DNA from: a virus
Taxonomy: Duplodnaviria; Caudoviricetes
Strand: one strand, 5' to 3'
DNA length: 46,160 nucleotides
Virus record (IMG/VR): IMGVR_UViG_3300045534_000027
Location: 1-46,160 of that record
In this document: in pieces, positions 1-46,160 of the stretch
How the letters are laid out: each line of letters begins with the position of its first letter
Numbering within the stretch: the stretch's first letter is position 1
Position numbers and translations under genes: made by a program
Notes under the pieces: generated by a model
What the model was told of the DNA's origin: nothing
What the model saw: the letters and a program-made list of their open reading frames with translations, nothing else
The model's database searches: none

Positions 1-75
1 TTATATTATACAAAAACACTGAAAAGTATGCAAAATGTATACTATATTGTACGAAATTAACCTAAATAAGTAAAT

Positions 76-1293
76 ATGCTTAGAGACTATCAAGAGGACA
101 TATCAAAGAAGGCAAGCCATATCCTTAGAGACAAGGGTATGGTGTACCTCTGTATGTCCGTAAGAACTGGTAAGACGCTGACATCCTTAGAGACTGCCAG
201 ACTGTTCGGAGCTAAGAGAGTCTTATTCCTTACCAAGAAGAAGGCTATATCGTCCATCGAGTCTGACTACATTAACTTTGGGTACGACAAGCACTTCGAG
301 TTGTTCGTACATAATGACGAGTCTATGCACAAGATCGATGGTAAGTTCGACCTGGTGGTCCACGACGAGCACCACCGCTTCGGATCATTTCCAAAGCCAA
401 GTCTTGGGGCTAAGACGTACAAGAAGATGTTCGGTCACCTGCCCGCTATATTCCTGTCAGGCACGCCTAGCCCTGAGAACTATTCTCAGTTCTATCACCA
501 GTTCTGGTGCAGTCTATTCTCACCGTTCAAGGAGGTTAACTTCTACAAGTGGGCTGCTAACTACGTGAATATCAAGATGAAGCACCTAGGCTACGCACAG
601 GTCAAGGACTACACCGATGCTGATATCAACAAGATTATGAGTGTGATAAAGCCGTACATAATAACCTTCACCCAATCGCAGGCTGGCTTCACGTCTGAAA
701 TTGAGGAGGAGATCCTTAAGGTTAGGATGAAGAACTCTACGTACGAAATGTGCGACAGACTACGTAAGGACCTTGTGATAGAGGGTAAGAACCAGGTCAT
801 ACTTGCAGACACCTCTGTCAAGCTACAGCAGAAGCTACACCAGATGTACTCAGGCACCATTAAGTTTGAGAGCGGTGACTCTATGATCATAGATCTAAGC
901 AAGGCTGAGTTTATATCTTCTTACTTTAAGGATAAAAAAATTGGGATATTTTACAAGTTTGTGGAGGAACTTAACGCATTAAAGACTATCTTTGGCGACA
1001 GGTTGACTACAGATCTTGATGAGTTTAACGGGACCGACAAGTCAATAGCGCTTCAGATTGTATCTGGACGTGAGGGGATCTCTCTGAAGAACGCTGAATT
1101 CTTAGTGTTCTACAACATAGACTTCTCAGCCACGAGCTACTGGCAGGCTAGGGATCGAATGACGACCATTGACCGTAAGTTCAACAAGATCTACTGGGTG
1201 TTCTCCGAAGGAGGTATAGAGGAGAAGATCTATAAGTCGGTAATTAAAAAGAAATCATACACAACCAACCACTTTAAAAAGGATTACCTATGA
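76..1293 (+). CDS. SF2 (SNF2/ResIII-like) DNA helicase
   Basis: Q-motif LRDYQ, motif I RTGKT, motif II VVHDEHH, motif III LSGTP, motif V SGREGISL, motif VI QARDRM; VRR-NUC gene nearby as is common in phages. Confidence 0.9.
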   Translation: MLRDYQEDISKKASHILRDKGMVYLCMSVRTGKTLTSLETARLFGAKRVLFLTKKKAISSIESDYINFGYDKHFELFVHNDESMHKIDGKFDLVVHDEHHRFGSFPKPSLGAKTYKKMFGHLPAIFLSGTPSPENYSQFYHQFWCSLFSPFKEVNFYKWAANYVNIKMKHLGYAQVKDYTDADINKIMSVIKPYIITFTQSQAGFTSEIEEEILKVRMKNSTYEMCDRLRKDLVIEGKNQVILADTSVKLQQKLHQMYSGTIKFESGDSMIIDLSKAEFISSYFKDKKIGIFYKFVEELNALKTIFGDRLTTDLDEFNGTDKSIALQIVSGREGISLKNAEFLVFYNIDFSATSYWQARDRMTTIDRKFNKIYWVFSEGGIEEKIYKSVIKKKSYTTNHFKKDYL

Positions 1294-1700
1294 CACAGCA
1301 AGAAGAATTTATGGAGTTGATATCAACTCATCCTATTAAGAAATCAGACCTAGGGTTTCACGGTAACTTGTTTGGAGGAAAGTTACTAGCCTGGATGGAT
1401 GCATCAGCCGCTGCATTTGCGATGCAGGTTTGTGATACACCAAGAATGGTCACCGTGATGATTGATCAGTGTTCCTTTAAAAAACCTGCAAAGGAGGGGC
1501 AATTGATTAAGATTTATGGCAGAGTCTCTAAGGTAGGGAACACGTCCATAACAATTTATATGGAGGCTCGATCACACAGCGTTTATTCTGGACAACAAAA
1601 CACAATACTAGATACAAATATGAAGTTTGTAAGGATAGATGAGGGCGGAGACGCGATACCAATTTCAGGGAAAGTTAAACAAATATATAATAACCTATGA
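1290..1700 (+). CDS. HotDog-fold acyl-CoA thioesterase (YciA-like)
   Basis: DLGFHGNLFGGKLLAWMD signature, VTV-F-KP, VGNTSITI and FVRID motifs; ATGA overlaps with both neighbours. Confidence 0.9.
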   Translation: MTQQEEFMELISTHPIKKSDLGFHGNLFGGKLLAWMDASAAAFAMQVCDTPRMVTVMIDQCSFKKPAKEGQLIKIYGRVSKVGNTSITIYMEARSHSVYSGQQNTILDTNMKFVRIDEGGDAIPISGKVKQIYNNL

Positions 1701-1945
1701 AAGAAAAGTATATCAAAATGCGCAACACTGGTAAGTACGACCTTCAGTGGTTCTACGACTACTACAGACAGAACAGCGGTGATAGTATAGACATCAACAC
1801 GTTTGGTATGGTGTTCAACTCGGTAAATCTTGAGAATATACTTGAGCACATCGATAGGAAGTTTGGACTAACAAGGGTTTACGATAATAACAATAACTTT
1901 ATAAAGGCATATGAAGGAACAGCAGATACAGACAAAGAGGATTAA
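1697..1945 (+). CDS. hypothetical protein
   Basis: 82-aa ORF translationally coupled to both neighbours. Confidence 0.7.
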   Translation: MKEKYIKMRNTGKYDLQWFYDYYRQNSGDSIDINTFGMVFNSVNLENILEHIDRKFGLTRVYDNNNNFIKAYEGTADTDKED

Positions 1946-2150
1946 GCAGTTAGAGGCTGAAGGGTATTACGTATTAAAATTAATACGTGTAAATAAAACG
2001 GGTATACCAGACATTATAGCTTTAAAGGAAAACGAGATTCTATTCTCAGAGATTAAAACACCTAAGGGCAAGCTGTCTGAGATACAGAAGTACAGAATGA
2101 AAGAATTAGAGAGTTACGGATTTAAAACAGAACTATACAATGGAGAATAA
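1911..2150 (+). CDS. VRR-NUC / PD-(D/E)xK nuclease (Holliday junction resolvase-like)
   Basis: MKEQQIQ, GIPDII, FSEIKTPKGKLSEIQ motifs. Confidence 0.88.
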   Translation: MKEQQIQTKRIKQLEAEGYYVLKLIRVNKTGIPDIIALKENEILFSEIKTPKGKLSEIQKYRMKELESYGFKTELYNGE

Positions 2151-2604
2151 TATAAATGAACTAATAAAAATTATGGAGTTTGAATATAATGTAGACATAT
2201 TCAACAGTAACAGGACGCAGGATTGTGTCGAGGCTAGGGCTATATTTTCAAAGATTATGTACTCGTATCATCATATGGGATACACAAAGATCGGAAGGAT
2301 GCTTGGCAAGAACCACGCCACAATATACCACTACATCAAGAACTTTGATTCTTGGATGAAGTATGACGACAGGCTTAGAAACAAGTACTTTAACGTTTTA
2401 AACGTTTACTCTAAGGGATTGGAGATAAAGGACATAAACGAGACCAACAAGGTCTGGTACGATAATATAGTTTTATCAACAAAAGTTGAGAAGCTTGAGA
2501 ATAAACTGCAGTCTGGCTTGCACGCGCTTGTTGACAAGGTTCCAGCGGACAAGGTTTCTATAGTTTACGAGAGGCTTGAATCAATAATCAAGATGAACTG
2601 TTAA
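2140..2604 (+). CDS. DnaA C-terminal (domain IV)-like HTH DNA-binding protein
   Basis: SNRTQDCVEARAI...YTKIGRMLGKNHATIYH resembles the DnaA domain IV pattern R...IG..F.RDHTTV. Confidence 0.75.
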   Translation: MENNINELIKIMEFEYNVDIFNSNRTQDCVEARAIFSKIMYSYHHMGYTKIGRMLGKNHATIYHYIKNFDSWMKYDDRLRNKYFNVLNVYSKGLEIKDINETNKVWYDNIVLSTKVEKLENKLQSGLHALVDKVPADKVSIVYERLESIIKMNC

Positions 2605-2610
2605 TAACTT

Positions 2611-2640
2611 TTTACGTCATAAATTAATTTATGACATAAA
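2611..2640. promoter_or_regulatory. 30-bp near-perfect palindrome (candidate operator or cruciform)
   Basis: TTTACGTCATAAATTAATTTATGACATAAA; perfect 20-bp core GTCATAAATTAATTTATGAC at 2616-2635; intergenic. Confidence 0.55.
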
Positions 2641-2661
2641 TTGCAATAAAAAACACACAAA

Positions 2662-2829
2662 ATGAGTAATACAGCCCACGTTAACTCGGTTATGAAGTCA
2701 ATCAACTTGTACACCGACAACATCTATGAGAGCCTTATGGATGGAGACAGAGATGAATTGAACAGAAGCATCTACCTACTAACAGCTCTGCTTAAGGAAG
2801 TACAGCAGACATTTAAAGAAGAAATATAA
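2662..2829 (+). CDS. small hypothetical protein (55 aa, not in ORF track)
   Basis: MSNTAHVNSVMKSINLYTDNIYESLMDG...FKEEI*; TAATG overlap with the next gene. Confidence 0.75.
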   Translation: MSNTAHVNSVMKSINLYTDNIYESLMDGDRDELNRSIYLLTALLKEVQQTFKEEI

Positions 2830-4049
2830 TGAAACACAACTATCCAATTGAGATGCAGGAGAGGGTTCTCTCTCTTGTGTCCGAGGGGTTATCTATAACT
2901 GCCGCCTCAAGGGAGGCGTGCAAGGAGTATAGTTACCCTTACGAAGACTCTATTAGGAGACACTTCTCAAACCATATAAACAAGGTGAACGAAACCACAG
3001 AGAACATCACCTACACTGACACTAATCAGTACGAGGTTGATTCTCAGCTATCTGCCAGAAAGTCAGACGGAACTCTGATGAACATTGAGGAGTACTGTAA
3101 CACATACGGAATACCCTTCGAGCAAGTTAGGACATATAAGTTAGTCACTCACACTGGAGATGCAAAATATAATATTGCTAGTAACGTTATAAAGAATGAG
3201 TCGTTAGAAAATTTACACGAATTATTTTTAAATGATTTAAAGTCTTACGCTCCTAAGTACAATACGTATAAGAGGCAAGAATATATTGACGGTCACTTAC
3301 TAATAGTAGATCCAGCAGACGTTCATATTGGTAAGTTATGCAGCTCGTTTGAGGTTGGTGAAAGTTACAATAATCAAATAGCAGTTAAAAGAGTTATGGA
3401 CGGTGTTGACGGAATATTAAGTAAGGTCAATAGCTTTAATATTGATAAGATATTATTTGTTATTGGTAACGATATATTACATATTGATAATCCAAAGAGA
3501 ACCACTACAAGCGGAACTCCACAAGACACTGATGGAATGTGGTACGATAACTTCTTGATAGCTAAACAGTTGTATGTAGATATTATTGAAAAGTTAATGT
3601 GCGTTGCTGACGTAGATGTGGTATTTAATCCATCTAATCACGACTACACTAACGGATTCTTTTTAGCTCAACTTATAGAAACTCACTTTAGAAATTGTGA
3701 TAACGTAAAGTTTGATTGTAGTATTTCACATCGTAAATATTTTACTTATGGTAAGAATTTAATAGGCACTACTCACGGAGATGGAGCAAAACAACAAGAC
3801 TTACCTCTGTTAATGGCTCACGAAAGTAAGGACTGGGTTAATTGCAAGCACAAGTACTTTTACATACATCACTTTCACCACAAGATAAGTAAGGATTATA
3901 TGAGTGTTTGTGTTGAAGCCTTGAGAACTCCTAGTGGTACAGACAGTTGGCACAGCCGTAATGGATACGAGCACGCGCCAAAAGCAGTTGAAGCGTTTAT
4001 TCACGATAAAAACAACGGGCAGATCGCCAGAATAACACATTTATTTTAA
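2829..4049 (+). CDS. calcineurin-like metallophosphoesterase with N-terminal HTH-like region
   Basis: DxH (DVHIG), GNDxxH, SNHD, THGD and HFHH metal-binding motifs. Confidence 0.85.
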   Translation: MKHNYPIEMQERVLSLVSEGLSITAASREACKEYSYPYEDSIRRHFSNHINKVNETTENITYTDTNQYEVDSQLSARKSDGTLMNIEEYCNTYGIPFEQVRTYKLVTHTGDAKYNIASNVIKNESLENLHELFLNDLKSYAPKYNTYKRQEYIDGHLLIVDPADVHIGKLCSSFEVGESYNNQIAVKRVMDGVDGILSKVNSFNIDKILFVIGNDILHIDNPKRTTTSGTPQDTDGMWYDNFLIAKQLYVDIIEKLMCVADVDVVFNPSNHDYTNGFFLAQLIETHFRNCDNVKFDCSISHRKYFTYGKNLIGTTHGDGAKQQDLPLLMAHESKDWVNCKHKYFYIHHFHHKISKDYMSVCVEALRTPSGTDSWHSRNGYEHAPKAVEAFIHDKNNGQIARITHLF

Positions 4050-4055
4050 ATAATT

Positions 4056-4565
4056 ATGACATATTTAGACGAACACATCAGAGACATAGTGGTAAACGAA
4101 CCACAAGTGTTAGAGTTTCCTAAGCTAACTGGAGACTCAATAGTAAACAACGTAATACAGAGCTTTATAGAGCGTTCTAACGTAGGATTTAAGAAGTACG
4201 GCACCAACTTAGATAGAAAGGATTTAAGTGTCTTAGACTGGCTGAATCATCTTCAGCAGGAAATGCAAGACGGAATACTTTACGCAGAAAAATTAAAAGA
4301 GTATATGCCTGCGCAGAGTCAAAATGTAATGGTTATTCAAGAGATAGATCTTTCTGATAATGAAGCTATAGTTATAGCTATTGCTTCTGATAGAAAAAAT
4401 GCCTTAAGAATTATTGAAGAGTATTACGGAAAGGAGTATACCATGTCAAACTTTAGAGACATTAGAGATAGTGGACTAGATTTTACAGCAGAAATTAATT
4501 TCTCTGGTAGTCCTGAAGTTAGGTATCGTATTTGGGGACAAGATTTTAACATAAACGTAATTTAA
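4056..4565 (+). CDS. hypothetical protein; N-terminal all-alpha domain possibly NTP-pyrophosphatase-like, fused to a second small domain
   Basis: ERSNVGFKKYGTNLDR...WLNHLQQEMQDGILY is a common phage motif; function inferred. Confidence 0.5.
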   Translation: MTYLDEHIRDIVVNEPQVLEFPKLTGDSIVNNVIQSFIERSNVGFKKYGTNLDRKDLSVLDWLNHLQQEMQDGILYAEKLKEYMPAQSQNVMVIQEIDLSDNEAIVIAIASDRKNALRIIEEYYGKEYTMSNFRDIRDSGLDFTAEINFSGSPEVRYRIWGQDFNINVI

Positions 4566-4567
4566 CA

Positions 4568-4711
4568 ATGGGTAGAAAGGCACAAACAATAACCCCGATG
4601 CAGAGGATAAAGATAGTGATGAACTACCTTCATTTGCGTGGCGGAAATAAGGAATCTGTCAATTCAGTATATAGGAATATACTGAAAGAAAAATTTAAGG
4701 GAGCTATTTAG
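4568..4711 (+). CDS. small basic hypothetical protein (47 aa, not in ORF track)
   Basis: MGRKAQTITPMQRIKIVMNYLHLRGGNKESVNSVYRNILKEKFKGAI*; starts 2 nt after the upstream stop. Confidence 0.65.
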   Translation: MGRKAQTITPMQRIKIVMNYLHLRGGNKESVNSVYRNILKEKFKGAI

Positions 4712-4722
4712 CTCCCTTTTTT
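4697..4722. terminator. intrinsic terminator hairpin at the convergence of the two gene blocks
   Basis: AAGGGAGCT-ATTT-AGCTCCCTT followed by a T-run on the + strand. Confidence 0.8.
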
Positions 4723-7700
4723 AATGACTCTCTACCCCTTAACATCTGGTTGTATATCTTCTCTCCGTACTTGGCTCTAAATTCAGCGTCGGTCAATTTT
4801 ACTTGCTTTTGTTTCATATCTGGAATCTCACCGTACCATAGGTCATTTACAACTCCCTTCCCTATCCCTTCCATAGCGTCATCTATAACCCTATCCTCCA
4901 CACCAAAGAATGAGGCAGCCTTCATATTATCCATTATAGACTTATACATTTCTTTCTGTGCTGAATTTGCTTGGTTGTAGTTAGACTCTAACTCTTCAGC
5001 GGTCATCTTTCCATCCTCAAACTTATAGAACGCTGAGTTATATAATCTCTTAGCCTCTCTAATATCGTCCTTAGATTTGTTCATCTTAAACCCTAACTGT
5101 TGCCCTACATCTATAGTTATAACCTTATATCCAGTTAGCTGTCCAGCAAGCTCGTTACCTACGTTCTCTGCCTGAGCTATCTTTCTTGCAGATGTTAAAC
5201 TTCCAGGTTCTAATACCTTGTAAAATCTTTCTGCTACTGCGTTGATCTTGTTTACATTGGTGTCAGCATCATTGTACAGCTTACCTCCGTATGAGTTCTC
5301 GTTATTATTAATATCTGTTATAGCCTCAAGAAGCATATCCTTCTTAACAAACGGTCCAAGTATCTCTGACATTCCATTTGTAAAAGACTCCACAGCACCA
5401 TCTCCAGCCATAAATGAGTTGTAAGCCTTCTTAATACCACCGTGTGGATCTGATGCGCTAAAGTCTACGTAGGAGAACTTACCGTTTCCGTATTCAACAA
5501 GTGCCAGATCTGATTTCTTTGACCACTCTGGAACGAACTCTCTTACGTTCTTGTTTAATTTATCTTCCTCATCATCGTCATCTCCTCCTCTAAGAACGGT
5601 TCCTATAGCTGTCATAAGTCCAAACTTAACAGACTGAGAGAACGCTATTCCTGCTAGCCTTTTGGCTCCTATAGCCTTTATTTTCTTGTTGCTAGAACTA
5701 AGCTCGTCAAATGCTAGAGCCACTGTGTTCCACGCTGTCCTGTAAGCCTCTGCCTGGAACGATATAAACGTACCAGTCACAGGAGCTATTTTTATAAGCT
5801 TAACTAGACCAGGGATCCTAGCGTAGTTTGGAAGAACGTTCTTAGTATTCTCAGCGGCAATATTACTCACCATAATCTTCTGGTCTTCGGTTAACTGGTC
5901 AAATGGTTTCTGAAATTCAGCGTTAGAGTATCTATCCTTCTCGCTCTCGTATGACACGATCTTGTAGAAGTCATCCTCCAGTTGATATGCCGTGTTTAAC
6001 TTAGTGATAACCCATCTAGCTGCCTTCTTAGCTTTTTCTAAAGGGTTCTTCTTCAACCTGTTCTCTATAGCTGTATCAAAGTCTGCGTCAGAGAACATAG
6101 ACTTTATCTCTCCAAGTGCGGCACTCTGATCTATAATTCCAGCACGAATGTACTCGTCTAACTTATCTCTAAGCTGCTCATTACTTGAGTTCCTAAGTAC
6201 ATTGAATGCCTCACCATACTTCTTATAGTTGAAGTAACCGTTAGAAAGCATAAACCAGATGTTACCAGTGACGTTCTTAAAATGAGTGGCTACAGACGCT
6301 ATAGTCTTGTTCCACTTTACTACAGACAGCAGCTTCATATAATTTGTATACAAACTTACCACTGAAGATGCTACGTTTGGACCTACAAATCCCTCTATAA
6401 ACTTCTCTGCACTTATACTAGTCTTGAATGCGTCTGCTATCTCTTTAGTAGTGAAAAGACCGTTAAGAGGGTTCATTGTCTCGCTACCCTCTCCAGCTAT
6501 TTGAACATTAAACTCTGAAGGTTTGTTTATGTCCCCCTCCTTAAAGAAGAAGACTCCCATACCAGCATCTCTAGCAGACTGCAAGAATCTAGCGTTCTCA
6601 GCAAGAGTGGCAATCTTAATAACTGTCCTTGCGTAGTTCTGAGATGCGTCAGTGTACTCACCCATTAACTGTCTTATTGATAGTGGTATGTCCAGACGTT
6701 GCTTCATAATAGATAAATCCTTAGATCCAGTCTTACCAATTCCTAAGAATGTAGCGGCAGACTCTCCACTTATTAACTCATCTATCTTGTCGTTTATAAA
6801 CTTCTCAAGTATTATATCTGCATCCATACCAGTCTGCTTAGCCTTAGCCTCAGCACTAGCCCTGTACATATTTCTTAGGTCAACCCTAGCAGCCTCCTTC
6901 ATCTCCTCTGTAACCTGCTTAGCCCAGTTCTTCTTGTCGAATACCTGGTAGGACCTATTTATGTACTGACCTAAGTTTGCAGCTATAGTCTCAGCCTGGC
7001 TTACAGTAACTGCACCTGTTCTAAGTAGCATCTGAGATAGGTTGTCTATGTGCATACGCATCTTTCCAGCGACAGCCTTAAACTCATCAGGCAGCACAGC
7101 AGTCTGATCACCCCTTAGGTACCTATCGAACTCATCATTTAAAGCATTTAAATCCCCTTTATATCCCTTAACAAGTTTGTTAAAGTCATCAACTAGGTAT
7201 GAAGCCCTCTTAGCCTCAGCCTTTATGTTTGCCTCTATGCCTTCCTTAAGTATAAATACAGACTTAGGTAGGAATGACTTAGCCGATAGAGCCCTTCTCT
7301 TTACCTGGTCTAGGAATGTGACGATCTTATTTCTACCCTCCTTAGTAAACACGCTGTCTTCCTTTCTTAGTTTTTCAGCGGTAACCTTATTGTACCTAAG
7401 TATAGCGTTTGTAGCCTGTTCCCTTGTGTACCCCTTACCAACTAGGTAGTCAGCTATCTCCTTGTCGTTAAATCCTTTTCTCTTTGCAGTCTCAACAGCA
7501 GTGTCTATAGGACTCTTCTGTCTTCTTCCAGAGACAAACTTAGGCATAACACCATTCTTCAATGACGAGGCAGCCTCTCTAAACTGCTCGGCAGTTAGCT
7601 TCATAGGATTCAGTCCGTCACCACCAGTCTTAACATTCTCAAACGTATCCAGATCAAATAGAGACTCCTGTCCAATAATAGCACCAAACTCAAGGGCAAC

Positions 7701-10700
7701 CTCTCTGTGCTCTCTAGGGATAACTATATTCATATCCACAGATACATCTACTTTTTTTGGGAATTTGTATATACCTAGCTTAACCATAGTCTCATCTCCA
7801 ACGCTGTCCTCGTTCTCCTTTGCAAAGTCTCCAATCATCTCAGGAGATAGCTTCTCTTGAGTTGTGTTTCCTTCTATAGAGTTTAAAGGCACCACAAGAC
7901 CACCACCCTCGTACTTCGTTCCGTCTAGGTTAAACGTAGCTCCATCCTCGGCATTTATTGGAAGAGCCTTAACCCTTTCAACCTCTGCCTTAGTGTTTTT
8001 AGCTATAGCCTTAGCGTCTACCTGTTTCCTACCTTCAATATTAATTGCTTCTGCTTTTTTAATTTGTTTTGGATCAAATACTACATATTGTCCTCCTTTA
8101 TATCCAAAATCACCTGTTGACTTAGCTATAAACCCATCTGTATTAGGTTCATAATTTTTAGGTATGTCTTTTGCATCAATAGCATCTACTATTGTTGGAT
8201 TTTTCATATCTAAATATGCACTATGTATCTTAGCGTATTTAAAATATTTTTCAGGGAAAGGATCTCCTGTGCTTAATAATTCTTCAGGTATATCACTATA
8301 ATCATCACCTCTTTTATCTCTTTCAAATACTTCAGCTTGATGAGCAAAAAATTCAGCAAAATCTTTATTTTCTGTAAAATAAATACCCTTATCGTTTTTA
8401 TTTTGAGATGGGTTAAAATCATCAAACTTTATTCCTCCGTGATATACTAAAAGTGGAGCTCCTGTATTATCAATTGCTTTTGTATCTTTTAATTCAGGAT
8501 ATATATTTAATATTTTTTCTTTCTGTCTTCTACCAGACATCCTAGCCCCTGGCTCGTAAGCCAAAGCCTCAGCGTATGCGTCCTTCATCTCTTGAGATAT
8601 GTCTGAGCTTTCGATCATATCTGTTATCTTATCCTGAGATAATTTAGGGAAGTCCTCAGCTAGGCTGTATAGGCTGTCGTATCTATTCTTTGAGTTCCTC
8701 TCAGCGTTTATCTTTTGGTACACATCCTTCAGCTTAGCCTCCTTAGATGTAGGTATTACAGGTTCAAATCCCTTTGTTGAGTTTGACTCGTAGTCCTCTT
8801 GGAATGGTTTTGATATAACATTACCGTCCATAACCTGCGTGTCCACAGGCTTAAGAGCCTTAGTAGACTGTGCTCTGCTCATATCGTTCCACTCTGCAAC
8901 GGTCATATCATACCCAGCCTTCTCGGCTAGCTTGGTTATGTACGCAAGCTGATCGTTCGCTGTGAACGGAAGGTCTGGATGCTTAGCCTTGAACATCTCC
9001 TTAGCTTTGTCGTATAGATTATCTGGATCTGTATTGAAGTCGTACACCTTGTCCATAGGGACCTTGATCATATACTTGTCTCCAGACACGTTTGACTCTT
9101 GGTACTCAGGCATAGTGTAGAACTGAGACATCCCTCCGACTCTGCCCATAGCTGCGATCTCTGGCTTTGACGTTATCGCTCCCTTGTTCGATCCGTACTT
9201 CTTAGGATCTATAGCCTTTATCCCTCTTGGACCAAAGTGATAGAATACAAAGTTACCCTTTCCATCCTCCGTCATATTGGCATAGTTGGATGAGTTCTCT
9301 GGAGAGATTTGTTTTCTGCCTTTTACTTTGTCTTTAGAGGTTTCTTTTGCCTCTTCATTAGCTATCTCTATACCTTTATTCAAGCCATCAGATACATATG
9401 CGGCATCTTCATTAGCTCCAAGCATCTCGTAAAGCCTCTTCTCAAAATCCCAAATTCTTTCTTGAACCATAGCTGGAGATGTACCTAAATTATTAGCCAC
9501 AATCTTAAACGCCTTATCAGCAAGCTCTCTCTTTCTCTTTCCCTCCTTTGTAGACTCAGCCCAAGGTGTCTTTATCGCACTCTCCTTGCCTGTCTCTTTA
9601 TCTATACCAACTAACTTTTCACCAGAGAGTCTTGCCATAGTTCTAGCGTACCACATATCTTTTGTTACGGTAGAAAAATTTCCAAATCTGTTAAGTATAT
9701 ACGATCCTAACTTAGCCCCAGTCATACCAAAGACTCCTATACCTCCATCTTCTTTAGACAGGTACTCATTCTCCTTGGTTGCTTTTGGTCCGCTCAATGG
9801 ATATCCAAACATATCAGATATATCTTTAAATGAGTGCTTGGATGTCATCCAGTCCATAGCTTTTTTTAAGTCGCCATTATTCTTGTCCAGTATAGCTTGA
9901 AATTTTTCTATACCAGTCTGAGAGTACGCTGGAGTAACCTTGCTTCTTATAGGATTTCCTTTAGAGTCTAACTTAGGTATCCCTATGTCTACTCTTTTTT
10001 TATTTGGAAGTGTCTCCCATACAGTTGCCATCTTGTCTGAATACCCAGACAGCTCTCCTGTCTTCATATATCTATTGAATATATAAAAACCTTTCCAAGA
10101 GTCCATATATGGATTTGCAGACGGAGATGCAAACGCACTAACAAGATGAAACAGCTTCACCTCCTCATCTTTAAGTTCTCTTCCGTAATTTTCCTTTGCG
10201 TATTTTTGAAGGGTTGGGTTTGCTTTTTTTGCTATATCCTCATCGTAAAACGACACGTATTTATCTCCCTGAACCTTGCTCCACGCATTTAACTCTGCAG
10301 ATATGTGGTTCACAAACTCCTTTACAACAACATCATCTGACACATCTTTAATGTCTTTATCGAAAAGTTTATTTTCATTCGCCCAAATATCTAAGAAATT
10401 TGCAACATCCTTTGTAGATGATAGTTTTGGTTTTGTATCTGTCAAGAATAGATCTTCAGCTTGTCTTCTTTTTCTTTTGCCTGACAAAGTATTCTCTTCT
10501 AGTATTTTATTTTTTCCTAAGACTTTACCAACATCTCCCTCAGTAATCTCTTGACCATACGCAACCTTAGTAGCTATGGCATTCATAAAGTCTAAAACCT
10601 GCTTATCTGTGAACGGCTTCATCTTAAGCATCACGGCAATCTTTTCAAGCCACTTCTGAATAATATTCTTAGAAACGTCTGGAAGAGTCTCGTACTCTGA

Positions 10701-13700
10701 GGCTAGGTAACCTAGAACTTCAGATAGTTTTTCTTCAGCCCAAATTTCTTTTTCATCAGAGTATCCTTCCTCGACAAACGTATTAATTTTATCCATAACA
10801 TCTGGTCTGCTGGCTAGAGATTTTGCAACCGCCTTTAGCATTCTATTTGTAATCCTAGTGGCAGGTTTCCCGTCTAATATATAGTTCAGCAACACAGCGT
10901 GAAACACCTCGTGAGCGACAGTTGTATTGGTTGCGTTGGATCCATTGATATGAATTATGTTCTTACCTCTACTATCCTTATTCATATTGTAGAAGCCTCT
11001 ATCGTTTCTTCCTACAGTATTAAAGAAAGACTCTGCAGTCTCGTGATACACAATCTCCACGTTAGGTAATAGTTTTGATAGTGCCTTCTTGGCTCTAGCT
11101 ATCTGCTCCTTAATATTACTTGACGCAGGCGTTATAACCTCGTCAAGCGTGGTCTCTATCTCACTCGGAGCTATCTCTTCTGTTGCTAACTCTATTGGCT
11201 TTGCTTCTGCTTTAACTTCTGCAACGCTTGGCTCAACAACTTCACCTGTTGTTTCTGCGGTAGCTTCTTCAGCCTCTCTAAGTTGTCTGTTAAGTTCTTC
11301 ATCGTTCTCTAGTATTTCATTAATAGCTTGTCTCTGTTCTTCAGTCTGCGTTTGATTTAGCAGTGTTTGATATGCAATATCCTCAGCAATCTGCCCCTCG
11401 TACATCACGGTCTTTCCGCTGTCGTCCTTAAGAGACACCGCCTTTACATTTCCGTCTGTGTCGTACTCTACTCCGTTATTAGGAAGTTCTGTCTGTATAT
11501 TCCACGTATTATCACCAACCTTAATCTTACCCTCAGGAGTCACACTCATAAGTTCGGTCTGAGGCTGTATGCCTAAGTCTTCAACCTTAGTGTCTGAAAT
11601 TTCGTCAACATTTCCTAGATCGTACGTCTTATTATTTTTATCTTCAAATATAACACGTTGCCCTTCTTGATATATATTACCCTCCACAGGAGCATCTAAC
11701 TTAGCGCCTCCAAACGATTCAAGAGTAGCTGGTCTATTCAAAACATCAGATACTCTCTGTCCAGAGGTTATAGGTTTAGCTTCAACAGCTGCTGTTTCTG
11801 TTTTTACTTTTTCTTCAGCAATAACTTTAGGTGCAACAACTTCAACAGCTGGTGCTTTAGTCTCTGACTCTAATAATTGTATGGCTCTCTTGGTTATTTC
11901 GGAATCATTTATAGTTATCGTTTTTGTTCCGTCTGGATTAAGCTCCTTCATAAGCTCTCTAGCGGCCTTATCCTTTAACCTTATCACCTCAGCAGATGGA
12001 AGCTCAGTAAGCTTATTATAACCACCTTGAAGGGTGGTGTTTCTTTTTTCTTCTAACTTAGAGTACTCATCCTTTAATTCATTTATAAATGTTTCCTTCT
12101 GCTCTTTAGAAAAATTAGAGTCCTTTATTTCTTGAAGTTTAGCTTTTAATTCTGCCTGTTTTACATTAATATCTACTAAAAATTGAGTCTCTTGCGCGTT
12201 AAAATCTTTACCTTTTTTTGCGTTTTTAGATACAATATCAAATGACTGATTTGTAAGTTCATTCATTTTTTTATAGCTAATCACTCTTTCCTCTGGAGTT
12301 AAGTTAGGGTTGTTTTTTACCTCATCACTTAATCTTTCTATTTGAGATAGGATTTCTTTTGTTTTTTTAATGTCTTTGTTATCAGAGTATATCCTTGCCT
12401 TTTGTGCAATTCCTCCCCACACTCCTCCAATCATAGTCATACCTCCGCCCATTAATCCACCAGCTACAAAGCTTTCAAATCTCCTTTCGTTTGCTTGCTG
12501 TGTTGATATTTCTTTCCCAGCAATATACCTGTCTGCGGCAATTTGAGCCTCGGCTGTCAAATACTCTGTCCCTCCTTCTAGTCCAAAATTGTAACCGAAT
12601 TGTTTCCCTAATCTAGAAACCTCCTGCATCGCTCCATCTTCAATTAGTTTTCTTGAAGGATTTGATGCCTTCGCTATGGATTTTTCAATATTTTTTAAAA
12701 CAGAAACAGTACCCAATCTTTCAAAAAGAGCTTCTGCCCCTCCATACATATAAGAGGTTGCTAATTTTTGACCGAAGGATGTTTTCTTGGCAAATGGTTG
12801 TGATTCCTCGATCTCCATTGTTCTGAATTGTTCTCCTCCAGTTCCTGCTCCAAGTAGTGCTGGTCCTAATTCTGGAGCAATTGCCAATGTTACAAATACA
12901 GGTAGTTGCTCCGTACCTAATCCAGCCATAAAGGATCCTACATCTGAGAAGTTACTTATGTCTTTTGCCTTGTACTTTATAAATTGCTCTCTATCCTCCG
13001 AAGCCTCATCTAGAACTTCATTAGCCATCTTAATATTACCCTCTCTAAAGCCGTATACGTCAGTATCTAAACCTGTCTTCTCGTCAAGATATCTAGCCGT
13101 CTCCTCCATTAATTTTACAGTTCCACCAGCTATTCCTTTTGCAAAGTTTTTAATATTTGAAAGATGCTTTTCGTAGTCGTTGTAGTTATACTTAAACACA
13201 TCAAGCAGTTCATCGCTTGACTTTACTTCTTCTAGTATTTTTGGAAATTTTTGATCTAGGTACTTAAGACCTTCTAAGGACTCATTAGCGTTACCAAGAA
13301 GTTCGTTATATTTATCAACTTGCGCCTGAGTTATTTGCTCCCTAGGTATATTTTTTAAAGAGTTGTAGTATTTTTCAAACTCATTTATTTGACCTTTATA
13401 AATATCAGCAGAAATAACAGCTTCTTTTAATGAGCTATTCTTTTTTAGATTATCTAATTTTAATTCCTTCCAAATGCCCTGTCTGTCATAATCTTCAGGA
13501 AGGTTCGCGTCAATTCTTTTTTCTAGTTGCTTTCTTTTATCGTTTATTCTAAAGATGTCCTCTGCTCTTTTTTGGATGTTATCACCTGTTATAGGCAGAC
13601 CTTCTTTCTCTAACTCTTTCTTGGCTTGTATTTTTTCTTCCTGTAGTGGCTTGTATTCATCAATAGTAAAGTAATCTTTAGTACCACCTAAGGCTTCGTT

Positions 13701-14177
13701 TATGGATGATAAACCAGCACCAGTGACGTTCCATATTGATTTAGCAGCCTTGCCTAGATTATTTAAAATTCCAGACTGATTTTTTTCTTCTAAAAGTCTT
13801 TCCTCTGTTATATTTTCATCAACCTCGGACTTAGCTTTTTTAAATACTTGTACTGCGTAGCTTTCAGAAGGCTGCTGTGTCTTTTGTTGTTCACTAACTA
13901 TAGCCCCAACTGCACCTTTACCTCCAAACGCATCAATGCTTTGAAAAGGACTACTTGTTGGACCACCTAAAGCAACCGAAGCCTGCGCTCTTGTTGGTGG
14001 CTCTGTATCCGATGAAGTACTTGGCTGAGTAGGTCTCGTAGGAGATCCCCCAGCTTTTTCTTGTGAAGTGGGCTCTGAAGATCCTTTTTTTTTTATAGGT
14101 ATGCCGAACTCGTCAACAGCTTGTTTTTTAGTTGCAGTCTTTTTAATCGGTATTCCAAATTCATCAACTTCGTCCAT
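4704..14177 (-). CDS. giant (3157 aa) virion/ejection polyvalent protein: zincin metallopeptidase, HhH glycosylase-like, two ART-like and other modules
   Basis: Last gene of the structural block after two ejection-type genes; HEVFH...EE zincin motif; LLVYHG...GIYFT...YVVFDPKQIK ART-PolyVal-like motif; repeated GR[RK]Q linkers. Confidence 0.8.
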   Translation of the reverse strand: MDEVDEFGIPIKKTATKKQAVDEFGIPIKKKGSSEPTSQEKAGGSPTRPTQPSTSSDTEPPTRAQASVALGGPTSSPFQSIDAFGGKGAVGAIVSEQQKTQQPSESYAVQVFKKAKSEVDENITEERLLEEKNQSGILNNLGKAAKSIWNVTGAGLSSINEALGGTKDYFTIDEYKPLQEEKIQAKKELEKEGLPITGDNIQKRAEDIFRINDKRKQLEKRIDANLPEDYDRQGIWKELKLDNLKKNSSLKEAVISADIYKGQINEFEKYYNSLKNIPREQITQAQVDKYNELLGNANESLEGLKYLDQKFPKILEEVKSSDELLDVFKYNYNDYEKHLSNIKNFAKGIAGGTVKLMEETARYLDEKTGLDTDVYGFREGNIKMANEVLDEASEDREQFIKYKAKDISNFSDVGSFMAGLGTEQLPVFVTLAIAPELGPALLGAGTGGEQFRTMEIEESQPFAKKTSFGQKLATSYMYGGAEALFERLGTVSVLKNIEKSIAKASNPSRKLIEDGAMQEVSRLGKQFGYNFGLEGGTEYLTAEAQIAADRYIAGKEISTQQANERRFESFVAGGLMGGGMTMIGGVWGGIAQKARIYSDNKDIKKTKEILSQIERLSDEVKNNPNLTPEERVISYKKMNELTNQSFDIVSKNAKKGKDFNAQETQFLVDINVKQAELKAKLQEIKDSNFSKEQKETFINELKDEYSKLEEKRNTTLQGGYNKLTELPSAEVIRLKDKAARELMKELNPDGTKTITINDSEITKRAIQLLESETKAPAVEVVAPKVIAEEKVKTETAAVEAKPITSGQRVSDVLNRPATLESFGGAKLDAPVEGNIYQEGQRVIFEDKNNKTYDLGNVDEISDTKVEDLGIQPQTELMSVTPEGKIKVGDNTWNIQTELPNNGVEYDTDGNVKAVSLKDDSGKTVMYEGQIAEDIAYQTLLNQTQTEEQRQAINEILENDEELNRQLREAEEATAETTGEVVEPSVAEVKAEAKPIELATEEIAPSEIETTLDEVITPASSNIKEQIARAKKALSKLLPNVEIVYHETAESFFNTVGRNDRGFYNMNKDSRGKNIIHINGSNATNTTVAHEVFHAVLLNYILDGKPATRITNRMLKAVAKSLASRPDVMDKINTFVEEGYSDEKEIWAEEKLSEVLGYLASEYETLPDVSKNIIQKWLEKIAVMLKMKPFTDKQVLDFMNAIATKVAYGQEITEGDVGKVLGKNKILEENTLSGKRKRRQAEDLFLTDTKPKLSSTKDVANFLDIWANENKLFDKDIKDVSDDVVVKEFVNHISAELNAWSKVQGDKYVSFYDEDIAKKANPTLQKYAKENYGRELKDEEVKLFHLVSAFASPSANPYMDSWKGFYIFNRYMKTGELSGYSDKMATVWETLPNKKRVDIGIPKLDSKGNPIRSKVTPAYSQTGIEKFQAILDKNNGDLKKAMDWMTSKHSFKDISDMFGYPLSGPKATKENEYLSKEDGGIGVFGMTGAKLGSYILNRFGNFSTVTKDMWYARTMARLSGEKLVGIDKETGKESAIKTPWAESTKEGKRKRELADKAFKIVANNLGTSPAMVQERIWDFEKRLYEMLGANEDAAYVSDGLNKGIEIANEEAKETSKDKVKGRKQISPENSSNYANMTEDGKGNFVFYHFGPRGIKAIDPKKYGSNKGAITSKPEIAAMGRVGGMSQFYTMPEYQESNVSGDKYMIKVPMDKVYDFNTDPDNLYDKAKEMFKAKHPDLPFTANDQLAYITKLAEKAGYDMTVAEWNDMSRAQSTKALKPVDTQVMDGNVISKPFQEDYESNSTKGFEPVIPTSKEAKLKDVYQKINAERNSKNRYDSLYSLAEDFPKLSQDKITDMIESSDISQEMKDAYAEALAYEPGARMSGRRQKEKILNIYPELKDTKAIDNTGAPLLVYHGGIKFDDFNPSQNKNDKGIYFTENKDFAEFFAHQAEVFERDKRGDDYSDIPEELLSTGDPFPEKYFKYAKIHSAYLDMKNPTIVDAIDAKDIPKNYEPNTDGFIAKSTGDFGYKGGQYVVFDPKQIKKAEAINIEGRKQVDAKAIAKNTKAEVERVKALPINAEDGATFNLDGTKYEGGGLVVPLNSIEGNTTQEKLSPEMIGDFAKENEDSVGDETMVKLGIYKFPKKVDVSVDMNIVIPREHREVALEFGAIIGQESLFDLDTFENVKTGGDGLNPMKLTAEQFREAASSLKNGVMPKFVSGRRQKSPIDTAVETAKRKGFNDKEIADYLVGKGYTREQATNAILRYNKVTAEKLRKEDSVFTKEGRNKIVTFLDQVKRRALSAKSFLPKSVFILKEGIEANIKAEAKRASYLVDDFNKLVKGYKGDLNALNDEFDRYLRGDQTAVLPDEFKAVAGKMRMHIDNLSQMLLRTGAVTVSQAETIAANLGQYINRSYQVFDKKNWAKQVTEEMKEAARVDLRNMYRASAEAKAKQTGMDADIILEKFINDKIDELISGESAATFLGIGKTGSKDLSIMKQRLDIPLSIRQLMGEYTDASQNYARTVIKIATLAENARFLQSARDAGMGVFFFKEGDINKPSEFNVQIAGEGSETMNPLNGLFTTKEIADAFKTSISAEKFIEGFVGPNVASSVVSLYTNYMKLLSVVKWNKTIASVATHFKNVTGNIWFMLSNGYFNYKKYGEAFNVLRNSSNEQLRDKLDEYIRAGIIDQSAALGEIKSMFSDADFDTAIENRLKKNPLEKAKKAARWVITKLNTAYQLEDDFYKIVSYESEKDRYSNAEFQKPFDQLTEDQKIMVSNIAAENTKNVLPNYARIPGLVKLIKIAPVTGTFISFQAEAYRTAWNTVALAFDELSSSNKKIKAIGAKRLAGIAFSQSVKFGLMTAIGTVLRGGDDDDEEDKLNKNVREFVPEWSKKSDLALVEYGNGKFSYVDFSASDPHGGIKKAYNSFMAGDGAVESFTNGMSEILGPFVKKDMLLEAITDINNNENSYGGKLYNDADTNVNKINAVAERFYKVLEPGSLTSARKIAQAENVGNELAGQLTGYKVITIDVGQQLGFKMNKSKDDIREAKRLYNSAFYKFEDGKMTAEELESNYNQANSAQKEMYKSIMDNMKAASFFGVEDRVIDDAMEGIGKGVVNDLWYGEIPDMKQKQVKLTDAEFRAKYGEKIYNQMLRGRESLKKGAK

Positions 14178-14178
14178 A

Positions 14179-15792
14179 CTATTGTATTTTAACTCCTTTT
14201 TGTTTTAATAATTTTTCGTATTCGATTGCAGAATAACCTGCTGCTGCTGCTTTTGCTGCTAAATCACTTCTCTTTATAACTGTTTTAGTTTGTGTTCCTC
14301 CACCTTGTCCACCACCTGAACCCTTCACTCTTGTATATTCATTATTAAAGTATCTCTCAGCCTCCTCTACACTTCTGAAGTTCCTGTCTTTCCCAGGATA
14401 AGGAACTTGTCTAATATAAACAGACATAGCAGGATAGTTCTCTTGATTATTTAAAAGTCTTGTATTTTCACTTATATTTTTCTTTCCCTCTCCAACCTTC
14501 ACAGTACCTCCTCCAGTCTCATCTCCAGTAGTAACCTCGTCTGTCTCTGTTCCAGATATCTTTGTAACCTTCATTCTTACCAACATTTTCTTACTCTTTG
14601 GATCCTTTTCATAAGAAAGAGCGTCAATTCTATCTTCTATTCCTTTACCCTTAGGTATTATAACACCATCTACGTTTAAAGCAACACCTAGTAAATTATT
14701 AGTTCCTTTATAGTTCATCCTACTAATATCACTTACTGTAGGAGTGTATTTAGGTGGTTTAGTTGTACCTCCGCCTCCGCCTCCGCCTCTAACAGGAGCG
14801 AACTCAGCTCTTGGAGTCTCTTCGTATTTAACTTGAGATAGTAGTTGCTTTTCAAATATTGCCTTAGCCTCTTCACGCATCGCTGGAGTGATGTCAGATA
14901 TAATGTTTCCTCCCTCTATCCTACCAGCTACAACTCTATCAGTTGGACTAGATTTCTTGTAGTCTGTAAGATTAGGCTTCCAGTCGCTATAGTTTGTAAG
15001 TATATCTCCAATTACATTATCATTAAACGCAATACTATTAAAGGCATTATCTAAAAATTCAGCATAATTTTTATTATCCTTTTGATTTGGAGCCTCAAGT
15101 GTTCTTACTCCATTTTTCATCTCTACAGTAATAAACGGCTTCATTTTATCTGTAAAGCTAGCAGCCTTTTCAGTAAGATTAACCTTTAAATCTGTATAGT
15201 TCTTTATGTTGTTTAAAGTCTCAAACGGCAGAATACCAAACGCACCACTTCTAGGCTGGTTTGTCTTTGGATCTATATCTACAGTGTATGTAAACCCGTC
15301 ATTTTGATTTTGTATTAGCTTCTTATTTTTAAAGTTTTGAAATCCTCCGTACTGATCTTGAGCAGCGTTAGCCATCTCTGTGGTCAATCCCTTGGCTCTT
15401 AATTCAGACATAGCCTTGTAAGTAGGCTCCCAGTTCTTTACAAACGTGTCCAAACTTCCTATACTTGCAGATGTGTTCTGCTTAAAAATCTTGTAATTAG
15501 ATCTACTATCTTTTCCTTCCTGAACTAACTTTAGACGATTAAACATATTAAATTTAATATCTGCCGCGTGATTCTGAACAAGAGCTCCCAGTGTAGGATC
15601 ACTACTCTGACTAATCTTATTTATCTCAGTTAGAACATCATTAGCCAGCTGCTTATCAGCCTCTCTATTCTCGTAACGCTGCTGCTCTTGTCTTTGAAGG
15701 TTCTCGTTTACGTTGCTGATTACACTACCCCAATCAAGCGTTGGAGCTGCACCTATTTCTGATGGATTCTGATATTTATAGTAAGTTGACAT
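14179..15792 (-). CDS. putative internal virion/ejection protein
   Basis: Position between tail genes and the giant protein; helical N-terminus, poly-Gly linkers. Confidence 0.55.
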   Translation of the reverse strand: MSTYYKYQNPSEIGAAPTLDWGSVISNVNENLQRQEQQRYENREADKQLANDVLTEINKISQSSDPTLGALVQNHAADIKFNMFNRLKLVQEGKDSRSNYKIFKQNTSASIGSLDTFVKNWEPTYKAMSELRAKGLTTEMANAAQDQYGGFQNFKNKKLIQNQNDGFTYTVDIDPKTNQPRSGAFGILPFETLNNIKNYTDLKVNLTEKAASFTDKMKPFITVEMKNGVRTLEAPNQKDNKNYAEFLDNAFNSIAFNDNVIGDILTNYSDWKPNLTDYKKSSPTDRVVAGRIEGGNIISDITPAMREEAKAIFEKQLLSQVKYEETPRAEFAPVRGGGGGGGTTKPPKYTPTVSDISRMNYKGTNNLLGVALNVDGVIIPKGKGIEDRIDALSYEKDPKSKKMLVRMKVTKISGTETDEVTTGDETGGGTVKVGEGKKNISENTRLLNNQENYPAMSVYIRQVPYPGKDRNFRSVEEAERYFNNEYTRVKGSGGGQGGGTQTKTVIKRSDLAAKAAAAGYSAIEYEKLLKQKGVKIQ

Positions 15793-15795
15793 AAA

Positions 15796-16725
15796 TTATC
15801 CTAAAGTTGATTTTGGTTGTCCTAATAACTGCATAAGAAGGTTAGGGTTTTGAGATATCATTTGAAGAAGCTGTGCCTGAGTAGGTTGAGCTGACGGTCT
15901 TGCAAAAGAAGTACCCCCTAATAAAGTCTGTAATTTATCTCCTTCGTTAGCAAAACCTCCGTAAGTTCCAACCATTCCAGCACCCTGAGTTATAAGTCCT
16001 CCAACCCCTTGAAGTGCTGCCTGTTGTTGTGCTACCATAGCTTTTTCTGCAGCCATAGCAGCTGTCTGAGCGCCTTGAGCCTCCTCTAAGTCTAACTTAG
16101 CCAGATCTTGATTTATTGCCATTCCAGCCCCAGCCTTAGTCATAGCGTCAGTATAAATTCTGTCGGCAAGAGCCTCTCTTGTCTTTGCTTGTCCTTCAAT
16201 AGTTGCCTCCTGAACCCCTTGAATTCCTCCAAGTAGCATACGTGGATCCTGAGATAAAGCTTCTACAGCCTGTGCGTTAGCAGCAATACCCTCTCTAAAT
16301 TGTCTGTCGTAAGCTTGTAATGGAACCTGTGTCGCTTCATATAAATTTTGTTCCTTTCTTCTTCTAGCATCTTCAGCAAGTCTTTCAGCCTCTCTTTTAG
16401 CCCCTAACATAGCTGCCTTCTGTTTATCAGCTTGTATGTAAGACATAGCTGTTGAAGTAAGCGTAAGTCCCATACCTAAACCTGAGGTAAGAAGAGATGG
16501 TGCTTCTTTAAGAGCTGGTGGAACTGGTGGAGCTCCAGATGCAGCTCCAACACCTGTAATCCCACTCATAGCTGCTTGAACATTTGGCATCATAGCGTTA
16601 ATATTAATAGGACTCACAGGAGAAAATTGATTCTGTCTTGCTTGAGTTGTAGAACCTAAAAATCCTTGATTGTTTAGCAAAGGATTAAATAATTGTAAGA
16701 ATGGGTTATTATTTGTTTCAAACAT
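15796..16725 (-). CDS. putative DNA-ejection/pilot protein
   Basis: Ala/Gln/Gly-rich helical protein with GxG hydrophobic segments, typical of podovirus pilot proteins. Confidence 0.55.
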   Translation of the reverse strand: MFETNNNPFLQLFNPLLNNQGFLGSTTQARQNQFSPVSPININAMMPNVQAAMSGITGVGAASGAPPVPPALKEAPSLLTSGLGMGLTLTSTAMSYIQADKQKAAMLGAKREAERLAEDARRRKEQNLYEATQVPLQAYDRQFREGIAANAQAVEALSQDPRMLLGGIQGVQEATIEGQAKTREALADRIYTDAMTKAGAGMAINQDLAKLDLEEAQGAQTAAMAAEKAMVAQQQAALQGVGGLITQGAGMVGTYGGFANEGDKLQTLLGGTSFARPSAQPTQAQLLQMISQNPNLLMQLLGQPKSTLG

Positions 16726-16741
16726 AATTCTATATATTTTA

Positions 16742-16749
16742 CAAAGATA
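16742..16749 (-). promoter_or_regulatory. Bacteroidota sigma70 -7 element (TATCTTTG)
   Basis: TAnnTTTG consensus 16 nt upstream of the ATG at 16725. Confidence 0.75.
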
Positions 16750-16755
16750 ATAATT

Positions 16756-17535
16756 TTAAGGATAACTTTTAAATACGTTTGATTTAACTGAGAATAATTC
16801 AACTCTATCTTTCGATCCATTCTCCAGCTCGTACTGCATATAGTATCCACGCGCACCGTAAGACTCAGCAATGCTATTCTTTATGTACAGTATGTAGTCT
16901 CCGTCATTCACTGGATTAGCTAAAGGAGGTGTGTTATTTATCGTTATAGATGTCTTTGTAAATCCTGTAACAGCACCTATAAACTCTATAGTTCCAGCAT
17001 CATTTCTGTACGCCAAGTCACCAATACTTACGATTGTTCCGATATTAAACGTGAAGTTTAAGATGGTAGCAGCAGTCGCTGGATCTTCTACAGTGTCTAC
17101 CGAGCCTACACCCTGAGCGGAGCGAAGTTTAAGGTTGTTGTCTCCAGAAAGGCTGCGTATATACGCAAACCAGTTCCCCTCCTTCTCTACAAAGTAGCTT
17201 GAGTCTATATCTCCAGTAGACAGATCCGTTATAACAGAGCAGCTCCACGGGCTATTTCCATATGTGGCAATAGTCTTGAAGTTCTTTATAGTCAGCGGCT
17301 CCTTATTAAATACAGACGTTACCTTAGATGGTTCAAACGCATCATCGGGAAACCCTAATTCGTCCCACCATTCATAATAAAAGGTGTTCCTATCTACATT
17401 GGTGTTGTGCTTGTATAGCTGACCTCCTTTGAAGGAGTAGAACGCTCCGTTCATACCTAGCATCATCTCTGGGTGGTATGAAAAGAATGATGTCCATCCC
17501 TCTACGTTCTTATTATATGTTAGTGTGTATTTCAT
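16756..17535 (-). CDS. tail nozzle/muzzle-associated protein (C-terminal part of the stabilization protein family)
   Basis: TLTY...GWTSFFSYHPE...FYSFKGGQLYKHN and EKEGNWF motifs; likely start MKYTL at 17535 rather than 17556. Confidence 0.65.
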   Translation of the reverse strand: MKYTLTYNKNVEGWTSFFSYHPEMMLGMNGAFYSFKGGQLYKHNTNVDRNTFYYEWWDELGFPDDAFEPSKVTSVFNKEPLTIKNFKTIATYGNSPWSCSVITDLSTGDIDSSYFVEKEGNWFAYIRSLSGDNNLKLRSAQGVGSVDTVEDPATAATILNFTFNIGTIVSIGDLAYRNDAGTIEFIGAVTGFTKTSITINNTPPLANPVNDGDYILYIKNSIAESYGARGYYMQYELENGSKDRVELFSVKSNVFKSYP

Positions 17536-17539
17536 ATTC

Positions 17540-20500
17540 TTAACAAGGTTCATCAAGAGTAATTACAATTCCTCCAACGATACGATCAACAGTACCTTCT
17601 AGTGCGCAAAATGCTATAAAATCATCTGCAGGTAAATCAATAGTTCCAGGATTTCCTTCACAGTCAATATATCTACAACTTCCTGCCTCTCCAGAAACAA
17701 CAGTTGATGCTATATATCTATAGCAATCAAGACATTCTGCACACGGAGTAGGATCTAAAAGAACTCCAGACAATAATCGTCTGTATGTTGTTCCGAACTT
17801 ATAATATCCGTCAGGCGCTAATGTAGTCAGACTCTCATTAATCCATATACTTGTTGCATTTTCGAATGAATCAGCGTTTATGTAGTACGTATCTGTCTCT
17901 GTACAATCACAACATAACATATAAGGATTGGTCTCATCATAACACAATATTATTTCTGTTGTACTTCTGTAATCCCAAACTAAATATAAATAATCAAAAC
18001 CTATTAAAGCAACATCGTTTATAACAGCCTGATACGTTCCAGTTATAGGAGTAATTGTTGTTAATAAAGGCGATAACTCACTTGGAGTATATAAGTTATT
18101 AGATATTAAGTACTTAAACGAGTTAAATTCTGAGTTAAAATTAAACGTATCTCCAGGTAGTTTTTCTGAAATTAGTGTTATATCACTTCCGTTAGCTGGT
18201 ATCATACCTTGAGATAGACCACCAGTCTGACTTTCATATAACGAAACACCATCAGCCTCCATAGTTATAAAGTCTGTGTTAAATGAACTGTTATAATCTC
18301 CAAGAGTCCACTTGTACTTATTGTGTATTGTATCATCCTCGTTGCCAGGATTATTGTAAACAACTCTGTATACAGTTATAGAATCAAGTACGTTGACGCA
18401 CGACGTGCTTGTGGAGTAAGATGCATTGGTAGATGTTATAGTAATCCTAAGAACGTTAGGAAGAATCTCTGTCTTTTCAAATGTAAAGTCATAAACGTCA
18501 GGCTCATCTAAATTCTCATCAAATACAATATCACCTGCGTACTCAACAATAAGATCAACATCCCCATCAAACAATGTAAGGCTTACGGTAACCTCTCCTA
18601 TCTCATCACCTATCTCCACATCAAACTCATACACACCGTTTACATTCTGTTTAGCTATAGTAACACCACACCCGTAAACATCTAGCTCTGTAGGCATATA
18701 TGTCTCGGTAAGGTGAAGCACATACTCATCCATATAAGGATCATAACCACCGATCTTAAAGTAGTTCTGTGAGTTCTTGAACTCGTCTCTGAACCAGTAC
18801 TTCATACCCATATCGGAGACAATACTAAGCGCATCACTCTGAGCTGATCCGCCTCTTAAGTTTAACACTGAATTACGCTTGATATCTGTAAAGTAAACCT
18901 CACCACCAAATACAGTAAAGCTCTCAGGGTTGTTACTAATTCCGTAGTCCTCAATCCTTGCTATCTGAGTACCAAGCACCTCTGGTATAGACGCTATCTG
19001 ACCTCCACCTGTAGAGTCTGAAAGTAAGTTCTTTCCAGCCAGAACATATGATATCTTATCCTCTTGAAGTACAAGTATATCTGTTCTCCTTGCGTACAAT
19101 CTGTTGATTGGTCCAAAGGACTTTTCTAGATCCTTAAAGTTTGCTAAAGAAAGATTAAACTCATTTAATTTATTAATATTTGTCTCAGCATTATATATTC
19201 CGCTGTACGTTATAGTTGCATACCTGTCAGAAGACATATAGTCCTCCTGAGCCACAGCGGTAACACGCTCACCTAAATAAAAAGGTGCTCCAATTACAGA
19301 GTCATTTATCTTATAACTCTCAACACCGTTGCCAAAACTAAAGCAGTCAAAGAAGTTAAGCGTAACCACCCCATAACCTAAAGGATCTGAATCAGATGTT
19401 TGATCCCTGTCTCCAGGAGCGTCTCCACTCATATGATAACCATTCACAATTGGAAAGCTATCGCTTCCCTCGTAGTATATCTCTCCATCAGCATCAAGAG
19501 ACTCTGTCTCAAAGACAAATAATCCTGTAGCCTTCTGTATTGTTATTGTTCCTCCAGTATACGATCCTCTATAGTCAATACCTGAACAAGAAGGTGTTCC
19601 TGATCTGGCTAAAAAAAACAATCCACCTGTTGGTACGGTTGGGGAATCTGGATCGACAAATTCCTTAAAAAACTGAAACTTATTAACCCCAGCTTCTGCA
19701 GGGAATAATGGGTAAACAGAACTAATATATGCTTGCGTTCTTTTATAAGGAACTGATAAGGATCTATCATAGTCATTAGTATTAACATCATCATCATCTG
19801 ATTTTATCACCCCTTTTTCAAAATCAACACCCTCTCCTATACAAAACAGATAGAAGTTATCATAGTCCTGACTAGATACTACTGTTTTTTGAAATTTATA
19901 TGATCTACTACCACAATTAGAACCCCTTCCGTTTCTATTCATACCTATATTAAACTTCACAATACTTCCAGCAGGTATATCGTGAGGTATTTTTGATTGA
20001 TTAGTTGGTGTAACTGGGCCTGGTATAAAATCAGGATTATCGTAACTTAAATCCCATCCTGCTGCTTGATAATTAGAAAGTGTTTTATTAGTACCTTCTA
20101 TAAAAACAAACGAATTGGTTTCGTATACAGCCTCAAAATTACTAGCCCTAATCTTCATATAGATTCCGCTAGGCTCATATATTATATTATCATCATTACT
20201 TCCACTAATAAAATTATTTGATTGAGCTTGTACGTCTAAAATATCTATCGTTGTTAAAACATCAAGGGCTCCATTAGAGTCTCTCTTTACTATCAACCTT
20301 TCACCAACTCTTGCCTTGCTTATATTCTCTCCCTCTAACTTAAACCAACTAAAACCATTTCCGTCTTGAAAGAATAAATTAGTATATAGGGTTTCATATT
20401 TTGATCTTGATGGTTTAACAACAAACTTGTATCTCTCAGCCCAAGATGGTGCTAAGTTACTTATTGTAGCAACTATATAATTTTTTTTATCAGAAGTAGA

Positions 20501-22258
20501 CGCTGGAAAAAATACTGTATTATTATTACATACCAAAGCCGTAGAGCTTCTTAAATATTTATCTTGATAGACAATACCAACCTCGTAATCTCTGTTGCTA
20601 TGTAAACTTCTTTTGCTATTTAATTTAGATAAAACAGCTGTAGTTCCAGTATCAGCTAAGTACTCATACGCATATAATACTGGATCTGGATCATCAGTTC
20701 CTGAGAATTTTATAGCTGGTATCTGTAGTTTTATAATGTTTGGCTCTAACGAGGATGATATTATTGTAAATCCTTGATCTATAGCGGTTATACCTGTCCC
20801 AACTTTTTCCCATAATGGAGGTGCAGTTTGTATAGTAGTTAAAGAGCAATTAAATTTATCGGTTAATGAAACTCCTTCTGCACATTCATTTATAGGTTGA
20901 TGAGCATAAACTTTCTCTATAAATAATGGATCATTAGCTAATGAGTAAGCATTTACATAGTCTTGAGTTATATTAAAGTTAAATGTATAGTTAAACTCAT
21001 TTAATGGAGCATCTGCCTCATAAGTTGGATCTCCAGCAAAGTCATTGTGAAAAAGGCTAAATTGTATTGATAGGATAGATCCATTTGTAATATCTACACC
21101 TGTAAAGTCTAACTCTATAATTGAACCAGGTATGGTACGTGAACCTCCTAAAGTATACGTTCCAGATAGAGCTGTTACCTCAATATCTTCTTCTAAATTA
21201 TCTTCACTTTCTGCTGAAAGTGTATAATCTATAACTGTATCTATATCGTAACCATCTACATAGTTTCCATATATAAGCCTGTTACCCATAGTGGTCTGAG
21301 ACTTAGCCGTTAGAGGAACGTTATCAAATAGCCTTGTAAGCTCTGAACTTGGAAGTACTGTGTATATTTTTTTATTATCGAACTGAATAGTCTTAATTTC
21401 ATTATCTCCCCATCCATTATCAATCTTATCAAACTTCTCGATTATATTAACTATGCTTGAGTCTGAAAGCTTAAAGCAAACATCAACACCTACAACATTT
21501 TCTCCGCCTGTGTTAAACGATATATTATAGCTATTAAACACATTTACCATAGATCCATTCGTGTATGTTGTATAGTCAACGAAAAAACTTTCAGGCTCGA
21601 ACGCTATATCACTAAATTGAGATAAAGCACTATACTCTCCATCTCTATATTTATATCTATAAGAAAACGATATAAACCTTTCACTCATATAATTCTCGTC
21701 TCCACCTATAATAAAAGGAGATATTTCTGGAGCCTCTATAGGAGGTTGAACTATAACTGATATATCATCATCAGTTATGTTATCTACTCCCATTGTAGGA
21801 TACGCGTACGATCCTCTTACATTTATTCGTCTTGGAGGGTTAAGATTATCCGTCCAGAATAAAAGATTATCAATTAAATCGATACCATTAACCAGATACT
21901 GAGTATCAAAGTTTAGTACCGTGGTGGATATAACGTGATATATAAGTGTGCTTGTTCTTTCGTTGTACGATAAAACCATATCCACATTCCCTGGATCTGT
22001 TACGAACCAGTATATCGTCTCGTGCTGGCTATCCTCATACGCTCCAATACATCTTGCATCGGTAGAAAGTTCTTGACCTTCGTAAAGAATAGATACAATC
22101 TTAGTATTACCTAATGAATTCTCAATAGCACCAACGCTATTGTTTTCAGTAGATCCTATCCTTATATTTAACGCGTCAATATATTCTCCATCTGGAAGAA
22201 CTCTCTCGTCAAGCGACTTATTCATTCTACCCTTAAGGAACGTAGTATTTAAATCCAT
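17540..22258 (-). CDS. tail nozzle/muzzle (stabilization) protein
   Basis: N-terminal FLKGRMNKSLDER...GEYIDALNIR, GNRLIYGNY and YGISNNPESF motifs typical of crAss-like/Bacteroidota podovirus muzzle proteins. Confidence 0.75.
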   Translation of the reverse strand: MDLNTTFLKGRMNKSLDERVLPDGEYIDALNIRIGSTENNSVGAIENSLGNTKIVSILYEGQELSTDARCIGAYEDSQHETIYWFVTDPGNVDMVLSYNERTSTLIYHVISTTVLNFDTQYLVNGIDLIDNLLFWTDNLNPPRRINVRGSYAYPTMGVDNITDDDISVIVQPPIEAPEISPFIIGGDENYMSERFISFSYRYKYRDGEYSALSQFSDIAFEPESFFVDYTTYTNGSMVNVFNSYNISFNTGGENVVGVDVCFKLSDSSIVNIIEKFDKIDNGWGDNEIKTIQFDNKKIYTVLPSSELTRLFDNVPLTAKSQTTMGNRLIYGNYVDGYDIDTVIDYTLSAESEDNLEEDIEVTALSGTYTLGGSRTIPGSIIELDFTGVDITNGSILSIQFSLFHNDFAGDPTYEADAPLNEFNYTFNFNITQDYVNAYSLANDPLFIEKVYAHQPINECAEGVSLTDKFNCSLTTIQTAPPLWEKVGTGITAIDQGFTIISSSLEPNIIKLQIPAIKFSGTDDPDPVLYAYEYLADTGTTAVLSKLNSKRSLHSNRDYEVGIVYQDKYLRSSTALVCNNNTVFFPASTSDKKNYIVATISNLAPSWAERYKFVVKPSRSKYETLYTNLFFQDGNGFSWFKLEGENISKARVGERLIVKRDSNGALDVLTTIDILDVQAQSNNFISGSNDDNIIYEPSGIYMKIRASNFEAVYETNSFVFIEGTNKTLSNYQAAGWDLSYDNPDFIPGPVTPTNQSKIPHDIPAGSIVKFNIGMNRNGRGSNCGSRSYKFQKTVVSSQDYDNFYLFCIGEGVDFEKGVIKSDDDDVNTNDYDRSLSVPYKRTQAYISSVYPLFPAEAGVNKFQFFKEFVDPDSPTVPTGGLFFLARSGTPSCSGIDYRGSYTGGTITIQKATGLFVFETESLDADGEIYYEGSDSFPIVNGYHMSGDAPGDRDQTSDSDPLGYGVVTLNFFDCFSFGNGVESYKINDSVIGAPFYLGERVTAVAQEDYMSSDRYATITYSGIYNAETNINKLNEFNLSLANFKDLEKSFGPINRLYARRTDILVLQEDKISYVLAGKNLLSDSTGGGQIASIPEVLGTQIARIEDYGISNNPESFTVFGGEVYFTDIKRNSVLNLRGGSAQSDALSIVSDMGMKYWFRDEFKNSQNYFKIGGYDPYMDEYVLHLTETYMPTELDVYGCGVTIAKQNVNGVYEFDVEIGDEIGEVTVSLTLFDGDVDLIVEYAGDIVFDENLDEPDVYDFTFEKTEILPNVLRITITSTNASYSTSTSCVNVLDSITVYRVVYNNPGNEDDTIHNKYKWTLGDYNSSFNTDFITMEADGVSLYESQTGGLSQGMIPANGSDITLISEKLPGDTFNFNSEFNSFKYLISNNLYTPSELSPLLTTITPITGTYQAVINDVALIGFDYLYLVWDYRSTTEIILCYDETNPYMLCCDCTETDTYYINADSFENATSIWINESLTTLAPDGYYKFGTTYRRLLSGVLLDPTPCAECLDCYRYIASTVVSGEAGSCRYIDCEGNPGTIDLPADDFIAFCALEGTVDRIVGGIVITLDEPC

Positions 22259-22260
22259 AC

Positions 22261-23178
22261 CTATTTAATCCACTTATCTTTGCCCCTCATATTCATCAAT
22301 AATCTTCCAGGGTGTATGTTACTCAATCTTATCTTTGCGTTTCTTAGAAGGGCTGTCTTCTCCTTCTTAGCTCTATTCACAACATACTCCTGAACTCCGT
22401 ACTTATTTGTAAGCACGTTGTACTTAATGTATGCGTACAAGAACTCCTCAGCCATCTTGTTTACAGTAACCTCAGAGTCGTCTCCTCCCTCCATACCGTC
22501 AGTAACATACTCAAGTATACAAAGCTGACCAGCCATACCTGATCCAAAGTTTATAACGCCTGACTTCTTGTCTATTCTGTACGTAGGGTTTACGTTTGCA
22601 GTCTCTGTGTTCAGCCCAAATCTTGCACCAATAGTGTGGTTGAAGTACCACTTACCGTCAAGATTGTATCCTTCTAGTCCGTTAAACTTACCGTCACCTA
22701 GGTAGATGCTCTTGTTTAACTTGTGTATCCTGTCGTAGTCTAATATAGATGTACCCTCCAAAACATTACCGTCCTGATCGAACAATACTCTACAGCTGTT
22801 ATCCTGTAGGTATGAGTTACTGTAGTTTGTTTGAATGTTCTCAGTCAGTGGTCTTAACACACCATCCTTGTACAATGATATTCTAACATAGTTCACGTAG
22901 TCTGGTGGCAGTACCAGCTTAAGGTCGTCACATATACTAAGCTCAACGATCTTAATCTCTTTCAAGGCATCGTAGTTCAACTCCTGAATACCTCTCTTTG
23001 CGTGAAAAAGGATCTCGTACTTGTCAACATTATTAACAAGCTTATTGTTACCCACATACATCAACATAAAGTTGTTAACTATATCCTTTAGCGATACATA
23101 CTGGTACGTTCCCCAGTTTTCATTCTCTGGAGAGTTTCCAGCGTTCTCATAGTATTGATAGCCAGTTAAGTATGCCAT
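22261..23178 (-). CDS. tail ring / tubular protein
   Basis: LPPDYVNYVRIS motif; position upstream of the nozzle gene. Confidence 0.65.
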   Translation of the reverse strand: MAYLTGYQYYENAGNSPENENWGTYQYVSLKDIVNNFMLMYVGNNKLVNNVDKYEILFHAKRGIQELNYDALKEIKIVELSICDDLKLVLPPDYVNYVRISLYKDGVLRPLTENIQTNYSNSYLQDNSCRVLFDQDGNVLEGTSILDYDRIHKLNKSIYLGDGKFNGLEGYNLDGKWYFNHTIGARFGLNTETANVNPTYRIDKKSGVINFGSGMAGQLCILEYVTDGMEGGDDSEVTVNKMAEEFLYAYIKYNVLTNKYGVQEYVVNRAKKEKTALLRNAKIRLSNIHPGRLLMNMRGKDKWIK

Positions 23179-23180
23179 AA

Positions 23181-23945
23181 TTATTGTTGTTGACTAAATG
23201 TTGGTTGTTCGTGTTGTTCTTGACCTAGTGCGTAAGCAGCAACCTCTTGCTCTCTTATCGATATTCCAGCGTACTGTAGTATCTTCATAACCAGCTTGTA
23301 CTCGTCCTCTGCAGGAAGCTGAAAGTCTTGGTAATCTGGTTGAGACTGATCAAACATAGGCTCACCATTTGGAAATGTAAAGTACGTCCACTTAGGATCC
23401 TTAGGATACGTAAAGTAGGTACATCTTACGTCATAATTATTTGTATCGCTGATTGTGTCAGGATACAATACAATGGTAGATGTTCCTAATGTGTTCTGCT
23501 CGTAAGTGTATACTGGGTACATCAACGATGGTCCTGTAAGGTTTGAGTCCGAAAGCATCATTATCCTTGCGTTAGAAACCTTCTCAGCTGTACCGATTCT
23601 ACTGCCTGAACTATTAAGACAGTCTATTCTAAGTATCATATAGGCTGCACTTCCAGTCGTATCTTCTGAAGGAGCCAGCCACTGATTGTCATTATAATTA
23701 TCTAAATTTGATGTGACCAAGAAAGACTCAAGAGTCTCAGCTATTGGCTGCTCAATATCAGCGTAGTCAGTACCTGACATACGAGCATTCTCCATATTGA
23801 TGGTCTTGTTATAGGAAGAGTAGTACTCCTCGTATATCTCCATCTGTGCCTGCTTGGCAAATAAGTTGAAATCAGCAGGTGTAATATAGCCGTAGTTATT
23901 CTTATTTATAACAGATAGAACTGTATTTCTAACTGAGTTTATCAT
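23181..23945 (-). CDS. tail ring / head-tail adaptor protein
   Basis: NKNNYGYITPADFNLFAKQAQ and Y..YPKDPKW motifs typical of ring proteins. Confidence 0.65.
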   Translation of the reverse strand: MINSVRNTVLSVINKNNYGYITPADFNLFAKQAQMEIYEEYYSSYNKTINMENARMSGTDYADIEQPIAETLESFLVTSNLDNYNDNQWLAPSEDTTGSAAYMILRIDCLNSSGSRIGTAEKVSNARIMMLSDSNLTGPSLMYPVYTYEQNTLGTSTIVLYPDTISDTNNYDVRCTYFTYPKDPKWTYFTFPNGEPMFDQSQPDYQDFQLPAEDEYKLVMKILQYAGISIREQEVAAYALGQEQHEQPTFSQQQ

Positions 23946-23960
23946 ATTAAAAACTTTTTA

Positions 23961-23968
23961 CAAAGATA
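23961..23968 (-). promoter_or_regulatory. Bacteroidota -7 promoter element (TATCTTTG)
   Basis: Consensus match 15 nt upstream of the ATG at 23945, directly after a terminator. Confidence 0.75.
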
Positions 23969-23970
23969 AT

Positions 23971-23997
23971 AAAAAAAAGCACTCTGATTAGAGTGCC
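23971..23997 (-). terminator. intrinsic terminator
   Basis: GCACTCT-AATC-AGAGTGC stem followed by T8 on the - strand. Confidence 0.85.
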
Positions 23998-24024
23998 TTT
24001 AGTTTTCTTTAAGAACAAAAACAA

Positions 24025-24306
24025 TTACGCAATAGCTATTCCAGAAACAGCGAATGGTAATAATGTAACATCGTAAGTTACTTTTGTCCATCCCTCACCT
24101 AAGGCTGCAACAACAGCCGCTTCAACAGCGTCTCTCTGTGTTTCAACACCTGCACCAGCAGTAGCGTGAGTGATAGTAACAACTTTACCTCCACCGTAAG
24201 TGATGGTAACAGTAGTAGTCGATGCTTGCTCGATAAGTTTAATGTCTGTAGCAGATACAATTTGAAATTGCTCGTTAGTTACAGGGATACTTAAAAATTT
24301 TTCCAT
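24025..24306 (-). CDS. small structural protein (possible capsid decoration)
   Basis: 93-aa Thr/Val/Ala-rich ORF with its own promoter and terminator, near the capsid gene. Confidence 0.55.
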   Translation of the reverse strand: MEKFLSIPVTNEQFQIVSATDIKLIEQASTTTVTITYGGGKVVTITHATAGAGVETQRDAVEAAVVAALGEGWTKVTYDVTLLPFAVSGIAIA

Positions 24307-24338
24307 TTTTATCTTTTGTTTATGATTAATAATCTTTG

Positions 24339-24346
24339 CAAAGATA
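24339..24346 (-). promoter_or_regulatory. Bacteroidota -7 promoter element (TATCTTTG)
   Basis: Consensus match within the ATCTTTGCAAAGAT palindrome upstream of 24306. Confidence 0.7.
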
Positions 24347-24359
24347 CTAAAAAAAAATA

Positions 24360-25100
24360 TTAATCTAAATGGCTCTCAAGTAGTCTAAGTGTCTCAATTC
24401 CATCATCTGACTTCAGGTGTGATGCCAAGATAAATAAGTGATTCTCACCGTAAGGAACTGTCAACAACTTCTTCTTGTTTGTCTCAAGGTTGAAGTATAC
24501 ATCTCTACCTTTATTTTTAAGCCTCAACACGTCCTGATCAAATAACTTAGCGCAGGTGTTTTGCAGCTGTAGCATTGGATCGTTTAGCATCTCCATAAAC
24601 TTCTGAGGGTATGTTCTTGAATAAACAAGCACATCTCTCTTAAGCTCAGCAGTTGACATCTTGTCAATCTTACCTCCCAATACAACTCTAGCAACAGCCT
24701 CAAGCATATCAACCGTAAGGTCTCTTGCCGCTAACTGTGCATCCAACTCTGTAGTTAACTTGTCAAACTGCTCTGACGCGTCTTTCTCTGTATTTACTTC
24801 TTCAAATATCATTCCATTTCCTGGGTGATACTCTAAGAATTTTTGTAGTACTGGATTTGTTTTGTGTACCGTTAGTGATCCATCAACAAATACAATAGGC
24901 TCTAAAATAGCAGAACCATCCTGCTCATCCTCGAAAGGTGATTTCTGATTTCTTGCATATCTAAGTGGTCTGTTTGATTTTCCGTCAAAGTAGTATAACG
25001 GACTTCTTGAAGTGTTCTTCGATGTCAACATATATGACAACGGAGTGTTTCTTTTTTTTAATACGTAGATTCTATCTACTAATGCAGTTTCTTTACTCAT
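24360..25100 (-). CDS. hypothetical protein downstream of the capsid gene
   Basis: 246-aa ORF in the structural block. Confidence 0.7.
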   Translation of the reverse strand: MSKETALVDRIYVLKKRNTPLSYMLTSKNTSRSPLYYFDGKSNRPLRYARNQKSPFEDEQDGSAILEPIVFVDGSLTVHKTNPVLQKFLEYHPGNGMIFEEVNTEKDASEQFDKLTTELDAQLAARDLTVDMLEAVARVVLGGKIDKMSTAELKRDVLVYSRTYPQKFMEMLNDPMLQLQNTCAKLFDQDVLRLKNKGRDVYFNLETNKKKLLTVPYGENHLFILASHLKSDDGIETLRLLESHLD

Positions 25101-25120
25101 TTGATATAATTTAATTTGTT

Positions 25121-25156
25121 AAAAAAATAACAGGGAGAGTATCTCATCTCCCTGTT
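25121..25156 (-). terminator. intrinsic terminator after the major capsid gene
   Basis: AACAGGGAGA/TCTCCCTGTT stem followed by a T-tract on the - strand. Confidence 0.85.
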
Positions 25157-25172
25157 GGGTATTTATTTATTA

Positions 25173-26585
25173 TTAGCTATTAGCTTCGAATAAGAAGAAG
25201 TTGTTAGCACCTAAAGTACATAAAGCTCTCTCTGATAAGAAGTGTACCTCCATAGCATCTAAGCTAGAGTTAGAAGCACCACCAGCAGAACCAGTAATCC
25301 AAGTTTTGTAACGACGATCTTCAGTTTCAGAAGCTCTGTAACGTACGTGTAAGAATGGTCTCTTAGCGTTTTTACCTAATACTTGGTCGTAAACAGTTGT
25401 AGATCCAGCAGGAACTAACACACCATTGATAGCACCACCAACTACTCCACCACGTGTAGCAGCATCGTTTAAGTATTTCCAGTCAGTCTTGTAGAAGTCG
25501 TAACCTCTTCTGAATCCTGTAAAACCTAAGTTCAAAGCCATATCTTTATCGTTATCGAATAAACCGTAAGATGTACCACCAGCTCCATAAGAGTTTTGAG
25601 CAGCTAACATATCATCGATATCGAAAGAGAACTGACGGTTAACGAATAACACATTCTCTTGGATAGCACCTTGCTTGTCAAGACGTTGGATAATAGTATC
25701 GAAGTCAGACAATGTAGTTGGGTTACCACCACCCCATACGTTTCCTCTTTGAGAAACTGAGTAGAATAAACCTTCAGAACCTTTGTTACCAACAACAGAT
25801 TGGTTAGCAGCTCCTGAACCAGACTCAGCAGGTACAGCTTCGATCATAGCCAACTCTAAGTAATCCTCAAATCTCAAACGAGTTTCGTGCTCTGATTTGA
25901 TGTACCATAAGTAACCAGTAGCTCCGTTCTCAGAAGTAACCTCAACCCATCCGATTTGAGCCATATCTGAACCAGATACCGCATACTTATCTTTGATGAT
26001 GATTGGGCTGTTCTCTAAGATCAAGTCATCAGCCTCTAAAGACTCTTCCATTCCTTCAGTACCTTTTCTGAACTCTGAACCATAAACAAATGCAGTTACA
26101 ACATCAGTAGCTCCAAAAGTTTGACCACCAGCCTCGTAGTAAGCTACGTCAAATTCTCCAGCTGCATAGTCAACAGCGGTGATGATAGCCTTGTTAGATT
26201 TTGAAGCTTCGTTGTTATCTGACAAGAAAACTGTCTGACCAACTCTGAATGCAATTCCACCGTTACCTGGTACTAATGTATCATTAACGATAATTGTAGC
26301 TGTATCAACTCCAGCTGCAAAACCTGTAGCAACACAGTTTACATATTTAGTGTGTAAACGACCTTGCTCTGCCCATTTGATAAGGTCAGAAATAGATGGC
26401 ATCTCAGCTCCAACTGATCTTAAGAAAGATGCAACTGAACGGTTACCATATCTTTCAAACTCTTTCTCGTAAGTATCTGGAAGATACTGATTCAAGAAGT
26501 CAAAGTTTGTAATGTAATTTGATGCAAGAGTTTTTCTCTCTGCTGAAGGCTGCAAATCAAAGCCTGGTGTAGATAATACTGACAT
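25173..26585 (-). CDS. major capsid protein
   Basis: 470 aa after the scaffold gene; WAEQGRLH, IIKDKYAVSGSD, FLSER..C.LGANNF; strongly biased codon usage; followed by a terminator. Confidence 0.85.
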   Translation of the reverse strand: MSVLSTPGFDLQPSAERKTLASNYITNFDFLNQYLPDTYEKEFERYGNRSVASFLRSVGAEMPSISDLIKWAEQGRLHTKYVNCVATGFAAGVDTATIIVNDTLVPGNGGIAFRVGQTVFLSDNNEASKSNKAIITAVDYAAGEFDVAYYEAGGQTFGATDVVTAFVYGSEFRKGTEGMEESLEADDLILENSPIIIKDKYAVSGSDMAQIGWVEVTSENGATGYLWYIKSEHETRLRFEDYLELAMIEAVPAESGSGAANQSVVGNKGSEGLFYSVSQRGNVWGGGNPTTLSDFDTIIQRLDKQGAIQENVLFVNRQFSFDIDDMLAAQNSYGAGGTSYGLFDNDKDMALNLGFTGFRRGYDFYKTDWKYLNDAATRGGVVGGAINGVLVPAGSTTVYDQVLGKNAKRPFLHVRYRASETEDRRYKTWITGSAGGASNSSLDAMEVHFLSERALCTLGANNFFLFEANS

Positions 26586-26603
26586 TTTTTAAATTTTTTA
26601 ATG

Positions 26604-27698
26604 TTATTTTATACTTTTAAACTTAAGTCCACGACCACCACCATCGTCTATACTTTTCACTTTAACTCCTGATGAGCTGATAGATTGAGGAGATGTTCTA
26701 ACCTCCATATCTATATTCTTTGTTTGTTTGGCGGTATCTAATAACGCCTCAGCTTTACCTTGTTCGTAAAAGAACTTGGCAAATTTTTCAGGATTCATAG
26801 CTACAGATAAGGATCTGTGATAACCAACAGCGTCTGAAATTAACCCGTCACTATCTAAATATTTAGATATATAATTTGTCAGATCAGATTGAGACTTCTT
26901 TAGGTCTGCTGGATCACCAGGTAAAAACTTTAAATCCTTGTCACCAATGTTGAAATCAAAACCTTTGAAATCCTGGTTGAAAAGTTCTTCCGTCTTCTTC
27001 TGAAAATACTCAGACTTTTTGTAATTCTCTTGCTGCACGGTCTGTGCGTCTTGAACGTATTTCTTGTAAGCGTTGTAGCCTTCCTTATCCTCATCTGGAA
27101 CTGAGCTACCCCTTGACTCAAGTGGTGACTTGTACTGCTCCTTCTGATCTTCAAAAAACTTCTTAGCTTTGGCAAGCTCTTTCTTCTTGGCAATCTCTTT
27201 CTTCTTAATATCCTTCTCCTCATCAAAGTCTGGATCGTATCCAAATCTATCTTCGATCATATAGTTGATATCCTCGTCATCCAAGTCTGACTCGGTAGCT
27301 GAATAATACTCAGCTAAAAGCTTCTCTGGAGATAGTGTATTGAAGTCCTTACTTAACTTCATAAAGTCATCAATACCTCTACCAGTCTCTTTCTTATACT
27401 TTAAGAATGCTGAGACATCTGAAGGTAATTCCTCGTTAGCCTCTCTCTCCTTAAATAGTTCATCAACAGAGTTGATGTCCTTGTTGTATCTTCCCTTAAT
27501 ATAGGACAATACGTCTTCGTCTTTTAACTCTGGAGCAGTTGTCTCTTGAATTACCTCTTCAGTTACAACTTCATTTTTAACATCGTTTGTAGATTCGTTG
27601 TTAAACTTCTCCTCGTGCTTGTCTAATAACTCTTGTTCAATTTCTTGCATTGAACGTTCTTCCCCTGCGCCAATATCGCGCACTGTAAAATTTTCCAT
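26604..27698 (-). CDS. capsid scaffolding protein
   Basis: Acidic, helical protein directly upstream of the capsid gene; FYEQGKA motif. Confidence 0.7.
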   Translation of the reverse strand: MENFTVRDIGAGEERSMQEIEQELLDKHEEKFNNESTNDVKNEVVTEEVIQETTAPELKDEDVLSYIKGRYNKDINSVDELFKEREANEELPSDVSAFLKYKKETGRGIDDFMKLSKDFNTLSPEKLLAEYYSATESDLDDEDINYMIEDRFGYDPDFDEEKDIKKKEIAKKKELAKAKKFFEDQKEQYKSPLESRGSSVPDEDKEGYNAYKKYVQDAQTVQQENYKKSEYFQKKTEELFNQDFKGFDFNIGDKDLKFLPGDPADLKKSQSDLTNYISKYLDSDGLISDAVGYHRSLSVAMNPEKFAKFFYEQGKAEALLDTAKQTKNIDMEVRTSPQSISSSGVKVKSIDDGGGRGLKFKSIK

Positions 27699-27755
27699 TT
27701 GATTTGATTTATTAAATTATTGGCACTAATATTAAATCAGTGCCGTTTTATAGTT

Positions 27756-28118
27756 TTATGACAATGTCAATAAATACTTTAATTTTGCCGCCTCACCCGA
27801 AAGTGATTGAGCCATATTACAGATATCTGGATACTTATTAATATCACCATAAACTTCAAGCTCGTTGGCAAACATTAACACCTGATCTGTAAGCTCTATA
27901 GAATCTTGACCAGACTTCATAGGCTCGATTCGCATACCCTTGATTCTCTTTCCGCTATACCCCATTAACTTCTCAACAACCTCATCCTTAAAGTCCTGTA
28001 AGAACTCATAGAATCCTCCTGTTGCCTTGTGTTCTGCGAAACTTCTTGTCTCCCAGTGGATCATATGGAACTGCTCGTGAAACGTAGCTAACCTCCCTGC
28101 GATATCTTCTGTTGTCAT
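27756..28118 (-). CDS. ferritin/Dps-like four-helix protein (DUF5856-like)
   Basis: HMIHW...AEHKATGGFYE...D..VE, C-terminal KLKYLLTL. Confidence 0.75.
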   Translation of the reverse strand: MTTEDIAGRLATFHEQFHMIHWETRSFAEHKATGGFYEFLQDFKDEVVEKLMGYSGKRIKGMRIEPMKSGQDSIELTDQVLMFANELEVYGDINKYPDICNMAQSLSGEAAKLKYLLTLS

Positions 28119-28134
28119 ATTATTATAATTTTTG

Positions 28135-28142
28135 CAAAGTTA
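28135..28142 (-). promoter_or_regulatory. Bacteroidota -7 promoter element (TAACTTTG)
   Basis: Consensus match upstream of the ferritin-like, scaffold and capsid genes. Confidence 0.7.
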
Positions 28143-28159
28143 GTAATTATTTTATTATA

Positions 28160-30595
28160 TTATCTTGGCTCAAACTCAGCCAAGTCAAATCCGTCAAGAC
28201 TATCCTCTGTTGATTCGAAATCTACAGGTGGTAGGTTGTTCTTACGCTGCTCAATCAGCTTTGACTGTGTTGTCGCCTGCTTCAATATTCTATTGTCCTT
28301 AGCCTTCTCCTTCATCTCGTCCTTCATAGTTATAGCCTGAGCCTCGACACCTTTAAGCTGCATATTCATCTGGTACTCAATATTCATAAGCTCCATCTTA
28401 AGCTGAGCTTCAGACTTCATCTTCTCTATCTCGTATCCAATCTCTGCCTGCTTGATCATCATCTTAGACTGTGTCTCTGCTTGAATTTGTTGCATAGCAT
28501 TCTGAGCAGCCATCTGCTGAGACTGAGCATTAATCTGAGCCTGCATCTGTTGAGCCTGCATAGCGTTCTGCTGATCCTGCTCTTGCTTCTTACGTCTCTT
28601 AAGCTTAAGCAACTGATTGGCAAGCTTAATGTTGTTTATCTCTCTAATATCTATAGCGTCCTCCAATGTTATTGCATCCCTTGAAAGTGCAACCTGAATG
28701 TTCTGCTCTAGCTTAGTCTTCTCCTCCTCGTCTGGAGACATCTCTATAAATATACCGAAGTCGTATATGTATATCTCCTTAATCTCTTCAAGAAGACTTA
28801 CATTGTACTTACCGATCTGCATAGCGAATGTCTCTGCAAAGTCAGAGTACTCTAATATATCAGCAACCCTGTACGATATAGCCTCAGCCAATCCCTTAGT
28901 TATGCTTAGACTTCCGTCTAGTATGTGTCTTGTGGCTGTGTTTGAGTTTGCCGCTGCAAGCTTCTGTAGACCAACCAAAGAGTTAGGATCTGGCATACTA
29001 CCATCCCTAGCCTCGTTCAATCCTGTCACATCTCTAATCATACTTAGGTAGTGGTTGTAACTTCCGATTAATGAAGCTATCTTACCCTGACCGCTGTTAG
29101 AGTTAAGCTCCTGAATAGGAACCCTTGCGTTATTAAACTCACCATCCTGGGTGTAGCTTCTACCGATAACACTACCAGTCTGGAAGTATAGTCTAAGCGC
29201 ATCCTCTGGATTGTATGCCGCCCCGTTACCCAAGTCGACCTCGTTAAGTCCATCGGCATCAATGAACACACCATCAGGTACAACCTTAGATATAACTTGC
29301 TGTAGTTTTAAGTGAGTAACCTGAATCAAGTCAGCAAATGGTATCATACGTCTAACCAATGACTCTATGTTACCCTTGTACATTCTTGGAGCTACCGCTA
29401 TATAGTTTGGAAGCGCGTGCTGAGATGATGACTTAGGTCTAACCATATTCTTGGAAAGCTCCCACTTCAACATAATGTTAGTACCCATCACCATAATACC
29501 ATCGTACCACACGTCGATAGTCTTCTCTACCTTCTCGAACTTACCGTCCTCCATCATCTCGTTAGGAGGGTTAAACGTGTCATCCTTCTGGATCATTCTA
29601 ACCCCACCTGTGTCTAGTACCTTTTTCTTGTAGACAAACTTCTTTGTTGTCTTGTAATTAACATAAAGAAGAGTGGCAGAGTCTCTACTAAACAAGCTGT
29701 TCTGATAGAACTGTGCGTTGTTATAATAGTTGTACCAAGACTGGCTATACTTTGAAATCTCTTCAAGCTGCTCGTTTGTAAGCGTAGGATCAATCTTAAG
29801 CAGTTCAGTGATAGCTACAGTCTTAATCTCTCCCCAGTAGAAGCAATCTCTAAAGTGTGGATCCTCTGTGTAGCTGTGAACTATATTGGCAGGATCTACG
29901 TAGTCAATCTGAACGCCACTTCCTGGTAGGAACTGGTGCTTAACTATACCCTTACCAAGTACGGCTAGGTCGTAGTCAACTCTGCTTCTTATGTCTGAGT
30001 ACTTGTTGTCCTCTAGTATCGTGTTAATTGCAGTCTCCTCAGCAATCTCTATCGCTGGCTTGTAGTTGATCTGCATAAATAGGTTAAGCTCCTCTGAATC
30101 CTGAGGCAGCTGATCAGCATTTGTATCAAACGCATCAACCCCAAAGCTATCCTTTATCTGATTCAGAATATCCTTAGATACCATATCGGTCTCTATCATA
30201 TCCTGATACTTGCTACGTCTCTCTGCAGATACTGCATCCTGAGCGTAAGCCTTAACTCTAAAAAGTCTGTCAGACATACCGTTAACAACGATATCGACAA
30301 ACTTTGGTATAATTGGAATCGGTGTCCAATCTAAATTTAAATGAGAAAGGTCACCATCTACTGATAACTCGTTCTTATACTTAGCAACTGATTGTTCTCC
30401 CCTTGCGTATAACCTAAGACGATGAAACTCACCCCACTGATTATAGAATTTACAGGTACCGCTGTCTCGTCTGAACCACTCGTATTGCACGGCTTGAGAG
30501 ATCTGAAGACCGTATTCGTATGTTGCTTTTTCTTTATCAGAAGCAAATTGACTTGGGAAACCTGCAGGATTAATGTTAATGGTTACATCCTTCAT
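28160..30595 (-). CDS. portal protein
   Basis: 811 aa directly after the terminase gene; IIPKFVDIVVNGM, IRDVTGLNEARDG, Gln-rich C-terminal barrel helix. Confidence 0.88.
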   Translation of the reverse strand: MKDVTININPAGFPSQFASDKEKATYEYGLQISQAVQYEWFRRDSGTCKFYNQWGEFHRLRLYARGEQSVAKYKNELSVDGDLSHLNLDWTPIPIIPKFVDIVVNGMSDRLFRVKAYAQDAVSAERRSKYQDMIETDMVSKDILNQIKDSFGVDAFDTNADQLPQDSEELNLFMQINYKPAIEIAEETAINTILEDNKYSDIRSRVDYDLAVLGKGIVKHQFLPGSGVQIDYVDPANIVHSYTEDPHFRDCFYWGEIKTVAITELLKIDPTLTNEQLEEISKYSQSWYNYYNNAQFYQNSLFSRDSATLLYVNYKTTKKFVYKKKVLDTGGVRMIQKDDTFNPPNEMMEDGKFEKVEKTIDVWYDGIMVMGTNIMLKWELSKNMVRPKSSSQHALPNYIAVAPRMYKGNIESLVRRMIPFADLIQVTHLKLQQVISKVVPDGVFIDADGLNEVDLGNGAAYNPEDALRLYFQTGSVIGRSYTQDGEFNNARVPIQELNSNSGQGKIASLIGSYNHYLSMIRDVTGLNEARDGSMPDPNSLVGLQKLAAANSNTATRHILDGSLSITKGLAEAISYRVADILEYSDFAETFAMQIGKYNVSLLEEIKEIYIYDFGIFIEMSPDEEEKTKLEQNIQVALSRDAITLEDAIDIREINNIKLANQLLKLKRRKKQEQDQQNAMQAQQMQAQINAQSQQMAAQNAMQQIQAETQSKMMIKQAEIGYEIEKMKSEAQLKMELMNIEYQMNMQLKGVEAQAITMKDEMKEKAKDNRILKQATTQSKLIEQRKNNLPPVDFESTEDSLDGFDLAEFEPR

Positions 30596-32872
30596 TTACT
30601 TTATTATTTCGCTATATCTTCCGTTGTTATTATATCTTGCAAATTTAATACTTATTTTCGAATCTTTTTTAACTGCTTGAAATGTGGATCTTTGCGTTGC
30701 CATTATGGCTAATCCTGAGCTAATTGCGGCATCAAACTTTGTCCTGTCGTTTATATCAAACTTAGCCCAGTCCTCAAGAGTCTTTGTAAAGTACATAGAG
30801 CCCATCTCATCTGGATCCCTGTACGTACCCTCTAGATCTAAACCTACGTACTTCTCTATATACGACTCAATTCCAGACGCGTGAGCGTGCTTAACATCCT
30901 CAGACGAGTTAGGAATACCCCCAAGCTCTTTCTCTGTCTTAGAGAGCTTGTGAGAGGGCTTGTCAGGTCTATTTAAAGAGAACGCCCTGTAACCCCTTGT
31001 CTTGAAGTGATACAGCAACCTCTGCTTGTTATTCTCTATAAGGACTGGCATACCGTAAAACACACACGCCATAAGTACGTCCTCAAAGAATATCTCTGCC
31101 GTCTGTGGTCTGGCTATATACTCAAGGAAGAACTCGTTGCTTGGCGCGTTGTCCATATTGAACTTAGTAAGTCCGTGAAGCGCTCCCTTAGATCCTCCAC
31201 CACCTACAGTTCCAGATATGTCGTACGGATCACATCCAAACGCTCCAATGTGCTCGTTGCCTGGATGCTTAACTCCGTTCCTTGTGATCACGTTATTCAT
31301 AAGCTGATTAGATGGAATCCAAGATACTAAGAATCTTCCCCTTACGTCTGGAGTCCATACAACTGTAGAGTCCTCCTTACCATCCTTCCAGTGGAACGAT
31401 CCCCTTGTAAGAACCCTGTCCTTTATAAGTGAGTCGTTGTAATCAACCTGCTGGTATATCTTTGTAAGGTTAAATATAGATGCCTTGCTCTCGTCTCTAA
31501 ACGCGTGACTCTCTGTCCTTGGGAACTGACGATAGAACTCGTTAAGTGCGTCAGGATCATTCTTAAGCGAGTCAACCTCATTCTCCCAGAAGTCAATAGC
31601 ACCTATCCTTATAGGTCTTCCGTCCACACCCTCTACTGGTTTATTAGGCTGTCTAAATACTGGCATACCGTACCTATCAATATAACCCTCGAAGTTCCAC
31701 TCCATAGGAATAAACAGAGCGTACAGTCCAGTCTTTGTCTGACCGTTTGCGTTCCTTGTTGTTATCTTTGAATCCTCGTACAGCTTCTTAAAGTTTCCAC
31801 CACCCTTCTCAAGGGCGTTTACCGTGGATCCCATCAGGCACTTTCCAATGATCTTGCTACCCAGACGAAGACAGGTCTTACGAACCCTCCATCCGTTTAG
31901 TATGTTATTTGGTTTCTCTAACTTTCCAGACTCGTCCTCAATGAGCAGCTTCAGCTTCTCACCGTCATACGAGTTGTCAGAGGTGTTACTCCAGTCGATA
32001 GACGTGTCCAACCCCTCAAGGTTAGAGTTGTCGCTCTCGTACATATTCTTCTTGGTAATCTTAGATGCTGGCACTCTATAGGCTAGCTCTGTCTTTGGCT
32101 TGTCCATACCGTCCATAATAGGCTTGAAGAAGAACGGGTAGTTGCTAGATATAGGCACGACCTTATCGGTAAACATCGCCTTGGCATCCCCTCCAGTCTT
32201 TGAGCATATCCCAATCCTTGCATTCTTTGCAAGTGTTGCCACATTTACGGACTCTGACGATGCCATAAATGAGAACCCAGAACGTCTGATCTTTAGGTAC
32301 GTCATTCCGAAGCACCTGTCGTCAGCCTTGCAAGCCTCCCAGAAGATAAAGAAGATTCTGTTAGCCTCACGGAAGTCTGGGTGACCTACGTCAATCTTTG
32401 TCCACTGAAGGTACATATAGTGACTCCCTGTTATGTATGTCGGCACTCCGTTGTTCATAAAGAACATACCGTCCTCGCGCCTTACGAACTCATTCTCTAT
32501 GTAGTCAACCCACTTAGCCTTGAAGTCCTTCTGCATCGTGTGCCACTGGAATATAGACTTTATATTGTGCAGCTCCTTTGGATATTCAGCCGCCTCCCAG
32601 TACTGTTTCTCCTTCTTTTCGTCCCTTTTATGCACAATATTTGGGACGAGAGGTAGCGCAATATTTAGTCCGTTTATGTTGTATATCTCGCCAATGGTTC
32701 CGTCCTTAGAGATTACAACTATGTCGTACTTCTCATTGTATCCGTACTCCCAAGACCTCTTGTTATTACCACCAGTAAGAATACCTGCTGGGATGAGGTT
32801 GTGAACTACGTTACTTAGACCTTCCCTCTGCAAATCCTTTGATTGTAGGCTCCTTTGTTTTTGACTCTCCAT
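30596..32872 (-). CDS. terL: terminase large subunit
   Basis: Walker A-like KIRRSGFS, Walker B LIEDESGK, GST coupling motif, nuclease GCDPYD, terminal FDAAIS; start may be TTG at 32833. Confidence 0.9.
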   Translation of the reverse strand: MESQKQRSLQSKDLQREGLSNVVHNLIPAGILTGGNNKRSWEYGYNEKYDIVVISKDGTIGEIYNINGLNIALPLVPNIVHKRDEKKEKQYWEAAEYPKELHNIKSIFQWHTMQKDFKAKWVDYIENEFVRREDGMFFMNNGVPTYITGSHYMYLQWTKIDVGHPDFREANRIFFIFWEACKADDRCFGMTYLKIRRSGFSFMASSESVNVATLAKNARIGICSKTGGDAKAMFTDKVVPISSNYPFFFKPIMDGMDKPKTELAYRVPASKITKKNMYESDNSNLEGLDTSIDWSNTSDNSYDGEKLKLLIEDESGKLEKPNNILNGWRVRKTCLRLGSKIIGKCLMGSTVNALEKGGGNFKKLYEDSKITTRNANGQTKTGLYALFIPMEWNFEGYIDRYGMPVFRQPNKPVEGVDGRPIRIGAIDFWENEVDSLKNDPDALNEFYRQFPRTESHAFRDESKASIFNLTKIYQQVDYNDSLIKDRVLTRGSFHWKDGKEDSTVVWTPDVRGRFLVSWIPSNQLMNNVITRNGVKHPGNEHIGAFGCDPYDISGTVGGGGSKGALHGLTKFNMDNAPSNEFFLEYIARPQTAEIFFEDVLMACVFYGMPVLIENNKQRLLYHFKTRGYRAFSLNRPDKPSHKLSKTEKELGGIPNSSEDVKHAHASGIESYIEKYVGLDLEGTYRDPDEMGSMYFTKTLEDWAKFDINDRTKFDAAISSGLAIMATQRSTFQAVKKDSKISIKFARYNNNGRYSEIIK

Positions 32873-33083
32873 TGATTAACTCCTTCTCTAATTCGATTCG
32901 ATTAAGTATTTGAAAGGCATCCTCTATTGCAAGCCTCTTGGTAGCGGCAGCGTTCTTAAGTTTATCTGCCGTCAGGTCTGTCTCGTCTCCAGTAATAATC
33001 TTATCCTCAGCGACCTTTATAAGCTCATCAACAGCCTTGTATCCAGCCTCGATGATTCTCTTTTTTATATCCGTTAGTTCCAT
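32811..33083 (-). CDS. putative terminase small subunit
   Basis: 90-aa helical protein directly upstream of and overlapping terL. Confidence 0.5.
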   Translation of the reverse strand: MELTDIKKRIIEAGYKAVDELIKVAEDKIITGDETDLTADKLKNAAATKRLAIEDAFQILNRIELEKELINGESKTKEPTIKGFAEGRSK

Positions 33084-33640
33084 TTGATTGTAATATTTTT
33101 AGTGAACATCCTGTACAGTTTCTCTCCGTCAATGTTAAACTCGTACTCGCTGTCTGGCTCGAACGAAACCTCGTCACCTTCTACAACTCCTAACTCTCTA
33201 AGTTCATCGTTTGAGTACTTGACAACTCCAATAAGCGGCTCGTATACGCCACCCTTGCTTATGTATGACTCACGTGTCTTCACTGGTTTTATAAAGCAGT
33301 ACTTAGAGTGTGTCCTCCACTCACCGTTGTGGTTGTACATAAAGTACTGGTCCTCATCGACAAAGAAAAGGTCGTCCTTCAAGAAGCTTGTTCCGCTCCT
33401 CTCCTTACCCTTCATGTCGTAGTAAATCTTAAACGTGTTGTGGTGAACTAGAAGTATGTCACCGACACAGATGTCGCCAACATAGTTATTTGGGACTGAC
33501 ACAACCTCGGCAAACCTGTTTGTTGCCGTGTGGTCCTCCTGAGATACACTGGTTATAAAGTTGATATCGCCTATCTTCTTTATATTGTCGTACCTCCTAC
33601 CGTTTGTAGGTCTAACGACAAAGTAAAATGGCGATTTCAT
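33074..33640 (-). CDS. tandem GroES-like (co-chaperonin-fold) protein
   Basis: Two repeats: FVVRP...AEVVSVP...VGDILL and CFIKPV...GVVKY...EGDEVSFEPDSEYEFNIDGEKLYRM. Confidence 0.6.
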   Translation of the reverse strand: MKSPFYFVVRPTNGRRYDNIKKIGDINFITSVSQEDHTATNRFAEVVSVPNNYVGDICVGDILLVHHNTFKIYYDMKGKERSGTSFLKDDLFFVDEDQYFMYNHNGEWRTHSKYCFIKPVKTRESYISKGGVYEPLIGVVKYSNDELRELGVVEGDEVSFEPDSEYEFNIDGEKLYRMFTKNITIKWN

Positions 33641-33867
33641 TAGAAGTCAATATTATTCTCTGTAGATATAGGCATATTAGCATTAAACTTCTTCCACTTC
33701 TTAATCTCGTCATCCTTCTCGATCCAGATCTCAAAATCTCCAGTGCTTTCATTTATTCCGATATGATTTATCCTATGGCTACCACTAAGAACATCCTGAC
33801 CTACTATGTAGTGCATAGCGCCATTCTTATAGTCAGCGCCAACTGATATCTTTCTTATTATATCCAT
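33640..33867 (-). CDS. hypothetical protein
   Basis: 75-aa ORF coupled to the next gene. Confidence 0.7.
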   Translation of the reverse strand: MDIIRKISVGADYKNGAMHYIVGQDVLSGSHRINHIGINESTGDFEIWIEKDDEIKKWKKFNANMPISTENNIDF

Positions 33868-33881
33868 TCGATTTGATTTAT

Positions 33882-34631
33882 TTAATTGTAAACTAATATC
33901 TCAACATTTACTATTGCTGAACTAAAAGGTATAAATTGTGTATTGTTATCTGTTCTTGCTGAAATATAATTTATAACAGATGTGGACTGTATAAAAGGAT
34001 TGAAAGAAACAACTACTCCACTTCCATAATAAGTGGTAGACGTAGCAAATGTTTTAGATGTGGTAAATAAGGCACTTGAGGTGCACGTTATAAACCCACC
34101 GCTATATGCCCACGTAAGACTACCACCTAAATTATTTTCGTGAACGGTAACATTTATTACTCCTGATTGAAAATTTAACGAAGCTCTATATGCTTTATAT
34201 AATAAAACAGCTGTTCCTTCAGGTCCTTGAGGTCCAATTGGTCCTGCAGGTCCTGTTGGTCCTACAGCACCCTGAGATGCTAATAATGCCCAGTGTGTTG
34301 GATCAACATCTGGAGCAGTTGTTCCTGAAGTAGCCAATATACAGAACCAAGACGCACCATCATACCCTACAGCATCGTCTGCTACGTAAGACGTTCCAGA
34401 TACCCACTCACCCTGCCACTCTAAACCAGCAGGTCCGACAGGTCCTTGAGGTCCAGTAGGTCCAGTATTTCCTTGAGGTCCAACAGGTCCCTGATTTATA
34501 TCGCCTATAAGATCGATAATACTCCCGATACTAAAGTTCTTAGTAACGTCAGAGCTGTTTACATCTGTACCGATTAATATATCATCCTCTGTAGGATTCG
34601 AAATTATAGGATATTCGCTAATTTTTGTCAT
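33882..34631 (-). CDS. collagen-repeat fibre protein with a CBM5/12-like Trp-rich domain
   Basis: Two (Gly-X-Y)n tracts flanking WQGEWVSGTSYVADDAVGYDGASW. Confidence 0.75.
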   Translation of the reverse strand: MTKISEYPIISNPTEDDILIGTDVNSSDVTKNFSIGSIIDLIGDINQGPVGPQGNTGPTGPQGPVGPAGLEWQGEWVSGTSYVADDAVGYDGASWFCILATSGTTAPDVDPTHWALLASQGAVGPTGPAGPIGPQGPEGTAVLLYKAYRASLNFQSGVINVTVHENNLGGSLTWAYSGGFITCTSSALFTTSKTFATSTTYYGSGVVVSFNPFIQSTSVINYISARTDNNTQFIPFSSAIVNVEILVYN

Positions 34632-34866
34632 CTGTTATTTCTCCTGTTTCTAAGTTTATCTTTACGTTACCGTACTTCTCTAATAAGTCAGCCTCTATTG
34701 ATTTAAATTCAGATGATAACTTATCTAAGTCATTAAATACTAAGTTCTTCTGAGATTGGATATTGCGATTTGCAATCTCTAAATCTGCCAACTTTGCTCT
34801 AAGATCTACGAAGCTCTTATTTAAATCTCTTAATGTTTCTAACTCTTGTTTTTCTATTGCTTTCAT
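34618..34866 (-). CDS. coiled-coil hypothetical protein
   Basis: 82 aa, heptad pattern, C-terminal KYGNVKINLETGEI. Confidence 0.7.
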   Translation of the reverse strand: MKAIEKQELETLRDLNKSFVDLRAKLADLEIANRNIQSQKNLVFNDLDKLSSEFKSIEADLLEKYGNVKINLETGEITDDKN

Positions 34867-34882
34867 TTTATTAAATTTTTTA

Positions 34883-34890
34883 CAAAGATA
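34883..34890 (-). promoter_or_regulatory. Bacteroidota -7 promoter element (TATCTTTG)
   Basis: Consensus match 16 nt upstream of the ATG at 34866. Confidence 0.75.
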
Positions 34891-34900
34891 TAAAATTATA

Positions 34901-35248
34901 TTATCTTTTCTTTAGAAAGTATTTCATATCGTTCAGCACTAGAAGCGTTGATATAACACACGTGCTAATCATCAGCCACTTTATATCTGGAAGCCAAAGA
35001 CTAAATAATCCTCCTGCAAATGTGCCGACAGCGGTCCTTACTATATCCATAACGTCAAAGTAAGACTTTATAATTACCGCCTGAGCCCACTCCCAAAAGA
35101 ATCCTATCATTGCACCTATAAATGCAGATGCTATAGGAACACCTATAATTTTTCCGTCAAGTGTAAATTCCGCAAAATCTGTAACGCTGCCAATTAAATA
35201 CATAATCGCAAAACCGATAAAAATGTGAAAGCTGTCTCTTAATTTCAT
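34901..35248 (-). CDS. multi-pass membrane protein
   Basis: About four hydrophobic segments; H...WE..Q...D..DI..T..G pattern. Confidence 0.65.
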   Translation of the reverse strand: MKLRDSFHIFIGFAIMYLIGSVTDFAEFTLDGKIIGVPIASAFIGAMIGFFWEWAQAVIIKSYFDVMDIVRTAVGTFAGGLFSLWLPDIKWLMISTCVISTLLVLNDMKYFLKKR

Positions 35249-35250
35249 AG

Positions 35251-36507
35251 TTAAATATTATATGATGCTATTTGTCCGCCAGTTGTTGCCACTGTACTAG
35301 CATTCTGTAATCTATCTCCAATACTGTTAGCTGTGAAACCACTTGATATTAAGTAGTTCCAGAAGTCTGCTGGTGTCATTAATAATGTTCCCACTGTAGC
35401 ATCTGTTCCAACACCCTGTAATACATTGGAAGGTGATGGAACAATTAATGTTCCTGTAAGTTCATTTGATGCCCCATAAGTAGTACCAAATCTTACATTG
35501 TTTGTTGCGGGATTTCCTAAGGCTACACCTGCTGCATATAATGTTCTGTTACCGCCTGTGCTTATTTGAAACAACCAAGTTGATGTATTTGTGTCTATTG
35601 TTACTCTTGGTGCTACAATAGCCATATTATTAGTTGAATTAACTACATTGCCTGACACCTTTACAAAAGTACCCGAACTATATCCCGAGCCAAGCGCAAA
35701 GGCAGAATATATCGCAGGCGCTCCTGTATTTGCTGTAATTATTCCTGTTATTGAAATTGTCGCAGCAGTTGTTACGTTACAAATTGCAGGTTGTGCTGTT
35801 GATGCGTTTACATTTCCTATTTGATTATAAGTAACTGCTCCAGCTAAATAAATAGCGGTTGTTGTATTAGCGGTTGTGTTTCCAGTTATATTTAAAGTTC
35901 CCGAACTTGCATTAATAGTCCCCGAACCTAAAACAGAACTTGTTGACGATGTAATATTACCAGTTATATTTATAGTTCCTACAGTAGCCATAGATATAGT
36001 ATTAACACCTCCTAAACCTCCTGTATATGTAGAAGAAATATCCCCAACAATATTAAGAGTACCAGTTGAAGTTACTGATAAAATATTTCTTGCACCTGTA
36101 CCATCTATATTATAATTTCCATTACAATTTAAAATACCACTACTTGATAGTCTAATTGCATTATAAGACCCAGTTGAAGTCATTGTCAATACACTACCAT
36201 TAAAAGTAGCAGTATTTGGACTTGCTAAAGTCATTTCTAAAGTTGGAGTAGTTGAGCCAACAAAAATAGCTTGTGCAGCAGTACAAGTTAAGTTGCCATT
36301 ATTAGCAAATCTAAATTGACCTCCTGCTGCAATAACAGGGGCTGATGCATTTGATGTATTTCTTATTGATAGCACTGTAAATGTTCCATCAATAGTTACA
36401 GTAAAGTTATTAGAGAATACATCATCTGCTGCTGTTGGTAATGTACCACCATCCCAAGTTGCTGTATTGCTCCAATTACCAGTTGCTACTGCATATCTTA
36501 AAGCCAT
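35251..36507 (-). CDS. beta-helix-like tail/fibre-associated protein
   Basis: N-terminal ATGNWSNTATWDGGTLPTAADDV, repeated GTxNITGN units, AT-rich. Confidence 0.65.
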   Translation of the reverse strand: MALRYAVATGNWSNTATWDGGTLPTAADDVFSNNFTVTIDGTFTVLSIRNTSNASAPVIAAGGQFRFANNGNLTCTAAQAIFVGSTTPTLEMTLASPNTATFNGSVLTMTSTGSYNAIRLSSSGILNCNGNYNIDGTGARNILSVTSTGTLNIVGDISSTYTGGLGGVNTISMATVGTINITGNITSSTSSVLGSGTINASSGTLNITGNTTANTTTAIYLAGAVTYNQIGNVNASTAQPAICNVTTAATISITGIITANTGAPAIYSAFALGSGYSSGTFVKVSGNVVNSTNNMAIVAPRVTIDTNTSTWLFQISTGGNRTLYAAGVALGNPATNNVRFGTTYGASNELTGTLIVPSPSNVLQGVGTDATVGTLLMTPADFWNYLISSGFTANSIGDRLQNASTVATTGGQIASYNI

Positions 36508-36509
36508 AA

Positions 36510-36800
36510 TTAAAGATTTTTTTCGTTAATAAATGTCTGCAATGCACCCATAATTGATATTGCTGCATTAATAGCATCTGTGTCTCCACTTTCAAAAACA
36601 TCCATATATGTTATAGGAATAGAATTATCGGGAAGACTTTCACTGCTGCCATCTTCTATCACTCTATAAGGCGTTAATCTCATAGCTACGCTTCCACCTA
36701 TATCAGTTGGTTTAACCAATGGTGATATTGCTAAATTAATCATAAAATATGGATATGTATTTCCATCTACTTCAATCGGGTTGTTACTTGTAATTGGCAT
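36510..36800 (-). CDS. hypothetical protein (possible fibre assembly protein)
   Basis: 96-aa ORF between fibre genes. Confidence 0.6.
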   Translation of the reverse strand: MPITSNNPIEVDGNTYPYFMINLAISPLVKPTDIGGSVAMRLTPYRVIEDGSSESLPDNSIPITYMDVFESGDTDAINAAISIMGALQTFINEKNL

Positions 36801-36805
36801 AATTT

Positions 36806-39331
36806 TTATGTATATGTTGCTGTTTCTCTATCTGTCCATTTAACATTTATTGCGCTTGCAGTTGTAACCGCTCCTGCTAATGTTATTGTTAGTCTTGTAA
36901 TTATCCATACCGATGCGCTTTCTAAGCTATCTGCTGGAGCAATACCGCAGTAATTAATACTACTATTTATTGAATTATTTGCGTTTCTTCTTTCCGCTGC
37001 TACAGCTAAAACATTCTTATGCTCCCACAACTGAGTTATAGAGTTATAAAATATTCCGTCATTATTATCTGGATTAAGGGCATCCACATTATGAAGCTCC
37101 TGGAGCTCATACCCGTTTTGCACCCTTACATATATTCTCCCTGCTGCTCCATTACTTGCTGTTGTTACAACCCCTAGATATACTAAGTGATTAGGAGCGT
37201 ATGGCTTAATGTTTGTAATTGTACCAGGTGTAGCACCAAGGTATACAGGATCTCCATCATCCCAAGTAGCAGTTGGTAAAATACTTAGCCCATCCAATAG
37301 ACCTTGCATCATTATAATACCCTTCTGATTAGCCGCAATAGATGTAGACAGAACTAATCCAACTGTCTGAGCTGATGTTGCATCACCTGTATTATTTGCC
37401 CTCTTTACAGTCATTCTATCTCCTGTGCCGCTAAAAGCGTATACAGGCATACCCTTAGTTAAGGTAACAGAGTCGTCATTTGTAACATATGCAATAAGCG
37501 AGTTTGGAGATATGCCAATTACTTGAAATCTATTAGTAGTTGAATTATAAATACACAGCATCTCTCCGCCAGCTAATATATCTCCTCCAAGTAAGGGACC
37601 ATCATTATTTCTGTATAATGGTATTGCTCCTAAAGCATTGATGTTTAATGTTGCTCCTGTAGTATTACCATTGGTAAATCTAATCAAGTAGGCATCTGCA
37701 TCATTATATGCTGTAACTCCTGTAACTGTTGCAGTATACGTATCAGTTCCTGCTGCAGTTGCGTGAGGTATTCCACCTCCTGTTGGAATATCAGCTAAAG
37801 TTGCTAATGGACTTGATGCGCCACTTGGAAATGCATAATTAACAGTATCAACGTTAATACCATCTTTACTTATTATAACATTGTCAGAACCATCAACAGT
37901 TCCTAAATAAACTTGACCTGCGATAACCTCTGTTAAAACATCATTAACTACGCTTTTTAAGCTTATTCTCCCATCTCCAAATTCATTAACACTTGTTTCA
38001 AAATCATTTGCAGTATTGCTGAAAAAAATAGCACTATCTACTGCCGCATCTCCTTCATCTAAAACCTCTTGAAGTGTTGGAGTAGTTCCTGTATTTACTA
38101 AATCCCAAACAGCAGCTCCTGTACTTGCATCCGTACATTTATAAGTATCCCCATTATCTAAAGTCCAAAGTGAATCAACTTTAAAACGTAGTGTATTATC
38201 AAAGCTAGCATCAGGTACTATATTAAATCCGTTAGTTGAATTTCTTATAAGTCCGTTGCTGTCAAATACGTGTCTTATTCCACTTTGCCACATATCCTCA
38301 AATCCAACACCGCAGATGCGTGAAATACCTCCATCAGCTCCAAAGTCGTAGGTTCCCTTTTTTAGTGTTGACGCATTTTCTAATTGAATAGCATCGGCAT
38401 CATTTATAACAATATTTTCGCCACCTGTTTCGTTACCCTCTGCCAAAACTTCTTGAAGTGTTGGAGTGGTAATATCAGAAGTTAAAGCAAGTGTGCCTGA
38501 AGCATTTGGAAATGTAATATTTCTGTCTTCTGAAATATCCCCTGGAGGTAGTATGGCTAATGTCTTTAACCCCCCATTCGGAATAGTCATAGTTATAGCG
38601 CCCGCAAGTACCTTTGTAGATTTTAATGTAAAAGTGTTGTCAACCGTAACTCCAGTTGCTTGAAGTGTTGTTCTTTGTGTACCTAAAGTAATTGTGGGGT
38701 CTTCATCTACAACTTGTTGCAGTGTTGGAGTGGTTATCTGAGATGATATATAGTCTATAAGGTCTGTCTGGTCCTCTATATCTCCAGTTATACTTCCCCA
38801 TACTGGTGGTGGAATATCCTGAACCTTATCGACCAAGCTGACAAGGTAGTCAAGGTCCTCGGATATAAATCCGTTACCAGCCAAGAAGTCAACCTCAACC
38901 ACAAAGAAGTTTGTGTTAGGTATCCAAGGCTCTATGCTTGTTATCTTGTAGTATCCAAATATGTTTATGTTGCTAGCCTTAGACAGCAATACCTTCCCGT
39001 CTACCAAGAAGTCCAGGTACTGAGTCACCGTGTTACCCTTCAGCGTGTTCTTGGCTATCAGAAATGTTGTGATTGCAGAGAAGTTAACCTGAGGTCCTAT
39101 CTCTGTCTCGAACGAGATAGTGCCCTGCTCCCTAGCCTCTCCAGGCAGTAGCGTCTGGTACCTGTAACGTATAGACGTTCCAATATCTATAACGTTGTTT
39201 TCGTTAAAGAAGCTGGCAAGGTTATTAGGCGTAAAGTTCTTTGTTATCAGAAAGTTCTGAGCATCAGATCCTATCCACTTGTCGTTGCCAGTTATATTAA
39301 CATCCGTACTGTATTGACTTATCTTTGTCAT
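36806..39331 (-). CDS. tail/head fibre protein
   Basis: Mosaic 841-aa protein with three TTPTLQ[QE]V repeats, a NTTGATLNINALGA phage fibre motif and a capsid-cement-like region. Confidence 0.75.
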   Translation of the reverse strand: MTKISQYSTDVNITGNDKWIGSDAQNFLITKNFTPNNLASFFNENNVIDIGTSIRYRYQTLLPGEAREQGTISFETEIGPQVNFSAITTFLIAKNTLKGNTVTQYLDFLVDGKVLLSKASNINIFGYYKITSIEPWIPNTNFFVVEVDFLAGNGFISEDLDYLVSLVDKVQDIPPPVWGSITGDIEDQTDLIDYISSQITTPTLQQVVDEDPTITLGTQRTTLQATGVTVDNTFTLKSTKVLAGAITMTIPNGGLKTLAILPPGDISEDRNITFPNASGTLALTSDITTPTLQEVLAEGNETGGENIVINDADAIQLENASTLKKGTYDFGADGGISRICGVGFEDMWQSGIRHVFDSNGLIRNSTNGFNIVPDASFDNTLRFKVDSLWTLDNGDTYKCTDASTGAAVWDLVNTGTTPTLQEVLDEGDAAVDSAIFFSNTANDFETSVNEFGDGRISLKSVVNDVLTEVIAGQVYLGTVDGSDNVIISKDGINVDTVNYAFPSGASSPLATLADIPTGGGIPHATAAGTDTYTATVTGVTAYNDADAYLIRFTNGNTTGATLNINALGAIPLYRNNDGPLLGGDILAGGEMLCIYNSTTNRFQVIGISPNSLIAYVTNDDSVTLTKGMPVYAFSGTGDRMTVKRANNTGDATSAQTVGLVLSTSIAANQKGIIMMQGLLDGLSILPTATWDDGDPVYLGATPGTITNIKPYAPNHLVYLGVVTTASNGAAGRIYVRVQNGYELQELHNVDALNPDNNDGIFYNSITQLWEHKNVLAVAAERRNANNSINSSINYCGIAPADSLESASVWIITRLTITLAGAVTTASAINVKWTDRETATYT
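38061..38735 (-). repeat. three dispersed TTPTLQ[QE]V repeats in the fibre gene
   Basis: AGTGTTGGAGT core at about 38073, 38457 and 38721. Confidence 0.8.
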
Positions 39332-39904
39332 TTATTTTTTTAAATTTATTTTCCAGTAGGTACCCAGACCGTAGGTAAGTGTTCCATCAAAATCAACTCC
39401 AACATTCAACTGATATACTCTGTCCTTCCTATCCTTGTACAATAACCCAGGGGTTATCATCTGTAGGGTTCTCCTGTCACCAAACAAGTTACCTCCTATG
39501 TAAAGCTGTCTGTTTGGTTGTTGTGCTTCAATAATTGTAATTGTCTTGGTGACAAGAGGTATTTTGTAGTCCTTGAATATAGTTCTTATGCCTAACCTGT
39601 TCTGAAACACTGTGTCTACAATCTTTATATCACCAATGCTGTCAAGCGTAATCGTGTCTCTGTACACAGTCTGCCTGTTGTACTCCTTATTGCAAGTGTC
39701 GACACTTGTAAATATAGTATCCTTTACTGGAATATACTTAACGCTGAAAACCTTTACGTTCTTTGTTATTGTGTCCTTAGTAACCTTATAGATGGTATCA
39801 GTTTTACTATAAACAGTCTCCTTGCTATCAACATTACCGCAGCTACGCATCAATATTATAACAACCACTAACACGATTATAACTATGTACGGTACATTTC
39901 TCAT
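39332..39904 (-). CDS. putative spanin-like lysis protein
   Basis: Directly after the endolysin; N-terminal TM/lipobox-like LMRSC; C-terminal amphipathic beta strands. Confidence 0.5.
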   Translation of the reverse strand: MRNVPYIVIIVLVVVIILMRSCGNVDSKETVYSKTDTIYKVTKDTITKNVKVFSVKYIPVKDTIFTSVDTCNKEYNRQTVYRDTITLDSIGDIKIVDTVFQNRLGIRTIFKDYKIPLVTKTITIIEAQQPNRQLYIGGNLFGDRRTLQMITPGLLYKDRKDRVYQLNVGVDFDGTLTYGLGTYWKINLKK

Positions 39905-40368
39905 TACTCTGATTTTTCAAAGTGCATATAATCAAAATTTTTTTCTCTTCCAAGGGATGCAAATCCGTGCTTATAAAATATATCTATCATATCATTGTAC
40001 TCTGGACGAGCAAACCTTGCTGTCTTGCTTGTCTCCCTTAGCTGATTCCTTTCAGGATCCAAGTCTATAGCTATCCCCCAGCTGTGTCTTGAGTAGTCGC
40101 TACCTCCCCTCATAGCTCTAAAGCTAAAGCAGCCTCCAAACAAATCAATCCCTAGCTCGACTATCCTCTCGTATCCGTAATGACTTAATAAATCGTTAAA
40201 GACACCTAAGAAATCTTCAGCAACCAGCTTATGACACCTCATCTTTGTCACTGTAGTTTTTTTGTCCCAGGACAGGCGCATCGGGTACGGTAGCTTTATA
40301 GTTGTCAAGTACCCTCCCTGCTGTGTAGGCTTTCCGTACTTTGATATTATTTGATGTGTCTTTAACAT
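39904..40368 (-). CDS. endolysin, M15 family peptidase
   Basis: R...SRHSWGIAIDL...DYMHFE zinc-binding motifs. Confidence 0.88.
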   Translation of the reverse strand: MLKTHQIISKYGKPTQQGGYLTTIKLPYPMRLSWDKKTTVTKMRCHKLVAEDFLGVFNDLLSHYGYERIVELGIDLFGGCFSFRAMRGGSDYSRHSWGIAIDLDPERNQLRETSKTARFARPEYNDMIDIFYKHGFASLGREKNFDYMHFEKSE

Positions 40369-40370
40369 TA

Positions 40371-40670
40371 TTACTTTAAAGAGAATAACTTAAGTATAAG
40401 GGTAACTAACGCTCCGAATATAATGACAAACGCCACCTTAAACTGGTTCACGTACACAGATATCTCTCCCTTAAATGTTTCAAGATCCTCAACCCTCTCG
40501 TCTATATCATTGATCTGCTTGACTATACCCTTGTTTCCATTAAGGTTACTTCCAGTCAGAGCTGTTTGTATGTTCATAAGAAGAGTCGTCTTGTCTATGT
40601 CGCTATCCTTTAGTAGTCTAAGGTGCTGCTCGATCCTGTCGAGGCGCTCACTGTATTCCTTGTCCGTCAT
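40371..40670 (-). CDS. coiled-coil protein with a C-terminal TM helix (holin/antiholin-associated)
   Basis: Likely start MTDKE at 40670; lies in the lysis cassette. Confidence 0.55.
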   Translation of the reverse strand: MTDKEYSERLDRIEQHLRLLKDSDIDKTTLLMNIQTALTGSNLNGNKGIVKQINDIDERVEDLETFKGEISVYVNQFKVAFVIIFGALVTLILKLFSLK

Positions 40671-40863
40671 TGTTATTTCTTGATTTATTGTATGCAACAA
40701 CTGAATCTAATACGGTCTGACTGCCAAGGTAAGCCACTGCTATCATTGTCCAGTCTGATGACTCAAGGTCAGCAAGCCAGAGTAGTATAGTAGCAGTAAG
40801 GAATACAAAAAGCTTCCTGCTTATCCACTTGTTTATCAGCGTATCTAGATTCTTTTTACTCAT
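40648..40863 (-). CDS. putative holin
   Basis: 71 aa, two TM helices, SRKLFV...W..IA.AYLG.Q pattern, upstream of the endolysin. Confidence 0.65.
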   Translation of the reverse strand: MSKKNLDTLINKWISRKLFVFLTATILLWLADLESSDWTMIAVAYLGSQTVLDSVVAYNKSRNNNDGQGIQ

Positions 40864-40864
40864 C

Positions 40865-41536
40865 CTACCAGAGTGCTATTAAGTTTAATAAACCTGTTGA
40901 CGTAACTCTTAAAACATTGACAGGTAATATAATTGATGCGTTTGCGTCTCCGCAATCAGCAAATGTAATAATGTCACCACCAACCGTTAAAACCGTTAAA
41001 TTTTTTGGATCTTGCTTTGGAATATACAACGAACACCCCTGGTTATTGTCTGAGTTGTAGATGGCGTATTGGTCACCATCTGCAAAGATGTCGTCGCTTA
41101 GTTGAACAGTATTACTGTCTAAAAAACCGACTATGTTAGCAATAGTTCCGTCTGTAGTGTTTACAACAATAGCTCCCAATAGGTTAGTTGTAAATGTAGC
41201 GTCTGAATCCACAAGGTAGTTACCTACAAGTGCTGACAGATCTGTAAGCTCAGATCCGTTTGTCCAGTCGTCTGGTGTTGTCCCTGTGGCTACAAATGTA
41301 ACCCCGTTTGCGTTTGACGCTGCTCCTACGTTTGTGAAGTCGTCTCCAGTCTCAAACGTTGTTATCTCGTAAGTTACACCTATGGTCAGTAGACCACTTG
41401 TTGCAGTAGGTGGCGTAGTTGGAACTGTCTCTGTAGCTGTGCCTTCAGATCCCAGCCCCGCTGGGTTAGGAATGTTTACCGTGTCGCTTGTAATTACGTT
41501 TATCGCTCTCCCGTAGTGTGTCTTTAAAAACTTCAT
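40865..41536 (-). CDS. putative structural protein
   Basis: Thr/Asp-rich beta protein ending in ILPVNVLRV...IALW. Confidence 0.55.
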   Translation of the reverse strand: MKFLKTHYGRAINVITSDTVNIPNPAGLGSEGTATETVPTTPPTATSGLLTIGVTYEITTFETGDDFTNVGAASNANGVTFVATGTTPDDWTNGSELTDLSALVGNYLVDSDATFTTNLLGAIVVNTTDGTIANIVGFLDSNTVQLSDDIFADGDQYAIYNSDNNQGCSLYIPKQDPKNLTVLTVGGDIITFADCGDANASIILPVNVLRVTSTGLLNLIALW

Positions 41537-41685
41537 TTTTTATATAGTATTTTGTTAATTTTTAGTGCTGGGTTGTTCAGCTTTTCTTTTCTAGCAGCGC
41601 ATCCGCAGCCACCCTTTTTTGCCTTGTCTACTAGCGACTTGATGCCTGTAAGCTTTGTGATTTTTTCGATGTCGTCTCCTAACAT
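41533..41685 (-). CDS. small CGC-motif protein (50 aa, not in ORF track)
   Basis: MLGDDIEKITKLTGIKSLVDKAKKGGCGCAARKEKLN...; ATGA overlap with the downstream gene. Confidence 0.75.
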   Translation of the reverse strand: MLGDDIEKITKLTGIKSLVDKAKKGGCGCAARKEKLNNPALKINKILYKK

Positions 41686-41795
41686 ATCTTCTTATTTTTA
41701 GTTACCTTACCAACGTTACCCTTTAGGTACTTCATCTTGCCATCAAGTGAAGCCTTTGACTCGTACTGCCTTGCCTTTGCTATTATTTTCTTCAT
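41679..41795 (-). CDS. small basic protein (38 aa, not in ORF track)
   Basis: MKKIIAKARQYESKASLDGKMKYLKGNVGKVTKNKKIC*; overlaps both neighbours. Confidence 0.65.
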   Translation of the reverse strand: MKKIIAKARQYESKASLDGKMKYLKGNVGKVTKNKKIC

Positions 41796-42127
41796 ACCTT
41801 AGATACTCTTTTACCCATCCCTACCTTAGACTTCTCAGCCTTCTTCTGATTTAACTGACTTGAACTCATCTCAGACCTTGTCTTTGGAGTCTCGCTCGAA
41901 ACCCTCTTTGTCGGTCTGCAGTACTCGTTCTTTCCTCCTGCACCACACGCCTTGTTTGTTCTTGTGTCAACCCACTTCTCGCTCTCCCATCTCTTCAGGT
42001 CCTTACCAGCCCCTGTCTTCTTTACGTTTCCAGATGCCTTCCTGCACTTGGCTATAGCCTGAGATGCCCTTGCAGATGGGAACACATCGTAGCTAGACTT
42101 AACCTTTTTGTAGCACGCGTCCTTCAT
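41792..42127 (-). CDS. small basic phage protein (DUF5872-like)
   Basis: DACYKKVK...FPSARAS, LKRW..EKWVD, YCRP motifs. Confidence 0.7.
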   Translation of the reverse strand: MKDACYKKVKSSYDVFPSARASQAIAKCRKASGNVKKTGAGKDLKRWESEKWVDTRTNKACGAGGKNEYCRPTKRVSSETPKTRSEMSSSQLNQKKAEKSKVGMGKRVSKV

Positions 42128-42411
42128 TAGTACTTTCCTTGTCTGTTCTTAGGATTAGATGTCTTTCTTCCTCCCTTAGACCACAGCTCTGTGCACGCTA
42201 AGTGTTTAGCAGTGCCTGGCTGTGCAGTGTCGCACTTGTGTCTAGCCTTAAAACTCTTACGAGCCTCGTCCGAATAATTATTTCCGTATCCCTTCGCGCC
42301 TGCGTGAACAAGCTTCTCCTTACCGTCTACACAGTAAAGCTTCATTATCTTCTTCTCTGGGCGCGTGGATGGTCTAACCTCTCCACATCTCATCTTACTT
42401 TTTACTCCCAT
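42127..42411 (-). CDS. small basic phage protein
   Basis: KLVHAG..GY...RKSFKARHKC...W pattern common at the start of phage late regions. Confidence 0.7.
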   Translation of the reverse strand: MGVKSKMRCGEVRPSTRPEKKIMKLYCVDGKEKLVHAGAKGYGNNYSDEARKSFKARHKCDTAQPGTAKHLACTELWSKGGRKTSNPKNRQGKY

Positions 42412-42673
42412 TTCCTCTTGCTCTTTTGTCTCCAGGCATCGCAGTTCGCGAACCGCGATTCACTGAAGCCTTCTGTAATTTTGTCCCTGACTTGGTATGA
42501 GCAACGTCCTTGCCGTCACCGTTTCCGTACGTGCCACGCTTGCGGTTCTCAGCGTTGAGCTCAACACGCTTCTTAACCTCACGGTCCTGCTTGTTGTACT
42601 CCTTCTGATACTCAAGACGCTTCTTGCGTGCCTCTGGATTCGATGCGTAGTATTTTGCTGTCCTACCTGGCAT
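42395..42673 (-). CDS. small basic protein, degenerate HNH-like
   Basis: GDGKDVAH...SVNR; very Lys/Arg-rich. Confidence 0.6.
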   Translation of the reverse strand: MPGRTAKYYASNPEARKKRLEYQKEYNKQDREVKKRVELNAENRKRGTYGNGDGKDVAHTKSGTKLQKASVNRGSRTAMPGDKRARGNGSKK

Positions 42674-42675
42674 TG

Positions 42676-43247
42676 TTAATTAATTTTTAAAAAATTATAA
42701 TTTGTAATAATTTCTTCTATATCATTATTAGATAAATTAAACCATTCACTCTCATTTTATTATTAGAATATTTAAAATGAAGTTCTGATTCTATATCTGA
42801 ATAATTTATTGCAAATAATCTTATACAAGGTTGTTCTGATTGTAAGGTTGATTCTCTGATTTTTGGATTATATGACTTTCCTATTTTTACGTGACCTTTA
42901 TCGTTAACCATTAAATAAGTTTGCTTTTCTTTTTTTATATCAATTTCATTTTCTTGTTTATCAAGTAACTCTAAATCTTGTAATTTTCTTCCTAAAATAT
43001 CATCTGAAGCTAACTTTAAAAAATCATCTTGCAAATTTAAAACTTTTAATACATTAAAATATGCTCCTATAGCTACACTTTCATTTCCTTTTTCAATAAG
43101 ATATAAAGTTGAACGTGAAATATTAGCTCTTTCAGAAACTTGTAATGTAGTTAATTTACGTCTTAATCTACAAAGTTTAATATTCTCCCCTAATACACAT
43201 AATATAGATTTATCTTTTGGGAATAATATTTGTTTCTTAGTTTTCAT
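42676..43247 (-). pseudogene. XRE HTH (HipB-like) fused to a T5orf172/GIY-YIG domain, frameshifted near 42750
   Basis: LGENIKL.R.RRKLT..QV.ERA.ISRSTL..IEKG; TYLM...VKIGKS.NP..R..TLQ...IE.ELH; the terminal (G)EWFNL motif is in another frame that ends at 42676. Confidence 0.7.
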
Positions 43248-43357
43248 TATTTTTTCTTTTTAGCCATCATCATCTTCTCCTTCATCATCATCATCTTGTC
43301 ATTCTTCATACCCTTAGATTTCTCTACTACTACTTTTTTTGTAACTTTTGCTTTCAT
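43247..43357 (-). CDS. Met/Lys-rich micro-protein (36 aa, not in ORF track)
   Basis: MKAKVTKKVVVEKSKGMKNDKMMMMKEKMMMAKKKK*; TAATG coupling to the downstream gene. Confidence 0.7.
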   Translation of the reverse strand: MKAKVTKKVVVEKSKGMKNDKMMMMKEKMMMAKKKK

Positions 43358-43363
43358 AATTAT

Positions 43364-43501
43364 TTATTTTTTTTGTTTTTTACATTTACTAGCCTTGGAC
43401 AGCGCGATTGCTACCGCCTGCTTCTGAGGTCTTCCAGATTTAATCTCTGCTCTTATGTTTGAGCTTATCGTTTTTGATGAGCACCCTGATTTTAATGGCA
43501 T
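43364..43501 (-). CDS. small basic protein with QAVAIALS motif (45 aa, not in ORF track)
   Basis: [37 protein letters not shown]...; a widespread phage motif; first gene after the promoter. Confidence 0.8.
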
Positions 43502-43515
43502 AATATTAAATGTTT

Positions 43516-43531
43516 TATCTTTGCAAAGATA
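43516..43531. promoter_or_regulatory. bidirectional promoter: palindromic pair of -7 elements
   Basis: Perfect palindrome TATCTTTGCAAAGATA centred between divergent ATGs at 43501 (-) and 43546 (+). Confidence 0.8.
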
Positions 43532-43545
43532 ATAATTAAATCAAA

Positions 43546-44022
43546 ATGAAATTAAGAAAGAAAATAATCACAAAGACACACTACAAGGTCGAGCCCAAGC
43601 ACGACTGGTTGAAGTACTGGAGAGTTGTAAGGTATTGGGTGTCAGAGGCTTATGGGCTATCCTACCCAGATCTTGAGATGCTGCTGTTTCTATACTCCGA
43701 GGACCTCTTTTCGGAGCACGACTTTGAGAAGTTTGAGAGGATTATGTCGTGGGACACGAACAGGTTTAAGAGGCTGGTTAGCGGAGACTGGATTGTGCCC
43801 TGGCGTGAGAAGAGCGGAAACGAGAAGGCGTTATACACGCTGTCATTCAAGGGTAAGAGGCTTATAAACGCTGTCTACAAGAAGCTTAGCGGAGAGGAGG
43901 GTATCACAACCCACCCAAGCAAGAACCCAATCTTTAGAAAGGACGCTGGATACATCGCGCGCGGTTATCGTAAGATGATCATTGAGATGAACGAGGCGAT
44001 ACAGAGGGCTAAGCAGTACTAA
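43546..44022 (+). CDS. winged-helix (MarR-like) protein, putative regulator
   Basis: GLSYPDLEMLLFL...FKRLVSGDWI...LYTLSFKGK pattern; the only credible + strand gene beyond 4.7 kb. Confidence 0.6.
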   Translation: MKLRKKIITKTHYKVEPKHDWLKYWRVVRYWVSEAYGLSYPDLEMLLFLYSEDLFSEHDFEKFERIMSWDTNRFKRLVSGDWIVPWREKSGNEKALYTLSFKGKRLINAVYKKLSGEEGITTHPSKNPIFRKDAGYIARGYRKMIIEMNEAIQRAKQY

Positions 44023-44024
44023 AT

Positions 44025-44052
44025 AAAAAACCACCGAGATTAGTCGGTGGTT
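44025..44052 (-). terminator. intrinsic terminator between the convergent groES and wHTH genes
   Basis: AACCACCGA/TCGGTGGTT stem with a T-run on the - strand. Confidence 0.85.
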
Positions 44053-44059
44053 GTTAGTA

Positions 44060-44317
44060 TTAGATCACCACGATCACGTCCCTCTCCATTATGACGGTGT
44101 AGGTCTTGTCGCCTATCATCATACTGTAGCCAGCGTTCTTGTCGTAGTAGACGATGTCTCCGTCGCTTATCGAGTTCACATCCGTGCCCTTCTTTACTAT
44201 CTCTGCCTTCTTGTACCTCATCTTAGAGGTGTCAGTACCAGACATTATCAGACCGATGTCGGACTTGACCTGCTCATCGATCTGGTTGATTATACAATAT
44301 TTTCCAAGTGGCTTCAT
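44060..44317 (-). CDS. groES: co-chaperonin GroES
   Basis: MKPLG..., GDIVYY...G......Y.VI.ERDVIVVI. Confidence 0.9.
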   Translation of the reverse strand: MKPLGKYCIINQIDEQVKSDIGLIMSGTDTSKMRYKKAEIVKKGTDVNSISDGDIVYYDKNAGYSMMIGDKTYTVIMERDVIVVI

Positions 44318-44319
44318 AT

Positions 44320-45906
44320 CTATTGCTGTCTTGTTAAGGTTATAATCGCATTCGTGCTCAGTATCGTTGTGGCTACACTGACCGCGTTCTTCAGCGCGTT
44401 CTTCGTAACCTTCAGCGGATCTATGATCCCCATCCCGAACATATCACCGTAGCACTCGTTCTTCACATCGTAACCGTGACCTGCTGTGTCCACGTCTGAC
44501 ATTATCTCGTAGCCGTCCTTCCCAGCGTTGTCCATTATCTGCAGCAGCGGTGACTGTATCGCCCAGCCAACGATCTGCATCGCGGTGTACTGGTCGTGGC
44601 TTATGTGGTCCATACTGTCGTCAGCGTACTCTATGATGTCGGACGCGATATTAAACAGCGCCACACCACCACCTGGCAGTATGCCCTCCTCCAGCGCTGA
44701 CCTTACCGCGCAGACCGCGTCGTCAACCCTGTCGTACCTCTCCTTCTGCTCCACGTCCGAGCCTCCTCCGACATATATAACACCAACACCGCCTGTAAGA
44801 GACGCTATACGCTCCTTTATGGCATCCCTGTCGCCCTTTCTCGTTGAGTTGTTGTGCTGTATCCATAATTGTTCAACACGCTCTCTAATCGCCTCGTTTG
44901 AGGTCTCGCTTCGAACCAGCACGGTGCTGTCCCTTCCGACGATCACCCTGTCCGCCTTTCCAAGGTGGTCTATAGAGATTAAACTCAAATCATCACCCGT
45001 CTGCTCGCTGAAGTACTTAGCCCCAACCGCAAGCGCGATGTCCTGCATCAGCTCCTGCTGCTTGTAGCCAAACTGTGGTGGCTGGATGTTACAGAACTTC
45101 AAGTTATTATGAGCCACGTTCGCAGCCAGCGTGTTGATCACGTTGCTGGTGCACGGTCCAATTATCAATAGCTTCTTCTGCCCGTTTATGATCGGCTTCA
45201 GCACGTTCTCAATCGAGAGTATGTTACTTATCTCCTGGTCGGTCACCATAACGTACACGTCCTCCATTATGCACTCCTCCTTCTTCATATCGTTCACGAA
45301 GAGCCTGCTCGTGTACCCACGTCCTATCTTTATCCCGTTGGTAACCTCGCTGTAGGTCTTGTCCGTCTGTGAATTCTCGACCGTAACGATCCCCTCCCTG
45401 CCGACCTTGTTGTACGCGTCAGCGATTATAGCACCCAGCTCCTTATCATTATTAGCAGATATAGAGGCAACGTCCTTCAGCGTCTTGCCGCTCACCTTCT
45501 TGCTCATCTTCTCCAGACTCTTCACAACACCATCCACTACGGTGTTCACGTTACGCAACACCTCAGTCGGGTTGTTTCTCTCCGTGATGAACTCGTTTCC
45601 CCTTGTGACCATAGCCTCCGTCAGCACGATCGCTGTCGTAGTCCCGTCACCTGCGCTGGTCGCAGTCCTGTCGGCTGCCTCCTTCATCATACGCACCGCC
45701 AGGTTCTCAACTGGATCCTTTAGGTTGATCGATTTTGCAACCGTCACACCGTCCTTGGTCACGGTTATACCGTGCACGTGGTTCTGTGATTCAATCAGCA
45801 CGGTCTTACCTCTCGGTCCTAGCGTGCTCTTTACCGCCTTGCTGATAGTAGTTATACCATTAACCAGCTTGTCTCTTCCCTCCTTGTCAAATACTAAGTC
45901 GTTCAT
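44320..45906 (-). CDS. groEL: chaperonin GroEL
   Basis: TLGPRG, VTKDGVTVAK, AGDGTTTA, EEGILPGGG and GIIDPLKV motifs. Confidence 0.97.
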   Translation of the reverse strand: MNDLVFDKEGRDKLVNGITTISKAVKSTLGPRGKTVLIESQNHVHGITVTKDGVTVAKSINLKDPVENLAVRMMKEAADRTATSAGDGTTTAIVLTEAMVTRGNEFITERNNPTEVLRNVNTVVDGVVKSLEKMSKKVSGKTLKDVASISANNDKELGAIIADAYNKVGREGIVTVENSQTDKTYSEVTNGIKIGRGYTSRLFVNDMKKEECIMEDVYVMVTDQEISNILSIENVLKPIINGQKKLLIIGPCTSNVINTLAANVAHNNLKFCNIQPPQFGYKQQELMQDIALAVGAKYFSEQTGDDLSLISIDHLGKADRVIVGRDSTVLVRSETSNEAIRERVEQLWIQHNNSTRKGDRDAIKERIASLTGGVGVIYVGGGSDVEQKERYDRVDDAVCAVRSALEEGILPGGGVALFNIASDIIEYADDSMDHISHDQYTAMQIVGWAIQSPLLQIMDNAGKDGYEIMSDVDTAGHGYDVKNECYGDMFGMGIIDPLKVTKNALKNAVSVATTILSTNAIITLTRQQ

Positions 45907-45909
45907 AAA

Positions 45910-46035
45910 TTAAAATGTAAATTGAATGTGTAAGCATAGGATATAAATGTTGACCTCTGAGTAGTCAAAGTCTTCGTCTGGTGAGAACCAGGATAAACCA
46001 AACAATAGATAGTTTGGCGCAATTGTAATTTCCAT
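45910..46035 (-). CDS. small hypothetical protein (41 aa, not in ORF track)
   Basis: MEITIAPNYLLFGLSWFSPDEDFDYSEVNIYILCLHIQFTF*; ends 3 nt before the groEL ATG. Confidence 0.65.
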   Translation of the reverse strand: MEITIAPNYLLFGLSWFSPDEDFDYSEVNIYILCLHIQFTF

Positions 46036-46062
46036 ATAAAATAAAATTAGATTATTATTCTG

Positions 46063-46070
46063 CAAATATA
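46063..46070 (-). promoter_or_regulatory. Bacteroidota -7 promoter element (TATATTTG)
   Basis: Consensus match upstream of the small ORF-groEL-groES unit. Confidence 0.65.
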
Positions 46071-46160
46071 GTGTAAATTTATATACGTGATTTAAAAACA
46101 GTCTTATGTCAGAATGTCGAAAATTTCTTCTCTATTCTCTTATATATATATTTTATATAT

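Follow-up and report, generated by a model that had tools for sequence, protein, structure and literature searches.

A short basic tag at the module borders of a giant phage polyvalent protein is associated with a zincin in cis and may mark self-cleavage sites

Introduction

In viral polyproteins, and in the processing carried out by the prohead proteases of phages T4 and phiKZ, a short motif at domain borders is read by a virus-encoded protease. The locus described here raises the question of whether a giant phage protein that carries a zincin-like metallopeptidase (MPTase) of its own could be divided in a comparable way, and if so at which bonds. It lies in a stretch of 46,160 nucleotides from an uncultured, aquatic-type virus of the Caudoviricetes (IMG/VR record IMGVR_UViG_3300045534_000027), analysed as a whole and called here the window.

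Splitting by a zincin has been proposed since 2017, when Iyer et al. (PMC5512222) suggested that polyvalent proteins are autoprocessed into units by the MPTase, while also allowing host targets for it. The accessible text of that paper gives no recognition site (the word "linker" is absent from it, and "cleavage site" appears in a reference only). Our literature searches returned no description of such a site, although subscription papers and the supplements of Iyer et al. and of bioRxiv preprints may hold one. The known examples conflict. DdrB of phage P1 is reported to be processed to 76 kDa; the N4 vRNAP (gp50; PMC13434306) has an HExxH domain, is packaged, and its solved structure is that of a full-length chain, which is likened to beads on a string; and ArdC and TraC1 are transferred whole, the protease activity of ArdC being dispensable for conjugation.

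Gene and domain organisation

The gene is on the same strand and in the same block as the muzzle, portal and terminase genes, and has homologues at 80 IMG/VR loci as well as in the Flavobacterium elemo phages. Its features are as follows.

4704..14177 (-): giant polyvalent virion protein gene, 3157 aa, closing the structural operon as its last gene
11130..14177 (-): N-terminal region, aa 1-1016, tag-free save KRKQ at aa 214-217
10482..11129 (-): zincin-like MPTase and following linker, aa 1017-1232; HEVFH at 10899-10913, EE at 10731-10736
10461..10484 (-): Tag 1, SGKRKRRQ, zincin/module A border; core RRQ at aa 1237-1239
9321..10460 (-): module A, ~380 aa, DUF7178-like; 70% identity to the module of relative L017
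9309..9320 (-): Tag 2, GRKQ, A/B border, aa 1620-1623; motif scan and relatives' alignments
8535..9308 (-): module B (predicted ART fold, aa 1624-1780) and B2 helical domain (to aa 1881); predicted structure
8523..8534 (-): Tag 3, GRRQ, B2/ART border, aa 1882-1885; motif scan and relatives' alignments
8034..8522 (-): ART-PolyVal module, PF18760, E 2.3e-10; GC3 0.08
8022..8033 (-): Tag 4, GRKQ, ART/D border, aa 2049-2052; motif scan and relatives' alignments
7530..8021 (-): module D, ~160 aa alpha/beta domain without a named family; confident predicted fold
7518..7529 (-): Tag 5, GRRQ, D/terminal domain border, aa 2217-2220; motif scan and relatives' alignments
4704..7517 (-): small helical domain (CA) and conserved C-terminal domain C1, ~940 aa; PHROG 22602

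The chain holds at least two disparate domains (ART-PolyVal, above the Pfam cut-off, and an MPTase motif), is encoded among late virion genes, and has an architecture that varies among relatives, as expected of a polyvalent protein. In being a large late-operon protein that combines an MPTase with ART-PolyVal, it resembles the phage-type polyvalent proteins set out by Iyer et al. The N-terminal region has a single weakly hydrophobic stretch, at aa 425-445, and an acidic linker precedes the zincin. The C-terminal domain belongs to PHROG 22602 (virion structural), with homologues in Cellulophaga phi18:3, phi13:2, phi19:3 and others; gp123 of phi18:3, which shares this domain and has neither HExxH nor an RKQ-type tag, has a virion protein annotation that cites MS/MS. 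These two annotations support packaging indirectly, and the window protein is likely to be carried in the head and delivered to the host on ejection.

The HEVFH (aa 1089) and the downstream EE (aa 1148-1149) described in a first-pass annotation of this DNA are intact, as is E1153. This gives the gluzincin-type signature of an HExxH helix with a downstream Glu. TVAHEVFH and EE are invariant in 59/59 aligned relatives, and E1153 is present in 90% or more. The predicted zincin structure (pLDDT 77) has a helix, three strands and then the HExxH helix, and its best matches, which are weak, are zincins of the lethal-factor and PPEP types (Z 4.2-5.2, rmsd 4.3-5.5). Foldseek against the PDB found no match at E <= 0.001 for this or for a second model. 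Profile searches of PDB sequences gave a weak match of the zincin to IrrE (E 0.03) and no convincing match for the zincin or modules A, B and D.

The four modules had been described as unrelated, but the third is ART-PolyVal and the second is also predicted to have an ART fold. Residues 39-182 of the module B model match AcrIF11 (6kyf) with Z 7.5, a value below the Z 8 under which the tool advises caution (rmsd 3.7, 120 aligned); RES/ParT/MbcT are the next-best folds, and profile comparison of module B with ART-PolyVal gave 8% only. Module A scores 0.97 for DUF7178 in the Atlas, with low recognition, and has no Pfam or PDB match. For module D, profile searches found no family and fold searches brought no resolution. 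Two further likenesses were dropped for want of any support, one between module A and HhH-GPD glycosylases and one between module D and the SAM lyases of phages. The ART module is poorly modelled because its alignment is shallow, and low confidence at the tags comes partly from missing alignment rows; the misaligned alignments A5, A9 and A10 were left out. LPD23, GNAT and methylase (MTase) modules are also found in relatives.

A tag at the module borders

The sequence GR[RK]Q occurs four times in the protein (aa 1620, 1882, 2049 and 2217) where 0.038 are expected, and none of 2000 shuffles reached four, the pattern having been picked after the sequence had been seen. A fifth basic motif, GKRKRRQ, is at aa 1233-1239 (10461-10481). 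The coordinates of all five agree with the first-pass annotation, which had also confined the motif to domain borders: there is no further copy of GR[RK]Q in the protein, which has one R[RK]Q lacking the G, at aa 215, and R[RK]Q is absent from the 25 other ORFs scanned in the window (10,129 aa). That the motifs are at borders is also seen when the motif is ignored, since BLAST alignments to relatives begin and stop at the tags (for example 1624-1881, 2053-2212 and 2218-end). In L017, an RKQ stands ahead of the same module A, but the linker differs.

Comparison with 60 non-redundant relatives shows that the family tag is R-x-[QS]. The window protein has R-[RK]-Q, and the G originally included in the motif is peculiar to it; being present at only 8/99 sites, it was rejected as a family residue. 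Among the relatives, R-x-[QS] or K[FY]Q is present at 99 of 109 post-zincin junctions against ~6% by chance, a count that is partly circular because the broad pattern was fixed after the data had been seen and module seeds were set just after tags. The ten junctions without even the broad tag include both MPT>K junctions. The strict tag R[KRFY]Q is found at 71/109 (chance ~0.4%); p-values throughout overstate independence, as the relatives have common ancestry. Per 1000 aa, the strict tag occurs 3.72 times in the variable region, 0.22 inside modules, 0.16 in the N-terminal part, 0.06 in the terminal domain and 0.27 in other ORFs. A motif-blind measure gives a weaker result, with 72 of 302 alignment starts lying within 10 aa of a tag, against 2.7%. 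Motif-blind alignments, junction counts and density thus agree in placing the motif at domain borders and largely outside domains. The 49 C-complete proteins have 41 distinct post-zincin architectures (an upper figure, with unmodelled regions unscored), and the relatives bear out both the tag borders and the swapping of modules between tags.

The tag and a zincin in cis

The same modules carry the tag when they follow the zincin (12/12) and lack it when they precede it (0/22). By module, the counts after and before are 9/9 and 0/10 for B, 1/1 and 0/8 for D (four of these eight rows being a distant subtype with a poorly estimated start), and 2/2 and 0/4 for Hh. Trees place at least three independent events behind this contrast, the Hh row of L187, an artefact of an incomplete match, having been left out. 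The junction before the terminal domain is tagged in 32 of 36 proteins with a cis zincin (26 strictly) and in 3 of 15 without one (1 strictly). In the zincin-less proteins, loss of the tag could be co-deletion, because the tag sits between zincin and terminal domain. L193 has KKS near the tag position.

The ART cassette of L082 lies in a protein without HExxH, and neither of its borders is tagged, one RKQ being found ~80 aa upstream. It has 88% DNA identity to the ART of the window over aa 1887-2042, the shared DNA beginning one codon past the lysine after tag 3 and stopping ahead of tag 4. This identity and the low GC3 of 0.08 suggest that the window module is likely to be a recent acquisition; an ART search with the single sequence found one locus.

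Tag versions agree within proteins, with a concordance of 1.38 against 1.17 +/- 0.06 (69 pairs; 0/2000 permutations). The presence of the motif thus follows the cis zincin and its version follows the protein, with co-deletion and shared ancestry as alternative sources of this tie. In distant polyvalent proteins, the tag position is occupied by IRFS, IRFR, IQMS and others, each protein repeating its own version. In 27 of 39 distant giants, those with a parsable ART end, the final residues of the ART are repeated elsewhere in the chain 42 times, where 18.2 would be expected (2.31-fold; null 1.17). A fixed pattern, [ILV][RK][FY][SQR], is mildly enriched in the 39, at 0.66 per 1000 aa downstream of the first HExxH and 0.33 upstream (0.37 expected). 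The downstream-only rule is not valid in other clades, since three of four IRFR-type tags in BF1-TP2 gp68 precede its HExxxH.

Proposed mechanism

On the basis of these comparisons, we consider it fairly probable that the R-x-[QS] tags are self-cleavage sites of the zincin in cis. The polyvalent protein would be packaged in the phage head and pass into the host, and either inside the head or after ejection the zincin would cut its own chain at the tags and free four modules (two with predicted ADP-ribosyltransferase folds and two without an assigned function) and the terminal domain. A cassette arriving behind the zincin would persist only after it had come to be flanked by a tag readable to that zincin, which would explain why tags are found at new borders in one version per protein. 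The predicted products are about 138 (N-terminal part plus zincin), 43, 30, 19, 18 and 105 kDa. As one stand-alone ART protein ends DIRY-stop, our guess is that the cut falls after the middle residue, between K and Q of R-K-Q. Packaging and injection, the cutting, the zincin as cutter and the effector roles are what we infer. Against self-cleavage, a protease that has to leave host and phage proteins intact would be expected to read a longer and tighter motif, and the analogy with N4 vRNAP, ArdC and TraC1 would favour an intact chain.

Alternative explanations

N4 vRNAP and ArdC bring up the reading that the tag is a non-proteolytic signal, a docking strand for the zincin or the ejection channel that orders unfolding, threading or refolding of a chain that stays whole. 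Protein-level conservation and the link to a zincin suit binding as well as cutting. However, the catalytic residues of the zincin are invariant in the 59 sequences, and zincin-less proteins with the same terminal domain and modules manage without the tag despite a similar tail, and we regard docking as unlikely. Less likely again is cutting of the tags by a different protease, from the host or from phage head maturation, with the zincin acting on some other target such as a host protein or peptidoglycan. For a metallopeptidase of this kind, a phi24B preprint suggests a role in peptidoglycan, host targets are allowed for by Iyer et al., and the window is ~76% of the genome, so that a protease may lie outside it. 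Against this, no prohead protease is among the matches for the scanned ORFs, the other virion ORFs lack the tag, as do most zincin-less relatives, and the version differs between proteins, which is unexpected for a shared host enzyme.

Some modules could simply end in a conserved strand that resembles a tag, with chance matches in basic linkers making up the rest. ART-PolyVal ends in I-R-[FY] also in small stand-alone proteins without a zincin, and B2 ends in RR[ST] also when ahead of the zincin; but the tag is also found behind the zincin linker and after many modules that are not related to one another, the same module is found elsewhere without it, and its version shifts with the carrier protein, making this explanation very improbable. 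The least probable reading is that the tag is a DNA-level junction, a microhomology or site-specific target for cassette exchange with the peptide as by-product, as the first-pass annotation had suggested for the motif-coding DNA. Modules are exchanged exactly between tags, GC3 steps coincide with tags, and longer flanks are repeated in a few proteins (APQSRKQ in L053; 17-18 of 30 upstream bases in L050). Nevertheless, tag codons match the gene background, with Arg as both AGR (76) and CGN (20) and Gln as CAA/CAG in a ratio of 54/33 (54.2/32.8 expected). Tags within a protein share 92 identical codons of 164 (90.1 expected), no DNA repeat family joining the five tags was found, and mean flank identity is 9.8/30 against 9.0/30 for random pairs. 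There is thus no nucleotide conservation beyond codon usage, and because codons vary freely the tag is kept at the protein level. The shared DNA of L082 excludes both tags, and the large elemoA/elemoD swap is in the N-terminal, tag-free region (aa 140-826), for which reason it was rejected as a cassette change between tags. The junction reading is largely refuted.

Comparison with known systems

Returning to self-cleavage, the structural protein QLF85284.1 of the cultured elemo phages shares module B and has a zincin of the same clade, at 37% identity. Its three tags are RFQ (about aa 1683), RQQ (about aa 2079) and RMQ (about aa 2302), while the rest of its modules and its terminal domain are different. 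P1 DdrB also has an HExxH MPTase, C-terminal in its case, with KRFS ~110 aa ahead of HELGH; it differs in having one site and no module string, and was rejected as a clean positive control, since a cut at KRFS would give ~82 kDa and not the reported 76 kDa. N4 vRNAP is likewise a giant multidomain protein that is ejected, with its HExxH domain before a large C-terminal domain, but it stays single-chain and is a polymerase without variable cassettes. Unlike in classic viral polyproteins and prohead processing, the candidate protease here is a metalloenzyme within the cargo, other virion proteins do not carry the tag, and the modules are cassettes that can be exchanged. Relative to the accessible text of Iyer et al., the new elements are the tag, its apparent dependence on a cis zincin and its protein-specific versions.

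Implications

A site that tracks the zincin narrows the question to defined bonds, which can be put to the test in a phage and host already in culture. The tags are also natural borders for expressing orphan modules (the DUF7178-like, ART-fold and D modules) in anti-defence screens. If the proposal is right, a DNA phage infects its host with a chain of exchangeable effectors that can be cut apart, and the tag accounts for the addition of cassettes without disturbing ejection. It is conceivable, at somewhat less than even chances, that in many clades polyvalent proteins are genuine polyproteins whose cleavage code can be read, each zincin having co-evolved with its own site of the [IV]-R-[FYK]-[SQR] type (for example RKQ, RSQ, RFS, RFR or QMS) to which captured cassettes were fitted. 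With such a code, the effectors that are released could be deduced directly from sequence, and the zincins would form a large family of metalloproteases that are sequence-specific and diverge in the sites they recognise.

Genome setting

The window, a linear virus record that covers about 76% of the genome, encodes portal and terminase proteins, a muzzle protein of crAss type, GroEL and a GroES-like protein. The polyvalent protein is encoded as follows.

4704..14177, minus strand, 3157-aa ORF, final gene of the structural block

Among cultured phages, its zincin is matched most closely in Flavobacterium elemo phages (68 records; 36-37% identity among the 40 matches listed), and its C-terminal domain is matched in Cellulophaga phages phi18:3, phi13:2 and phi19:3. 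These matches make a Bacteroidota host and a podovirus-type virion likely. The annotation of phi18:3 gp123 lists it as a virion protein on MS/MS evidence. The GroEL-type chaperonin gene (44320-45906, minus strand, Pfam E 5e-65) and the GroES-like gene (33074-33640, minus strand, PHROG 13932) adjoin terminase, and in the replication block lie a 4HBT thioesterase-family gene (1290-1700, plus strand) and a gene resembling the DnaA C-terminal HTH (2140-2604, plus strand).

Tags at module borders

The first-pass annotation placed five short basic motifs behind the zincin motif HEVFH, and all these positions are confirmed. GR[RK]Q occurs four times in the protein, against 0.038 expected. The shorter R[RK]Q has one extra copy, at residue 215, and is absent from the 25 other ORFs. 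The proposed coincidence of tags with module borders also holds: motif-blind BLAST against relatives gives borders (1624-1881, 2053-2212 and 2218-end) that coincide with tags, and in the predicted structure the tags coincide with or adjoin the limits of the confidently folded parts, with the reservation that the alignment has no rows at these positions. The feature is real, and lies within a known protein class.

Module A may be DUF7178-like, on the basis of Atlas features. Module B has a confidently predicted fold that matches ART folds, the best being 6KYF (Z 7.5), which is AcrIF11 (10.1101/2024.08.26.609590). The third module is ART-PolyVal, and module D could be assigned to no named family. 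Module B also matches residues 1418-1629 of PDB 9k3a chain B, from the cyanophage A4 pre-ejectosome (Z 5.8), a hint that a solved ejection protein contains an ART-fold domain.

A zincin search gave 80 IMG/VR loci, making 82 proteins with the window and elemoA, or 60 once near-duplicates were removed. The catalytic residues are invariant in 59/59 aligned zincins. The zincin is followed by a variable linker ending in R-x-[QS], directly after which similarity between proteins resumes. Motif-blind BLAST across proteins put 72 of 302 alignment starts no more than 10 residues from a strict tag (R[KRFY]Q), where random positions would give 2.7%; before the zincin the figure is 0/436. Using 22 module profiles, all 118 junctions gave 71 strict and 101 broad tags (R-x-[QS] or K[FY]Q). 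Dropping nine junctions whose profile does not start at the module start leaves 71 and 99 in 109 (chance 0.4% and 6%), a count that is partly circular because the broad pattern was defined post hoc and seeds were placed after tags. G occupies position -1 at 8 of 99 tag sites. Per 1000 residues, the variable region has 3.72 strict tags, module interiors 0.22, the part before the zincin (N-part) 0.16, the terminal domain 0.06 and other ORFs 0.27.

The density is 4.08 in the 35 residues immediately upstream of the zincin. About 65-80 residues before HEVFH there is an RKQ or RRQ in ten relatives (L014, L017, L019, L037, L053, L054, L068, L074, L077 and L080), and the window protein has KEQ where several relatives have this motif. 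Such upstream sites could allow the protease to be released from the N-part.

Association with the zincin

Terminal-domain searches recovered proteins with and without zincin (58 rows above the score filter; 22 of the 36 zincin-bearing rows were originally found via zincin). A tag precedes the terminal domain in 32/36 zincin-bearing proteins (26 strict) and in 3/15 complete zincin-less ones (1 strict), against a 13% chance of a broad tag; N-truncated proteins gave 2/4, and those with another HExxH 2/3. The zincin-less rows are scattered over the tree of the conserved C-terminal domain, some on weak branches. Tag absence could also stem from joint deletion of the two, zincin and tag alike, and this alternative is a real one.

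Modules B, D and Hh (the last recurring among relatives) are found on both sides of the zincin. A broad tag precedes 12/12 copies behind it (10 strict) and 0/22 before it. In the B tree there is a single post-zincin clade (support 100), with the window's B apart among pre-zincin copies; Hh has a post-zincin group, and the window's D falls among pre-zincin copies. These trees imply that placement behind the zincin occurred independently at least three times, and more often if the window's modules came separately.

The clearest case is relative L082, whose ART shares 88% DNA identity with the window's over residues 1887-2042; both flanking tags fall outside this shared stretch. The carrier of the L082 ART is a 1982-aa protein without HExxH, tag-free in the linkers on both sides and with a single RKQ about 80 residues upstream of the ART. 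GC3 steps at the tags of the window gene (0.33, 0.53, 0.08, 0.40) and is low along the whole L082 gene (0.16-0.18), which suggests an L082-like donor, a direction we infer from composition. Two genes downstream of the L082 giant comes the gene of a HEAGH protein, a layout that is naturally split. A ferritin-like gene, recognised by eye, lies between the zincin-less giant and the downstream gene that starts with the HEAGH zincin (L082:12184-13775).

Protein level or DNA level

It had also been proposed that tag-coding DNA doubles as a cassette-exchange junction. Lys, Phe and Gln codons at the 99 tag sites equal background, Arg is encoded by both AGR and CGN, identical residues in same-protein tags share a codon 92 times (90.1 expected), and DNA flanks within a protein are near random. 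The window's copies vary at synonymous positions, and no DNA repeat family linking its five tags was found. Between elemoA (L081:4594-15678) and elemoD (L287:301-11574), residues 140-826 (about 690) are replaced wholesale in a gene otherwise 98.7% identical, and this swap falls in the tag-free N-part. Codons, flanks and swap site therefore fail to support a DNA junction, which we consider highly improbable.

Tag versions and other linker codes

In the zincin clade, same-protein tags are more alike than in permutations preserving downstream module class, and RSQ is favoured in the zincin group L030/L035/L038. Distant ART-bearing giants have IRFS, IRYS, IRFR, IQMS, IQFS, ITFS or IKFQ at the homologous position. 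Across 27 of them the carrier's own version recurs elsewhere in the protein 42 times against 18.2 expected (0/2000 permutations), with only part of the recurrences checked against domain borders. Bacteroides phage BF1-TP2 gp68 (L165:7282-18183) has four [IV]RFR[ES], three upstream of HExxxH, which limits the downstream rule to the zincin clade; it is a second cultured example, with a different version.

Eight loci of other phages (L086, L088, L089, L105, L110, L134, L136 and L140) encode mostly small ART-PolyVal proteins whose ART ends in DIR[FY]xxGG, and in some of these proteins [FYH]xxGG is repeated before that end. We regard DIR[FY]xxGG as a distinct linker code of proteins without the window-type zincin. 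A stand-alone ART ends in DIRY-stop (L091:9935-10531). Elsewhere four stand-alone ART genes lie in tandem (L158:9893-13440), three opening with a near-identical MEIRYLLDKL-type leader reminiscent of capsid-targeting peptides.

Interpretation

The tag is kept at the protein level, is confined to borders, is gained behind the zincin and lost with it, and its version follows the carrier. The simplest single cause is that the protein chain itself carries a reader of the tag. Because the catalytic residues are invariant, a cutting reader is most likely, and the tags are probably cut sites of the zincin acting in cis. T4, phiKZ and RNA-virus polyproteins offer comparisons.

Several points count against cutting: N4 vRNAP is described as whole (PMC13434306), as is ArdC, whose protease is dispensable (PMC7213743), and P1 DdrB does not serve as a clean control. 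A docking or ejection signal, which would equally be read at the protein level, is unlikely. Cleavage by another protease would also account for a border motif; it sits less easily with loss of the tag alongside the zincin, and we give it a smaller chance still. A structural strand combined with chance is improbable given how tag version follows carrier.

No description of such a tag site turned up in the literature searched, which included passages of Iyer et al. 2017 (PMC5512222), PMC9503650 and the phi24B preprint (10.64898/2026.04.10.717836). What is new is that the autoprocessing proposed earlier for these proteins gains a specific candidate site, with comparative support and a cultured test system.
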